The position numbers and the translations under genes were made by a program. A stretch of 64,000 nt of DNA from an uncultured bacterium (GTDB lineage: Bacteria > Patescibacteriota > Minisyncoccia > UBA6257 > 2-01-FULL-56-20), in NCBI GenBank assembly GCA_963768625.1, contig CAVYIK010000003.1, forward strand, positions 262,715 to 326,714, written 5' to 3'. Shown here one piece after another: positions 1 through 64,000 of the stretch. Within the stretch, counting starts at the first letter, position 1, and every line of letters begins with the position of its first letter. The notes beneath the pieces were generated by a model. The model was not told the DNA's origin, did not search any database, and saw only the letters and a list, made by a program, of their open reading frames with translations.

Positions 1-161
1 TCCGATTGCAGGTTCGCCTCGTCGAACTTTGCCTTCGTAAGCCGCGCTTCGATGTCGGCGAGGTCGGCGGAGAGCTGCCGCTCCTGCGCAAAGAACGCAT
101 ACACCCTTGTACCCACGAGGATGAGGACGATTGCCAAAGCAATTGTTCCCACGATCTTCAT
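1..161 (-). CDS. Partial small membrane-anchored coiled-coil protein (FtsB/DivIC-like candidate); C-terminus lies off the window
   Basis: The ATG at 161..159 overlaps the lepA stop (ATGA). It translates as MKIVGTIALAIVLILVGTRVYAFFAQERQLSADLADIEARLTKAKFDEANLQS, one TM helix followed by a coiled-coil-like segment. It runs off the left edge, so it is absent from the ORF track. Confidence 0.35.
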   Translation of the reverse strand, partial: MKIVGTIALAIVLILVGTRVYAFFAQERQLSADLADIEARLTKAKFDEANLQS

Positions 162-1945
162 TTCTTTAGTATCTCGCGGAATACTTCGGGCGACAACTCC
201 ACGCGCGCCATGCTTTGCAGCCGCTCCTTGCCACGCTGCTGCTTTTTCCAAAGTTTCATCTTCCGCGTGCGGTCGCCGCCGGTCTTCCCGAAATTGCCGA
301 GCAGTTTCTTCATCGCGGGGATCGTCTCGCGCGCAATGATCCTGCCCAAGGCCCTTGCCTGCAGTGCCTGTGAGAACTGTTCTTTCGGTAGCAGCGTCTT
401 CAGACGCTCCACCGTCTGCCGCCCTTCCCGTTCAAGGTCCTTCTTTGGCACGATGCGCGTGAGCGCCGGCACCACTTCATCCACAATCAATATCTCCAGT
501 TTCTCCACCTCCGCCTCCTGCTCGCCCGCAAGTTCGTAGGTAAAGGACGCATATCCCTGCGAAACGGATTTTAGGCGGTCATCAAAATCGCGGATGAGCT
601 CGCGGAGCGGCATCTTCGCCTCAACGAGCAGGTTTTCGCCGATGTTCGTCACGTGCCCGATCTCAATATCAAACACTGTCTGCAGGTTCACGACGGCGCT
701 CAAAAATCTCTGGGGCGTGAGGACCTCCATACCTACGATTGGCTCCCAGATCTTTTCCGGTTTGTCCGGGAAATCCTGCGGCTGGGTCACCGTCCGCACG
801 ACGCCCTTGTCCTGTACGCGGTACGCGATGGAAGGGAAACTCGTCAAAAAATCCAACTTGAAATCATCTTTCAGGCGGCTCGCCGTGATCTCAAAATGGA
901 GCTGGCCCAAGAACCCGACCTTGAGTCCCCTGCCCAAGGCCTCGTTCGCATCTGGCTCAAAAGAAAGCGCGGCGTCCGTAAGCCGCAACCGTTCAAGCGC
1001 CTTTTTCAGATCTTCGAATTTCGTCACGCCGTCGGGATAGAACGCGATGAACACCACCGGCGCCGCCTCGCGATAGCCGGACAAGGGCGCCGCCTTCGTG
1101 CCGCCCATTCCCGCGCGCGCGACAGTGTCACCGATCGCGACCAGCGTCGGCTCCTTGAGCCCCGTTGCGACATAGCCGATCTCGCCGTCCGTGAGCTTTG
1201 GCACCGCCTTGAGGTCCGGCGAAAAGTATCCAACCTCTTTCGGCTTGAACTTCGCGCGCGTGGCAAGCAGATGCATCTCGTCCGCAGTGCCGAACTCGCC
1301 ACCGAATACGCGCACGAACGCAATAATGCCCTTATGGTCATCGTAGAGCGAATCAAAGATAAGCGCGCGCTCGGCGCTCGTTTCTTCTTTGCGCGCCGTG
1401 GGCGGCGGCACCGCGCGCACGACCGCTTCCAAAAGCTCCTGCACTCCTTCGCCCGTCTTTGCGGACACGCAGAACACTTTTTCTTTTGGCACGCGGAGGA
1501 GATCGGCCGTCGCCTGCACGACCGATTCCAAATGCGGCAGCGCAAGATCGATCTTGTTCACTGCGGGGATGAGCGTGAGCCCGGCCTTCTGCGCCGCGCG
1601 CAAATTGGAAAGCGTCTGCGCCTGAATGCCCTTCGTTGCGTCCACCAAGATGATCCCCCCTTCCACCGCAGCGAGCGCGCGGGAAACCTCGTACGAAAAA
1701 TCCGAGTGCCCCGGCGTATCAATGAGGTTCAATTCGTATTCCACGCTGTCCACCTTGTATGCCATCCGGACCGGCGCCATTTTGATCGTGATCCCCCGCT
1801 CGCGCTCCAGGGGCAGCCGGTCCAAATATTGCGCGCGCATGGAGCGCATGGGCACCGTTCCCGTGAGCTCCAAAAGGCGGTCGGCAAGCGTGGACTTGCC
1901 CGAGTCAATGTGGGCAATGATGACGAAGTTGCGGATCTGCTTCAT
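158..1945 (-). CDS. lepA: Elongation factor 4 (LepA)
   Basis: Intact 595-aa ORF. It has the N-terminal GTPase motifs AHIDSGKST and DTPGH and a LepA-specific C-terminal region. Confidence 0.95.
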   Translation of the reverse strand: MKQIRNFVIIAHIDSGKSTLADRLLELTGTVPMRSMRAQYLDRLPLERERGITIKMAPVRMAYKVDSVEYELNLIDTPGHSDFSYEVSRALAAVEGGIILVDATKGIQAQTLSNLRAAQKAGLTLIPAVNKIDLALPHLESVVQATADLLRVPKEKVFCVSAKTGEGVQELLEAVVRAVPPPTARKEETSAERALIFDSLYDDHKGIIAFVRVFGGEFGTADEMHLLATRAKFKPKEVGYFSPDLKAVPKLTDGEIGYVATGLKEPTLVAIGDTVARAGMGGTKAAPLSGYREAAPVVFIAFYPDGVTKFEDLKKALERLRLTDAALSFEPDANEALGRGLKVGFLGQLHFEITASRLKDDFKLDFLTSFPSIAYRVQDKGVVRTVTQPQDFPDKPEKIWEPIVGMEVLTPQRFLSAVVNLQTVFDIEIGHVTNIGENLLVEAKMPLRELIRDFDDRLKSVSQGYASFTYELAGEQEAEVEKLEILIVDEVVPALTRIVPKKDLEREGRQTVERLKTLLPKEQFSQALQARALGRIIARETIPAMKKLLGNFGKTGGDRTRKMKLWKKQQRGKERLQSMARVELSPEVFREILKK

Positions 1946-3972
1946 TGGGTTATCTTCTCCAATGTGAGCGTCACCGTCAACCGCCCGGGCAGGTCATCGG
2001 ACGTATAAAGATATGACGCCAAACCGCCGTTCTCCATAAATGCATAACCGAGCGGCGCATCGATCTCAATCGAATAATGGCGTGTCGTGCCCGCCTGCTT
2101 TTCAAAAACGAACTGGTATTGGACGCCAGGCGCGGGCGGCGCGAAAAGCCGATGGGTGTAGTCAAGCGCTACCTGCGTTGATGCGCCCGCCTTCACCGTG
2201 GACCACGTTCCAAACACCTGGTCGCCCGATTCGGTGTGCCAGGCGACGCCGGGATATCCGAAGAGTGTCTGCTCCGTAGACTCGATGCTCGCAACGAGCG
2301 GATCCGTGCTATAGGCGCTCTTTGCATAGTTCACGGATGGCGTTATCTTCTTCGCAACCGTGCCTGATGCGTTCGTGATCGTGGATCCCGGCGGGACAAA
2401 AAATTGGAGATAATCCTGATTGGTTGTTTTATACCACCAATAGGGGCTCTTATTGCCATTGTGCTTGCGCACGACGACCACGTGGGTCGCTATCGTGCCG
2501 TCCGGGTTGATCACGCCGGTATAGGAAACGGTACTTGAAACGTAAAGATCGGATTTTCCGCCATTCACGTTCGCGTCTACTACGGCGAGATAGTCGCCAT
2601 TGAACTTTTGGGGTAGTTCGTAAACAGCGCCGTCCGCATCATAGGCATCCGCGAAGTTTTCAAGGTCCTGGTTTTTGAAATAGACCATGACATCTTTCTT
2701 CGCGACCCAATTGAACGCCATGCTCAATAATCCCTGCTCCTCGGTGGCAATCGAAGAGGAAACGGTAAGCTTGGCGAAGATCCCCTGCGAAAGGTCGCGG
2801 AGTACCTGTTTCGGATAGGTCGCGGAGGTCGCTTGGCCGTTCTGTACGATCTTCTGGATCTGGGCCAGCAAATTATCGGCAGTAAAGGTGGTACTGGGGT
2901 TCCCTGCGGTTATGGGTCCCGTCACGGATAAAAGATCGCTTACTACTTTCGGGGAGACGGCGATCGCGCCATCAAACGTGGTGGAAGTATCTGCGTACAG
3001 GCCTGATACCTCAAAGAACTGGATTGTCTTTGAAGCCGAGGTGGGGAAATCGAAGAACCAGTTCGCATCCGCCGGCCGCCATCGCGCGACCTCAAGCTGT
3101 AGCGGCTTCGGCGGGATGATGTTCTCGCGGAACGCCGCGTCAACGTCCGCAACATCGTGCACGTCCACGCTCACGATCTTTTTGTTCGCGATCGTGACGT
3201 CGGCGTAGCTGCCCAAAAATCCTCCGGCGGGCCGGATCTCGGACGGATTTTGAAAGAGGACAAGGACGTGGTGCGTCGCGGGGTCCGAAAGCCAGGGCAC
3301 GAGGGCGTCCAGGAAACTTTTTGCCCCTTCGATCTGGGCCTTGAGTGAAAGATAGTCGCCGGTGTTCGCGAGCGACGAAAATCCGCCCACGAAGGACGCC
3401 GCGCTCGAAAGCTTATCGCTCTCGGCATCGATCGTTCCCAGCGTATCGCGCATCTGGCCAAGCTCGGCCGTAAGCGGCCCCGCATCGCCATCCGTGAGGA
3501 AAGCGAGCGAGCTCGATTCGGCAGCGCCTATTTCCTGCGAAAAAAGCGCCAGCTGTCCCGAGAGGCTGGAAAGTGAACCGATCACGTTCCCGCCTCCTTT
3601 AAAAAGCGACCCTAACGCCCCAAAGAGCGTACCCGGGTCGACCGAAGAAGCATTTTGCAAGGAAGAAAATTCCTGCGCTGCCGATTGTGGATCCAGATTT
3701 TGCAGGTCGGTGACCCCCGCGTGCAACGCAGTGAGGTTGTCCGCGACCGCGCTCGATACTCTGCTGCGGAACGCATAGAAAGAGGCAATGGATCCGCCGA
3801 TAAAAAGGACAATAAGCCCCGCGATGCCCCATGCAATACCTTTCGGGAGCCCTGAATGTTTGCGCGAGCCCGGCATTTTCTCCAGCCCCTCATCCTTCGG
3901 TTCAGTCTTGATCACCCGGACGAGTGCGTCAGGATGGATGTCGTCTTCTCTCTTTTCCGGTGACACTCCCAT
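1942..3972 (-). CDS. DUF4012-family membrane-anchored protein
   Basis: Start trimmed to MGVSPEK at 3972. It has an N-terminal TM helix (GIAWGIAGLIVLFIGGSIASFYAF) and the motif RPAGGFLGSYADVT typical of DUF4012. It overlaps the lepA start by 4 nt. Confidence 0.7.
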   Translation of the reverse strand: MGVSPEKREDDIHPDALVRVIKTEPKDEGLEKMPGSRKHSGLPKGIAWGIAGLIVLFIGGSIASFYAFRSRVSSAVADNLTALHAGVTDLQNLDPQSAAQEFSSLQNASSVDPGTLFGALGSLFKGGGNVIGSLSSLSGQLALFSQEIGAAESSSLAFLTDGDAGPLTAELGQMRDTLGTIDAESDKLSSAASFVGGFSSLANTGDYLSLKAQIEGAKSFLDALVPWLSDPATHHVLVLFQNPSEIRPAGGFLGSYADVTIANKKIVSVDVHDVADVDAAFRENIIPPKPLQLEVARWRPADANWFFDFPTSASKTIQFFEVSGLYADTSTTFDGAIAVSPKVVSDLLSVTGPITAGNPSTTFTADNLLAQIQKIVQNGQATSATYPKQVLRDLSQGIFAKLTVSSSIATEEQGLLSMAFNWVAKKDVMVYFKNQDLENFADAYDADGAVYELPQKFNGDYLAVVDANVNGGKSDLYVSSTVSYTGVINPDGTIATHVVVVRKHNGNKSPYWWYKTTNQDYLQFFVPPGSTITNASGTVAKKITPSVNYAKSAYSTDPLVASIESTEQTLFGYPGVAWHTESGDQVFGTWSTVKAGASTQVALDYTHRLFAPPAPGVQYQFVFEKQAGTTRHYSIEIDAPLGYAFMENGGLASYLYTSDDLPGRLTVTLTLEKITQ

Positions 3973-4005
3973 ATGGCCATTATACGGTATAATAAAGGCA
4001 AGGTG

Positions 4006-5958
4006 ATGTTTAAACGAACTTCTTCGGTCTTTGCCTGGTGGGCGCTTGCCCTTGTCTGCCTCGCTTCGTTCTCTCTCATGCTCTGGGCGTCCCGCACGGA
4101 CTCCGCCATCATGGACGAGCTTGCTCACATCCCTGCCGGCTATGGCTACGTGCACAATTTGATTACCGGCTGAACCCCGAGCATCCTCCGCTCATAAAAG
4201 CGCTCGCGATGCTGCCCGTGCTTTTCCTGAATCCCAACTTCCCGACGCAAAGCGACGCCTGGCAGAACCAGGTGAACGCGCAGTGGGATGTTGGCGCACA
4301 ATTCCTCTACCAATCAGGCAATGATGCGGATCGCGATCGTGCAGACCGCGCGCATTTTTCCCGATCCTCATCACGCTCCTCGTCATCCTTTTTATTTATC
4401 TTCTCGCGCGCGGGCTCATGGGCAACTGGTGGGCGCTCCTGCCCGCCACGCTCTTCGGGCTCTCTCCAACCGTGCTCGCGCACGGGCACTACGTGACGAC
4501 GGACGTCGGCGCCGCGTTCGGCATCATCTTCGCCACTTATTTTTTTTTGAAGTTCGTCGAGTCGCCGTCACGGAAACATCTTTGGTACGCCGGGCTCTCC
4601 TTCGGCGTGGCGCAGATCACAAAATTTTCCACGCCGTTCCTTGTGCCGCTTTTCATCTTTCTCGCGTTCGTCCTCTGGCTGCGGAACATCATCATCGAAT
4701 GGCGAACAATGGAGCGGCTCGCGGCGGTTCAAAACGTTCTTCATCCGCGGCCTCCGGTGGCTCTGGCGCCTCATCCTCATTTTTGCCATCGGCTATATCT
4801 TCATCGTCTATCCGATCTATTTCCTCTTCACCGTGCATTATCCGATCGCAAAGCAGGTTTCCGACACGCAATTCATCCTCAGCTCCTTTGCGAATGGGCC
4901 CACGCCCGCGGGCGCACACTGCACCGGCATGCGCTGCCTCGCCGATCTGGATATCTGGATGGCGAAAAATCCCGTGCTCCGACCTCTTGCGCAATATATG
5001 CTCGGCGTGCTCATGGTCCTCCAGCGCGCCGACGGCGGGAACACCATCTATTTCCTGGGGCACGTGGCGGGCGCCGGCGGCTGGATCTATTTCCCGCTCC
5101 TCTTCCTCCTTAAAGAACCGATCCCCACGCTCATCATCGTCTCTTACGGCGCTCGTCCTTGCCGTCTGGTGGATGATCCGCCGCGACCCGCGCGACGGCG
5201 CGGCGGCCGCGGGCAGCGCATCTTGGATTATATCGGCGTGAACTTCGCGGAATTTTCCATGGCATCGTTCATCGTCCTCTATTGGGGCTACAGCATGCAA
5301 AGCCCGCTCAATATCGGCGTCCGGCATCTCATGCCCACGCTTCCCTTCATCTATATCCTCGCCGCCGGCGTCTGGAAAAAATGGGTCACGAACGTGAATG
5401 TGCCTGCGGGTACGCATCACTTTCGCCGCGGTCGGCTGCCGCCGCAAAATCGTTCGTCCGCGCAAGCATCAAATATATTTTCCTCGTCGTCCTGCTTCTT
5501 TGGCTTCTCCTTGAAACGCTTTTTGCCGCGCCGTATTTCCTTTCCTATTTCAACGAATTCGGCGGCGGCATCTGGAACGGCTACCACTACGTGACCGATT
5601 CCAACTACGATTGGGGGCAGGACCTCCTGCGCCTGCAGGCATTCGTAAACGCGCATCCGGAAATGGAAAGATCGCCGTGGATTATTTCGGCGGCGGGAGC
5701 CCGTCGTATAGCTTGGCGACGAAGGAAGTGGACTGGTGGTCAGCCAAGGGCAACCCGGCCGACCAGGGCATCCACTGGCTCGCCGTTTCCGTGAACACGC
5801 TGGAAGGCGCTATCCAGCCGCTCGCGCCCGGACAGGTCCGCAATGCTTCCGACACATACTCGTGGCTCACGGCGCTCCGCCCGCCCGCGCCGGGCATGGG
5901 CAATGTTCCGCAGCCAGACTACCGCGCCGGGACATCCATCTTTATTTATCACCTTTAA
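4006..5958 (+). CDS. GT39/PMT_2-type (ArnT-like) membrane glycosyltransferase, interrupted by at least 5 frameshifts in this assembly
   Basis: One continuous polytopic membrane protein can be read only by hopping between ORF fragments 3973..4173, 4038..4496, 4418..5113, 4641..5594, 5282..5794 and 5611..5958. It starts MFKRTSSVFAWWALALV...DELAHIPAGYGY and ends ...YRAGTSIFIYHL. Confidence 0.6.
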
Positions 5959-6277
5959 GCACTCCCTTCTTTTTATCGCGCCAATTTTCCCAAAGAACGT
6001 TTACTTTTGGTTTCATTTCCTGGACATCCCCCTTCACGGTACGTAAATCTTCCCATAGTACATTCACCTTGGGCTTCATGTCCTGAACATTTTCCTTCAC
6101 CGTGCGCATATCTTCCCATAACGTATTTACTCTGGGCTTCATCTCCCGCACGTCCCCGCTCACCTCATCAAGTTTATCAGTGATCCTTTCCATTTTATCC
6201 AGGATCATCTTTACGAAATATCCTATCGCGGCGAGCGTGGCGCCGAAAAAAGACAAAAGGAAATCAGCAATTGTCAT
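5942..6277 (-). CDS. Small N-terminally anchored protein with three tandem 21-aa repeats
   Basis: 111 aa with an N-terminal TM helix, then the V(R/Q)(E/D)MKP(R/K)VN(T/V)LWE(D/N)... unit three times (63-bp DNA repeats at about 5966..6154). Confidence 0.5.
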   Translation of the reverse strand: MTIADFLLSFFGATLAAIGYFVKMILDKMERITDKLDEVSGDVREMKPRVNTLWEDMRTVKENVQDMKPKVNVLWEDLRTVKGDVQEMKPKVNVLWENWRDKKKGVLKGDK

Positions 6278-6343
6278 ACTGCCACCCTATCATATTGCAC
6301 ATTAAAACTTTATTAAAAGATTAGGACAACTTTCGAATGATAT

Positions 6344-6374
6344 AAAAAAGGCTGATTTCCATTGGAAACCAGCC
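6344..6374 (-). terminator. Rho-independent terminator downstream of ORF 6397..6690
   Basis: Hairpin ggctgatttcc/att/ggaaaccagcc (one mismatch), followed by a U-run on the minus strand (A6 on the plus strand at 6344..6349). Confidence 0.5.
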
Positions 6375-6396
6375 CGACCGCTGATCGTGAACCCGC

Positions 6397-6690
6397 TTAG
6401 TCCTCGTCGCAATGGTGGCACGCCACCACTTCCTGAGCCGTTCTCGTGAGAGCGTTAAGGTGTTCCGTGTCCCGACGATTGAAAACGCCGAAGGTGGTAC
6501 TGGGGATTTTGCCCCAAAGCATGTGTCCGCCAGTGCCAATGGGTCGGCGCGATCTGGGATCGGTGTTTCCCTTCCTTTCCCAGGTCTTTTCTCGGAGGTT
6601 AACTTTCACGTCTCCCGGGAGTCGGTCAACCACTTCCGTGTAGCACACATTTTGTCCAAACCGCAGGAATACTAGATCACTTTGTTCCAT
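6397..6690 (-). CDS. Hypothetical protein (97 aa) in an AT-richer segment
   Basis: An ORF with its own downstream terminator. I recognise no family. The C-terminus carries CHHCDED. Confidence 0.35.
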   Translation of the reverse strand: MEQSDLVFLRFGQNVCYTEVVDRLPGDVKVNLREKTWERKGNTDPRSRRPIGTGGHMLWGKIPSTTFGVFNRRDTEHLNALTRTAQEVVACHHCDED

Positions 6691-6769
6691 GACTTCTCCT
6701 CTGATTCAGTAGGACTCTGGCTGCAAAGATGATAGCTTACGATTACCAATATTTCAATATCCGTCAGTG

Positions 6770-6800
6770 GTGCACGGGGCAGGACGATGTTCGAACAGTT
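6770..6800 (-). repeat. tRNA 3'-end-like fragment (T-loop/acceptor/CCA), copy 1, with a 5-nt insertion
   Basis: The minus strand reads AACTGTTCGAA[CATCG]TCCTGCCCCGTGCACCA. There is no 5' half of a tRNA. It is a direct repeat of 7287..7312. Confidence 0.55.
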
Positions 6801-6836
6801 CTAACGGCCAGCTATTAATGCTACTATGTACGCTAT

Positions 6837-7283
6837 ATGAGGGTATTGGGCGTTGATTGTGCAAATGTTATTTTCTATCCCTGGAGAATGGAAGCGGTTT
6901 CAGATTCCATTAAAAGCTTGCAGGTTTTGGCACGTTCAAACCAATTCGAAAAAATCTATCTCGTTTCGAGAGCGACTATCCTCACCCAAATTTATTATCG
7001 TTTTCGATTGCGGAATCTTAACCTATGGGAACTTACCGGCATCCCAAAAAAGAATCTTCACTTTTGTTGGCGTAATAAACAAAAGGCTGTTATTTGTAGA
7101 AGGTTGGGCATTACCGATTTTGTCGATGACCGCCTGACTGTTTTACGGCACATGGATAACGACATGCACCTTTTTGCATTCCGGCCCAGTGATGAGGATG
7201 TTGAAGATTACCCCGACGTCTTGGTGCGCGCAAAAAAAGTTGCATCGTGGAGCGAACTGGTCACTGCCCTGCTTAAAGAATAA
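6837..7283 (+). CDS. Hypothetical protein, possibly HAD/5'(3')-deoxyribonucleotidase-like
   Basis: 148 aa and AT-richer than its flanks. It has weak HAD-like motifs (LGVDCANVIF near the N-terminus, GITDFVDDR later). It is bracketed exactly by the tRNA-fragment direct repeats. Confidence 0.4.
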   Translation: MRVLGVDCANVIFYPWRMEAVSDSIKSLQVLARSNQFEKIYLVSRATILTQIYYRFRLRNLNLWELTGIPKKNLHFCWRNKQKAVICRRLGITDFVDDRLTVLRHMDNDMHLFAFRPSDEDVEDYPDVLVRAKKVASWSELVTALLKE

Positions 7284-7286
7284 GCT

Positions 7287-7312
7287 GTGCACGGGGCAGG
7301 ATTCGAACAGTT
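7287..7312 (-). repeat. tRNA 3'-end-like fragment, copy 2
   Basis: The minus strand reads AACTGTTCGAATCCTGCCCCGTGCAC, which looks like a T-loop TTCGAAT, T-stem CCTGC and acceptor CCCGTGC. It is identical to copy 1 apart from the 5-nt indel. Confidence 0.55.
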
Positions 7313-7330
7313 TTTAAAAGCGCGCTTGGG

Positions 7331-8146
7331 TTATTTATAGTACGCCCGGTTTTCTATCCTGAAATCAATATATTGTAATTTCGTGAAGTTGGGCTTGGCC
7401 ATCAAGCTTTCAAGGATGGACAGGTCGTCGTCCGCCGGGAAGCGCAGACTGAAATAGAGCGCGGGACCCTCGTAGGTCGTTATATCAATTTCCTGCAACG
7501 CAAGGTCATTCAGCGCTATTGAATTGACTTGTATACCGCTCGCCGTGAGGACCTTTATGATGGAAATGAGATTTGGCGCGAGGCCGTCCGGAAGTATGGC
7601 GTCGTTCAGTCCGAGTCCCTTTTGGGAATTATCATGGATGGCGAACATCAAACTGCCTTCCGTATCGAACGTCCTTTCAAAGAGGACTCCCTGGTCGTCA
7701 AACCAATAGCAACTCTCGTTTACTGTGGTGCCCGACGTGAAGCACCAAATGGCAAAGGGCTGCCGTTCGGTGACATCCGCAGTGATCGTGCGCGAGAGAT
7801 AATCCTTGGAAAGGGTGAGTGAGGCAAGTTGGGGAATATACGAGAGGTCGCTTGCGGGGAGCGTCGCGGGCCAGGCAAGCATGTTCCCGATCCCGAGAAG
7901 CGACGGCCAGAACGGATGGCCGCGGAGGACGTTCCCCTGAAGGAGCGCCAGGATATCCCCGCTTGGCACTGCACTGTTCCCCTGCACCACTATCTTCTGT
8001 ATGCGGAGAATGGGCGACCGGAATACGAGCCACGCTGCCCCGGTAAAAAGCAGCCCGATGGCCGCAAGCACAAGGACGAGAGAAATGTATCTTCGCCGCC
8101 GCTTTCTCTTTTTTTGTTTGTCGGAAAGATAGGAGTCGAGTTCCAT
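7331..8146 (-). CDS. ftsQ: Cell division protein FtsQ/DivIB-like (POTRA domain)
   Basis: 271 aa: a basic N-terminus, one TM helix, then a POTRA-like start (ILRIQKIVVQGNSAVPSGDILALL). Confidence 0.7.
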   Translation of the reverse strand: MELDSYLSDKQKKRKRRRRYISLVLVLAAIGLLFTGAAWLVFRSPILRIQKIVVQGNSAVPSGDILALLQGNVLRGHPFWPSLLGIGNMLAWPATLPASDLSYIPQLASLTLSKDYLSRTITADVTERQPFAIWCFTSGTTVNESCYWFDDQGVLFERTFDTEGSLMFAIHDNSQKGLGLNDAILPDGLAPNLISIIKVLTASGIQVNSIALNDLALQEIDITTYEGPALYFSLRFPADDDLSILESLMAKPNFTKLQYIDFRIENRAYYK

Positions 8147-8189
8147 ATTGTAATGATAGCAGAGCGCCTGCGGCGCGCCGCTCCCGCTC

Positions 8190-9395
8190 CTACCGGACCA
8201 CCCGCTCCATGAGCGGGTTCAAGCGCGTCAAAAATTCATAGTGGACTGTGCCCGATTTCTGCGCCGGCTCCCACGCGAAGATCTCCTCGCCGCCGTCACG
8301 CCCGATGAGCGTCGCAATGTCGCCCGGGCGCGCGCGGCCCCCGGGGGCGATCGCTGTAAGGTCCATTGAAACGCGGCCGAGGACGCGTGCCCGGCGGCCG
8401 TTCACAATGGCCTCGCCCGCGCCGCTTGAGAGCGCGCGGGGGAACCCGTGCCAGTAGCCGATCGGGAGTATCGCCATCATCATATCGTTCGCCACCCGTT
8501 CCGCCATGTCGTAGCCCACATAATCCCCCGCTTTGAGCTGCTTTACTTCGGAGACGACTGCGCGCCAGCTCAAGATCGGATGCAGTTTGATCTTCTTTCC
8601 CAGTTGCACCTCCAGCTCCTTGGACGGCCAGAGGCCGTAGAGCCCGATACCAACGCGCACGGCGTCCAGGTGATATTTTTGGTTTACGAGCGTGCCACCA
8701 GTGGCTGCCGCGTGTTTAATCAAATTTTTAAATCCAGCTTTCTCAAAGAGTTTCGCGGCCTTTTCGAATTTCCCGAACTGGTGGTCGGTGTAGCTTGGAT
8801 AATTGATGTCCTTCGCCGAAGCAAAATGGGTATAGAGTCCAGTCAGCTTGGATTTAATGTTCTTTTGGCGCGCGATGGCCGCAATCACGCGCGGCAGGTC
8901 TTCCAAATAAAACCCCTGGCGATGCATGCCGGTGTCTATCTTTATATGGAACTCCGGCACGGCTCCCGCCCTTGCTCTTTCTTTCACCTTCGCCAATTCC
9001 CGCAACGCTTCAAAATTTGAAATAGTGATCGTTATATTGTGCTTCGTGGCCTCCGCATAGCGCGCAGGCAGCGTATGCCCGAGGACCAAGATCGGCTTTT
9101 TGATGCCATCCCTCCGCAACGCGATCCCCTCCACCAAGCTGTCCACGCAGAACCCGTCTATGCCGAAGCGGTTCATGATCTTCGAAAACGCAAAGAGTCC
9201 GTGCCCGTAGGCGTTGGACTTCACGACCGCCCAGAGCTTTGTCTTCCCGGCATGCCTCCCCGCGCGGCGCGCGGTGAGCTTGCGGAACGTATCATAATTC
9301 TTCCGCGCCGCGCGGGAATCGATCTCTATCCACGTGCGCAAGCCGTCCGGCTGCGGACCGCTGCGTCGCCTAACCGATGACTTCCTTGCCGACAT
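8190..9395 (-). CDS. alr: Alanine racemase
   Basis: 401 aa with a PLP-lysine region (AVVKSNAYGHG) and alanine-racemase N- and C-terminal domain architecture. Confidence 0.9.
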   Translation of the reverse strand: MSARKSSVRRRSGPQPDGLRTWIEIDSRAARKNYDTFRKLTARRAGRHAGKTKLWAVVKSNAYGHGLFAFSKIMNRFGIDGFCVDSLVEGIALRRDGIKKPILVLGHTLPARYAEATKHNITITISNFEALRELAKVKERARAGAVPEFHIKIDTGMHRQGFYLEDLPRVIAAIARQKNIKSKLTGLYTHFASAKDINYPSYTDHQFGKFEKAAKLFEKAGFKNLIKHAAATGGTLVNQKYHLDAVRVGIGLYGLWPSKELEVQLGKKIKLHPILSWRAVVSEVKQLKAGDYVGYDMAERVANDMMMAILPIGYWHGFPRALSSGAGEAIVNGRRARVLGRVSMDLTAIAPGGRARPGDIATLIGRDGGEEIFAWEPAQKSGTVHYEFLTRLNPLMERVVR

Positions 9396-10656
9396 ACTTT
9401 TGGAGCACCTTCGGCACTTCGATCTTGCCTTCTTTGGTCTGATAATTTTCCATGATCGCGATGAGTGTGCGGCCGATGGCGAACACCGTTGCGTCGTTCA
9501 TGTGGACGAACTCGGTCTTCCCGTCCCCCCGCTTCACGCGCGTGCCCAAGCGCCGGGCCTGGTAGTCTGTTACGTAATCCGAAGAGTGCGTCTCACGATA
9601 CCGCTTCTGTGACGGTATCCAGGTCTCGATATCTATCTGTTTGAAGTTCGGCGTACCCATGTCGCCCGTCGAAATGGAAACTACCTGATACGGCAGCGCG
9701 AGCGACCACATCAGGTATTCCTGTACGGCAACAAAAAAATCTTGTTCCGTGGCACCGTCCTCCGGCACCGTAAAGCTCTCCATTTCTAACTTATCGAACT
9801 GGTGCACGCGCAAGATGCCGCGCACATCTTTCCCGTATGAACCTGCCTCTCGCCGGAAGGCCGTCGAAAAACCAAGGTAGCGGATCGGCAATCTGCCCTC
9901 CGGAATCACCTCATCCATATGCAGCGGCCCGAGCGTATGCTCCGCTGACCCGATAAGCCAAATATCATCCGAAGGGATATAGTAGCGATCTTCCTTCGGT
10001 TCCAGCCGCCCCATCCGCTGAAATACCTCCGGACGGATCATCACCGGCGGCACAACGGGCACGAACGGCTTCGCATGATAGCCCGGCTTCACACCGCTCG
10101 CAATTGATTCCATGATCTTCGGGCTGGTAAGTATCTCCATCACATATTGGATGATCGCAAATTCAAGCCGCGCGGCATCTCCCATTAAATATGCGAAGCG
10201 GCTCCCCGAAACCTTGCCCGCCGTTTCCATGTCTATCAACCCGAGCGCCTCGCCGAGCGCCAAATGGTCCTTCGGTTCAAAATCAAACTTTTTCGGCTCT
10301 CCGTTCTTCCGTAAAACCCTATTCGCCGACTCATCCTTGCCGACCGGCGTGTCCTCCGACGGAAGGTTCGGGATCTTGAGCAGAACTTCGTCCCGCGGTT
10401 TTTCGATCTCGGCAGCTTTCACTTCAAGCGCTTTGATCTCTTCCTTATTCTTTTTTCCGCCTTCCACGTCGCGTTTCTCGGAGAGCTTTTTCTGCTCCGC
10501 GCGCTTTTCGCCGATCTCCTTCGTGAGCTTCCGCCACTCCTCATCAAGCTTCAAAAAAACGTCCACCAGCTTCGGGTCAGCGTTCTTCGCGGCGATCCCC
10601 TTCTTCACCTTTTCCGGCTCCTTGCGGAGAAGTTCAATGTCTATCATTAACACCAT
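9370..10656 (-). CDS. serS: Serine--tRNA ligase
   Basis: 428 aa with an N-terminal coiled-coil arm and a class II core (FRREAGSYGKDVRGILRVHQF, GRTLIAIMENYQ). Confidence 0.95.
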   Translation of the reverse strand: MVLMIDIELLRKEPEKVKKGIAAKNADPKLVDVFLKLDEEWRKLTKEIGEKRAEQKKLSEKRDVEGGKKNKEEIKALEVKAAEIEKPRDEVLLKIPNLPSEDTPVGKDESANRVLRKNGEPKKFDFEPKDHLALGEALGLIDMETAGKVSGSRFAYLMGDAARLEFAIIQYVMEILTSPKIMESIASGVKPGYHAKPFVPVVPPVMIRPEVFQRMGRLEPKEDRYYIPSDDIWLIGSAEHTLGPLHMDEVIPEGRLPIRYLGFSTAFRREAGSYGKDVRGILRVHQFDKLEMESFTVPEDGATEQDFFVAVQEYLMWSLALPYQVVSISTGDMGTPNFKQIDIETWIPSQKRYRETHSSDYVTDYQARRLGTRVKRGDGKTEFVHMNDATVFAIGRTLIAIMENYQTKEGKIEVPKVLQKYVGKEVIG

Positions 10657-10726
10657 AATAGCGCATTCACGGATTTTTTTCTAATTTTACGAATCCCGAA
10701 AAAGGCGCTATACTCCATACATAATT

Positions 10727-12484
10727 ATGGCCAAAGAATCGGCTGCCCCGAAAATCGACGGAATCCGCCACTCGCTCGCCCACCTTCTTGCTGCCGCGGT
10801 CCTTGCGGAGTTCCCGGACGCGAAGCTCGCCATAGGCCCCACGATCGAGAACGGCTTTTATTATGATTTTGGACTCCCCCGCTCGCTCACGCCCGACGAC
10901 CTCAAAACTTTTGAAAAGACGATGCAGAAACTCGCCGCGCAGAATCTGCCATTCACAGGCAAAGAAATTTCCGCCGCGGAAGCAAAGAAGCTCTTCGCGA
11001 AACAACCGTTCAAGCTGGACCTTATAAAAGAATTCTCGGAGGGCGGACAGAAGCTCACCGTCTACCACACGGGCGATATCTTTATGGACCTCTGCCGCGG
11101 CGGGCACGTCACGAACACGAAGGAGATCCCGGCCGACGCCTTTAAACTGGACAAGATCGCGGGCGCCTATTGGCGCGGGAGCGAGAAGAATCCGATGCTC
11201 CAGCGCATCTATGGGCTTGCTTTTGGGAGCAAGAAAGAGCTGGATGAGTTCTTGAGGCTCCGCGAGGAAGCCGAGAAGCGCGACCACAAAAAGCTCGGTG
11301 AGCAGCTGGACCTCTTCACCTTTTCCGATCTTGTGGGCCCTGGCCTGCCGCTTTGGACGCCGAAAGGCACGCTTCTCCGCAACCTGCTTGACGACTTCGT
11401 CTGGCAGCTTCGCAAGAAGCGCGGCTACCTCCAGGTGGACATTCCGCATATCACAAAGAAAGAGCTCTACGAAAAAAGCGGCCACTGGGAGAAGTTCAAA
11501 GACGACCTCTTCAAGATAACGACACGCGAAAACCATCTTTTCGCCATGAAACCGATGAACTGCCCGCACCACACGCAGATCTACCTGCGCCGGCCGTGGA
11601 GCTACCGCGAGCTTCCCCAGCGCTACGCGAGCACGACAAAAGTGTACCGCGACGAGCAGTCGGGCGAGCTTGCCGGCCTCACGCGCGTCCGCGCGATTAC
11701 GCAGGATGATGCGCACGTGTTCTGCCGCCAGTCGCAGATAAAAGAGGAGTTCATAAAGATCTGGGATATCGTCCATGAATTCTACGGTGCGTTCGGCTTT
11801 TCGCTCCGCGTCCGCCTCTCGCTCCACGACCCCGCTCACCCCGAAAAATATCTGGGCGACGCTGCGCGCTGGAAAGTCGCCGAGAACATGCTCCGCGAGA
11901 TAGCGCACGAAAAGAAAGCAGACACTTTTGACGGTGTGGGCGAAGCGAACTTCTACGGGCCGAAGTTGGATTTCATGGCAAAGGATGCTTTGGGCCGCGA
12001 ACACCAGGTGGCCACCATCCAGTTGGATATGAACATGCCCGAACGGTTTGACCTCACGTGCACGAATGAGAAGGGAGAGAAAGAGCGGATCGTAATGATC
12101 CACGCAGCCATCATGGGTTCCATTGAACGGTTCCTTGCGGTCCTTATTGAACATACTGTGGGCGCATTCCCTGTCTGGTGCGCGCCCGTGCAGGCAACGG
12201 TCCTCCCCGTGAGCGAGAAGTTTTCCGCGCACGGGAAGAAAGTGTACGAGGCGCTCATTGCGGCAGACATCCGTGCGGAGCTCTCCGAAGCAAATGAGTC
12301 GCTCGGCAAGCGCATCCGTGAGGCCCAGCTTGCGAAGATCCCCTACGTGCTCGTTGTGGGCGAAAAAGAAGAGGCTACAGGAGCGGTGGCCGTCCGGAGC
12401 CGGAAGGGAGACGAAGGCGCGGTGAAGCTTGATGTATTTTTGAAAAAGATCCAGGGCGAGATAGATGACAAGCGCATCGCCTAA
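10727..12484 (+). CDS. thrS: Threonine--tRNA ligase (short form starting in the editing/second-additional domain; no TGS domain)
   Basis: 585 aa with IRHSLAHLLAAA, GPTIENGFYYDF, a class II core and an anticodon-binding C-terminus. The 624-aa minus-strand ORF 10667..12541 is its antisense shadow. Confidence 0.95.
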   Translation: MAKESAAPKIDGIRHSLAHLLAAAVLAEFPDAKLAIGPTIENGFYYDFGLPRSLTPDDLKTFEKTMQKLAAQNLPFTGKEISAAEAKKLFAKQPFKLDLIKEFSEGGQKLTVYHTGDIFMDLCRGGHVTNTKEIPADAFKLDKIAGAYWRGSEKNPMLQRIYGLAFGSKKELDEFLRLREEAEKRDHKKLGEQLDLFTFSDLVGPGLPLWTPKGTLLRNLLDDFVWQLRKKRGYLQVDIPHITKKELYEKSGHWEKFKDDLFKITTRENHLFAMKPMNCPHHTQIYLRRPWSYRELPQRYASTTKVYRDEQSGELAGLTRVRAITQDDAHVFCRQSQIKEEFIKIWDIVHEFYGAFGFSLRVRLSLHDPAHPEKYLGDAARWKVAENMLREIAHEKKADTFDGVGEANFYGPKLDFMAKDALGREHQVATIQLDMNMPERFDLTCTNEKGEKERIVMIHAAIMGSIERFLAVLIEHTVGAFPVWCAPVQATVLPVSEKFSAHGKKVYEALIAADIRAELSEANESLGKRIREAQLAKIPYVLVVGEKEEATGAVAVRSRKGDEGAVKLDVFLKKIQGEIDDKRIA

Positions 12485-13412
12485 GCCGAAAGTGGTCGCG
12501 GTCGTGGGCCCCACCGCAAGCGGGAAAACGGCGGCGGGCATTGCGATCGCCCGGCGTTTCGGGGGCGAGGTCGTTTCAGCCGATTCGCGTCAGATCTACC
12601 GCGGTATGGACGTGGGTACGGCGAAGCCGACGGCCTCGGAGATGGCGGCGGTTCCCCATCACCTTATTGACATCAAGGACCCCGACGAGGACTATACCGT
12701 CGCGGAATATAAACGGGACGCGGATGCGGCAATCAAGGATATCCTTGCCCGCGGCAAGCTACCGATCCTCGTCGGCGGCACTGGATTGTATGTGAAAGCG
12801 GTCTTGGAAAATCTGGACATCCCGAAGGTCAAAGCCAACCCTGCGCTCCGTGAAAAGATTGAGGGAGAAATACGGGAAGAAGGGCTCGCACTGGTCTTCC
12901 AGAAGCTCGTGGCGCTTGACCCCGAAGCGGCGTATGTCGTTGATCCGAAAAATCCCCGGCGCATCGTGCGGGCACTCGAAGTGGCGCTCACGACCGGCGC
13001 TCCTTTTACCGCGCAACGCAAAAAGAATACGCCACTCTTTGATGCGCTTGCCGTAGGCCTTGACCTCCCGCAGGAAACGCTCCGCGCGCGGATCGATGCG
13101 CGCGTGGATCAGATGATACGCGACGGCCTCGTCAAGGAGACCGAAACTCTTGTTAAAAAATATAGCAAAGAGTGCGAGGCGCTCTCCGCCATCGGCTACC
13201 GCGAGCTCATTGACCATCTCGAAGGAAAAACCTCGCTCGCGGCGGCGGTCGCGCTCATAAAGATGAACACCTCACACTACGCGAAGCGGCAGCTCACCTG
13301 GTTCAGGAAGGATAAAAATATCATTTGGATAAAAGATCCGGAGGAAGCGCTCCCGCTCGTCCAGCATTTTCTTGATAAAAAAAGAGGTGTCCAACATGCG
13401 GACACCCCGTGA
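12465..13412 (+). CDS. miaA: tRNA dimethylallyltransferase
   Basis: 315 aa with the P-loop VVGPTASGKT and the motifs DSRQIYRGMDVGTAKP and GGTGLY. Confidence 0.9.
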   Translation: MTSASPKPKVVAVVGPTASGKTAAGIAIARRFGGEVVSADSRQIYRGMDVGTAKPTASEMAAVPHHLIDIKDPDEDYTVAEYKRDADAAIKDILARGKLPILVGGTGLYVKAVLENLDIPKVKANPALREKIEGEIREEGLALVFQKLVALDPEAAYVVDPKNPRRIVRALEVALTTGAPFTAQRKKNTPLFDALAVGLDLPQETLRARIDARVDQMIRDGLVKETETLVKKYSKECEALSAIGYRELIDHLEGKTSLAAAVALIKMNTSHYAKRQLTWFRKDKNIIWIKDPEEALPLVQHFLDKKRGVQHADTP

Positions 13413-13437
13413 CGGTGAATGCTTCTTCTTGAGACCT

Positions 13438-13893
13438 TTAGCTAAGCTTCTTAGCAAAATCTTTGCGGCGTTTTTCTACGTATTGATCGTGAGGCTGCTT
13501 CAGTAAGTCCCGATCCTCGTTAGCGAATAACGTTCTCGTCGGTACTCCTGGAGCCCATGGATATGCCTTGACCGTGGACGGCGGTATCTCCATGAGCTTG
13601 TTGTTGTACGCAACGATCGTGACGATGACGTGGAGAACAAGCATGAGCAAGTTCCACAGCCAAGCCGGACGGATCGACCATCGGTAACAAACGAAGAGCG
13701 TTATTGCCTGAAGAACGGCGTCGGAGATGACGAACCGCCAGAAAGTGAAATACCAGAATTGTCTTTCTAACGATCTCTTTACCGCCTTCACGTACGAAAT
13801 TAAAAACAAGGTAGCCTCCTTACGGCAACCCACCTTATTCCTCCCCCGGTGGAGAAAGCCCCTTGAAAAACGATGACCAGGCCATCCCGTCAC
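13438..13893 (-). CDS. Hypothetical membrane protein (start uncertain)
   Basis: The ORF has two hydrophobic segments (AITLFVCY..., LLMLVLHVIVTIVAY). I recognise no family. Confidence 0.3.
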   Translation of the reverse strand: MTGWPGHRFSRGFLHRGRNKVGCRKEATLFLISYVKAVKRSLERQFWYFTFWRFVISDAVLQAITLFVCYRWSIRPAWLWNLLMLVLHVIVTIVAYNNKLMEIPPSTVKAYPWAPGVPTRTLFANEDRDLLKQPHDQYVEKRRKDFAKKLS

Positions 13894-13978
13894 AAAAGGC
13901 TGTCTCCACTTACGGGCACCGGAACGATTTCGAATAACTACCTTTTATATTAGCCAACAAAAAAATCTTCGTCAAGAA

Positions 13979-15379
13979 TCAGCGCAAGTTTCGTTCAAAT
14001 ATTTCCTTGAGCGCCTCCGGGCGCGCACGGCCCTTTAGGGCGCCCGTCGCTTTGCCGATCAGAAACTGCAAGCTCGCGGTCTTCCCCTTCCGATAATCCG
14101 CCACGGCGGCCTTGTTTTCCGCAATGACCGCGAGGACCACTGCTTCAACCTCGCCCATGTCGGAGGCCACGCCCACGCCTTCGTTCTTTGCGATGTCCTC
14201 CGGATCCAAACCGGTTTCGAACATCTTTCCAAGCATATCCTTCGCCTGGCGGCTCGTGATCTTTTTTTCTTCCAAAAGTCCCGCAAGATGCGCCAAGTGC
14301 TCGGGGTTCACTTTCAGGTCCGCGAAGGCCGTCCCCTTTTCGTTCATAAGTCCACGGAGGTCGCTCGTAAGGTAATGATAGAGAGTTGCAACGCTTGCTT
14401 TGGGCAATCGCTCTTTGAGTTCCGAAGCAGCTTCTTCAAAATAGTCAGCGGCCTCGGGATCCATAATAAGTATTTCGGTCTGCTTCTCATCCAGTCCATA
14501 TTCCTTCGCGAACCGTGCGCGTTTCTGCGCCGGAAGCTCCGGGAGCCCCGTACGCAGCGCCTCCAAATCGAACATGCTCGTCTCAAAAGGCGGGATGTCC
14601 GGCTCGGGGAAATAACGGTAATCGTGCGCTTCTTCCTTGGAGCGCTGCTGCGTCGTCCTCTGCTTCGCCTCATCCCAGCCGCGCGTTTCCTGGACAAGTT
14701 TTTCGCCGCGCGAAAGCGCTTCTTCCTGGCGCTTCAGTTCGTACGCCACGGCATCGTGCACCGCTCTGAACGAATTGATGTTCTTGAGCTCCACCTTCGT
14801 ACCCATGTTCAAACTGACGTTCGCCTCTATCCGCATCTCCCCTTTTTCCATGTCGGCGTCGGAGACGCCGAGTGAACGAAGGATAAGCTGGAGCTCGCGC
14901 GCGAAGGCGGTCGTGTCCTCCGCGCCCTTCAAGTCCGGTTCCGTCACGAGCTCCATGAGCGGCACGCCGGAGCGGTTGTAATCCACGAGCGACGCCCCAT
15001 CCGCGTGGACGAGCGTGCCCGTGTCCTCTTCAAGATGGATCCGCCGGATGCGCACGCCAAGCAGCGTCCCGCCTTCGATGAGCGGCTTGTCGTACTGCGA
15101 AATTTGATAACCCTTCGGCAGGTCGGGATAGAAATAATTTTTGCGGTCGAATTTGGCCACCTTGTTCACGCGGCCGCCGAGCGCAAGGCCGGTCTTTATG
15201 ACCGCCTCAATCGCCTGCTTATTGGGAACGGGCAGCGCCCCCGGATGGCCGAGGCATACCGGGCACACGTTCACGTTCGGATGTTTCTCCTCCGGATCGT
15301 TCAGCGAATCGCAGAACATCTTTGTCCGCGTCTCGAGCTCCGCGTGTATTTCAAGCCCGATGGTCGGCTTATATTCCAT
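13979..15379 (-). CDS. gatB: Asp/Glu-tRNA(Asn/Gln) amidotransferase subunit B
   Basis: 466 aa starting MEYKPTIGLEIHAEL, with NVCPVCLGHPGALP and a GatB/YqeY C-terminus. Confidence 0.95.
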   Translation of the reverse strand: MEYKPTIGLEIHAELETRTKMFCDSLNDPEEKHPNVNVCPVCLGHPGALPVPNKQAIEAVIKTGLALGGRVNKVAKFDRKNYFYPDLPKGYQISQYDKPLIEGGTLLGVRIRRIHLEEDTGTLVHADGASLVDYNRSGVPLMELVTEPDLKGAEDTTAFARELQLILRSLGVSDADMEKGEMRIEANVSLNMGTKVELKNINSFRAVHDAVAYELKRQEEALSRGEKLVQETRGWDEAKQRTTQQRSKEEAHDYRYFPEPDIPPFETSMFDLEALRTGLPELPAQKRARFAKEYGLDEKQTEILIMDPEAADYFEEAASELKERLPKASVATLYHYLTSDLRGLMNEKGTAFADLKVNPEHLAHLAGLLEEKKITSRQAKDMLGKMFETGLDPEDIAKNEGVGVASDMGEVEAVVLAVIAENKAAVADYRKGKTASLQFLIGKATGALKGRARPEALKEIFERNLR

Positions 15380-15399
15380 GAATAGCCATCATTATCCGC

Positions 15400-16041
15400 C
15401 TAGAGCGCTTTCTGCGCGATTGCCCAAACCTTCTCATGGATCTCGTGGGGGGTGAGCATCACGCCGTCCGGAGCGCATTCGATCACCTGAAAATCTTTCG
15501 GAAAAAGCGCCGCGATCTCCAAATATACCTGCTCTGCCCGTTTCTGATATGCGGGATCGCTTTCGTGTATGTCCCGCGGGCGCCGCTTCTCCACGAATTT
15601 CGCAGATATCTCTGCGGGTACATGGAGCACGATGTTCAGGTCCGGCTTCGGGATCCCGAAGATCTCGTATTCCAGCCGATATAACCATTTATAAAATGTT
15701 TCGCGGTCGCTTTTACTCTCAATTTTTGCCCCCTGATACGCCATGCTTGACGCGACGTACCGGTTCGCGACAACAAAGCGGCCTTCTTCAAACCACTGCA
15801 GCATCTTAAGTTTCGCGTCAAAACGATCGGCGGCGAAAAACACCGAAGCCGCGTACGGCCCGATGTCTCCCCCGTATTTTCCCGTGAGATACTTCTGGAC
15901 GAAATAAGAGGATGGTTCGTTATATTGTGGGAAATCCAGCGTCCCCAATTTCGTGCCCTCGGGGAAGGCGAGGACGAGGCGTTCAAACTGGACGGTCTTC
16001 CCCGATCCGTCGGTCCCCTCTATAACGATGAATTTCCCCAT
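15400..16041 (-). CDS. tmk: Thymidylate kinase
   Basis: 213 aa with the P-loop IVIEGTDGSGKT and DRYVASSMAYQ. Confidence 0.9.
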   Translation of the reverse strand: MGKFIVIEGTDGSGKTVQFERLVLAFPEGTKLGTLDFPQYNEPSSYFVQKYLTGKYGGDIGPYAASVFFAADRFDAKLKMLQWFEEGRFVVANRYVASSMAYQGAKIESKSDRETFYKWLYRLEYEIFGIPKPDLNIVLHVPAEISAKFVEKRRPRDIHESDPAYQKRAEQVYLEIAALFPKDFQVIECAPDGVMLTPHEIHEKVWAIAQKAL

Positions 16042-16467
16042 TTAGTCCGTCACCTCTATCCCCATGTTCTTCGCGGTCCCGCGGATGATCCGCTCGGCCG
16101 CATCAAGGTCCGCGGTGTTCAGGTCCGGAAGTTTCTTCTGCGCTATCTCGCGCACCTGGGCCTTGGTCACTTTTCCCACTTTCGTCGTGAGCGCATTGCC
16201 GGAACCCTTCTCAATGCCGGCGGCCTTTTTCAAAAGCGCTGCGGCGGGCGGCGTCTTCAATATGAACTTGAAACTGCGGTCTTCAAAAATGGTGATCTGC
16301 GCCGGAACCACATCGCCTTTCATGTCCTTCGTCGCGTCATTGAACTGCTTGCAGAACTCCTGGAGGTTGATACCCTGCGGGCCCAAAACGGTGCCCACCG
16401 GGGGCGCGGGGGTCGCCGCTCCAGCAGGAAGCTGCAATTTCAATATGGTCTTAACCTTCTTTGCCAT
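16042..16467 (-). CDS. rplK: 50S ribosomal protein L11
   Basis: 141 aa: [34 protein letters not shown]. Confidence 0.95.
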
Positions 16468-16537
16468 AGCTTTATGAACGTAGGTATATCCTACGTTATA
16501 GTGATTGAAAAATCAAGCCACCTGAGCAGGCTGCCGC

Positions 16538-17113
<576 letters not shown>

Positions 17114-17149
17114 TTAAAACAATCTTAAAAAAACTTTTACCTCACGGCG

Positions 17150-18241
17150 CTACCATTGATACCATCCTATGCTGTCGCATGGATGTGCGTCGCCAAGATC
17201 AATGCCATACGCCCCATCTTTGCTTTTTGCGGTCAATTCGCAAATGTAATCGTCCGAACCGGAGCCGGTCAAACCGTAATGAAAATCAATCGCCCAATTC
17301 CCAGAAGGTGACAACTCTGGGGCCAGGTTGCTATCACCCGGATAATATTGCTTATCTACATAATTTTGCTGGGCCGTGCTGGTCGTAAGGGTATTAATAT
17401 CAAGAATGTAGTCAGGAGCCACCCCAGTTTCAAGGCCGTACTTCCCGCAAATAATGTGATCGTTATCGAGCCACCCAATCGGAAAATCGCAAGCTGGAGA
17501 ATCGCTAAATGGGAACAGCATCCTTTCGGAAGTTGCGTTGCTCGTAATTGAATCGATGGTGAGAGCGCGATAATCACTTGGCTTTTCGGCGGTCAGAGTA
17601 CTCGAGACAAGCCCGCCAAATTTTGTCCAAAAAATCCTGCTCCCATCAGGTGACCAATCATCAAAAGAGTATGCTGTGTGGGCCTCGGAGGATGAAGAAT
17701 AAAGAATTATTTGCCGCGTTTCCAATGATAGGATCGCGAACGGTTGCGAATAAAGATCTTCACTTTGCCCGATTAACTCTACGTACTTACCGTTAGGAGA
17801 TAAGGAGCCCGGTATCCACGCTGAATCTACCGGCGTAAATAAAGATTGCGGCATTCCAATGACACTCCTATCGCTTAAACGATAAAAAATATAATCATTT
17901 GAAATATCTGGGGTCTTGCAGGGATTCGCTCTGAGCGCCAAAAGAAGATACGCTTTAGTGATCAATTGTAGGGTTGGACAACCGCCAACAAAAATTGACG
18001 TTGTCGCCATGGTTGCGGTGTTGAACGCATAAAGGGTGTCCTTGCTTGAATAGAAAAAGTTCTCCCCTGTTGCAAAAAGGGGGTCTAGCGCCGGCTTGGG
18101 GATGGACTGATTCGTTTGCTGAACCGCTTCTCTTGATTGCTGCTTCTTAAGACTGATTAGGTACCATCCTCCGCCAATCAGAAGGCCAAGGACTATCACC
18201 ACAATAAGAACCTTAAGTAAGACGATCCTGCTTCGGTCCAT
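17150..18241 (-). CDS. Membrane-anchored hypothetical protein with PD40/TolB-like beta-propeller repeats
   Basis: 363 aa and AT-richer than its neighbours. It has an N-terminal TM helix and repeated LSPNGKYV, WSPDGSRIFW and LSPSGNWAI motifs. Confidence 0.5.
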   Translation of the reverse strand: MDRSRIVLLKVLIVVIVLGLLIGGGWYLISLKKQQSREAVQQTNQSIPKPALDPLFATGENFFYSSKDTLYAFNTATMATTSIFVGGCPTLQLITKAYLLLALRANPCKTPDISNDYIFYRLSDRSVIGMPQSLFTPVDSAWIPGSLSPNGKYVELIGQSEDLYSQPFAILSLETRQIILYSSSSEAHTAYSFDDWSPDGSRIFWTKFGGLVSSTLTAEKPSDYRALTIDSITSNATSERMLFPFSDSPACDFPIGWLDNDHIICGKYGLETGVAPDYILDINTLTTSTAQQNYVDKQYYPGDSNLAPELSPSGNWAIDFHYGLTGSGSDDYICELTAKSKDGAYGIDLGDAHPCDSIGWYQW

Positions 18242-18418
18242 GATTTAATTATACTATAGCAGACAAAAAAGCCGCGGAATGTGCTTTGAGGGCGCTCCCG
18301 GAGGCGTTCGCAGCTTGGTCTTTCGCGAAGCGAAAGTGCGAACGCCGAGGGAGCAGGGCGGCTTGCGCCGCTGGAGCGCGAGAACGCCCGTGCCCGAAAA
18401 GCATATTCTGCGGCTTCC

Positions 18419-18862
18419 TTAAAGCAATTCCTCGATCTTTTTCTCGAGTGCTTCGTTCGAAAGAGGATGGGGCGCCGCAGGCCGTGCTTCGTACGCAGGC
18501 GCAGGAATCCCCGCGGAGGGGCGCGTCCACTTCTCCCGCGTGAAGGACGGCATTGCGGAAGAATCGCGCTCCGCGGGCGGAGGGGACACGAGTATCATGG
18601 AGCGGATCACTTCCTGCCGGGCGGCGAGGTCATGCTCGAGCCGCTTCGCATCCTCTCCGGACGCCTTGAATATGCACGAGGCGAACACTGCTTCGGTGTG
18701 TCCTTTTATCTTGTAGGCAAGCGCGAGCTTTTTCGTCCGGGGCTCCGCTATCACCTCGCAATTATATTGCTTCATGAATGCGACAAAGCGCGGCGCGTCG
18801 TCCTCGCTCTTTAAAAGCAATGCTATTTCGTAGGTCTTTTTTTCTTTGTCTTCGCCGTCCAT
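18419..18862 (-). CDS. rpsF: 30S ribosomal protein S6 with a C-terminal extension
   Basis: YEIALLLKSEDD...LALAYKIKGHTEAVFASCIF is an S6-like core. The gene lies upstream of ssb, as in rpsF-ssb operons. Confidence 0.8.
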   Translation of the reverse strand: MDGEDKEKKTYEIALLLKSEDDAPRFVAFMKQYNCEVIAEPRTKKLALAYKIKGHTEAVFASCIFKASGEDAKRLEHDLAARQEVIRSMILVSPPPAERDSSAMPSFTREKWTRPSAGIPAPAYEARPAAPHPLSNEALEKKIEELL

Positions 18863-18885
18863 AGGATCGCCTTACTATACTCGCA

Positions 18886-25633
<6,748 letters not shown>

Positions 25634-25688
25634 TAAAAAAAATTAAAATGGGATTGATGTTGGATAACACACAAAACACGGCTCCCCT

Positions 25689-26666
25689 TCAGTTGCCTTC
25701 TAAGTATTTAACTGTATTTTGATGCTGTTCGTCAAGGGTCTTTGCGAAAACGGTCTTTCCCGTCTTAGGATCGCTCACATAGAACCAATACGGCGAACTT
25801 ACGGGCGCCAAGGCGGCTTGGAGCGCCGAAATACCAGGGTTTCCAATGGGTCCGGGAGGAAAACCCGTATATAGATAAGTATTGTAGGGCGAGTTGACCT
25901 TTAAGTCAAGCGCGGCACAGGGGGAGGCCGCGAGGGGGTCCGCGAGCTGCATGGCGTAGCATACCGTCGCGTCCACTTGGAGTGGCATCCCGTCGTTTAG
26001 GCGTTTCAACAAAATCCCCGCCACTATTTTTTGGTCGTTCGAGTCAGGCACCTCTTTTTCGACGATCGAGGCGAGGATAAGATCTCTTTGCGTATTCGCT
26101 TTGTCTTTTGCGAGGAGCGGCGCCGCCTTCGCGTTCCAATCATCCATCATTTTTTGCACCACATCGCTTACATTCGAACCCGTATAGAAACGGTAGGTGT
26201 CCGGGAATAATTTCCCTTCCAGGTCCCCGTCTCCGTGAAAATTAATGAGGTCGCCCCGGCGGATCACAAGCGCATTCGCAAGGATGGCATCTATCTGGTA
26301 GAGATTCTCCCCTTCGGGGATCGTGACGGTTGCTTCCGCAGGCGCCCTGCCCGCAAGTTCGCCCAAGATCGCGTACGGCGACATCGCGGCGCTCACGCGA
26401 TAGAGCCCCGGCTGCAGGTGGAACGCCGTACCGTCCAGGAGAGAAAGTGTCTCCGCGGCAAAGGGAGACCGGACGAGCCCCGCGCTTGCGAGGCTTGCCA
26501 TGACCTCGCGGAATCCCTCGCCCTGTTTTATCTCAAAAACGGCGGATGGGGCGCTCGCATCCGCGCTCGCCGGCGAAAGGCCATACAGAAAGAACCCAAA
26601 AATCCCGATGAGGAGCGCGAATGCGCATGCGCCTACGACGATTTTCTTCGTAAGAATGGGCGGCAT
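25689..26666 (-). CDS. mltG: Endolytic murein transglycosylase MltG (YceG-like)
   Basis: 325 aa with an N-terminal TM helix and YceG motifs (LASIVEKE, NSPYNTYLYTGFPPGPIGNPG). Confidence 0.85.
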   Translation of the reverse strand: MPPILTKKIVVGACAFALLIGIFGFFLYGLSPASADASAPSAVFEIKQGEGFREVMASLASAGLVRSPFAAETLSLLDGTAFHLQPGLYRVSAAMSPYAILGELAGRAPAEATVTIPEGENLYQIDAILANALVIRRGDLINFHGDGDLEGKLFPDTYRFYTGSNVSDVVQKMMDDWNAKAAPLLAKDKANTQRDLILASIVEKEVPDSNDQKIVAGILLKRLNDGMPLQVDATVCYAMQLADPLAASPCAALDLKVNSPYNTYLYTGFPPGPIGNPGISALQAALAPVSSPYWFYVSDPKTGKTVFAKTLDEQHQNTVKYLEGN

Positions 26667-26670
26667 GGAG

Positions 26671-27717
26671 CTATGAACGTTTACGGATGGAGTTTATGAC
26701 CGCAAGAAGGAAAAAGTCTGCGAGCATGCTCGAACCGCCATAGCTTACAAAGGGAAATGTGACCCCCACGACCGGCAAAAGCCCGGTGGTCGACCCGGCG
26801 TTCAGGAGGAACTGCACCCCGAGCATCATGGCGGCCCCAAGGCAGATGAATTTCTCAAAGTTCTCATCGGCGAGCGCGCCGATCCGCAATATCTGCAAAA
26901 TCAGCAGGAAAAAAGCGGCTGCGAGGACGAGTCCGCCCACGATCCCCCATTCTTCAATGATGGCCGCGAAAATGAAGTCCTCGGTCGGTTCCGAGAGGAA
27001 GCCGAGCTGCGTCTGCGTCCCCTGTCCGTATCCCTTGCCGAACAATCCCGCCGACCCGATCGCGATCTTCGACTGCGTCGTGCTGTAATTGATGCCGAGC
27101 ACGTTCTGCTGCGGATAGAAAAACCCCACGATCCGCGCCCGGTGGTAATCCTTGAGCACGTAGGTCCAAACGAGGCCTGCGGCAAGCGCGAAAATGATGA
27201 GTGCCGTAAGGACGCGGCGCAACGGCAGGCCGGAGAGAAGAAGGAAACCGAACCAGATGCCGAAGAATATGACAGCCGATCCAAGGTCCGGCAACCGCGC
27301 CGCGATTGCGGCAGGCACCACAAAGAAACCAAAGGAGGTCGCAATGTTCTGCCACCGCGCGACCGCAAGATGGCGCCGGCTGAAATAATTCGCATATACG
27401 AAGATGAGCGCGACCTTCATGAGCTCCACCGGCTGGAAATTGAAAGGGCCGAGGACGATCCAGCTTCTCGTGTTCCGGATGACGGGGCCGAAGAAATAGG
27501 CGGAGAGGAGAAGCGCAAGGGCAAAGAGGTAGATCGCCCAAACGACCCATTGCGAATTGAAAACGGAGCGCCAATCGACGTAGAGGAAGAGCACGACAAG
27601 CCCTATCCCCGCCGCCACCCATAAGATCTGGAAATAAAAGAAATGCGCGGAAACGGCCGAGAGGAGCGTGAGGCTCGACGCGATGAGGACCCCGAGCGGA
27701 ATAAAGAGGGAAAGCAT
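26671..27717 (-). CDS. rodA: SEDS-family peptidoglycan glycosyltransferase (RodA/FtsW)
   Basis: 348 aa and polytopic, with QPVELMK, the FtsW/RodA/SpoVE signature region TDFIFAAIIEEWG, and GVTFPFVSYGGSS. Confidence 0.85.
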   Translation of the reverse strand: MLSLFIPLGVLIASSLTLLSAVSAHFFYFQILWVAAGIGLVVLFLYVDWRSVFNSQWVVWAIYLFALALLLSAYFFGPVIRNTRSWIVLGPFNFQPVELMKVALIFVYANYFSRRHLAVARWQNIATSFGFFVVPAAIAARLPDLGSAVIFFGIWFGFLLLSGLPLRRVLTALIIFALAAGLVWTYVLKDYHRARIVGFFYPQQNVLGINYSTTQSKIAIGSAGLFGKGYGQGTQTQLGFLSEPTEDFIFAAIIEEWGIVGGLVLAAAFFLLILQILRIGALADENFEKFICLGAAMMLGVQFLLNAGSTTGLLPVVGVTFPFVSYGGSSMLADFFLLAVINSIRKRS

Positions 27718-27728
27718 GGAGTGGCGGG

Positions 27729-28496
27729 CTACGGCCGGAGTGCGTAGGCGTAGGCCTTCGTAAGCGACGGGTCCATGTTCGGCACGGCGGGATACATTAC
27801 GGAAAAGCTCTCGGTCTGGTTGGGCGCAATGGCATCAAGCTCTGTCTGCGAAGCGCCGACCGGGTTGCCGTCTACGCCGTAAAAGATCGCCACGATGAGG
27901 ATATTGGTGAACGAGGAAACGTCGCCGTCCGTGATGCGGCCCGTAACGGTCGCGGTACTCGAGGAAACCGTGCCTCCCGTGATCGTGAGCGGATTCCCGA
28001 ATTGGGGTACGAGGCCAAGCGTGGCGGCCGGGGTCCAAGCGGGATTTTGGATGACGAGCGATGCGTGGTCCACGGGCGCGGAGGTGGCCTCGTTGGGCAA
28101 CACGATGTATTTCACCTCACCCGCATAAATGAAGGACTGGCCAGAAACCGTCGCGATCGCATTCCCCGAAGCGTCGTACAGTATGAACTCATAACCGAAG
28201 CTCCGTATGGCAAACCCGGTATTATGGTTCTCCACCTCCGCAAGGAATGTAGTGTGTCCCGGGCCCGAGGCAAAGGATTGCACGCTCCCGACCACGATGT
28301 CGTGGAGGTTCGCGGGAGCGCACACCGTGGCGCAGGGGCCACCGCAATCAATACCGGTCTCGCCTTGGTTTTGGATACCGTCGAAACAAGATGCCGTCAC
28401 GCGGAAAAATGAAAAATAAACGCCGGCAATGATGCCGACCACGATGATGAGGAATAAAGCGCCGTAGATCGCCTGCTTCGCTGTCCGCACATCCAT
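27729..28496 (-). CDS. Membrane-anchored extracytoplasmic hypothetical protein
   Basis: Start trimmed to MDVRTAKQAIYGALFLIIVVGIIAGVYF at 28496, because the longer ORF would overlap the 5S rRNA. A Cys-rich segment follows the TM helix. Confidence 0.5.
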   Translation of the reverse strand: MDVRTAKQAIYGALFLIIVVGIIAGVYFSFFRVTASCFDGIQNQGETGIDCGGPCATVCAPANLHDIVVGSVQSFASGPGHTTFLAEVENHNTGFAIRSFGYEFILYDASGNAIATVSGQSFIYAGEVKYIVLPNEATSAPVDHASLVIQNPAWTPAATLGLVPQFGNPLTITGGTVSSSTATVTGRITDGDVSSFTNILIVAIFYGVDGNPVGASQTELDAIAPNQTESFSVMYPAVPNMDPSLTKAYAYALRP

Positions 28497-28573
28497 AGGA
28501 ACATTATAAGCTTCGTTCGCGAGGTGTCCATTATTCTCCTGTGGCACGCGGAAAATAAAAAACGGCCCTTTGA

Positions 28574-28690
28574 TGTCGGCACATCCTACTTTCCCCGCGG
28601 GCGAACCCGCAAGTATCATGGGATCAAGGCGCTTTCACTTCTCTGTTCGGAATGGGAAGAGGTGGGACACGCCCAAATTAAGCACCGACA
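28574..28690 (-). rRNA. rrf: 5S ribosomal RNA
   Basis: The minus strand reads TGTCGGTGC...GTCCCACCTCTTCCCATTCCGAACAGAGAAGTGAAAGCGCC...GGGAAAGTAGGATGTGCCGACA. The terminal helix TGTCGG/CCGACA and the conserved CCGAAC..AGAAGTGAAA core match bacterial 5S. Confidence 0.85.
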
Positions 28691-28705
28691 TCAAAAGGTC
28701 GTTCG

Positions 28706-28777
28706 CCAGGCAGGCACGCAACACTTTTTCGACAGTACTCGGAAGGGCTGTCGAAAAAGTGTTGCGTGCCTGCCTGG
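28706..28777 (-). repeat. Perfect long hairpin H2 (30 to 31-bp stem, loop TACTCGGAAGGG on the plus strand) in the 23S-5S spacer
   Basis: The arms 28706..28735 and 28748..28777 are perfectly complementary. The loop 28736..28747 is identical to the H1 loop. The stem is unrelated to H1. Confidence 0.8.
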
Positions 28778-28924
28778 CTCACTTACTTTTTTGTAGATTA
28801 AGTCAGCATTGGGATGGTTGGCGGATTATTAGTACTCCTCGGCTGAACTCCTTGCGGAGCTTACACCTGGAGCCTATCAACGTCGTAGTCTTCGACGAAA
28901 CCACGTACACCTAATCTTGGGGTG

Positions 28925-28957
<33 letters not shown>

Positions 28958-29099
28958 CTTCCATACATAGCTACCCGGCATTTCAGTTGGTACCAAAGCC
29001 GGTAGACCAGAGGTATGTTCAGCCCAGTCCTCTCGTACTAAGGCCAACTCCCCTCAAGTGTTAAACGCCTGCAGCAGATAGAGACCGACCTGTCTCACG

Positions 29100-29843
29100 C
29101 AATACTCAACTATTACTAATTGTTTGGACTATACCACGCTCCATTGCTGGAGCATCGACGTATTATGGAATCGAATTCCATCCAGCCGTTTTTATGCGGC
29201 TAAGTCTCTACGGGGTCAATATATGGAGTTTTCGTTTCTTTGAATAATTCAGGATACGAAATCTCTCAATCATTTCCGCCAACACAACAAAATCTTTCTT
29301 ACATCGAACTTCTGATTTCTTCTTTAATATCTCCAAGATGAGGTCGGCGCGTTCTCGTTTTAATACGAGGTGCTCTTTTATATTCGAGAGGAGCTCGTGA
29401 ATGGCCTTTTGTCTTTGTACTACGTACTCCAACATGCCATCCTTCCGTTCTCTCAAATATCCGCTGCCTATCATGGCACAGATTCTTTCGAAGTTCGCAC
29501 GATCTTTGGATGATTGGAAAAGCACTACATAGGGCGCGACTTGAAATCCGTAGCGATACTCGCTGCTGGGTTTCAACCGCACATAGATGCTCCCATCACC
29601 ATCCAGAAATCCTGCAAGATATGCTTTTTGTGTTGACGAAAAGACTTTCATATACGACTTCCCTCGGTATTATCCTATAATCACTTGCTCACACCAAACA
29701 TCTTTTAAGATATTTTTAATGAGCATTGTGGTACGTCCACAGGTCATGGACGCTAGGGCTTCACCGATATGAGTCGATTTATGCACCCTAACGTTACCGC
29801 TAGGGGCCGCCGTGTTCGATCTGTCGTTAAGGGTTCTTAGTTG
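29100..29843 (-). mobile_element. Group I-type intron in 23S domain V carrying a LAGLIDADG ORF
   Basis: The exon sequence ...GGGTTCAGACCGT | intron | CGTGAGACAGGTCGG is split by about 744 AT-rich nt. The 5' exon ends in U and the insert ends in G, consistent with group I splice sites. The boundaries are uncertain by a few nt. Confidence 0.8.
29208..29651 (-). CDS. LAGLIDADG homing endonuclease (intron-encoded)
   Basis: 147 aa with the motif LAGFLDGDGSI near the N-terminus. It lies wholly inside the 23S insertion. Confidence 0.9.
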   Translation of the reverse strand: MKVFSSTQKAYLAGFLDGDGSIYVRLKPSSEYRYGFQVAPYVVLFQSSKDRANFERICAMIGSGYLRERKDGMLEYVVQRQKAIHELLSNIKEHLVLKRERADLILEILKKKSEVRCKKDFVVLAEMIERFRILNYSKKRKLHILTP

Positions 29844-31997
29844 ACGGTCTGAACCCAGCTCACGTGCCACTTTAATTGGCGAACAGCCAAACGCTTGGGA
29901 CCTTCTCCAGCCCCGCGCTGTGGCGAGCCGACATCGAGGTGCCGAGCGAAGTCGTCGATAGGAACTCTCGGACTTCACCAGCCTGTTATCCCCGGAGTAG
30001 CTTTTGTCCGGTGTCTCCGGCCTTTCTATCAAGAGTTTAATGAATCGTAAGAAACAATAAACATAGCCGTCGGGTCACTAACTTCTGCTTTCGCACCTGC
30101 TCGTCTTGTAGGACTCGCAGTCAAGCCAGCTTTTGCGTTTGCACGTCCTGCCCGATTTCCATCCGGGCTAAGCTGACCTTAATAAACTCCTCCGTTACTT
30201 TTTTGGAGGAAAACGCCCCATTTAAACTGCCTACCAAGCACTGTCTCAGTCGGGTTTATGCTTGCGCACTTCCCAACCGGTTAGTCTTTAAAATCCTAAA
30301 GATGGCTGTTTCATTGTCGCCTCCACGCGAACCGAGATCCACGCTTCGAAGGCTCACCACTACGCTACGCATCAAGATTCTAAAGACAATACCAAGCTGC
30401 AGTAAAGCTTCCGGGGTCTTTTCGTCCCGCTGCAGGTATCCCGCGTCTTCACGGGAATCGCATTTTCACCGAGCTCATCTTTGAGACAGTTCCCCAGTCG
30501 TTACGCCTTTCGTGCGCTTCGGAACTTACCCGAAAAGGAATTGCGCTACCTTAGAACGATTATAGTTATCGCTGACATTGACGAGGGCTTGAGTCAGTGA
30601 GTCGCGCACATTGCTGCACGCCACCCCCAACCTTGACCTTCTCGCATCGGTCAGGCGTCACCCCCTATACATCCTCTTGCGAGTTAGCAGGGAGCTGTGT
30701 TTTTGGTAAACAGTCGCCAGAGAGACTTTCGCTGCGGCTCTCCTAATAAAAGGAGAGCAGGCCATATTGCTAACTTACGGCCGCTTTTTTGCCGAGTTCC
30801 TTAGAGGCAAATCACTCGTTCCCCTTGGGCTTCTCGCCCTATCCACCTGTGTCGGTTTACGGTACGGAGACCTCACGCTCGTAATTGCCGCGCTTTTCTC
30901 GGAAGGCTCTTCACGGACGTCGATGCAGGTAAATTCCTCACCTTCCGCTCGGCGCTCGCTTGAACTTCGCGACAAAGGATACCAAACCAATAAGGCATAC
31001 GTCCGCTTATTTCCTTCGCCTCGACGGTTATAATCGTACGGCAGGGCTGGAATATTAACCAGCTTTCCATCAGCTGCGGCTTTCGCCATCGCCTTAGGAC
31101 CGCCTAACCCGTGGTTGATTGCCAGTGCCACGGAAACCTTGGATTTTCGGGGTTCCAATTTCTCATTGGGATTGTGGTTACTCATACCAACATTTTCTCT
31201 TCCGGCCGCTCCAGTCATCCTCGCGGATTGATCTTCACAGCAGGCCGAAATGCTCTCCTACCACTCGTACGCCCCAAAGGGCATACGAATCCATATCTTC
31301 GGTACCATGCTTAGCCCCGGTACATTTTCGGCGCCACCACCCATCGAATAGTGAGTTGTTACACACTCTTTAAAGGATGGCTACCTCTAAGCCAACCTCC
31401 TATCTGTCTATGGGTGATGACTACCTTTAACACTTAGCATGGATTTAGGGACCTTAGATGACGGTCTGGGCTCTTTCCCTCGCGACCACGGAGCTTAGCC
31501 CCCGCAGTCTAACTAGTGCAATTGCACGATGGTATTCGGAGTTTGATTGATCTGTCGGCCTTTCGGCCTTTACAGATCATCCAGTGCTCTACCCCCACGG
31601 ATTTACTTGACACCGCTAGTCCTAAAACTATTTCGGAGAGAACCAGCTATTACCGAATTCGATTAGCTTTTCACTCCTTACCTCAGCTCATCCGAGGGTT
31701 TTGAACAACCCACCAGTTCGGGCCTCCCCTTCGATTTCTCGAAGGTTCACCCTGGCCAAGGCAAGCTCATCTGGCTTCGGGTCTATCTCGTGCTGCCATA
31801 TACGCCCTGTTAAGACTCGCTTTCGCTGTGCCTGCACGCTATGCGCGTTTAGACAAGCAACACAAAATAAGTCGTTGGCTCATTCTTCAATAGGCACATT
31901 GTTCCTCATCGTTTCCGCATTGCTGCGGAACCGTTCGAGGTTCAGTTCCTTGTAGACAAATGGTTTCAGGTTCTATTTCAACGGCCTCACCGGCCTG

Positions 31998-32034
<37 letters not shown>

Positions 32035-32887
32035 ATCTAGAAAAGTATTTAGCCTTGCCTGATAGTACAGGCAAATTCCTCCGAGACTGATTTACCTCGA
32101 AGTACTCAAGTTGAAAAACTAAGGAGATCATGAGTTTTCGCCTACGGGGCTATCACCCGCTCTGGCCCCGCCTTTCCAGGCGGCTTCGGCTAACCAACGA
32201 TTTTTTTACTCCTCCACCAATAACAAATAACGGAGAGCACGACGCATACGCGCGCCTACGTTATTTGCTAAAGAGTATTTTCCTCTTATTACCCCAAGAT
32301 TCCGCTCTTGCGACCAGAACCCTAGTTTGGGCTCTTCCCTGTTCTCTCGCCGATACTAAGGGAATAAACTGTTTTGTTCTTTTTTCCTCCGCTACTAGAA
32401 TGTTTTACTTCAGCTGGGTACGCGAATCAGCTTGCGCCGAAACGATTGCGGTTTACGCAATCAGGTTTCCCCATTCGGAAATCCCCGGATCACAGGTTGC
32501 TACGCACCTCCCCGAGGCGTATCGCCGCTACGCCACGTCCTTCATCGCCTTTTCTAGTCTAGGCATCCACCATTCGCCCTTAATGCCAACCATCCCAATG
32601 CTGACTTATGCTCTGCCGGCCACGAGAAATTGCGCGCATGTGAATGCAATTCGATGCGCGTGCCCGACCTTGGAAAGCCGGACAAAAAATGTGGCGCAGA
32701 GCTTCTGCTATTTCAAACTCCGGCTCTACAATCCGGATCGCCCCCGCGGGCAGTGTGAAATTACGAAATACATACGAACCTCCAAGAAAAAAATCAGCCG
32801 CACACGGCGGCCGTCTGATACACAAAAAGTGCGGATCAGCCGCTCGTGTTTGAAAGATTGGTGTTTCTGGACATTCGTACCCTGTCC

Positions 32888-32915
32888 ATTATACTCACCG
32901 GCCGAAAGCTGTCAA
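32888..32915 (-). promoter_or_regulatory. Candidate sigma70-type promoter of the 23S-5S operon
   Basis: The minus strand reads TTGACA (32915..32910), a 16-nt spacer, then TATAAT (32893..32888), about 300 nt upstream of the 23S 5' end. Confidence 0.5.
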
Positions 32916-32921
32916 CACCCC

Positions 32922-34424
32922 CTAGGCCTTATAGATCGCCTCGTATTTCGCCTTCAAATAATCGATAAAATAACGCGCCGTGAGCGCCTCACCCGTCACG
33001 CGCTTTACAAGCTCGTCCTGGTCATATCTCCGCCCGTGCCGGTGGATATTTTTTCGCAACCAGTCGAGCAAATGGCCATATTCTCCCTTTGCGATCTCGT
33101 CTTCAAGGCGCGGGAGGTCACGCTTGGCCGTCGCATAGAATTGTGCGGAATATAAATTGCCGAGCGTGTAGGTCGGGAAATAGCCGAACATCCCTTGCGA
33201 CCAGTGAACGTCCTGCAGCACTCCCACCGCATCGTTCGGGACCGTGATGCCGAGATACTGTTTCACTTTTTCGTTCCATACGTTCGGCAATTGTTCCGGC
33301 GCAAGGGATCCTTCGATCAGCGCTTTCTCTATTTCGAAGCGGATAACGATGTGAAGGTTGTACGTCACCTCATCCGCCTCGATGCGAATGAGGGACAGCT
33401 GCACGGCATTCTTCGCCCGATAGAAATCCTCAAGCGCGATCGCGGCGAAGGGTTTCGGGAAGGTTTCTTGCAAGCGCGGATACCAATATTTCCAGAACGG
33501 CAGTCCTTTTCCTATGATGTTCTCCCAGAGCCGCGACTGCGATTCGTGGATGCCGAGCGAGAGCGCCTCGCCGAGCGGCGTGCCGAAATAGCGCGCGTCG
33601 AGCCCTTGATCGTAAAGCGCGTGTCCCGCCTCGTGCACGGTGCTGCTGAGCGAAGAAAGATTGTCGTCGTGGAAGTGCGTCGTGATGCGGACATCAAGCG
33701 GGTGCAGCCCTATCGTGAACGGGTGCGCGCTTTCGTCGATCCTCCCGGCGTCGAGGTCGTAACCCATCTTTTTCACCACCGCGAGCCCGAACGCGCCCTG
33801 TTTTTCCTGGTCAAACCGCCCATTGAGGAGCTCGGGCCTCGGTTGCGTCGGTGCCTGCATGAGTTTTTTTATGAACGGCGCAAGAAACTGTTTCAGCTCG
33901 TCAAACATGGGTGACAGTTTTTTGATGGTGGAGCCCTTTTCGAACCCGTCGAGGAGGGCGTCATAAGGCGAATCCTTGTACCCGATGAGGTCTGCTTCTT
34001 TCCGTTTCAGTGCTATGATGCGCGAAAGCATCGGGAGAAAATGCGCAAAATCCGCTTTCTTCCGCGCTTCCACCCACACGTAGTGCGCCTCGGAGGTAAC
34101 GCGTGCGAGTTCTTCGACGAACGCCTTCGGCAATTTTTTCTCCCGCGAAAAATCGCGAAAGGTCTCGCGTACGATGCGCGCGTCCTCTTCGGAAAGCTTC
34201 CCCGCCTCCGCTTCCGCCATCAATCCCGTGACGAGCGCCTCGAATTCGGGCGATACGAACTTTTCGTGGATGAGTCCTGCGAGGAGCGCGATCTCCGCCC
34301 CGCGCGCCGCGGCGGCGCGCGGGGGCATTTTGGTTTCCAAATCCCAATGCAAGAGCGCCGTCGCCGAAGACAGGTACGCCAGGTCCAGAAGCTGCTTTTT
34401 CAATTCCTGTGATTTTCCTTCCAT
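32922..34424 (-). CDS. Carboxypeptidase Taq-like metallopeptidase (M32 family)
   Basis: Start trimmed to MEGKSQELKK at 34424, because the longer ORF overlaps tRNA-Pro. It has HEAGHALYDQG (HExxH), HESQSRLWEN and GYFPTYTLGN. Confidence 0.9.
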   Translation of the reverse strand: MEGKSQELKKQLLDLAYLSSATALLHWDLETKMPPRAAAARGAEIALLAGLIHEKFVSPEFEALVTGLMAEAEAGKLSEEDARIVRETFRDFSREKKLPKAFVEELARVTSEAHYVWVEARKKADFAHFLPMLSRIIALKRKEADLIGYKDSPYDALLDGFEKGSTIKKLSPMFDELKQFLAPFIKKLMQAPTQPRPELLNGRFDQEKQGAFGLAVVKKMGYDLDAGRIDESAHPFTIGLHPLDVRITTHFHDDNLSSLSSTVHEAGHALYDQGLDARYFGTPLGEALSLGIHESQSRLWENIIGKGLPFWKYWYPRLQETFPKPFAAIALEDFYRAKNAVQLSLIRIEADEVTYNLHIVIRFEIEKALIEGSLAPEQLPNVWNEKVKQYLGITVPNDAVGVLQDVHWSQGMFGYFPTYTLGNLYSAQFYATAKRDLPRLEDEIAKGEYGHLLDWLRKNIHRHGRRYDQDELVKRVTGEALTARYFIDYLKAKYEAIYKA

Positions 34425-34427
34425 TTG

Positions 34428-34498
34428 TCGGGCCGCTGGGAATCGAACCCAGACCGCACGCACCCGAAGCGTGCATACTACCACTATACGACGGCCCG
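34428..34498 (-). tRNA. tRNA-Pro (anticodon CGG); CCA not encoded
   Basis: The minus strand reads CGGGCCGTCGTATAGTGGTAGTATGCACGCTTCGGGTGCGTGCGGTCTGGGTTCGATTCCCAGCGGCCCGA. It folds as a cloverleaf with acceptor CGGGCCG/CGGCCCG, anticodon loop TTCGGGT and T-loop TTCGATT. Confidence 0.85.
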
Positions 34499-34574
34499 TC
34501 CTTTCCTCTTATCTATAGTATTGAAGCGTAAAACGGCCCTCCTGTCTACCGCCAGCATGCAGGCGGCGCGCCGG

Positions 34575-36029
34575 TCACTCCACGAAATACTTTTTCTTCA
34601 TCTCTCCTTCGGCGTCCGCCTCAAACTCCTCCTTCGTGGCGCGCGCTTTCTCGGCAAGCTTCTTGAGGGCCGCATCGCTCGATTTTCCGAGCTCCCTCAC
34701 CCGCGCCGTCAAATCCTTTTTAACGTTCTTTTTAGGATCGTCCAGGATCTCCTCAAGAAGTGCAGCCAGGATCCATCCCACGCGATGGCCCGGCTCGATC
34801 TTCAATATCGCCATCACGTCGTCGCCGTTCACCTTGAGCATCTTCGGCGAAACGGGATCGTTCTTCACTTTCTCGATCATGAACATGAGGTGGCGGTTCT
34901 TGTAGGGCACGGCTTTTGGCGAACCGGAACCGATGCGATCGGCTTCGCGCACTTTCAAAAGGTCTGGTACCGTTTCCGGCCCCACGCGCGCGAGGAACCG
35001 CCGCACGCCGCGCTCGGACACGTCGCCCACGTTGTAATAGAACATATGATAGCGCACGAGATGGACTACTTCTTCTACGAATTCTTTCGGGAACCGCAGG
35101 CGGTCAAGCACCTTCGCCGCCATCTTCGCGCCGATGTATTCGTGCTGGTAGAAGGTAGAGTTTTTCCCTTCGCCCTGCTTCGCGCGCGGCTTGCCGATAT
35201 CGTGCAAAAGCGCCGCCATCCGGACCGGCAGCGAATAATTCTCTTTCGCGGTGTAATCAAGCGCGCGCACGCTGTGCTCAAAAACGGTATAGATGTGGTG
35301 CAGATTCTGATCCACTCCCACCCCTTCGCGCAGTTCCGGTAGGACGTATTGCAAGAGCCCCAGCTCTTCAAGCAGGATGATCCCTTTCGCCGCGCCCGGC
35401 GCCATTATCATTTTCGCAAGTTCGTCGCGGACGCGTTCCTTTGCGATCATCTCAAGCTCCCCGGACAATGCCCCTATCGCGCGGCGCGTGCCCGCCTCGA
35501 TCTCGAAACCGAGCTCCGCCGCGAACCGCACCGCGCGCATGAGGCGCAATGCATCCTCACGGAACCGCTCCTTCGGGTCCCCCACCGTGCGGATGATCTT
35601 CTTCTTGAGGTCGTCCTTCCCGCCGAAAGGGTCAATGATCTCGCCCTTCAGATTCATCGCAAGCGCGTTCACCGTAAAATCGCGGCGCGAGAGGTCGTCC
35701 TCAATGCGCTCCGCGAACTTCACCGCGTCCGGATGCCGCTTGTCGCTGTATTTCCCCTCAATGCGGTAGGTTGTTACTTCGATCACGCTGAGCTTCGGGT
35801 CCTCCGACTCGGTCTTCACACCTACCGTACCGAACGTATTTTCATAGACGCTCTCCGGAAAAAGTTTCTGGATCTCCGCAGGTTTTGCGTTCGTCGCCAC
35901 GTCCCAATCCTTCGGCTCGCGGCCCATGGACATGTCCCGCACGCAGCCGCCCACGAGGTATGCCTCGTACCCGGCCTCGGCGAGGGTCTTCGCAATATCC
36001 GCTACTTCCCTGGGAACCGCGGTCTTCAT
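34575..36029 (-). CDS. cca: CCA-adding tRNA nucleotidyltransferase with HD domain
   Basis: 484 aa with LVGGCVRD, KDWDVAT and an HD region (LLHDIGKP). Confidence 0.9.
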   Translation of the reverse strand: MKTAVPREVADIAKTLAEAGYEAYLVGGCVRDMSMGREPKDWDVATNAKPAEIQKLFPESVYENTFGTVGVKTESEDPKLSVIEVTTYRIEGKYSDKRHPDAVKFAERIEDDLSRRDFTVNALAMNLKGEIIDPFGGKDDLKKKIIRTVGDPKERFREDALRLMRAVRFAAELGFEIEAGTRRAIGALSGELEMIAKERVRDELAKMIMAPGAAKGIILLEELGLLQYVLPELREGVGVDQNLHHIYTVFEHSVRALDYTAKENYSLPVRMAALLHDIGKPRAKQGEGKNSTFYQHEYIGAKMAAKVLDRLRFPKEFVEEVVHLVRYHMFYYNVGDVSERGVRRFLARVGPETVPDLLKVREADRIGSGSPKAVPYKNRHLMFMIEKVKNDPVSPKMLKVNGDDVMAILKIEPGHRVGWILAALLEEILDDPKKNVKKDLTARVRELGKSSDAALKKLAEKARATKEEFEADAEGEMKKKYFVE

Positions 36030-36064
36030 GCTTCAATTCTAGCGGAACTGCCGCCTTTTTGAAA

Positions 36065-36093
36065 TTGACACTACGGCGCCCTGCTGCTATATT
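36065..36093 (+). promoter_or_regulatory. Candidate promoter for the small membrane protein gene
   Basis: TTGACA (36065..36070), a 17-nt spacer, then TATATT (36088..36093). Confidence 0.4.
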
Positions 36094-36127
36094 GCGGGCA
36101 GAAGCCGAAAGGCGGAAGGAGAAAGTC

Positions 36128-36409
36128 ATGCTACAGTTTTGCGGATTACCTGGATGGCCTGGCTTCATAGCGCTGGCCATGGGCCTTTTACTGCTCTTCG
36201 TGGTACTCGTGCGGAGTATTCGTGACCATCGTGCAATCCTCGTCCTGTCGGTGGCAAATGTGTACAACCAGCGCCGTCCGGCTCCACAGAAACCCGCCGA
36301 TATTACCGTACGATCCCCTTGGCCATTCAGGGTGGGACTGATATTGTGCCTACTCGCGGCGCTATACCTCGGAGGACTCTACTTTTTCCCCTGCGGCCTC
36401 TACCGATGA
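36128..36409 (+). CDS. Small hypothetical membrane protein (93 aa)
   Basis: The ATG at 36128 is preceded by GGAAGGAG. There are two hydrophobic helices (GFIALAMGLLLLFVVLV and GLILCLLAALYLGGLYFF). Confidence 0.4.
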   Translation: MLQFCGLPGWPGFIALAMGLLLLFVVLVRSIRDHRAILVLSVANVYNQRRPAPQKPADITVRSPWPFRVGLILCLLAALYLGGLYFFPCGLYR

Positions 36410-36484
36410 TTCAGTCTTTAACATCGGCTCATCAGAAGAGCTGTCCGGAACTTTCGGCAGCTCTTTTTCTTTTTCTGCGATTAG

Positions 36485-37645
36485 CTACCGAACCGTCGCC
36501 TTGAACTCCTCGGCGGTCTTTTTTTCGAGCGCGTGGTGCATCACGTCCACCTCGGCGTTCGTGAGCGTCCGGTCCGTACTGCGGTAGACCACGCGGAACG
36601 CGTAGCTTGTTTTCCCCGCACCGAACTTTTCTACGTTTTCATATTTATCGAGAAGGGCAACTTCCTCCACGAGGTCACCGCCGATGTCGCGGATCACATC
36701 AAAATAATTATTGGGAGCAAAATCGGCGCCCACCACGAACGAAATGTCGCGCGTGACGGGCGGGTATTTACTCACCTCTTTGTAGGCGTTCCCGAGGCGC
36801 AGCTGGCGCACGACGCGCGGGTCGGCGGACCGCAAAAGCCGAATGTCGGGCAGTTGCATGCTCAAGATCGCGAGCCGCTCCAGGCCGAACCCGAACGCCC
36901 AGCCGTTATAGACGCGGGAATCTATGCCCAAATTGTCCAATACTTTCGGCTGCACGACGCCGCTCCCCAAGACCTCTACCCAGCGCCCGCCCACTTCTAT
37001 CTCCATCTCCAAGCTCGGGTCCGTATACGGGAACGTGTCTTTATTAAAACGATATTTGATTCCCTTGCCATAGATCGCTTGGGCGATCTTCACTAGGATA
37101 TCCTGCAATTCCGGAAGCCCGATCATCTTCTCCTCGCGGCGGCACAGGTACAGACCGTCCATTTGATGGAACACATTCATATGGTTCCGATCGATCTCGT
37201 CCTTCCGATACACTTTGCCATATGAGAGGACGCCGACCGGCTCGCCCGCCGCGATCTTCTTTTTTATCTCGTCGCGGAGGAGATAGTAGTACCACATGAT
37301 CGTCGTGTGCGTCCGCAAAATATATTTATCGTTCACATAGTACGTGTCGGAACGGCTGCGCGCAGGATGGTCGGGCGGAAAATTGAAAAGATCAAAGCTT
37401 TCCCGCGCAGGCACGATCTCCGGTACCCGCACCACGTCGAACGTTTTGAAATCCGGCAACGCAACGATCCGCTTCACTATCTCCTCGATCGGGCTCCCCT
37501 TCGTGCGCGAGAGGTCCGGCATGCGGAGGAACCGTAGCATGCGCGCCCCTTCCGGGTCATTCCTCTTTTCAATCTCCGCAAGGAGTCGCTTTTCTTCGGG
37601 CGGCGCAATGACGATTTCGGTAGCCATGTTCTTTATTGTATACAA
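36485..37645 (-). CDS. pheS: Phenylalanine--tRNA ligase alpha subunit
   Basis: 386 aa with HPARSRSDTYY, class II motifs FHQMDG and GWAFGFGLERLA. Confidence 0.95.
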   Translation of the reverse strand: MYTIKNMATEIVIAPPEEKRLLAEIEKRNDPEGARMLRFLRMPDLSRTKGSPIEEIVKRIVALPDFKTFDVVRVPEIVPARESFDLFNFPPDHPARSRSDTYYVNDKYILRTHTTIMWYYYLLRDEIKKKIAAGEPVGVLSYGKVYRKDEIDRNHMNVFHQMDGLYLCRREEKMIGLPELQDILVKIAQAIYGKGIKYRFNKDTFPYTDPSLEMEIEVGGRWVEVLGSGVVQPKVLDNLGIDSRVYNGWAFGFGLERLAILSMQLPDIRLLRSADPRVVRQLRLGNAYKEVSKYPPVTRDISFVVGADFAPNNYFDVIRDIGGDLVEEVALLDKYENVEKFGAGKTSYAFRVVYRSTDRTLTNAEVDVMHHALEKKTAEEFKATVR

Positions 37646-37649
37646 TCCG

Positions 37650-37722
37650 TGCCGGCGGCAGGATTCGAACCTGCGACCTTGGCCTTATGAAAGCCCTGCT
37701 CTAACCACTGAGCTACGCCGGC
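37650..37722 (-). tRNA. tRNA with anticodon CAT (elongator Met or Ile2); CCA not encoded
   Basis: The minus strand reads GCCGGCGTAGCTCAGTGGTTAGAGCAGGGCTTTCATAAGGCCAAGGTCGCAGGTTCGAATCCTGCCGCCGGCA, with acceptor GCCGGCG/CGCCGGC, anticodon loop TTCATAA and T-loop TTCGAAT. Confidence 0.85.
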
Positions 37723-37736
37723 AAACCGCAAAATAA

Positions 37737-38738
37737 CTATATTATTCTTTCATCGACACCGTCAAGAATTTCCTTTTTGATCTTATTTGCATTGCCGTGC
37801 TTCAAAAGCCCGAGGTACGAGGCTATCCGTTCTGGCTTTGGGTCGGCCGTGATGCGGCTTATAGCTCGGCGACGGGTCGCGGCACGAAGTACGCGATGGT
37901 CTGGGAAATGAACCCATCCCAGAAAGTCGACCCCGGCCGCCAATGTTTTTATATATACCTTCTCGGGATGAAGCTCGAGCTTCAGGTGATCGCGTAAAAA
38001 TAAATGAATTTCAGGGAGAATTGCCTCCAGCCGCCCGCGGTCGGATGACATGATGACAAAATCGTCTGCATAGCGGATATAATATTTAGCCCTGATGACA
38101 TGTTTCATGAATTGATCGAATTCGTTCATGTAAATATTCACGAAAAGTTGCGAAGTGAGATTCCCAAGCGGCAAGCCAACGCCGGGAGCGGTAGAGGAAA
38201 AACTTGCGACCACTTCTTCCAAAAGCCACACGATGTCGCGATTCGGGATATAGGTCTTTAGGATTTCGATAAGTTTGCGGTGATCGACATTCGCAAAGAA
38301 TTTTCTTATGTCGCACTGGAGTACCCAAGAGGTGCGCGTGTTGTTTTTACTGACGATATGGGCGAATGTGCGGAAGCGGTTCATCGCGGCATGCGTTCCC
38401 TTGCCCACGCGGCACGAGAACGAGTCAGCGATAAACATCCTATCAAAGAACGGATAAAGTACGCGATGGATCGCATGATGGACGAGCCGATCGCGCACGC
38501 TTGCTTTGTGGATGTTCCGCGGCTTCGGGTCGGCGACATTGAACGCTTGATAGCCGCCATGGCGATAGGTATGATTGATGAGATCGGCGTGGAGCGCGAA
38601 GAGGTTATCTACCAGATGAAACTGAAACTCCTGCGTGTCCCTTTTCTTCCGCTTCGCCGCGATGAACTCTTCCCATGCCTCAAGCAAGCTCTGCATCCCC
38701 GCGATTTTTTCGAGATTTCCGGCAAATTGTATCTTCAT
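37737..38738 (-). CDS. DGR-type reverse transcriptase
   Basis: Start trimmed to MKIQFAGN... at 38738 (M at 38696 is an alternative). RT motifs are PKPRNIHKASVRDRLVHHA, CDIRKFFANVDH, the DGR-hallmark LPLGNLTSQ, YIRYADDFVI and GVDFLGW. Confidence 0.9.
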   Translation of the reverse strand: MKIQFAGNLEKIAGMQSLLEAWEEFIAAKRKKRDTQEFQFHLVDNLFALHADLINHTYRHGGYQAFNVADPKPRNIHKASVRDRLVHHAIHRVLYPFFDRMFIADSFSCRVGKGTHAAMNRFRTFAHIVSKNNTRTSWVLQCDIRKFFANVDHRKLIEILKTYIPNRDIVWLLEEVVASFSSTAPGVGLPLGNLTSQLFVNIYMNEFDQFMKHVIRAKYYIRYADDFVIMSSDRGRLEAILPEIHLFLRDHLKLELHPEKVYIKTLAAGVDFLGWVHFPDHRVLRAATRRRAISRITADPKPERIASYLGLLKHGNANKIKKEILDGVDERII

Positions 38739-38780
38739 GGATAAAAATCCACACGTAACCCCCCCCCCGACACCTCGACC

Positions 38781-39128
38781 CTGCCGATCGTCCAGCATCT
38801 GATCTCGGCGTACAAGGTCTGGCACGAGTTCCTACCGCACACCTCCCGCGACATACGCTATACGCTCGGGGCGAAAATCGACGCCGTACTCATCGAGACG
38901 ATTGAATTGATCTTTGTTGCAAGCTATCTCGGCAAGCAGCAGAAAATCCCCTATCTGCAACGGGCGAATGCCAAGCTCGATCTCGCGAAGTTCTTTCTAC
39001 ATATCCTCTGGGATATCAAGGGGCTCGATAGCAAAAAATATCTCGCACTCTCGGAGCAACTGAACGAAATCGGCAAGATGCTCGGCGGCTGGATCAAGGG
39101 CCTTGAGGGCAAAACTCCCGTCGGATGA
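38781..39128 (+). CDS. avd: Avd-like four-helix-bundle protein (DGR accessory variability determinant candidate); start unresolved
   Basis: The frame is open from 38745. The sequence ...YKVWHEFLPHTSRDIRYTLGAKIDAVLIETIELIFVASY...LALSEQLNEIGKMLGGWIKGL matches the four-helix-bundle (23S-IVS-protein/Avd) pattern. There is no in-frame ATG. The ATG at 38737 is out of frame across a C10 tract (38759..38768). Confidence 0.7.
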   Translation: MPIVQHLISAYKVWHEFLPHTSRDIRYTLGAKIDAVLIETIELIFVASYLGKQQKIPYLQRANAKLDLAKFFLHILWDIKGLDSKKYLALSEQLNEIGKMLGGWIKGLEGKTPVG

Positions 39129-39133
39129 GCGGG

Positions 39134-39256
39134 AGGATGCAAGAGTTTCGGGAGAAGACCTGGTTGTCGTCGTTCCACGTGTTCGGGTTCGTGACGGAGT
39201 TCGCGTTCACGTTCCAGCCGTCGTCGTTCCAGTTCGCGTTGACCGTGCGGAGCACC
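39134..39256 (-). repeat. DGR template repeat (TR), AAC-rich
   Basis: It aligns without gaps to 39573..39695 at an offset of 439 nt. On the coding strand it reads LRTVNANWNDDGWNVNANSVTNPNTWNDDNQVFSRNS. Mismatches to the VR fall almost only at TR adenines. Confidence 0.85.
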
Positions 39257-39494
39257 AGTCCGTTCTCGTGCATGAGATCATCCGCGCCACTGCCCCTCGA
39301 ATGCTCTCGGGGCTGTATCGTATTTGGGGCCTCGAAGCCCTCCAATTCCACGCACCAATTCTTGTATTTTTTGAGTAGGCTCGTCGCACACTTGCGCAAG
39401 GCGTACCCGGCGCAATTCTGGCAAAAGAGCCATACGAAAGCGCGACGGAAAAGCCGTAACCGTTCCGTATGCGAGCTTTCATGGAACAGTATAA

Positions 39495-39524
39495 CAAAAA
39501 AGACCCCCGACGATGTCGAGGGTC
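39495..39524 (-). terminator. Rho-independent terminator between the DGR target gene and the TR
   Basis: The minus strand reads GACCCTCGAC-ATC-GTCGGGGGTC followed by TTTTTT. Confidence 0.6.
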
Positions 39525-39572
39525 AAAGGGTTTAAGGATCTAAAGGTCCCGATCCAGAGGGTCCGAGGACCA

Positions 39573-39695
39573 CAGGATCAAGAATTGCGGGAGAAGACCC
39601 GGAGGGCGTCGTCCCACGCGTACGGGTTCGTCACGGAGCCCGCGCCCACGTCCCAGCCGACGCCGCCCCAGTCCGCGCCGACCGTGCGGAGCACC
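39573..39695 (-). repeat. DGR variable repeat (VR) plus IMH-like 3' end, covering the last ~38 codons of the target gene
   Basis: It encodes LRTVGADWGGVGWDVGAGSVTNPYAWDDALRVFSRNS*. See the TR feature for the alignment. Confidence 0.85.
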
Positions 39696-40246
39696 CCCTT
39701 GGCATCACGAATATAAAATATGTTCGCGTAGCCATTGGTGAGTAATGGACCGTTCTCCCCGTTCTTCTGCGCCTGCATCAGCGAGAAAAGTTCAGTGAGG
39801 GTAGTCTCGGCCTTCTCTTCACCGCCAAGCTCGGCGATGATCGGACCGTCGACGGACGAGCGGGAGAGTTTCCCGTACTTGAGGGTCGATCCTCCGAACT
39901 GTTGCTCCTCTTTAGGGAGGAACCAGTCGCGGAAGTTATCCCACACGCACGAGATCTTCACGGGCGCGTCCTTCTTGGTGTTCACGACAAAATGGCTGCG
40001 GGCGACGAACGAACCGTCGTTGCGAGGAACCGTTGTCATGCCGACGGGAATGAGAAGCGGCGGGTTCAGCGGCTTGAGGCCGAGGAACTTCCGAAACGCT
40101 TCGCGGTCGAAGCCCTCCGGATTGGCGTCCAGAAGATCGGACAACGCGCCCGAGTCGAAGGCCCACTGGAGCTGCTCCGTTGGCGTGCCCTTATCGACGA
40201 CCATCTTGATGAGCTTACCACCTTGTTCGAGGGTTGCGGTTTTCAT
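39578..40246 (-). CDS. DGR target (variable) protein, 222 aa, with a C-terminal VR; no signal peptide seen
   Basis: The ATG at 40246 is preceded by AGGAGG at 8 nt. The C-terminal W/G/D-rich VR region is consistent with a CLec-type variable ligand-binding fold (inference). I recognise no family for the N-terminal ~180 aa. Confidence 0.85.
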   Translation of the reverse strand: MKTATLEQGGKLIKMVVDKGTPTEQLQWAFDSGALSDLLDANPEGFDREAFRKFLGLKPLNPPLLIPVGMTTVPRNDGSFVARSHFVVNTKKDAPVKISCVWDNFRDWFLPKEEQQFGGSTLKYGKLSRSSVDGPIIAELGGEEKAETTLTELFSLMQAQKNGENGPLLTNGYANIFYIRDAKGVLRTVGADWGGVGWDVGAGSVTNPYAWDDALRVFSRNS

Positions 40247-40421
40247 ACGCAAGTCCTCCTTTTCTGCCGTCCAAGTCCCTGAACATCGTGCTGCTTTGGA
40301 TGATGTTCCTCCGGGGTTAGTTGCGGCCCGCGACGAATATTTTTGTATGCGCCAAGGGCCGCAACCAAACCATAAAATCCTCTAAATCCACGTTTTGAAA
40401 GAGCTGCTGCCTACGGAAATA

Positions 40422-40451
40422 AGTATAACATAATCGATATGATTCTGTCAA
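40422..40451 (-). promoter_or_regulatory. Candidate promoter of the DGR target gene
   Basis: The minus strand reads TTGACA (40451..40446), an 18-nt spacer, then TATACT (40427..40422). Confidence 0.35.
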
Positions 40452-40488
40452 GCCATTTGCCGTTGAGCTACTATCCCACCCAAAGCGG

Positions 40489-40618
40489 AGATTTTCCTCA
40501 CTCAAGGGCATCTCGGAGCCACGGCGGCTTGAGGCGACCTTCAGGTCGCCTGCCGTGGCGAGAGCGAGGCGCGCTCGCCCGCCGGAGCGAGCGACGCCGT
40601 CCCTTGAGGGAGGAAAAT
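40489..40618. ncRNA. Candidate structured RNA/DNA element (130 nt closed by a 19-bp stem); strand and identity unknown
   Basis: gattttcctcactcaaggg (40489..40507) pairs with cccttgagggaggaaaatc (40600..40618) with one mismatch. Inside are the hairpins ccacggc..ggcgacc-ttca-ggtcgcc..gccgtgg and gcgag-gcgcg-ctcgc. It is intergenic, between the DGR target promoter and murD. Confidence 0.3.
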
Positions 40619-40776
40619 CGAAGCTTGTTGCGGGGGCCGGAATCGGACCGGCTTCGGGAGCTTATGGGGCTCCCCGGAAAACCATTCCCAACCCTCCCGC
40701 GCGAATAACGTCAATCCATTCTAAATGAATTTTTAATGAATTGTCAAAAACGCCGAATGATGGGATTATAAAAATA

Positions 40777-42106
40777 ATGAAGAAAGTCGCGATCTTGGGG
40801 TTCGGCCGCGAGGGACGATCCGTCCTCGCGTTTCATTAAAAAGGCGCCAGCGTTCCGCGGCGCGGAGATCTGGATCCTGGATAAAGAAAAGAATATGCAA
40901 GGTGCCGCCCGGCGACGCACGCCATACTCGGCACGCGAAATTACCTCTCACGTCTCGAGGATTTTGACCTTGTCTTCCGCTCGCCCGGGATCCCCTACAC
41001 CCTGCCCGCACTCGCAAGCGCGCGGCGGCGCGGCGCGCAATTCTCAAGCCTCATCGAGCTTTTCTTTGCCCACTGCCCCGCGAAAGATCATCGGCATCAC
41101 GGGCACAAAGGGAAAGGGAACGACGGCAACCCTGCTCTATAAAATGCTCAAGGCCGCCGCCGCGACGCGTATCTTGCGGGGAACGTGGGCACGCCCGCGC
41201 TTGACATCCTTCCAAAGCTCACAAAAAAATCTATCGTCGTTCTTGAACTCTCCAGCTTCCAGCTGCAGGACCTCAAATGCTTCCCCGCCGGTCGCCGTCG
41301 TGCTCGATGTTTTCCCCGACCACCAGGACGCGCACAAAAACCTGAAAGAATATTACGAGGCAAAAGCGAACATCGCGCGGTTCCAAACACCGCGCGACAA
41401 AGTTTTCTTCTTTCAAGAACGACCGCATGAGCGCGATGGGCGGCCCGCCACGGCCACGGAAAGAAAAGATCGTGCGTGGACGAGCGGCAGTTCGCGCTTT
41501 TCGGCCCGGAAGACCTCGCAATACCCGGCTACCACAATTTCAAAAATGCCGTGATGGCGGCGACCGTCGCGCGGGCGCTCGGCGTCCCCGCACGCGCACC
41601 ATCATAAAAACCGTCGACGATGTTCCCGGAAACGAACACCGGCTTGGAATTCGTGCGGAAGATCGGCGGCGTCGCAATTCTATAACGATTCTGCTTCCAC
41701 GAATCCGCAGACCTCCGCCGCCGCGCCGTGAACGCCTTCCCCGGCCATCCGAAGACACTCATCGCCGGCGGCAAAGACAAGAACCTTGATTACGCGCCGC
41801 TCGCGAAAGCGCTCAAACGCATCGCGCGCACTCGGTCCGCGTAGTGCTCTTCGGAGAGAACAGGAAAAAGATAGCGCGCGCCATAAGCGCTCGCTCAAAT
41901 CCCGGTCGCCGGTGCCGTCGCATCCAATCGTCCCTGATCTGCGGGCGGCCGTGCGGCGCGGCTACCGCGCGGCGCGCTCGTGCAGCACTCATCGCGGCCG
42001 CCGGTCGTCCTCTTTCTCTCCGGGCGCCACGAGCTTTGACCGGTTCGAGAATTATGCCGACCGCGGCAAAGCAGTTCAAAGCGCGCGCTCAAAAACATTG
42101 AAATAA
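40777..42106 (+). CDS. murD: UDP-N-acetylmuramoylalanine--D-glutamate ligase (frameshift-interrupted in this assembly)
   Basis: MKKVAILGFGREGRSVLAF then a stop. The gene continues in other frames: IIGITGTKGKGTTATLLYKML, GTPALDILPKLTKKSIVVLELSSFQLQDL, VVLDVFPDHQDAHKNLKEYYEAKANI and ...FDRFENYADRGK. Many frame changes are needed. Confidence 0.8.
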
Positions 42107-42128
42107 TCGCCAAAAGACGCTAGAATCC

Positions 42129-42425
42129 ATGCAATGGCATCAGCAATTGAGCAAACAGGAACTGGAGCACCTGGCGAAGCTCGCGCGCATTGAACTTGAC
42201 CCGAAGGAAGAAGAAAAACTCTCGAAGGACCTCGGCAATATTTTGGACTATTTCAAGGAACTCCAGGAGCTTGATACCGCGAACGTCCCTCCGATGACGG
42301 GCGGAACCGATCTCACGAATGTTTTCCGCGAGGACGGCGAGCGCGAAAACACGAACCGCGGCGCGGGCATGGAGGCGTTCCCCGAAAAGAAAGACGGCTA
42401 TCTTGAAAGTGCCGCCGGTTTTTGA
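42129..42425 (+). CDS. gatC: Asp/Glu-tRNA amidotransferase subunit C
   Basis: 98 aa: ELEHLAKLARIELDPKEEEKLSKDLGNILDYFKELQELDT. Confidence 0.85.
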   Translation: MQWHQQLSKQELEHLAKLARIELDPKEEEKLSKDLGNILDYFKELQELDTANVPPMTGGTDLTNVFREDGERENTNRGAGMEAFPEKKDGYLESAAGF

Positions 42426-42450
42426 ATAGCGAAGAACGATCACGATCACC

Positions 42451-43951
<1,501 letters not shown>

Positions 43952-43952
43952 C

Positions 43953-44597
43953 ATGGCCTTGCTGCCCCCCACCTCAACCATTAGCGCGACGAGCGCCGCC
44001 GCCGAGATCCAGAAACTGCAGACCGCCTACGGGCCGGACGCGGCGGCTGCGGGGCACTCGGCGTCCACGTTCTTTTACAGCTACCTTCCGCTCTTTGAGG
44101 TCATAAGCGTTCTTCTTACGGTGACCTTCGTCGTGGCTTCCATCTACGTCATCATACAAACCGGCTGGCTAGGGCTCCGCGTTGACCGCTTCCGGGACGT
44201 CGTGTTCCACAGCGACCTTTCCAAGAAACGCGCGAAGGCATCCTGGAGAAGCATCCAGCGGCACTTTTTCTCCGGCGACGATAATGCCCTGAAGGTTGCG
44301 GTCATTGAAGCGGACAAGTTGCTTGACGAAGCGCTCATGGGCGCGGGCGTGCAAGGGAAGGAGCTCGGCGAGCGCCTGAAAAAAATAAAACCGTCCCAGT
44401 TGCCCAACATTGAAAACGTCTGGGAGGCCCATAAGCTGCGGAATCGAATTGCCCACGAGTCCAATTTTGTGATGAAGCGCGACCTCGCCGAGCGGGCGCT
44501 CACCATATATGAAGAGGCGCTTAAACAGCTTGGGCTGATCGGGGAGGAAGAAGGCGGATCTACTGAAGCGGAGCACCGTTCACCGCCGTCACGCTAA
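43953..44597 (+). CDS. Hypothetical membrane protein
   Basis: 214 aa with one TM helix (VISVLLTVTFVVASIYVIIQTGW) and a helical C-terminal domain. Confidence 0.5.
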   Translation: MALLPPTSTISATSAAAEIQKLQTAYGPDAAAAGHSASTFFYSYLPLFEVISVLLTVTFVVASIYVIIQTGWLGLRVDRFRDVVFHSDLSKKRAKASWRSIQRHFFSGDDNALKVAVIEADKLLDEALMGAGVQGKELGERLKKIKPSQLPNIENVWEAHKLRNRIAHESNFVMKRDLAERALTIYEEALKQLGLIGEEEGGSTEAEHRSPPSR

Positions 44598-45510
44598 GAT
44601 ATTGCGAACCGGCGGTGTGGGTACCCGCAAGCGTGACCGGGCTCGTGCTCGTGAGCAACGGGTTCAATGCCGCAATCACTTTCGCATCTTTCGCATTTGA
44701 AACATAGATAACGACTCCGTAGGTGGTCGTGAGCGCGAAGGAGGATTTTCCTCCCGTCAGGTGACCGCTTATGGATACCGTCGTTGTCGTCGCTCCCGAG
44801 ACAAGCTCCGGCAGGGCCGCGAACGAAAGGTTGGTCGCAAGATCAAGGTTTTGCGCAGTGAGAGAAGCGACGCTCGCCGCGAGGGCGGTGTTTGAAGCGT
44901 CAAGCGCCTGCACCTGGCCGCTCAACGAGGCGATCTGCGCGGTGACGCCGGCGCTCTGGCCGCCCAACGATGCCACCTGCGCGCTCAAATTGCTATTTTG
45001 GAAATAGAGATATCCGGAGAGGCCGGCGAGTAGAACGATGATGACTACGAAGACGATTGTCATCACGTGGCCGCCCGGTTTTTTCTCTGTTTTTAAATTT
45101 AACGGCTTCGCGGCGCTCGCCATGCTCCCCATCGCAGAGCCTGCGGCTGCCAAACTCCCTATTTTCGCCGCACCACCCGGAGCGCCCGCTCCAACCGATG
45201 ATACAAGATCGCTTACTTTAATTGCCTTCGGCCCCCCGCCCATTCCCGTTCCCATCGTTGAGGGAGAAAAGCTTCCGGGGGTCGCCGCCGGCCGCGTTGA
45301 GGGCATTGCGCCTCCCGCCGCAGGCATCGCACTCGCCGGAGCCATACCCGCCGGTGCCGCCGGCTTCAAGGCGCCTTCCACTTTCTTCAAAGAATCTTCC
45401 ACGTCCGCCGCCACCCATCCAGCGGTGACGAGCGTCGTCTTGATCGCCTCGCGCGGGATACCGGCCTTCATCTGCGATGAAATGTACTCAAGTAATTGGT
45501 CTTGGACCAT
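44560..45510 (-). CDS. Hypothetical membrane-anchored protein with Ala/Gly/Pro-rich linker and coiled-coil-like region
   Basis: Start trimmed to MVQDQLLEYISSQMKAG at 45510. It has a central TM helix (VMTIVFVVIIVLLAGLSGYLYF) followed by repetitive A/S/L-rich sequence. Confidence 0.45.
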   Translation of the reverse strand: MVQDQLLEYISSQMKAGIPREAIKTTLVTAGWVAADVEDSLKKVEGALKPAAPAGMAPASAMPAAGGAMPSTRPAATPGSFSPSTMGTGMGGGPKAIKVSDLVSSVGAGAPGGAAKIGSLAAAGSAMGSMASAAKPLNLKTEKKPGGHVMTIVFVVIIVLLAGLSGYLYFQNSNLSAQVASLGGQSAGVTAQIASLSGQVQALDASNTALAASVASLTAQNLDLATNLSFAALPELVSGATTTTVSISGHLTGGKSSFALTTTYGVVIYVSNAKDAKVIAALNPLLTSTSPVTLAGTHTAGSQYLSVTAVNGAPLQ

Positions 45511-45596
45511 ATACTCATTGTACACTATCGCACTCTGCGCCCATGTGGAAAAGCCCAAAACGGATTTGAAATAAAAAGGGGCGCCTGATTCTCCAA

Positions 45597-46151
45597 TCAA
45601 CTGGCGCCTCGTAAGTGCAGACTGCTCACGACTGAATTTACGGCCTCTTCCGGAGTGATATTGCTAGTATCAACACGAACGACGTTGCCGTGGTTCGCAA
45701 TGACCTCCTCGTATCTCTGCCGAATGAGGTGCTGCCTTCCAAGCATGCGTTGATCACCTGGCGACATGCCGCGATTTTTCATGCGCTGGTCTTGAGCTTC
45801 TGGTGATACCGTGAGGTATACGGTCACGTCTGGCATCACTATCTTCCCAATATCTTCCAGTTTGGCTGGAAGACCCATCGCCCGGTGATAAACTATCGTT
45901 GTCATCCAATAGCGGTCAACCACTATATTCCGTTTTCGGGCCAACGTTGCAATTTCTTCAGATGCGGCTCGTACCACGCGGATGAAATAGTCGTAGTGAT
46001 CGGCATCAGATGCCGTAGCGTTAATCCGATCCTGCTCAACGCGCATTTGCTCCGGAGGCGTTTTGTAAAGAATGGCGTTGAGAAATTTCGCCAGTCTATA
46101 ACAAACCTCACCTTTTCCGGTACAATCGGCTCCCTCCACGGCTATAATCAC
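45597..46151 (-). CDS. Thymidylate-kinase-like P-loop kinase (second Tmk-family paralogue)
   Basis: 184 aa with IIAVEGADCTGKG (Tmk-like P-loop) and VVDRYWMTTIVYH (a DRY-type motif). It is AT-richer than the core genes and is the last gene of a 4-gene minus-strand cassette. Confidence 0.6.
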   Translation of the reverse strand: MIIAVEGADCTGKGEVCYRLAKFLNAILYKTPPEQMRVEQDRINATASDADHYDYFIRVVRAASEEIATLARKRNIVVDRYWMTTIVYHRAMGLPAKLEDIGKIVMPDVTVYLTVSPEAQDQRMKNRGMSPGDQRMLGRQHLIRQRYEEVIANHGNVVRVDTSNITPEEAVNSVVSSLHLRGAS

Positions 46152-46642
46152 TATTCGCCTCCTTTCTGCGGCAACTGGATTTTTTCCAGGGTCACCTGCG
46201 TATCTGTCTTCGCAATTCTCAGAAGTACGGTGTGCCCCTGTTCTTTTCCAATAAAAGATCTGACCAGGGGTGCTAGGTAGCTGATGACGGGAGGAACCGA
46301 ATTCGGATCGGAATCTTCAAACCCTCCAATTAAATAGGTCTTCGTTTCGCCTCCCACGTCAAGCACTGCAAGATGTCCTATCCGCAACTTGCTCGTATCG
46401 ACAGATACTTCATCGATCACGGCCATGTCGGATATCTTTTGATTAAGCTCGGTGATTTGAGCATTAACCATCTGTTCATCTCGCATGAGCTGTTCAAAGG
46501 AAAAGTTGTCGTGCCACTGATTGCCCCCGACCTCCGCAGCTTCCCCTTTCTGGCTTTGAATGTTTTTGAGTTTATCGAACAGTTCTTGTTTGCGGCGCAT
46601 GATTCTTTCCGCACCGATACGAGTGAAATACAGCCTTGACAT
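46151..46642 (-). CDS. GreA/GreB-family protein (Gre-like, atypical coiled-coil tip)
   Basis: The ATG at 46642 is preceded by AGGAGG. It has an N-terminal coiled coil and a C-terminal Gre FKBP-like domain (IGHLAVLDVGGETKTYLIGGFEDSD...ISYLAPLVRSFIGKEQGHTV). The tip reads GGNQWHDNFSF where GreA has GDLSENAEY. Confidence 0.6.
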   Translation of the reverse strand: MSRLYFTRIGAERIMRRKQELFDKLKNIQSQKGEAAEVGGNQWHDNFSFEQLMRDEQMVNAQITELNQKISDMAVIDEVSVDTSKLRIGHLAVLDVGGETKTYLIGGFEDSDPNSVPPVISYLAPLVRSFIGKEQGHTVLLRIAKTDTQVTLEKIQLPQKGGE

Positions 46643-46773
46643 TCGTCCTCCTCTTATCCATTCATCCCATGAAATAAAGTGTGTAGGTGTTGACTGATGC
46701 TGCTCTGTTCTTATCATAAGATAAACATATGGTCAAGGCTCGGCACCAACCGTAACGCAGGAAACGAAACGTC

Positions 46774-48090
46774 TTATCTGGATAACTTTGAATATAATTT
46801 TTCAGCCCTCGCGGCGCTCATGATTTCCGAACCAGAACCCATCAATGACCGGAAAAAAGCCGACGCGGAGTCTTTGGAGAGTTTTTTGAAAGATATCATT
46901 TGTTTGCCATCTTTCTCTGGTTTATCGATCACTTGCCCCAGATAACGGTCGTAGTAATACCTTGGGGCTATGCTTATGTCTCCGATATCCTTAGGCGACA
47001 ATACATGCGGATCATTATTGGCACTGCTTGCGTCTATAGACAGTTCCAGCATATCCGCGATATTGCCATACACGTAGTGCTCTAGCCCCTCCCGTTCTCG
47101 CCAAGTTTCAATCGCATTTTTGAAATCGGTGGCATCTTCATGCCCGGCGTCCATCCGTTCGAAGGAAAATTCCATCGCTCCGTCGTATAGTTTGTCGAAT
47201 TGATCTGAGTTGCCCTTATATATTTTCCCGCCAGTGGATTCATGAACTTCGAACGGAGCCAGATCGACGGCGGGCATTAACCGATCATCGACAGAGAATA
47301 CCACTGATTTTATCCCCTCGGTTTCGTTGAGCCATTCTGACCGCATCGTGGTTATGCCGAATACGGAGGGCTTCACCGTCCTCAAATAATCTCTCAGCAT
47401 TAAATAGTGTCTTTGGAACTCCTTCTGTAAACCAACTGGAGCGTGTAAGATAAAATATCCGGTCGCTTTTTCTATGCTCACCTCGGCGTCATGATAGATT
47501 TTCGGCTGCGAAGCAAGAAAATCCTTTAAAAACCACTTAGCAAAAGAGTCCCACGATCTTTGCTGATATCGCACGCTTTTCACTTCTTGTAAATTTTCTC
47601 GTGGTGCAAGCACATCCCTATACGCAACAATTCCCTCTGGTGCCAAAACTCGGTTAAATTCTGAAAATGCTTCCTTGATCGCTTTCGTGCCATGGACGAT
47701 GTCGCCGTCGCTGTTCTTGCATCCGTAGGAGCTGATTTCGTGGACGATGGCGGAGGCGTTGATAGCACTGATCGATTCGTTTGCAAATGGAAGACGAGTA
47801 GCGTCTGCGGCTACAGCGCTGACTTCCAATTCTTTTTTAACGGACGCCAGTAAATTAGGCATGATATCCACCGCGATTATTTCTGCGCCATCAATACCAT
47901 CGGCTTTCTTTTTTAATTCGCGCAAAGATTCTCCACCTCCCGTGCCCAATTCGATAACCCTAATTTTTCCCCCTCCAACCCTTGGCAACGAATTAGATTC
48001 CAAAGCGTCTTCAACAACTCCGATCTTTTCTTCAACATTATTACGGATTTGACTCAAATAATCCCCGGATTCTTTGCTTCGTTTCAGCAT
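46774..48090 (-). CDS. Class I SAM-dependent methyltransferase fused to a ~250-aa domain of unknown function
   Basis: 438 aa with motif I VIELGTGGGES, then AVDI, DATRLPF and NASAIVHEI. I recognise no family for the C-terminal half. Confidence 0.6.
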   Translation of the reverse strand: MLKRSKESGDYLSQIRNNVEEKIGVVEDALESNSLPRVGGGKIRVIELGTGGGESLRELKKKADGIDGAEIIAVDIMPNLLASVKKELEVSAVAADATRLPFANESISAINASAIVHEISSYGCKNSDGDIVHGTKAIKEAFSEFNRVLAPEGIVAYRDVLAPRENLQEVKSVRYQQRSWDSFAKWFLKDFLASQPKIYHDAEVSIEKATGYFILHAPVGLQKEFQRHYLMLRDYLRTVKPSVFGITTMRSEWLNETEGIKSVVFSVDDRLMPAVDLAPFEVHESTGGKIYKGNSDQFDKLYDGAMEFSFERMDAGHEDATDFKNAIETWREREGLEHYVYGNIADMLELSIDASSANNDPHVLSPKDIGDISIAPRYYYDRYLGQVIDKPEKDGKQMISFKKLSKDSASAFFRSLMGSGSEIMSAARAEKLYSKLSR

Positions 48091-48105
48091 TGGAAAATTA
48101 TTCTA

Positions 48106-48675
48106 CTATTCAAATCTCTTAAAAGTAAACCACTTCATCTTTCCAACCGGAATATGATAGTGATTTTCAATGACGGTGCGAGCATTTTCGAGGACTACCT
48201 TGCCCCAGTCAAAACCAACTTGCTCCGCGACCCGCTTCAGGTCATTTTCTGAAGGTCCCTCGAGCTCAACATATGTCGGTATTTTGGGCCACGTATCTAT
48301 GTCAAAGGTGACGTCCCCTAATTTGAAAGAGTGACGCTTTTTTTGCTGATGACGATACGCCACCAAACCAATTCGCTCCAGGAATATTTCTGCCTTTCGC
48401 AGATCGCCCACCTCAAATTCAATCTCCTCGACACCATCAGCTATTTCTGATTGGTGATGCTTATAGCTCAGGAAGGCCCCTCTAGCGTTCTTCCTGAGGC
48501 GAACAAATTTACCCTCCGAATCACGCCATTTTAAATCTTTGTCGTAAAAAATAATCTCTTCAAGAAAATCTTCGCCGAAGTCTTTTGCCCCCAACCTCGC
48601 CAATCGTTTTTTGAGCATCTCCTGGTCTATTTCCAAAAAACGAACCTCAATTTCTCTGTGGGAAGGATTGTCCAT
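48106..48675 (-). CDS. CYTH-domain protein (triphosphate tunnel metalloenzyme / class IV adenylate cyclase family)
   Basis: 189 aa with an N-terminal EIEVRFLEI (ExExK-type signature, with R in place of K) and typical CYTH length. Confidence 0.7.
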   Translation of the reverse strand: MDNPSHREIEVRFLEIDQEMLKKRLARLGAKDFGEDFLEEIIFYDKDLKWRDSEGKFVRLRKNARGAFLSYKHHQSEIADGVEEIEFEVGDLRKAEIFLERIGLVAYRHQQKKRHSFKLGDVTFDIDTWPKIPTYVELEGPSENDLKRVAEQVGFDWGKVVLENARTVIENHYHIPVGKMKWFTFKRFE

Positions 48676-48739
48676 GTTATATCTTTATTCCTTTAAAATA
48701 CTACTTAAAAGCCGATCTGACAAAGGTTAATTTCGCTTG

Positions 48740-48815
48740 CGCGGGCGGTGGGATTTGAACCCATGACCTTCCCCGTGACAGGGGGACGCTCTAGACCAGG
48801 CTGAGCTACGCCCGC
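48740..48815 (-). tRNA. tRNA-Asp (anticodon GTC)
   Basis: The minus strand reads GCGGGCGTAGCTCAGCCTGGTCTAGAGCGTCCCCCTGTCACGGGGAAGGTCATGGGTTCAAATCCCACCGCCCGCG, with anticodon loop CTGTCAC, T-loop TTCAAAT and discriminator G. Confidence 0.9.
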
Positions 48816-48852
48816 ATGCTCATAGGAAGTGTATGCGATGGAGGGATATTTT

Positions 48853-51465
<2,613 letters not shown>

Positions 51466-51626
51466 TCAGTCAAAAGTTTTTTAAGGATTTTTTAATGAAA
51501 CCCGGATGGAGACTCAGCTCATCTTCGGTTGTGGTAGCGAAAAAAATATGGCAGAATACCCCGCAGAGGGAAAAAGCCCGCAATCAGGTCTTTTTGCCTT
51601 TAGATCAAAAGAAGGGAGGTGAAAAC

Positions 51627-51764
51627 ATGAAAAATTTCTCGGGAACTCCTAAGAAGTTCTCTTGGAGGATTATCACCAAGCCAAAGGTTTCTGGCTCGGT
51701 TTGCCGCCAAGAGCAGTGTAGCTGTGGTGGTGGCGGCAACGGCAGATGTGGCAGCGCTAAATAA
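51627..51764 (+). CDS. Candidate RiPP precursor peptide (45 aa) with a Cys/Ser/Gly-rich core
   Basis: GGGAGGTG lies 6 nt upstream of the ATG. The peptide is MKNFSGTPKKFSWRIITKPKVSGSVCRQEQCSCGGGGNGRCGSAK. A hairpin terminator follows. The gene is convergent with the YcaO operon. Confidence 0.6.
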   Translation: MKNFSGTPKKFSWRIITKPKVSGSVCRQEQCSCGGGGNGRCGSAK

Positions 51765-51790
51765 CCGCTGCCGCCCCGCTTCTCGCGAAA

Positions 51791-51826
51791 GGCGTAACGG
51801 CACCAGCCGTTACGCCCTCTTTTTTG
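51791..51826. terminator. Bidirectional rho-independent terminator shared by the precursor gene and the protease gene
   Basis: ggcgtaacgg-caccag-ccgttacgcc followed by ctcttttttg. It overlaps the stop of ORF 51810..52334. Confidence 0.6.
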
Positions 51827-52334
51827 CAATCGTTTCCAAAATGTCTTTCGGTTCCATTTCCATCACCGTTTTCCAGGAAACTTTCGAGTTTTTTCCTCTG
51901 AACTCTTTAATCAATCGATAGGCAACGGAGTATCCAGTCCATCGTTTATATTTTTTATTTCCGAAAAATACTTGCCTATATATTTTCATCCCTTTCATAT
52001 CAAGCCTCCCCTTAAGGGCTACAAATTGCTTTCGCGCTTCTTCCCTGGTCAAGGCAAGCGACCAAGGAGCTGGCTTTCCGCCCGCAATCTCTTCTCTAAA
52101 AACCTCCGCAAGGCCTTCCATCGCCATATGAGCTCGAAGCGTGTACCGACGTTCGGGATGGCATCGATAAAATACGAGATGGTTCCATTCGTGAGTAATG
52201 GTTTCTCTAAGAGACGCCTGAGTATAGGAATTTAAATCGATAAAAAGATGCATAGTATAATATGTCGCAAGAGCCGTGACTCCCTTGAATAAAACACGAT
52301 CATCTATTGTGGGAAACCACGGATATACGAACAC
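51810..52334 (-). CDS. HExxH zinc metalloprotease (DUF2268-like), C-terminal part
   Basis: It carries ITHEWNHLVF (HExxH) and LAEVFRE. It overlaps ORF 52304..52633 by 31 nt in another frame, so the two are probably one gene split by a frameshift. Confidence 0.55.
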   Translation of the reverse strand: MFVYPWFPTIDDRVLFKGVTALATYYTMHLFIDLNSYTQASLRETITHEWNHLVFYRCHPERRYTLRAHMAMEGLAEVFREEIAGGKPAPWSLALTREEARKQFVALKGRLDMKGMKIYRQVFFGNKKYKRWTGYSVAYRLIKEFRGKNSKVSWKTVMEMEPKDILETIAKKRA

Positions 52335-52633
52335 AAAAATCGGCGGATCGGGGTGCGGCAGAACCCTATGGCAGTTTTTATTTCGGTATAGATACTCCTT
52401 TGGATAGCTTGTTTCTTTCCTGCCGAGGGCGGTTTATATAATGCGATGTCATTATCGCCTATGTGCCGCAGGAGGTCTTCATGCAAATCTTTTTCCTTGA
52501 GATATCCTGCGTATTTGATAGTGCCGTTCTTACGCATTGCTCCCATAATCAAAGCAACGAACCTTCGTTTGTCTTTTGTCCGATATGGCGTGCCTGGAAA
52601 GTAAAATTTAATTTTTGCTAGATCTGATTGCAT
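52304..52633 (-). CDS. N-terminal part of the putative DUF2268-like protease (or a separate small protein)
   Basis: 109 aa directly downstream of the YcaO fusion gene. The frame switches near 52330. Confidence 0.4.
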   Translation of the reverse strand: MQSDLAKIKFYFPGTPYRTKDKRRFVALIMGAMRKNGTIKYAGYLKEKDLHEDLLRHIGDNDIALYKPPSAGKKQAIQRSIYTEIKTAIGFCRTPIRRFLCSYIRGFPQ

Positions 52634-52692
52634 ACGCTTATCTTATCAGAAAAAAAACGGAGCGGAAAGCATTGCTGCCTTCCGCCCTTAAG

Positions 52693-54882
52693 TTAAGCGA
52701 ACGGATGTGGAAATTTGGTGAGCTCTCGATATGAAAGCGTGCCCTTCCCACGCTCCTTAGCAACCGCGTAGATCCTCTCCATGCCAGCAGGTTCTTGACG
52801 ATAACCAAAGGTCATAGGAACCATGCCGGGAACAACGGAGCGGATGATGTGCAGATTGCCGTTCCCGCCGTATTCATCGGAAAGATGGAGTGGGATCGTG
52901 AGGAGTCGCCATCCTTTTGCCGCGAATCGGTCAAGTAATTCTTGCCATGACCAAGCGACGCTGTTCCCGATATCCCGAAACGCGATCTTATTGCGACCGC
53001 GAACCAAGAAATCGGCACAGTGGAAGTACCGCTTTTGTTCATAGAGTTTCCCATGATCAAGCGGCATTGCAACCTCAACTGGTTTGATTTGTTTCGCTTC
53101 CCCGCTTTGAAGACGTGCAAGGACAGATGCCTCTACTTCCATCAATGCATGGTCGACCGCATGCTCTTTGTCAAAGCTCGCGCAGGACGCACAGGTAGTG
53201 CACCCGAGCTTCTCACTTTGAGCGAAAACGCATATGGCCGGCGCAAGATCAAGAGAATGATCTTTGATATATGTCCGAAACCCTGCTTGCCGAAGCCCTC
53301 GCACTCGCTTCCTGATTTCTTGCGGAAGCGTTTGCTCGAGAATCGACGGGGATTCAAGTCGGGCAAGGTAAGCGATCATGAACGAGTCACGCTCAACAAG
53401 CTCGAGCGTACTTGTCTCTGTCGCTTTCTGTCTGTCGGGATGCGCTGCGACACCCGATGAGTTTGCGTAGACATAGTATGGCGTTTTGGGAAAGTATGGG
53501 AAATATACGAGATCGGCGAGAATATGTACCGCCGAACCCGTTCTTTCGTCATACCCTTCCGTCCATCCATACTCTGCTTTCTCGTCAAATGGCTTGAACG
53601 GGAATTGCCTCACGCGATACTGTGCCGGATGAAACCTCATGACATCTCTTGGATCAATTGCTGTTCCAAGATCGGCAAGCCGTGCTTGAACAATCGAGTC
53701 GGAAATATTCCCACATGCTGCCCACTCTTTTGCTTCGGCGACGGCCTTGATGTGCGCCAGTACCGGCGAAGCATCTCTGCCGTGCGACCAGCTTCGTCTT
53801 TCCGAAACTCTCGCTGAGGCCATGGCAAACGGAGGATGATATCGGGTGCTTGAGGGTACGGCCCATTGAACTTCAATCTTCGGGCTCGAATCCTCGACCT
53901 GAACCTCGCTAGCTTGCGTACCGAACACCACCGTAATCAGTGGATGGTAGTACTTGGGAAGGTTGGTGGCCCCTGCGAGCAACGCGTCTACGAATCCACC
54001 AACCTCAACAGCCGCTACGTTATGCTCGACTGCTGCAAGATTGATGTTTTGCGCTGCATGCCCCGCTTCCAGAGGAACGTATAGCATCCCTCGATTTCCA
54101 TATTTCTCGCCCGTAACTCGGAACGAGCCGCTGATTATGATAGCCCCGTGCGCCTTTTCGAGCATGAGAGGGCTAAGAAACGCTCGAGAAAATCGGGAGA
54201 CATCATCTGATACGAAGCGGAAGCCAACCGATCCAGGGTGTCCGAGATATACGCTGTAAATTGCCGGCTGTAGGTCGCCGGTCTGTTTGAACAGAGCGAC
54301 GTGAACAATCAATGGATATAACGCGCCGGCAGACGGTGCTGTTCTGCGCGAAAATCCATTTTCTTGGGGCTCAAGTACGCCGTACGCGCTCCAAAGCATA
54401 TCGACTACGCCTTGAAACTCGACTGGTGCGCCAGAGAATGAGCGAATTGATTGGCGTCGGGCGAGCAGCGAGCCGAGTAGCCCAGTTTTTGTCGGATAGA
54501 CAATCTCGCTTGGGTTATGACGATGTCGATCGCTCGCTTTATGGACGAGCTTAACAACGTCTGCGCCGGCGATGTGGTTAGGAAAGCGCGAAGGATTCTC
54601 AACTGTTTTCCATGATTCTTCGCTGACCTGACGCGCATCGACAATAACATTCTTCCGGCGAAGAGCGTTGAGTAACCCTTTCACTGCTTTGCGGTCCCAT
54701 TCTTTTTCAAGATTTTGTATTACCTCTTTTTTTGTGCGCGTACCATTGCAAAGAGTGACCATCTGCCGCACGAGCTTCCCGGGAGCTTCCACGACCACCC
54801 CTTCATCGTTCATGTAAAAGGTGGTTGTTCGGCCAAGGATCACGGATGGTGCGGTGAATAACGGCAGGAAGACCTTCTCCAT
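52693..54882 (-). CDS. Tri-domain azole synthetase candidate: PqqD-like RRE + SagB-type FMN dehydrogenase + YcaO cyclodehydratase
   Basis: 729 aa in one intact frame. The N-terminus LVRQMVTLCNGTRTKKEVIQNLEKEW...LLNALRRKNVIVD is PqqD/RRE-like. The middle has RRQSIRSF, PSAGALYP and GNRGMLYVPLEAGHAAQN (SagB/nitroreductase). The C-terminus has ANSSGVAAHPDRQKATETSTLELVERDS (YcaO) and a terminal PHPFA. Confidence 0.85.
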   Translation of the reverse strand: MEKVFLPLFTAPSVILGRTTTFYMNDEGVVVEAPGKLVRQMVTLCNGTRTKKEVIQNLEKEWDRKAVKGLLNALRRKNVIVDARQVSEESWKTVENPSRFPNHIAGADVVKLVHKASDRHRHNPSEIVYPTKTGLLGSLLARRQSIRSFSGAPVEFQGVVDMLWSAYGVLEPQENGFSRRTAPSAGALYPLIVHVALFKQTGDLQPAIYSVYLGHPGSVGFRFVSDDVSRFSRAFLSPLMLEKAHGAIIISGSFRVTGEKYGNRGMLYVPLEAGHAAQNINLAAVEHNVAAVEVGGFVDALLAGATNLPKYYHPLITVVFGTQASEVQVEDSSPKIEVQWAVPSSTRYHPPFAMASARVSERRSWSHGRDASPVLAHIKAVAEAKEWAACGNISDSIVQARLADLGTAIDPRDVMRFHPAQYRVRQFPFKPFDEKAEYGWTEGYDERTGSAVHILADLVYFPYFPKTPYYVYANSSGVAAHPDRQKATETSTLELVERDSFMIAYLARLESPSILEQTLPQEIRKRVRGLRQAGFRTYIKDHSLDLAPAICVFAQSEKLGCTTCASCASFDKEHAVDHALMEVEASVLARLQSGEAKQIKPVEVAMPLDHGKLYEQKRYFHCADFLVRGRNKIAFRDIGNSVAWSWQELLDRFAAKGWRLLTIPLHLSDEYGGNGNLHIIRSVVPGMVPMTFGYRQEPAGMERIYAVAKERGKGTLSYRELTKFPHPFA

Positions 54883-54982
54883 GTTCTCACTTCCTTTCTA
54901 TTTTGTTTTGAAAGTACTGCTTCTCGGAAATGTTTTAACACAATTTTTCAATTATTACAAGCAAGCGCAGCACGATGACACC

Positions 54983-55018
54983 AAAAACCCCGGGCATATC
55001 GCCCGGGGTTTTCCTTTT
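54983..55018. terminator. Bidirectional terminator downstream of gene 55042..57540
   Basis: aaaaa-ccccgggc-atatc-gcccgggg-ttttcctttt. Confidence 0.6.
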
Positions 55019-55041
55019 CCGACCCAAGAAGACTTCGCAGG

Positions 55042-57540
55042 CTACGGATTCGTCTCGTGGATGCCCGGCCCGCCGACGGTGACGGTTGTCGAGGCCTGGA
55101 TCTGCGTTTGCGGACAGGAAAGCGTGTAGATGGTATTCTGCGTCGGCGTCACTACCACGGAACCGCTGGCGTCGTTCACGGGGCCGGAAACGCCGGTCAG
55201 GTAGCATGGCGGAATGGGGTTGCTGCAGTTCCAAACGAGCGTCGACTGCTGCGGCGGGACGACCGAAGGCGGTACTGCGACAAGCGTGCACTGTGCGTTC
55301 GAGGGAGCGACATTCACGGTCTTGGAATCGCTCGCATTCCCGCCGCTCGTTCCCGTGCAGTTCACCCCGTACGTCGCAGTGCCTATTGCCGCAGGCGTTT
55401 CCATCATGGCGCCGCTCGTTGCGATCGCGGTGCCCGCCCAGCTACCCACAGCGGTGCAACTTGCCGCGTTCGTGGTCGTCCACGTCACATTTGTTGACTG
55501 GCCCAAGACGATGGAAGTCGGATTCACTGTGACGCTCGCCGTAGGCGAAGGACCGCCACCGCCGTTGCCGGTCACGGTGAAGGTGACATTAAAAGATGCT
55601 GTAAGGCTATTGCAGCCAGCGGCAGGACAACCCGGCGCGGAAGTCCCGGTCAAATTCACGGTCGCGGTGTATGTCCCGTTCGTGAGCCCCGTGGCATCCG
55701 CTTTAATGGTTACGGTATCTTGAGCACCGCCCGTAAGCCCCGAAGAATCGGAGCTTGGAGTAACGGAGAGCCATGCTGCCGCACTTGCCGGGCTCACTGA
55801 ACTGTTCCATGTGAGCGTAGAACCGTCGGCGCCGCTATTTTTCACCGTCACCGTGCCGACCGGCGCGGCATCAGTAAGGGTAAGTGCGGAGGGGCTCACG
55901 CTTATCGCCGCGATCGGGTCCCAGTAGATTATGAAGCTAGCTGTGAGATTCCCGGACGCAAGAGATTGGATGGCTGGCGTGCCGGGATCAAAGAACACTG
56001 CTTTTGCCGTAGAGATCAACCGGTCAAGCCAATTTTGCGGCGCTTCGGCGATGGGAACGCGCTCTACGGAACGCACTGCGTATCCTGCTCCGGCCGATCC
56101 AGGAATTGGCCATGCGGCATATGTTCCCAACGCCATATTATTGTAGGTTCCCTGCGAAACGTTGGTGCAAGATCCTCCATGGCTAGTACATGGGTCGTCA
56201 GCTGCATCGGGATACGCGGGGAAATACCAGCTTGCTGTGACGGGCGCCGTTTTCACCACTGAATTCCGCGAGAAAACATTGATGGTGCCCGTGGCTGTCG
56301 GCGGCGGCAAAGCCGCTGCGACCGCAATGTTCTGCGAATCACTGTCGGACCCGCCAGGACCGGTGCAATTTAAGGTATAGATCGTGGTCCCCACGGCAGC
56401 AGGAGTCACCGCAATACCAGCGCTTGAAATCGCTACCGCACCCGACCAACTCCCGTCATTGCTTGATGCCGTACATGCCGTAGCATCCGAGGTCGCCCAC
56501 GAAAGCGTTGCGGGCGAGCCAATGGTCAAAGAGGTTGGGTTCGCAGTCAGAGTCACCGTCGGCGGCAACGCTCCGCAAAGCGAGGACGACACGGCGTAAC
56601 AAGTTACCTGATTTGAATCAAGGCCGGGATCCCAGGCGCACGCATAGTCAAAAGGATTGTTCCGGTCGCCCCCTGACCTCAACCATGGTTGGCACAACCC
56701 CGGGACTGGGGTGCACGACCTCGAATAGTAACCAGTTTGATTTCCCGCAGCGCAGAAGATGCCCGGCACCTGCCCGGCAGAATAACTTGTTTGACTACAA
56801 GGAGTCGTAACGACGTCGTAACACGTGCCAGATGAAGTATTGACCGTGACTGTGGCAGGAGGACTTGATTTGGTGTTGTCTTGAACTGAAGTTGCAGTGA
56901 TGGTAACCGGCCCTGCCATGGCTGGAGCCGTGAAAAGCCCCGAGCTGGCATTGGAGATGGTTCCTGCTGACGCAGACCAGGTGACAGCGCTACTGTAATT
57001 GCCCGTACCGTTCACCGTGGCCCAACACTGATCGGTCTGGCCTGCTTGGACGGTCGGGCTCGCACAGGTCACCGCTATAGAGGTGATCGTCGATGGCCCC
57101 GTGACGGCTTCCGTCCAGGCCCGGATCGCTTCCCCGTCGCCACTGTTATTAGTAGCATCAAGCGCATAGACAGCATTGGCCAATATGCCGCTGTTTACCG
57201 TGTAGCTTCCCGTGCTGCAGTTAAGCGGGCTTCCGGCAAGGCAGGATCGCGTAAAAAGTACTGTACCGCCTGGCCCGCTTAACGTAATTTGTCGGTCTCC
57301 ATTGGTTGATGCCATAGATGACACGTTCCACTGAATCGTAAAAGGCGTGCCAGATGATACCGGATTTGGCGACCCGAAAAATGAAGTAATCTTTGGGTTG
57401 ATATCCGCGGGGGGAGGAAGCGGGGGGTCGCCCGGTAAGGGGATCTTGATCGCTTGCGTAATATGTATGCCATTCACAAAGAGCAGCGCGGCAAAAACTA
57501 TGAGTGCGGTTGCAATGATGTATAGATATTTCTTTTTCAT
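55042..57540 (-). CDS. Large secreted/cell-surface protein with multiple Ig-like repeats (including a BIG2-like domain)
   Basis: 832 aa with an N-terminal signal/anchor (MKKKYLYIIATALIVFAALLF). It has a BIG2-like segment (ITSIAVTCASPTVQAGQTDQCWATVNGTGNYSSAVTWSAS) and at least 4 copies of a ~75-aa module (..NPTS..G....L.W.T..A..C.A....G......P...GT..Y...C.G.GG...). Confidence 0.7.
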   Translation of the reverse strand: MKKKYLYIIATALIVFAALLFVNGIHITQAIKIPLPGDPPLPPPADINPKITSFFGSPNPVSSGTPFTIQWNVSSMASTNGDRQITLSGPGGTVLFTRSCLAGSPLNCSTGSYTVNSGILANAVYALDATNNSGDGEAIRAWTEAVTGPSTITSIAVTCASPTVQAGQTDQCWATVNGTGNYSSAVTWSASAGTISNASSGLFTAPAMAGPVTITATSVQDNTKSSPPATVTVNTSSGTCYDVVTTPCSQTSYSAGQVPGIFCAAGNQTGYYSRSCTPVPGLCQPWLRSGGDRNNPFDYACAWDPGLDSNQVTCYAVSSSLCGALPPTVTLTANPTSLTIGSPATLSWATSDATACTASSNDGSWSGAVAISSAGIAVTPAAVGTTIYTLNCTGPGGSDSDSQNIAVAAALPPPTATGTINVFSRNSVVKTAPVTASWYFPAYPDAADDPCTSHGGSCTNVSQGTYNNMALGTYAAWPIPGSAGAGYAVRSVERVPIAEAPQNWLDRLISTAKAVFFDPGTPAIQSLASGNLTASFIIYWDPIAAISVSPSALTLTDAAPVGTVTVKNSGADGSTLTWNSSVSPASAAAWLSVTPSSDSSGLTGGAQDTVTIKADATGLTNGTYTATVNLTGTSAPGCPAAGCNSLTASFNVTFTVTGNGGGGPSPTASVTVNPTSIVLGQSTNVTWTTTNAASCTAVGSWAGTAIATSGAMMETPAAIGTATYGVNCTGTSGGNASDSKTVNVAPSNAQCTLVAVPPSVVPPQQSTLVWNCSNPIPPCYLTGVSGPVNDASGSVVVTPTQNTIYTLSCPQTQIQASTTVTVGGPGIHETNP

Positions 57541-58001
57541 TTCATTAAGTACCCGACGATCACCTGCGACCCTTTCCCCTGCTGCATGATGGCGACGCTC
57601 GCCTCCGCCGATCCTTTTGTGGCATAGAGACCGCGCGAGGCGCTGTATTTTGTGACGTCGTTCGTGATCTTCCAGCCGTTCGTCTGGAAATAAGATTTAT
57701 ATTGTCCATAGAGCGACGCCATTGAACTCGGCGAATTCCATTCCGCCGTGTATTGGTTTGTGCTTGCCGAATAATTTATCGAATAGCTGCTCGAGATCTG
57801 CGCAGCCTGATCCAAGACCAGTGCTTTCGGAAAGCCGGCAACGAGCTGACCGCTTGGCGCATAGGAAGGAGCGGGACCCGACGCTGTCGGCTGGGACGCC
57901 GGCTTCTGCACGGCCCAGATAACAAGAATACCGACGACGACAATGACTGCGGCGGCGCCGATCCAAATCCATGCCTTCTGTTGTCCCCCGTTCATATACA
58001 A
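57537..58001 (-). CDS. Membrane-anchored hypothetical protein
   Basis: 154 aa with an N-terminal TM helix (AWIWIGAAAVIVVVGILVIWAV). It overlaps the downstream gene start by 4 nt. Confidence 0.5.
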   Translation of the reverse strand: MYMNGGQQKAWIWIGAAAVIVVVGILVIWAVQKPASQPTASGPAPSYAPSGQLVAGFPKALVLDQAAQISSSYSINYSASTNQYTAEWNSPSSMASLYGQYKSYFQTNGWKITNDVTKYSASRGLYATKGSAEASVAIMQQGKGSQVIVGYLMK

Positions 58002-58049
58002 AGATTATAGCAGAATGCAGCCGAGAGGGGGCGCAAGCGTCATTGTGGA

Positions 58050-58102
58050 TAAGAAAATGCCCCCGCTCGATTCTTCTCTTTCAAGAAGAACCTCGCGGGG
58101 GC
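58050..58102 (-). terminator. Terminator downstream of gene 58123..59958
   Basis: A compound hairpin gcccccgc...ttcttct..agaagaa...gcgggggc, followed on the minus strand by a U-rich tract. Confidence 0.5.
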
Positions 58103-58122
58103 TGCAAACTGCTAAGGTACTG

Positions 58123-59958
58123 CTACTGGTTTGGCTCGAAGTCGGCCTGTCCCAGTACGAAAGTGGCGAGTTTGCCATTTTGCGTACAGAGAAAACCGAC
58201 AGCAGGAACCAACGTGGAGGTTGAAGTGAGATCTGGGAAGTTCCCAGTTCCAAGGTAGAATCTGGCGAACCGCATAACGGGCGCTGCGCCATCGGTGTCA
58301 GGATATTCCGCTGTGATTGCGCCGTTCGCTGCGTCAGGTGCGATAAGGATCGTGCCCGCCGGAAGTTTTACGTAACCGCCGACCTGCGCCTGCGAAGCGT
58401 TGTTAACGATCGCAAGTTCTTGGTCAACGGTGCCGTCGGTATTCACTACCTGGCCCATGACGCCGAGCGTGGATCCGACCTGAACGATAGACCAACCGCC
58501 CGTGTCGGGGTAGTTGCTCCAGTAGGTTGAGTCGGTTGCCGTGAGCTCGCCGAGCTTGAGCGTTCCCGACGCCGTAGCCGTTGTCCCCGAAATGGTGAAC
58601 CACCGCAGGGTTTGATCCCCGCTGCCGTAGACCACTACGTGAGAGCCATCCAACACCTTCACCGCCGTCGGTTGACTTCCGGTCGGCATGGGTAATGGGA
58701 AGACTGTCGGAGGGGACGAACTGCTCATGGCGTTGGCCGTCAGGAAACAATATGCCGTGTCCACATCCGGTTGGGTTGCGCAAGCGAGGCCATTTTGGGC
58801 ATCAATCGCCAGAGACAAGGTCGTTGAGCTACCCATTGTGATTGCAGCCCTACCACCGTTTAAGTCGTAGACGAAGAGTCCTCCGTACGGGAGTATGTTG
58901 AGTGGGACTGTCGTGAGGACATAACCAGTTTGGTTATCAACGGCTATAGCATTGCCATTGACGGAGACGCTTCCGTCCGCTGTGCCATCGGGTTTGAATT
59001 TAAGCAAGGCGCTTGACGTTGGATTGTCATCGCCGGAGTAATAATAGTATATCTCTCCGGTGGCGGAATTCTGCACCGCCATCTGCTGGCTTCCTCGATA
59101 GAGAAGCCAGAGAACGTTTGACTGTACGCCGTCAGATCCCGTTATCCACATTTTGATGGGCACGGGAATGTTGAAGTTCGCTTCCAGGAGAAACACTTCC
59201 TGAATCGAAGTCATTGGTTGGGTGAAAGTATATGGATTATCACCTTTCCATGCCACCGCATGCAACACATCACCAGCCTGCACATTCCCGAGCGCAAATG
59301 TAATGGTAAAGATCGCCCCATACCTTGAGTAGATCTGGCCATTCGGGAGCTTGATTGATGGGTCGAGCCCAAGCGTGATCACTCTTGGGATATTCACCGT
59401 CACCGTCGCCGAGGCAGGAGTACTGCCGCCGGGTCCAGTGCAGGTGCCAGTGTACTGAGTGGTCGTAGTCGGTGAAACCGACTGCGAGCCGCTCGTTGCC
59501 GTAGAAGTTGTCCACGGCGCGCTCCACGAGGTTCCACTACACGACCACGTAAGCGTTGAGGGCTGGCCAAGGTTGATCGTCGTCGGTAACGCAGTGAGCG
59601 TTGCCGTCGGCGGAGGTGGAGGCGGAGTGGTCACTGTCACTGTCGCCGAGGCATTTTTATTGCCGCCGGTGCCGGTGCAAGTCACGGTATAAGTAGTCGT
59701 CACGGTCGGCGACACTTGCCAGGTCCCGCTCGTTGGCGTAGATGAGATCCACGACAAAGTGCAGGACGAGACATTGGTCGTTGCGAGGGTAAGTGTTGAC
59801 GCTTGCCCGGCATTGACCATCGTCGGCGACGCAGTGAACGTTACCGTCGGCGGAGGCGGAGGCGGCGGGTTCCCGACACTTCCAGTCCCGGGGCCGCCAC
59901 CACAGCCAACTAATACAGAAACCACAAACAACATCGTTGCTACTAAATCGCGACGCAT
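58123..59958 (-). CDS. Lipoprotein with two Ig-like modules and a C-terminal beta-rich (propeller-like) domain
   Basis: 611 aa with a lipobox (LVGC) after the signal peptide. It has PPPPP linkers and two copies of the same ~75-aa module seen in 55042..57540. Confidence 0.65.
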   Translation of the reverse strand: MRRDLVATMLFVVSVLVGCGGGPGTGSVGNPPPPPPPTVTFTASPTMVNAGQASTLTLATTNVSSCTLSWISSTPTSGTWQVSPTVTTTYTVTCTGTGGNKNASATVTVTTPPPPPPTATLTALPTTINLGQPSTLTWSCSGTSWSAPWTTSTATSGSQSVSPTTTTQYTGTCTGPGGSTPASATVTVNIPRVITLGLDPSIKLPNGQIYSRYGAIFTITFALGNVQAGDVLHAVAWKGDNPYTFTQPMTSIQEVFLLEANFNIPVPIKMWITGSDGVQSNVLWLLYRGSQQMAVQNSATGEIYYYYSGDDNPTSSALLKFKPDGTADGSVSVNGNAIAVDNQTGYVLTTVPLNILPYGGLFVYDLNGGRAAITMGSSTTLSLAIDAQNGLACATQPDVDTAYCFLTANAMSSSSPPTVFPLPMPTGSQPTAVKVLDGSHVVVYGSGDQTLRWFTISGTTATASGTLKLGELTATDSTYWSNYPDTGGWSIVQVGSTLGVMGQVVNTDGTVDQELAIVNNASQAQVGGYVKLPAGTILIAPDAANGAITAEYPDTDGAAPVMRFARFYLGTGNFPDLTSTSTLVPAVGFLCTQNGKLATFVLGQADFEPNQ

Positions 59959-60376
59959 AGCGGCCCTCCTTTGGGCTTACTTCTTTTTTGATCCCTGAAC
60001 CCTAAACTTAAACCCGTAAAATGAATTGGTAACTGCCTATGAATGCGCCTAAAAAGGGGCACTCATACTCTGCCATTATAATAGCATCCTTTAGAGAAAT
60101 TGTCAAATATAGGCCGGAAATGCTCGCGAAGCTTATAAAATCGAGATAAAAAAAGGGCCGCTTGGTAGTAGCGAGCCCGGGGATGAAATCTGTACACTCT
60201 AGGAGGAGTGTTCACTGCAAGGCGCGTGCCTCGCGGTAATGTTGTGTTCAGATTCCATCGACTAACTCCATTATAGCAAACCGTATGGGGCTGTCAAGTG
60301 CCCCCAAGATTCGAGATTTGGAGGAGGCCGGCGACTGCGCTACCAACGCAGCCGCCAGCCAGGTGCAACCCTCAGG

Positions 60377-60934
60377 CTAGTGCCGGGACCAAATAATGCG
60401 CCCGGAATAGCCCGCTGCCTGCCTCACGCGTCCGTCGATACTATTGCCATACTCGAGATTGCCGATACCAGCCCCAAAGCTTTGAGTGCCCCGAAGGACA
60501 TTCAAGCCCAGAGCCAGATATCGCCAACGCCCACCTTTTCGGTAGATCCTACGACTAAGCAACGCTATTCCGGCGTTCAGAGCCACGTTAGCGCCAACTG
60601 CGGCGCCAGTGTTCCGATTGCCAAAACAGCGAGCCCATCCCAGTTCTGCACTGGGATAACGCATCAGGAAAGTGTTATCTTCCCTGCGCGCGATCGTAGG
60701 ACGGTTCAGTTGCTGGAAGGTTGTTGCGGCATCCAGCGTCGTCCCGGCATTAAGGTACCAACCAGAAACCCGGTAGAGGCGATCCAGCCTTGTGGCTGGC
60801 TTCTTCTCCTCTTTAGGCTTCCAGTAGTCACCCTTTTGCCAAGAATACTGATCCTGCGCACGGATCCGCGGTGGAGAAATTCCCATCGCGGACAGCATCA
60901 AGAGTACGGCAAAGCACCTTGTCGGACTTCTCAC
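60377..60934 (-). CDS. Secreted hypothetical protein
   Basis: The GTG at 60934 lies 9 nt after AGGAGG. The signal peptide is RSPTRCFAVLLMLSAMGISPPRIRAQD. Confidence 0.4.
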   Translation of the reverse strand: MRSPTRCFAVLLMLSAMGISPPRIRAQDQYSWQKGDYWKPKEEKKPATRLDRLYRVSGWYLNAGTTLDAATTFQQLNRPTIARREDNTFLMRYPSAELGWARCFGNRNTGAAVGANVALNAGIALLSRRIYRKGGRWRYLALGLNVLRGTQSFGAGIGNLEYGNSIDGRVRQAAGYSGRIIWSRH

Positions 60935-61021
60935 GGTTTGCACCCTCCTAGAGTGCAATCATATTATAAGGATTTTTTGACTTTTGTCAAATTACGCGCG
61001 GTTTCCAAGCATCCCCTTGCC

Positions 61022-61615
61022 CTAACACGCGCCCGGGCCGCCGGCGCTTGAGCAATCTATCTCGCGCGCGCTTACCGAGGTCTGGAGGTTCAAAACATTG
61101 TTCGCCACGGCGGGGTCCGTGGAGTTGGGACTCACGCCCATTGAGATCGTGATGCGCGGGTTCCAGTGGTCCCCTTCCAGGTTGCCGAAGAGGGTGAACG
61201 TAAGATACCGCACGATGACGTTGCTGCTCGTGATCGGCTGGGCACCGCCCGACACGCTGCTATCACTCCGGGAAAGCGCGCCACCGCCCGCGGGGATGGA
61301 GTAGGCAATGTTCGCACTTTCGGCATTGTAGAAGTTGAGGTCAGTGCAGGTCCACGTAGAACCGATCCCGCCCACGCCTCCCGGGCACGTGCAGGTCACG
61401 ACGCCGGCCGCGTCATGACAGAAAAGGTAGCCGGTCCGTATCTCGCGCGCCATTTGTTCGATCGCAAGGCCGGCGTTCGACTGCGCGGAGATAAGAGCTG
61501 CCACCTCGCGCTGGGTCCGGAGCGCGTTCGTAAACCCGCCCGCGGCGATCGCGATGATGATAGAAAACAGCGCGATGGCGACGAGCAGTTCAATAAGGGT
61601 GAATCCTCTTTTCAT
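61022..61615 (-). CDS. Type IV pilin-like protein (prepilin-type N-terminal cleavage/methylation domain)
   Basis: Start trimmed to MKRGFTLIELLVAIALFSIIIAIAAGG. Confidence 0.7.
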   Translation of the reverse strand: MKRGFTLIELLVAIALFSIIIAIAAGGFTNALRTQREVAALISAQSNAGLAIEQMAREIRTGYLFCHDAAGVVTCTCPGGVGGIGSTWTCTDLNFYNAESANIAYSIPAGGGALSRSDSSVSGGAQPITSSNVIVRYLTFTLFGNLEGDHWNPRITISMGVSPNSTDPAVANNVLNLQTSVSAREIDCSSAGGPGAC

Positions 61616-61632
61616 ATGCTTGTAGCGCATGG

Positions 61633-62178
61633 TTATTGTGGCGGATGCCAGTTATAGAAAACGTCCGCGACATCCAGGCGTTGCGCCGTGAGCGGGCCGG
61701 TCGCCCAGGTGATGACGGAATCCACCACTATTTCGTTCGCGCTTATATGCTCTATCTGGATGCACCGCGCAAGGTTTGTGGTCACGGAGCCGTTGTAGCC
61801 GTACATGTCCGTCGCGGGGTCAAGCTGGAGCGGCGGCACCGTGATAAGCGAGGAACAGTGGAATCCCGGCCCCACGCCGAGCGCCGTGAGCCCTTTCGAA
61901 TCGTAGGCCACTGTATAGGCGCCGTCCGCAACACAGGTGCCCCCGCAGGTCCCCCAAGTTCCACCATTCCAGAGGTCGGCGTCCAAGATGTTCTTTGTAA
62001 GCTCAACGCCTTCGGAAGCAAGATATGTCGCCGTGAGCTCGTCGGAGGTCACGCGGCTTATAAAGAACGATTTTGAGAGAAGGGTGACGATGCCCAAAAA
62101 TCCCGTCGTGAGGATCCCTATGGCGACCATGGCTTCGACAAGCGATTGTCCTCGGCGGCGATGGATAAGATCTTTCAT
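61633..62178 (-). CDS. Minor pseudopilin-like protein
   Basis: RRGQSLVEAMVAIGILTTGFLGIVTLL is an N-terminal class III signal-like segment. Confidence 0.6.
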   Translation of the reverse strand: MKDLIHRRRGQSLVEAMVAIGILTTGFLGIVTLLSKSFFISRVTSDELTATYLASEGVELTKNILDADLWNGGTWGTCGGTCVADGAYTVAYDSKGLTALGVGPGFHCSSLITVPPLQLDPATDMYGYNGSVTTNLARCIQIEHISANEIVVDSVITWATGPLTAQRLDVADVFYNWHPPQ

Positions 62179-62179
62179 G

Positions 62180-62782
62180 TTAAAAAGTAACCTGCCCCGA
62201 TGCGTTCACCGAGATGGTCGTTGAAGCGGAACCGTCGGCGGTCACAAGATAGATCTTGGAAGTGGCGGCGGGCACAAGGAAAGTTCCGGCGGCTGCGTCG
62301 CGGCTCAAGAACGTCGTAGGGGCCGGTGGATAAAAGAGCGCCACGACGAGCGTGTCGCCATTCCCGCCGTCCGTGAGGCGGACACCGTTCGCGATCGGCA
62401 CGTTCCATGAGCTTGGCGAGTACTCGGCCATCTCGGTGGAGCTTGTGATCCCCGCGACCGTCGTTGACGCAACGCTCGGACAGGGCGGTATGGAACCCGG
62501 GCCTCCATACGCGGGCTTCGTGTCATCCGGCTGGAAAGCGAAAATGGAGTAGCGATTATCGGCGACGTCGACGAAGACGCCGTAGGCGCATACGCCCGCG
62601 CCTTTGTTGTACGTCGCGACAGCAAGGTCTTTCGCACGGAGGATGGATTCCGCGACTTTCGAGGTTTCCACGGAAAGCGCGACCTGGTTCCGGCTGATCG
62701 AGCTATAAGTAAACGCCATGGTCGCGAGAAGCGCGGAAATGGCGATCACGACCAACACCTCAATGAGCGTGAAACCCTTCAT
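62180..62782 (-). CDS. Type IV pilin-like protein
   Basis: Start trimmed to MKGFTLIEVLVVIAISALLATMAF at 62782, with an ATGA overlap with pilD. Confidence 0.7.
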   Translation of the reverse strand: MKGFTLIEVLVVIAISALLATMAFTYSSISRNQVALSVETSKVAESILRAKDLAVATYNKGAGVCAYGVFVDVADNRYSIFAFQPDDTKPAYGGPGSIPPCPSVASTTVAGITSSTEMAEYSPSSWNVPIANGVRLTDGGNGDTLVVALFYPPAPTTFLSRDAAAGTFLVPAATSKIYLVTADGSASTTISVNASGQVTF

Positions 62783-63549
62783 AGACCTATTATACGAAAA
62801 TACCAGGCGATGGCGGAGGCGCCAAAGAAAAAGGTGAGATATGCGCCGAGCACAAGGAACGGCGCGAAGGGCACCTCGCTTTTCCGCGACTTCTTTTTCG
62901 TGAGGATGAGCGCCACGCCGATTGCGGCACCAATGACGAACGCCGACGCGTAGAGGAGAAGGATGTTCGGCCACCCGAAGAGGAATCCCAGAGGAAGACC
63001 GAGTTTCACGTCGCCCATCCCCATTCCCCTGCCGCGCGTCGCGAGCGCGAGCAGCCCGAAAAATCCTGCGCCAAAGAGAGCGCCGACCGTGTGTCCCGTC
63101 CAGGCGTTCCCTAAAAACACCGTTTCAAATATCGCCGCGAGCGCGAGGAGGACCGTAAGCTCGTCCGGGATTATTTGTAGCCGGAGGTCGATGTAGGCGA
63201 TAAGGAGAAGCGTCTCAAGCGCGAGAACCCAAAGCGCCACGAAGGGCCACGGGGAGTGCGGGAGCGCAAGCGGGACGAAGACGAAAATCGCGCCGGAAAG
63301 AAGTTCCACGAGCGGATACTGGATGCCGATCCGGGCGCTGCAGTTCCGGCACCGGCCGCGCTGCACGAGGAAGCTCGCGACCGGCACGAGCTCGAACCAG
63401 CGAAGCGTGCGCGTGCAATGCGGACAGCGCGAGCGGCCGCCGATCACTTTGGGGTCGAACAAGAAATGCTCGCCGTCATACCGCAGGGCGAGCACGTTCA
63501 TGAAGCTCCCGATCGCGAGGCCGAAGACAAAGAGTACGATCCACGCCAT
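62779..63549 (-). CDS. pilD: Prepilin peptidase (A24 family)
   Basis: 256 aa and polytopic, with a Cys-box CPHC...CRNC and catalytic-Asp regions (GMGMGDVKL). Confidence 0.85.
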   Translation of the reverse strand: MAWIVLFVFGLAIGSFMNVLALRYDGEHFLFDPKVIGGRSRCPHCTRTLRWFELVPVASFLVQRGRCRNCSARIGIQYPLVELLSGAIFVFVPLALPHSPWPFVALWVLALETLLLIAYIDLRLQIIPDELTVLLALAAIFETVFLGNAWTGHTVGALFGAGFFGLLALATRGRGMGMGDVKLGLPLGFLFGWPNILLLYASAFVIGAAIGVALILTKKKSRKSEVPFAPFLVLGAYLTFFFGASAIAWYFRIIGL

Positions 63550-63576
63550 GTCTCCATTCTACCAAAGCCAAAACCA

Positions 63577-63600
63577 AAAGCCCCGCACGTGCGGGGCTTT
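63577..63600. terminator. Bidirectional hairpin terminator
   Basis: aaaagccccgcacgtgcggggctttt. Confidence 0.55.
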
Positions 63601-63623
63601 TACAATACAATCCGTTACGGGAA

Positions 63624-64000
63624 TTACAGTGAGACGCAATAGACAGGCGTCGTAGCTGACTGAGCGCAGGTCGTGATGGTCGTCGGCGTGGCTCCGGAAG
63701 TACCGCCGAGCGCCGGAGTAGTGAATGTCGGCGGCGTGTAGCTGTTGAACACGGAGTTGCCGTTATTCTCAAGGATCGCTCCGTATCATGTAGCTGTCGC
63801 CTGCAGCGGTCGCAGCATAGTAATAGCTCTTTCCGGACTGCGGATCATTCGGCACCGCACTCACGCCAATACCGCTCCCGATGAGCGCCGCGCTCATGGA
63901 GGCCGCGCCCGCCCAGAGGTTATTCGCAGCATAGCCAACGCCAGCGCAGGAACCACCGTTTGCTACCGTATTGCCCGGGTAGTAACCGCACTTGTTGTAA
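63624..64000 (-). CDS. Partial pilin-like protein (C-terminal part; N-terminus off the window), with one apparent frameshift near 63783
   Basis: My minus-strand translation is ...YNKCGYYPGNTVANGGSCAGVGYAANNLW...GKSYYYAATAAGDSYMIR / (frame change) / ILENNGNSVFNSYTPPTFTT...TTCAQSATTPVYCVSL*. It lies upstream of pilD. The pilin assignment is contextual. Confidence 0.4.

What the first reader, a model, noticed from the sequence alone, without database searches (positions are those of the whole stretch)
45597..48815. tRNA-Asp-adjacent, AT-richer four-gene cassette of nucleotide/RNA-end enzymes: CYTH, SAM-MTase fused to an unknown domain, Gre-like factor, Tmk-like kinase
Directly downstream of tRNA-Asp and co-directional with it are four tightly packed genes with lower GC than the core: a CYTH/triphosphate-tunnel enzyme (EIEVRF signature); a 438-aa protein whose N-terminal half is a class I SAM methyltransferase and whose ~250-aa C-terminal half I cannot assign; a Gre-family protein whose coiled-coil tip (GGNQWHDNFSF) lacks the acidic GDLSENAEY pattern needed for GreA-type transcript cleavage, so it may be a Gfh/Rnk-like regulator; and a second thymidylate-kinase-family P-loop kinase, although a canonical tmk is present at 15400..16041. 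Two points are inference only. A triphosphatase of the TTM fold paired with a methyltransferase recalls RNA 5'-end (cap-like) modification chemistry. Alternatively the set could be a nucleotide-pool or defence-related module. I know of no described system with this combination. The gene set could also simply be unrelated housekeeping genes.
Basis: inference. Interest (0 to 1): 0.55.

Follow-up and report, generated by a model that had tools for sequence, protein, structure and literature searches.

The report
Mobile four-gene Gre-like nucleotide operon
A rare, laterally spread four-gene operon in tiny-genome bacteria always pairs an unusual RNA-polymerase channel factor with three nucleotide-handling enzymes, most likely to make and use a modified nucleotide, possibly against phages.

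Summary
tRNA-Asp (48739-48815, -) is followed by four intact co-directional genes: CYTH, a SAM methyltransferase, a Gre-like factor and a Tmk-like kinase. Their GC is 0.465 against 0.56 in the flanks. The set was found in 0 of 60 close relatives and 0 of 400 sampled genomes of the phylum. Three of five same-genus genomes have an empty site at the same tRNA-Asp, so about 3.2 kb was inserted, without integrase or att repeat. The methyltransferase's "unknown C-terminal half" is a ~218-aa insertion inside the Rossmann fold with no known fold relative. The Gre-like protein is this genome's third Gre paralogue; it has a full-length coiled coil and an invariant WHDNF tip instead of the acidic pair. 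The kinase's nearest annotated relatives sit next to viperin-type radical SAM genes. Distant Gre-like/kinase pairs carry NUDIX, or a MoaA/viperin-like radical SAM enzyme, instead. My best reading (inferred, about 0.4) is a modified-nucleotide pathway coupled to the RNA polymerase secondary channel, possibly antiviral. A cap-like RNA-end role is less supported.

The parts
48739..48815 (-). tRNA-Asp (GTC). Its 3' end is the upstream boundary of the inserted segment.
   Evidence: ARAGORN; Rfam tRNA 62.6 bits. Homology to the congeners' empty sites stops at 48737.
45533..48736 (-). Inserted segment of about 3.2 kb that is missing from same-genus genomes at this site. It holds the four genes and a terminator-like hairpin.
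   Evidence: blastn against the empty sites of G002, G005 and G001: homology ends at 48737 and resumes at ~45510-45532. Gene maps of the relatives. GC 0.465 against 0.561 in the flanks.
48695..48723 (-). Promoter-like site (TTGTCA-17-TATTTT) between the tRNA and CYTH. Weak evidence.
   Evidence: Consensus scan, 9 of 12 matches. The region had 8 such sites against 4.7 expected, so this is a lead only.
48106..48675 (-). CYTH / triphosphate-tunnel metalloenzyme, 189 aa, with intact tunnel residues. Predicted nucleoside-triphosphate or triphosphate hydrolase; a cyclase is not excluded.
   Evidence: PF01928 43.7 bits. Family profile against PDB: SaTTM 7ns8 83 bits, class IV cyclases 45-47 bits. Invariant E8 E10 R59 R61 K72 E84 K112 R114 D127 E137 E139. 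TIGR00318 cyaB 46.2 bits, below the 57.95 cut-off.
46774..48090 (-). Class I SAM-dependent methyltransferase, 438 aa, conserved along its full length.
   Evidence: Methyltransf_11/25/31. GxGxG motif ELGTGGGE and 58 invariant columns. Model pLDDT 89.6, pTM 0.87. Best fold matches are small-molecule methyltransferases, Z 16-18, about 190 aligned residues spanning model residues 1-405.
46909..47562 (-). Insertion of ~218 aa (aa ~177-394) inside the methyltransferase fold. Alpha/beta, rich in invariant Arg/Tyr/His/Lys/Trp. Putative substrate-binding cap.
   Evidence: DSSP strands 170-176 and 395-405 flank it, and the fold alignments skip it. Folded alone: pLDDT 77.7. No fold relative: Foldseek PDB none at E<=1e-3, VIA best Z 5.2, BFVD none at E<=1e-3. 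Only 91 clusters of 1.84 billion match it, nearly all at the same position in proteins of 370-480 aa.
46151..46642 (-). Gre-like secondary-channel-factor homologue, 163 aa, with a full-length coiled coil and the tip motif WHDNF[S/T/A]FE.
   Evidence: TIGR01462 47.6 bits (cut-off 139). The profile aligns 1-146 to E. coli GreA 1grj 1-146 and to Gfh1. Tip alignment against this genome's canonical GreA. The start is confirmed by 8 homologues.
45597..46151 (-). P-loop NMP-kinase-superfamily protein, 184 aa (Tmk-like; the viperin-associated-kinase / PDC-M51B type). Translationally coupled to the Gre-like gene.
   Evidence: PADLOC PDC-M51B 91.6 bits and VakA 48.6 bits. TIGR00041 57.4 bits, below the 83.25 cut-off. 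Invariant P-loop, DRYW and lid Arg residues. TAGTG stop/start overlap.
45570..45608 (-). Terminator-like GC-rich hairpin followed by a U-run, immediately after the kinase stop codon. Weak evidence.
   Evidence: RNA fold -16.9 kcal/mol, but z only -1.16 against shuffles. The simple terminator scan missed it.

Best explanation
SHOWN: a self-contained, laterally transferred four-gene operon was inserted next to tRNA-Asp. Its genes travel together in scattered Patescibacteria as two permutable pairs, CYTH+methyltransferase and Gre-like+kinase. INFERRED: three of the genes form a short pathway for a modified nucleotide. The logic is the one known from viperin+kinase modules and from phage base-modification pathways. 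The CYTH enzyme (replaced by or joined with NUDIX in variants) hydrolyses a nucleoside triphosphate or polyphosphate. The methyltransferase binds a nucleotide in its private ~218-aa insertion, which is rich in invariant Arg/Lys/Tyr/His, and methylates it. The dedicated NMP-type kinase then re-phosphorylates the product, which housekeeping kinases would not accept. The fourth protein is a Gre-family factor with a full-length coiled coil and a WHDNF tip. It is inferred to sit in the RNA polymerase secondary channel, the route by which nucleotides reach the active site. There it would couple the product to transcription in one of three ways: protect the host polymerase by excluding or excising the analogue, let the polymerase use it, or inhibit the polymerase when the analogue is bound. 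MORE SPECULATIVE: the biological role is conflict or anti-phage, in analogy to viperin's chain-terminating nucleotides.
For: Module reality. All four families are adjacent in 8 of 8 informative genome loci found through the methyltransferase, and in 8 metagenome loci, with 4 more cut by contig ends. There are three gene orders, but Gre->kinase is always adjacent, with spacing from -17 to +9 nt. Mobility. The methyltransferase was found in 0 of 60 relatives, 0 of 400 phylum genomes and 0 viral contigs. The site is empty in 3 of 5 congeners and holds other cargo in G004. The flanks differ in every locus. Cassette proteins are 60-71% identical between hosts whose housekeeping proteins are 30-55% identical. 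Nucleotide logic. The kinase scores 91.6 bits on PADLOC PDC-M51B and 48.6 bits on VakA. All 5 of 5 plasmid relatives lie directly upstream of a radical SAM gene; 3 are annotated viperin, 1 'moaA/nifB/pqqE', 1 'radical SAM'. Viperin-linked NMP kinases supply substrate for nucleotide analogues, and some viperins are fused to a predicted triphosphatase/cyclase domain (passages). The CYTH is closest to SaTTM, which cleaves the gamma-phosphate of PPPi and NTPs. Variation. L024 has Gre followed by a methyltransferase-NUDIX fusion. NUDIX is adjacent in L014, L017 and L055. L048 has Gre, kinase, a MoaA/viperin-like radical SAM enzyme (86-89 bits on MoaA models, pVip 28.9 bits), an AAA_28 kinase, and then a type III CRISPR RAMP gene. 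RNAP link. The Gre-like profile aligns end to end with GreA and Gfh1. The C-domain IS..(S/A)PL motif is kept and the tip is invariant in 9 of 9 loci that were not selected on the tip. Jumbo phages combine CYTH/MazG triphosphatases and base modification with the RNAP-directed factor Alc (passage).
Against: No substrate, product or RNAP binding is shown; every mechanistic step is inferred from family membership and gene context. The methyltransferase fold matches are generic class I enzymes, so nothing points specifically to a nucleotide substrate. PADLOC has no hit for the CYTH or Gre-like proteins, and PDC-M51A is not found in the genome. Flanks are mostly housekeeping genes, not defence islands. 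Among the distant Gre-like loci with enough sequence, only 6 of 12 have the kinase directly downstream, and of 8 loci informative on both sides the MT is present in 5 and CYTH in 4. SaTTM prefers inorganic triphosphate about 19-fold over NTPs, so the CYTH may not act on nucleotides at all. In clade A the P-loop reads GKG rather than GK[ST], which is unusual for an active kinase. The GC dip is only at the 6th percentile.
Confidence: 0.4

Rival explanations
1. Second-messenger switch. The CYTH protein works as a class IV-type nucleotide cyclase that makes a cyclic nucleotide signal. The Gre-like factor is the effector that blocks or retunes RNA polymerase when the signal is present, in a Gfh1- or DksA/ppGpp-like way. 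The kinase and methyltransferase make, tune or destroy the signal.
For: The CYTH profile also matches class IV adenylate cyclases at 45-47 bits and TIGR00318 cyaB at 46.2 bits. SaTTM-type and CyaB-type enzymes belong to the same similarity cluster (passage). Non-cleaving Gre-family factors that inhibit RNAP exist (Gfh1, Rv3788), and DksA works together with ppGpp (passages).
Against: The cyaB score is below its cut-off of 57.95. The best solved relative is a hydrolase. CYTH can be replaced by NUDIX, which is a hydrolase and not a cyclase. No recognisable sensor or nucleotide-binding effector domain is present.
Confidence: 0.15
2. RNA 5'-end (cap-like) modification. CYTH or NUDIX trims the 5' triphosphate of nascent RNA, the kinase adjusts its phosphorylation state, the methyltransferase methylates the end, and the Gre-like factor tethers the enzymes to RNA polymerase. 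A variant of this idea is that RNAP initiates with the methylated nucleotide.
For: TTM-fold enzymes include the Cet1 RNA triphosphatases (passage). The NUDIX partners resemble MutT- and RppH-type hydrolases. The tip of a full-length Gre coiled coil reaches the active site, where the initiating nucleotide binds (established knowledge; for the length).
Against: No guanylyltransferase or ligase-type gene is present in any cassette. The CYTH is closest to the SaTTM/CyaB cluster, not to Cet1. The kinase belongs to the free-NMP kinase superfamily. The methyltransferase's fold neighbours are small-molecule enzymes. The secondary channel is far from the RNA exit channel, where 5' ends emerge (established knowledge).
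Confidence: 0.12
3. Accessory housekeeping: a nucleotide-pool sanitation and transcription-fidelity kit (NTP hydrolase, salvage kinase, methyltransferase, extra Gre factor) with no role in conflict.
For: Flanks are housekeeping genes and there are no mobility genes. NUDIX partners match MutT-type models. Gre factors improve fidelity (passages).
Against: It is extremely patchy: 0 of 60 and 0 of 400 genomes. It was inserted at a variable hotspot. The genome already has a canonical greA and tmk. The tip lacks the acidic pair associated with cleavage. The kinase clusters with viperin-linked kinases.
Confidence: 0.13
4. Chance neighbours: four unrelated genes that happen to lie together.
Against: Co-occurrence in 8 of 8 informative genome loci and in many metagenome loci, in different genomic contexts and in three gene orders.
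Confidence: 0.02

Closest known systems
Prokaryotic viperin (pVip) with associated nucleotide kinase
   Same: A dedicated NMP-superfamily kinase is genetically coupled to a nucleotide-modifying enzyme. The cassette kinase hits PADLOC VakA. Its 5 of 5 plasmid relatives directly precede radical SAM genes, 3 of them annotated viperin. It is mobile and patchily distributed. Some viperins are fused to a predicted triphosphatase/cyclase domain.
   Different: There is no radical SAM enzyme in the cassette; the modifying enzyme is a SAM methyltransferase. CYTH and a Gre-like factor are added. No product is known. A distant variant (L048) does carry a MoaA/viperin-like radical SAM enzyme.
PADLOC phage-defence candidate PDC-M51 (two genes, A and B)
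   Same: The kinase matches PDC-M51B at 91.6 bits. Kinases next to distant Gre-like genes match at 101-154 bits.
   Different: PDC-M51A (420 positions) was not found in this genome or among the cassette proteins. I found no paper that names PDC-M51, so its function is unknown to me.
Non-cleaving Gre-family factors Gfh1 / Rv3788, and Rnk
   Same: Gre fold. Predicted secondary-channel binding without the canonical GreA tip. The profile matches Gfh1 structures. Rnk is historically linked to a nucleotide kinase (passage).
   Different: Gfh1 and Rv3788 keep two conserved acidic tip residues; this family has WHDNF with one Asp. Rnk has a much shorter coiled coil, whereas this one is full length. None of them is described as part of an operon with nucleotide enzymes.
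DksA with ppGpp
   Same: A secondary-channel factor whose action depends on a small nucleotide made by dedicated enzymes. It is a functional analogy for 'factor plus nucleotide'.
   Different: DksA is a different protein family with a zinc finger and a DxxDxA tip (recalled). The alarmone synthetases are unrelated to CYTH, this methyltransferase or this kinase.
Phage base-modification pathways (T4 hydroxymethyl-dC: dCTPase, dCMP hydroxymethylase, dNMP kinase, plus Alc)
   Same: The same three-step logic: NTP hydrolase, NMP-modifying enzyme, dedicated kinase, together with a factor that acts on host RNAP. CYTH/MazG triphosphatases are proposed in this role in jumbo phages (passage). The T4 enzyme roles are recalled.
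   Different: The enzyme families are unrelated (thymidylate-synthase-like against a class I methyltransferase). The T4 pathway modifies DNA precursors. Alc is unrelated to Gre. This cassette is chromosomal, not phage-borne.
SaTTM (Saci_0718) and class IV adenylate cyclase CyaB
   Same: Closest solved relatives of the CYTH protein (83 bits and 45-47 bits). The ExExK-type motif and the tunnel residues are conserved.
   Different: Clade A has ExExR and a C-terminal extension. The scores are below the cyaB equivalog cut-off. The substrate is untested.

Membership tests
GreA/GreB transcript-cleavage factors | N-terminal coiled coil of GreA length plus a C-terminal globular domain | tested here: met
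   The profile of 9 cassette proteins aligns positions 1-146 to E. coli GreA 1grj residues 1-146 (31 bits) and to Gfh1. It also aligns with this genome's own GreA.
GreA/GreB transcript-cleavage factors | Scores above the curated family cut-offs | tested here: not met
   PF01272 26.5 vs 26.9; PF03449 14.3 vs 24.5. TIGR01462 47.6 vs 139.
GreA/GreB transcript-cleavage factors | Two functionally important acidic residues at the coiled-coil tip (review passage) | tested here: not met
   The positions aligned to the canonical D..E of DLSEN/DLKEN are Q/T/V and D. The tip reads WHDNF in 9 of 9 loci.
GreA/GreB transcript-cleavage factors | Binds the RNAP secondary channel and stimulates transcript cleavage | not testable with these tools
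   Needs biochemistry. Only the conserved C-domain motif IS..(S/A)PL is seen, and its role in binding is recalled.
Rnk (regulator of nucleoside diphosphate kinase) | Much shorter coiled coil than GreA (passage) | tested here: not met
   Full-length alignment to GreA, with a 2-residue tip insertion in clade A. NF004548 15.7 bits vs 126.
CYTH / triphosphate tunnel metalloenzymes | Pfam PF01928 above cut-off, and the N-terminal ExExK motif with acidic and basic tunnel residues | tested here: met
   43.7 bits vs 23.2. Clade B members score 83-92 bits. The motif is ExExR in 6 of 6 clade A and ExExK in 3 of 3 clade B members; there are 18 invariant columns.
Class IV adenylate cyclase (CyaB) | Equivalog score TIGR00318 | tested here: not met
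   46.2 bits vs 57.95. The best solved relative is the hydrolase SaTTM. Cyclase activity itself cannot be tested here.
dTMP kinase (Tmk) | Equivalog score TIGR00041; the sole thymidylate kinase of the genome | tested here: not met
   57.4 bits vs 83.25. A canonical tmk scores 82.6 bits on PF02223 elsewhere in the window. Superfamily membership is met (PF02223 53.8 vs 27).
PADLOC candidate PDC-M51 | Both components A and B present | tested here: not met
   B matches at 91.6 bits. A has no match among the cassette proteins or in the genome (the genome is rated 64% complete).
Prokaryotic viperin system | Viperin radical SAM enzyme present | tested here: not met
   No radical SAM or pVip hit among the four proteins. 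Only the kinase resembles VakA (48.6 bits).
Class I SAM-dependent methyltransferases | Rossmann-like fold with the GxGxG SAM motif; Pfam above cut-off | tested here: met
   Methyltransf_11 43.6 vs 21.2. ELGTGGGE is invariant. Fold Z 16-18 to many class I enzymes.
mRNA capping apparatus (TTM triphosphatase + guanylyltransferase + cap methyltransferase) | A guanylyltransferase (nucleotidyl transferase) component | tested here: not met
   The cassette has only four families in all 8 genome loci. None of the flanking genes scanned is such an enzyme.
mRNA capping apparatus (TTM triphosphatase + guanylyltransferase + cap methyltransferase) | Cet1-type RNA triphosphatase subfamily | tested here: inconclusive
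   The listed solved relatives are SaTTM, archaeal CYTH proteins, CyaB, TTM1 and YgiF. No Cet1 appears at E<=0.01, but a sequence search cannot exclude it.
tRNA-targeted integrative genomic island | Integrase gene and a direct repeat of the tRNA 3' end | tested here: not met
   No second copy of the 21-nt tRNA 3' end with up to 3 mismatches in 64 kb. None of the 20 largest repeat families involves the tRNA. The neighbours are ligA and a membrane protein.
tRNA-targeted integrative genomic island | Absent from close relatives at the same site | tested here: met
   The site is empty in G001, G002 and G005, holds different cargo in G004 and is rearranged in G003.

The most novel reading that the evidence does not exclude
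The operon is a new kind of transcription-targeted immunity. It makes a methylated nucleoside triphosphate that poisons or terminates RNA synthesis by an invader's polymerase. The WHDNF Gre-like factor is the matching immunity or proofreading partner for the host's own polymerase, either excluding the analogue at the secondary channel or excising it from the 3' end. Alternatively, the factor lets the host polymerase start RNAs with the methylated nucleotide, which would amount to a bacterial cap made at initiation. Either way, WHDNF Gre-like factors paired with PDC-M51B-type kinases would define a broad class of modules. The nucleotide-modifying enzyme would be interchangeable: methyltransferase+CYTH, methyltransferase-NUDIX, or a MoaA/viperin-like radical SAM enzyme.
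Probability: 0.15. Interest if true: 0.85.

Novelty: new variant of a known kind. Interest (0 to 1): 0.66.

Why it matters
Gre-family proteins are known as general transcription factors (passages). Here a distinct subfamily with an invariant aromatic/His tip is consistently wired to nucleotide-handling enzymes, and it moves between genomes as a unit. If the inferred logic holds, the RNA polymerase secondary channel is a hub for a mobile, possibly antiviral, nucleotide-analogue system. That would extend the viperin principle to SAM-dependent chemistry and would give a function to a PADLOC candidate kinase family. It would also be one of the few accessory systems described in Patescibacteria, whose small genomes carry little that is dispensable. 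The methyltransferase insertion is a domain with no known fold relative. All four proteins are small and look suitable for direct biochemical tests.

Tried and rejected
att site: the repeat finder on 44500-49300 showed no repeat involving the tRNA among the 20 families shown of 50. A 21-nt tRNA 3'-end pattern with up to 3 mismatches matched only the tRNA itself.

Defence annotation: PADLOC had no hit for the CYTH or Gre-like proteins, and the methyltransferase hit (mad2, 23.6 bits) covers only the generic MTase domain. PDC-M51A was not found in the genome. PDLC04691 turned out to be an unrelated model, PDC-M52A.

Phage origin: no viral contig encodes the methyltransferase. One viral contig has a distant Gre-like gene. 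There was no phage record for the Gre-like protein, and only 3 weak phage Tmk hits for the kinase.

Structure and sequence of the methyltransferase: no PDB sequence relative at E<=0.01. For the insertion, the ESM Atlas gave scores below 0.9, Foldseek PDB gave nothing at E<=1e-3, VIA-wide gave a best Z of 5.2, and BFVD gave nothing at E<=1e-3. This does not show that the fold is new.

Binding of the Gre-like protein to the kinase: complex prediction gave no verdict (ipSAE 0.01, 0.01; mark 0.32). It is neither for nor against binding.

Other negative results: plasmid searches with the distant L049 Gre-like protein and kinase found nothing. hhalign found no kinase signal in L024's 167-aa ORF, and only P-loop-level similarity for L046's 239-aa and L037's 183-aa ORFs. 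Rfam at E<=0.1 found only the tRNA. The 131-nt MT-Gre spacer has no structure beyond shuffles (z 0.19). The terminator-like hairpin is not significant (z -1.16).

Literature: no paper holds 'PDC-M51'. The only paper holding CYTH+GreA+methyltransferase+thymidylate kinase is an unrelated jumbo-phage description in which 'GreA' matched 'greatly'. The 'VakA' search returned unrelated papers. The searches returned nothing that describes this gene set. My reading of VakA as 'viperin-associated kinase' is inferred from the PADLOC pVip model descriptions and the plasmid contexts, not from a paper. Supplementary tables of the viperin preprint (kinase neighbourhoods) were not seen and might list Gre-like neighbours.

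Rows dropped before counting: I dropped three near-duplicate metagenome loci (L038, L042, L050) before the counts. L021 may be the same population as L011, and L019 may be near L010. L015 was excluded as uninformative because its contig ends about 100 nt after the methyltransferase gene.

Full report
OBSERVATION. The window carries tRNA-Asp(GTC) at 48739-48815 on the minus strand (Rfam). Four intact minus-strand ORFs lie directly downstream: a CYTH protein (48106-48675), a 438-aa methyltransferase (46774-48090), a Gre-like protein (ORF 46151-46717) and a P-loop kinase (45597-46151). The cassette has 0.465 GC against 0.561 in the 5-kb flanks and 0.548 for the 749-kb genome. 6.4% of 1481 same-size genome windows are as low or lower, so the dip is real but modest. 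Reading the junctions: CYTH and the methyltransferase are 15 nt apart. The Gre-like stop and the kinase GTG start overlap (TAGTG). The Gre-like gene most likely starts at Met26 (46642, 163 aa), behind an AGAGGAGG ribosome-binding site. All eight homologues start at that position.

THE FOUR GENES ARE ONE UNIT. The methyltransferase is the most distinctive protein. It has 51 relatives at E<=0.001 in a 5.8-billion-protein collection, at up to 61% identity. A pattern scan of 185,579 species genomes with their alignment returned nine loci. tblastn, Pfam and my own profile searches show that all eight loci with enough sequence carry all four families side by side. The ninth, L015, ends about 100 nt after the methyltransferase gene. 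Three gene orders occur: CYTH-MT-Gre-Kin (window, L009, L012), Gre-Kin-CYTH-MT (L010, L011, L017) and MT-CYTH-Gre-Kin (L013, L014, L016). So the unit consists of two pairs that can be permuted but stay linked. Gre->Kin always has the same order, with spacing from -17 to +9 nt.

IT IS ACCESSORY AND LATERALLY MOVED. The methyltransferase was found in 0 of 60 relatives (5 same genus, 31 same family, 24 same order) and in 0 of 400 other genomes sampled across the phylum. It was found on no viral contig. All five same-genus genomes keep the ligA-tRNA-Asp junction. In G002, G005 and G001 only about 250-860 nt separate the tRNA from the homologue of the next core gene (the 346-aa membrane protein). 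G004 has a different ~3-kb insert there, and G003 has other small genes, two of them at 0.42 GC. Homology to the empty sites stops at window 48737 and resumes at ~45510-45532, so about 3.2 kb was inserted at a variable hotspot. There is no integrase and no repeat of the tRNA end. The flanks of the cassette differ in every locus and are housekeeping genes such as dnaX, nusA, yidC and glycosyltransferases. tRNA genes lie within 1 kb in L010 and L012. For the hosts of clade A cassettes, housekeeping proteins are 30-55% identical to this genome's orthologues, while the cassette's CYTH, Gre and kinase are 60-71% identical. For clade B hosts there is no such excess. The cassette's GC stays at 0.37-0.48 whatever the host.

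THE PARTS. CYTH: the tunnel residues are invariant across two subfamilies that share only ~22% identity. The motif is ExExR in clade A and ExExK in clade B. The closest solved relative is the archaeal triphosphatase SaTTM (83 bits), ahead of class IV adenylate cyclases (45-47 bits). The cyaB equivalog score is below its cut-off. SaTTM cleaves the gamma-phosphate of PPPi and, about 19-fold less well, of NTPs (passages).

Methyltransferase: the AlphaFold model is confident (pLDDT 89.6, pTM 0.87). Fold matches (Z 16-18, about 190 aligned residues) span model residues 1-405 and are small-molecule and natural-product methyltransferases. Together with the DSSP strands at 170-176 and 395-405, this shows that the 'unknown half' is a ~218-aa insertion inside the Rossmann fold (my inference). 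It has invariant QRHY..RD, W..RE..E.Y, R.YY..YL and PE..GKQ motifs. Folded alone (pLDDT 77.7) it has no convincing relative in the PDB or BFVD. An exhaustive profile search found only 91 clusters among 1.84 billion representatives, nearly all with the insertion at the same position in proteins of 370-480 aa.

Gre-like: the genome has a canonical greA (164 bits) and a second paralogue (113 bits); this one scores 48 bits. Its family profile aligns end to end with E. coli GreA and with Gfh1, so the coiled coil is full length, unlike Rnk (passage). The two acidic tip residues typical of these factors are replaced. The tip reads WHDNF[S/T/A]FE in all nine loci that were found through the methyltransferase.

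Kinase: it is below the Tmk equivalog cut-off and only weakly like solved Tmk, Cmk or Fap7-type kinases (<=44 bits). It scores 91.6 bits on the PADLOC candidate PDC-M51B and 48.6 bits on VakA. PDC-M51A is not in the genome.

CONTEXT THAT POINTS TO NUCLEOTIDE CHEMISTRY. On plasmids the kinase has five relatives (24.5-28% identity). In all five, the next gene is a radical SAM enzyme: three are annotated as viperin, one as moaA/nifB/pqqE, one as radical SAM. [quoted passage not shown]

A metagenome scan seeded on the Gre-like family returned 36 loci, and a viral scan returned one. This scan was seeded on the tip motif, so the tip's constancy there (45 of 45 rows) is not independent evidence. The close relatives again carry all four genes wherever the contig allows. 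Of 20 non-duplicate loci with at least 600 nt downstream, 13 have the kinase directly after the Gre-like gene (7 of 8 close, 6 of 12 distant). Of 8 loci informative on both sides, 5 have the methyltransferase, 4 have CYTH and 5 have the kinase.

The variants are informative. L024 has the Gre-like gene followed by a methyltransferase-NUDIX fusion. NUDIX genes abut the cassette in L014 and L017, and abut the Gre-like gene of the viral contig L055. L048 has Gre-like, kinase (141 bits on PDC-M51B), a radical SAM enzyme closest to MoaA models (86-89 bits, below their cut-offs) with weak viperin similarity (28.9 bits), and an AAA_28 kinase, followed by a type III CRISPR RAMP gene. L047, L049 and L054 have an AAA_28 kinase upstream of the Gre-like gene. 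So a core of a WHDNF Gre-like factor and a PDC-M51B-type kinase is combined with interchangeable enzymes that act on nucleoside polyphosphates.

MECHANISM. Shown: a conserved, mobile operon. Inferred: CYTH (or NUDIX) hydrolyses an NTP or polyphosphate, the methyltransferase methylates a nucleotide held by its insertion, and the dedicated kinase re-phosphorylates the product. This is the same logic as viperin+kinase. It is also the logic of phage base-modification pathways, where CYTH or MazG triphosphatases are proposed to remove unmodified NTPs and an RNAP-directed factor (Alc) accompanies the pathway (passage of PMC7824862; the T4 enzyme roles are recalled). The Gre-like factor is inferred to occupy the secondary channel and link the product to transcription, as an immunity or proofreading factor, as a co-factor, or as an inhibitor. 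I put about 0.4 on this reading, with the antiviral role as its more speculative part.

Against it: nothing is assayed. The methyltransferase fold hits are generic. The flanks are not defence islands. SaTTM prefers inorganic triphosphate. Clade A kinases have GKG instead of GK[ST] in the P-loop. The association loosens among distant relatives.

Rivals: a cyclase-based signal with the Gre-like factor as effector (0.15); RNA 5'-end or cap-like chemistry (0.12), which lacks a guanylyltransferase and fits the kinase type poorly; accessory nucleotide sanitation and fidelity (0.13); chance neighbours (0.02).

NOVELTY. I found no paper that describes this gene set or names PDC-M51. Supplements were closed. 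All the parts belong to known superfamilies, and the logic resembles viperin+kinase modules, so I rate it a new variant of a known kind. The consistent recruitment of a Gre-family factor, and the methyltransferase insertion, are the new elements.

Noticed in passing
G004 (L068:87-3169) and G003 (L064:~6900-9340): The flank of tRNA-Asp is a variable hotspot in this genus. G004 carries a different ~3-kb insert (339-aa and 377-aa ORFs, the latter at 0.46 GC). G003 carries several small ORFs, two at 0.42 GC, in place of the cassette. Their functions were not examined.
   Followed up: partly
window 42700-43951 (+): The amidase/GatA-like gene upstream of the region appears spread over at least three reading frames (ORFs 42743-43033, 42703-43398, 43395-43688, 43334-43951; the GatA motifs are recognised from recall). 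This may be indel error in the assembly. That would fit the low completeness estimate (64%) for a 3-contig genome whose congeners score 85-99%. The four cassette genes are intact.
   Followed up: no
window 43953-44597 (+): A 214-aa ORF with a hydrophobic N-terminal segment has weak HEPN hits (HEPN_Swt1 and Cthe2314, E about 0.04) and contains RNRIAHES, an Rx4H-like motif. It lies in GC-normal core DNA.
   Followed up: no
window 51500-52800: A second low-GC patch (0.44-0.47) on the other side of ligA includes a 174-aa ORF at 51810-52334 (-). It was not analysed.
   Followed up: no
G000 C3:70111-70551 (L002:1450-1947): The genome's second Gre paralogue (113 bits, below the cut-off of 139) has the tip YGDRSDNAAY, with two Asp residues instead of D..E, and a 13-residue N-terminal extension. 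It may be a Gfh1-like factor.
   Followed up: no
L048:6001-10742 (near-duplicate L050): A high-GC metagenome locus has a distant Gre-like gene, a PDC-M51B-type kinase, a MoaA/viperin-like radical SAM enzyme, an AAA_28 kinase and then a Cmr1/Csm3-type RAMP protein. This may be a related module inside a defence neighbourhood.
   Followed up: partly
L024:5989-9839: The Gre-like gene is followed by a 479-aa methyltransferase-NUDIX fusion. The NUDIX part hits PADLOC PDC-S07 at 64.6 bits and MutT-type models. Next come a 167-aa ORF with no family and a second methyltransferase. No kinase was detected.
   Followed up: partly
L016:2302-3414 and L028:4248-5419: Two relatives have damaged methyltransferase genes. 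L016 encodes 370 aa and lacks about 87 residues of the insertion (tblastn segments 1-239 and 327-409). In L028 the gene is split into two overlapping ORFs.
   Followed up: no
L011, L014, L016 (record titles): Three cassette-bearing contigs come from MAGs labelled Gammaproteobacteria or Bdellovibrionales. Either these short contigs were mis-binned or the module occurs outside Patescibacteria. The distant Gre-like loci range from 0.26 to 0.70 GC, so the wider family is clearly not confined to one phylum.
   Followed up: no
L015:7099-7710 and L016:1904-2260: A NERD nuclease-related gene (87 bits) and a UPF0102/NERD-like gene lie immediately upstream of the methyltransferase in two loci.
   Followed up: no
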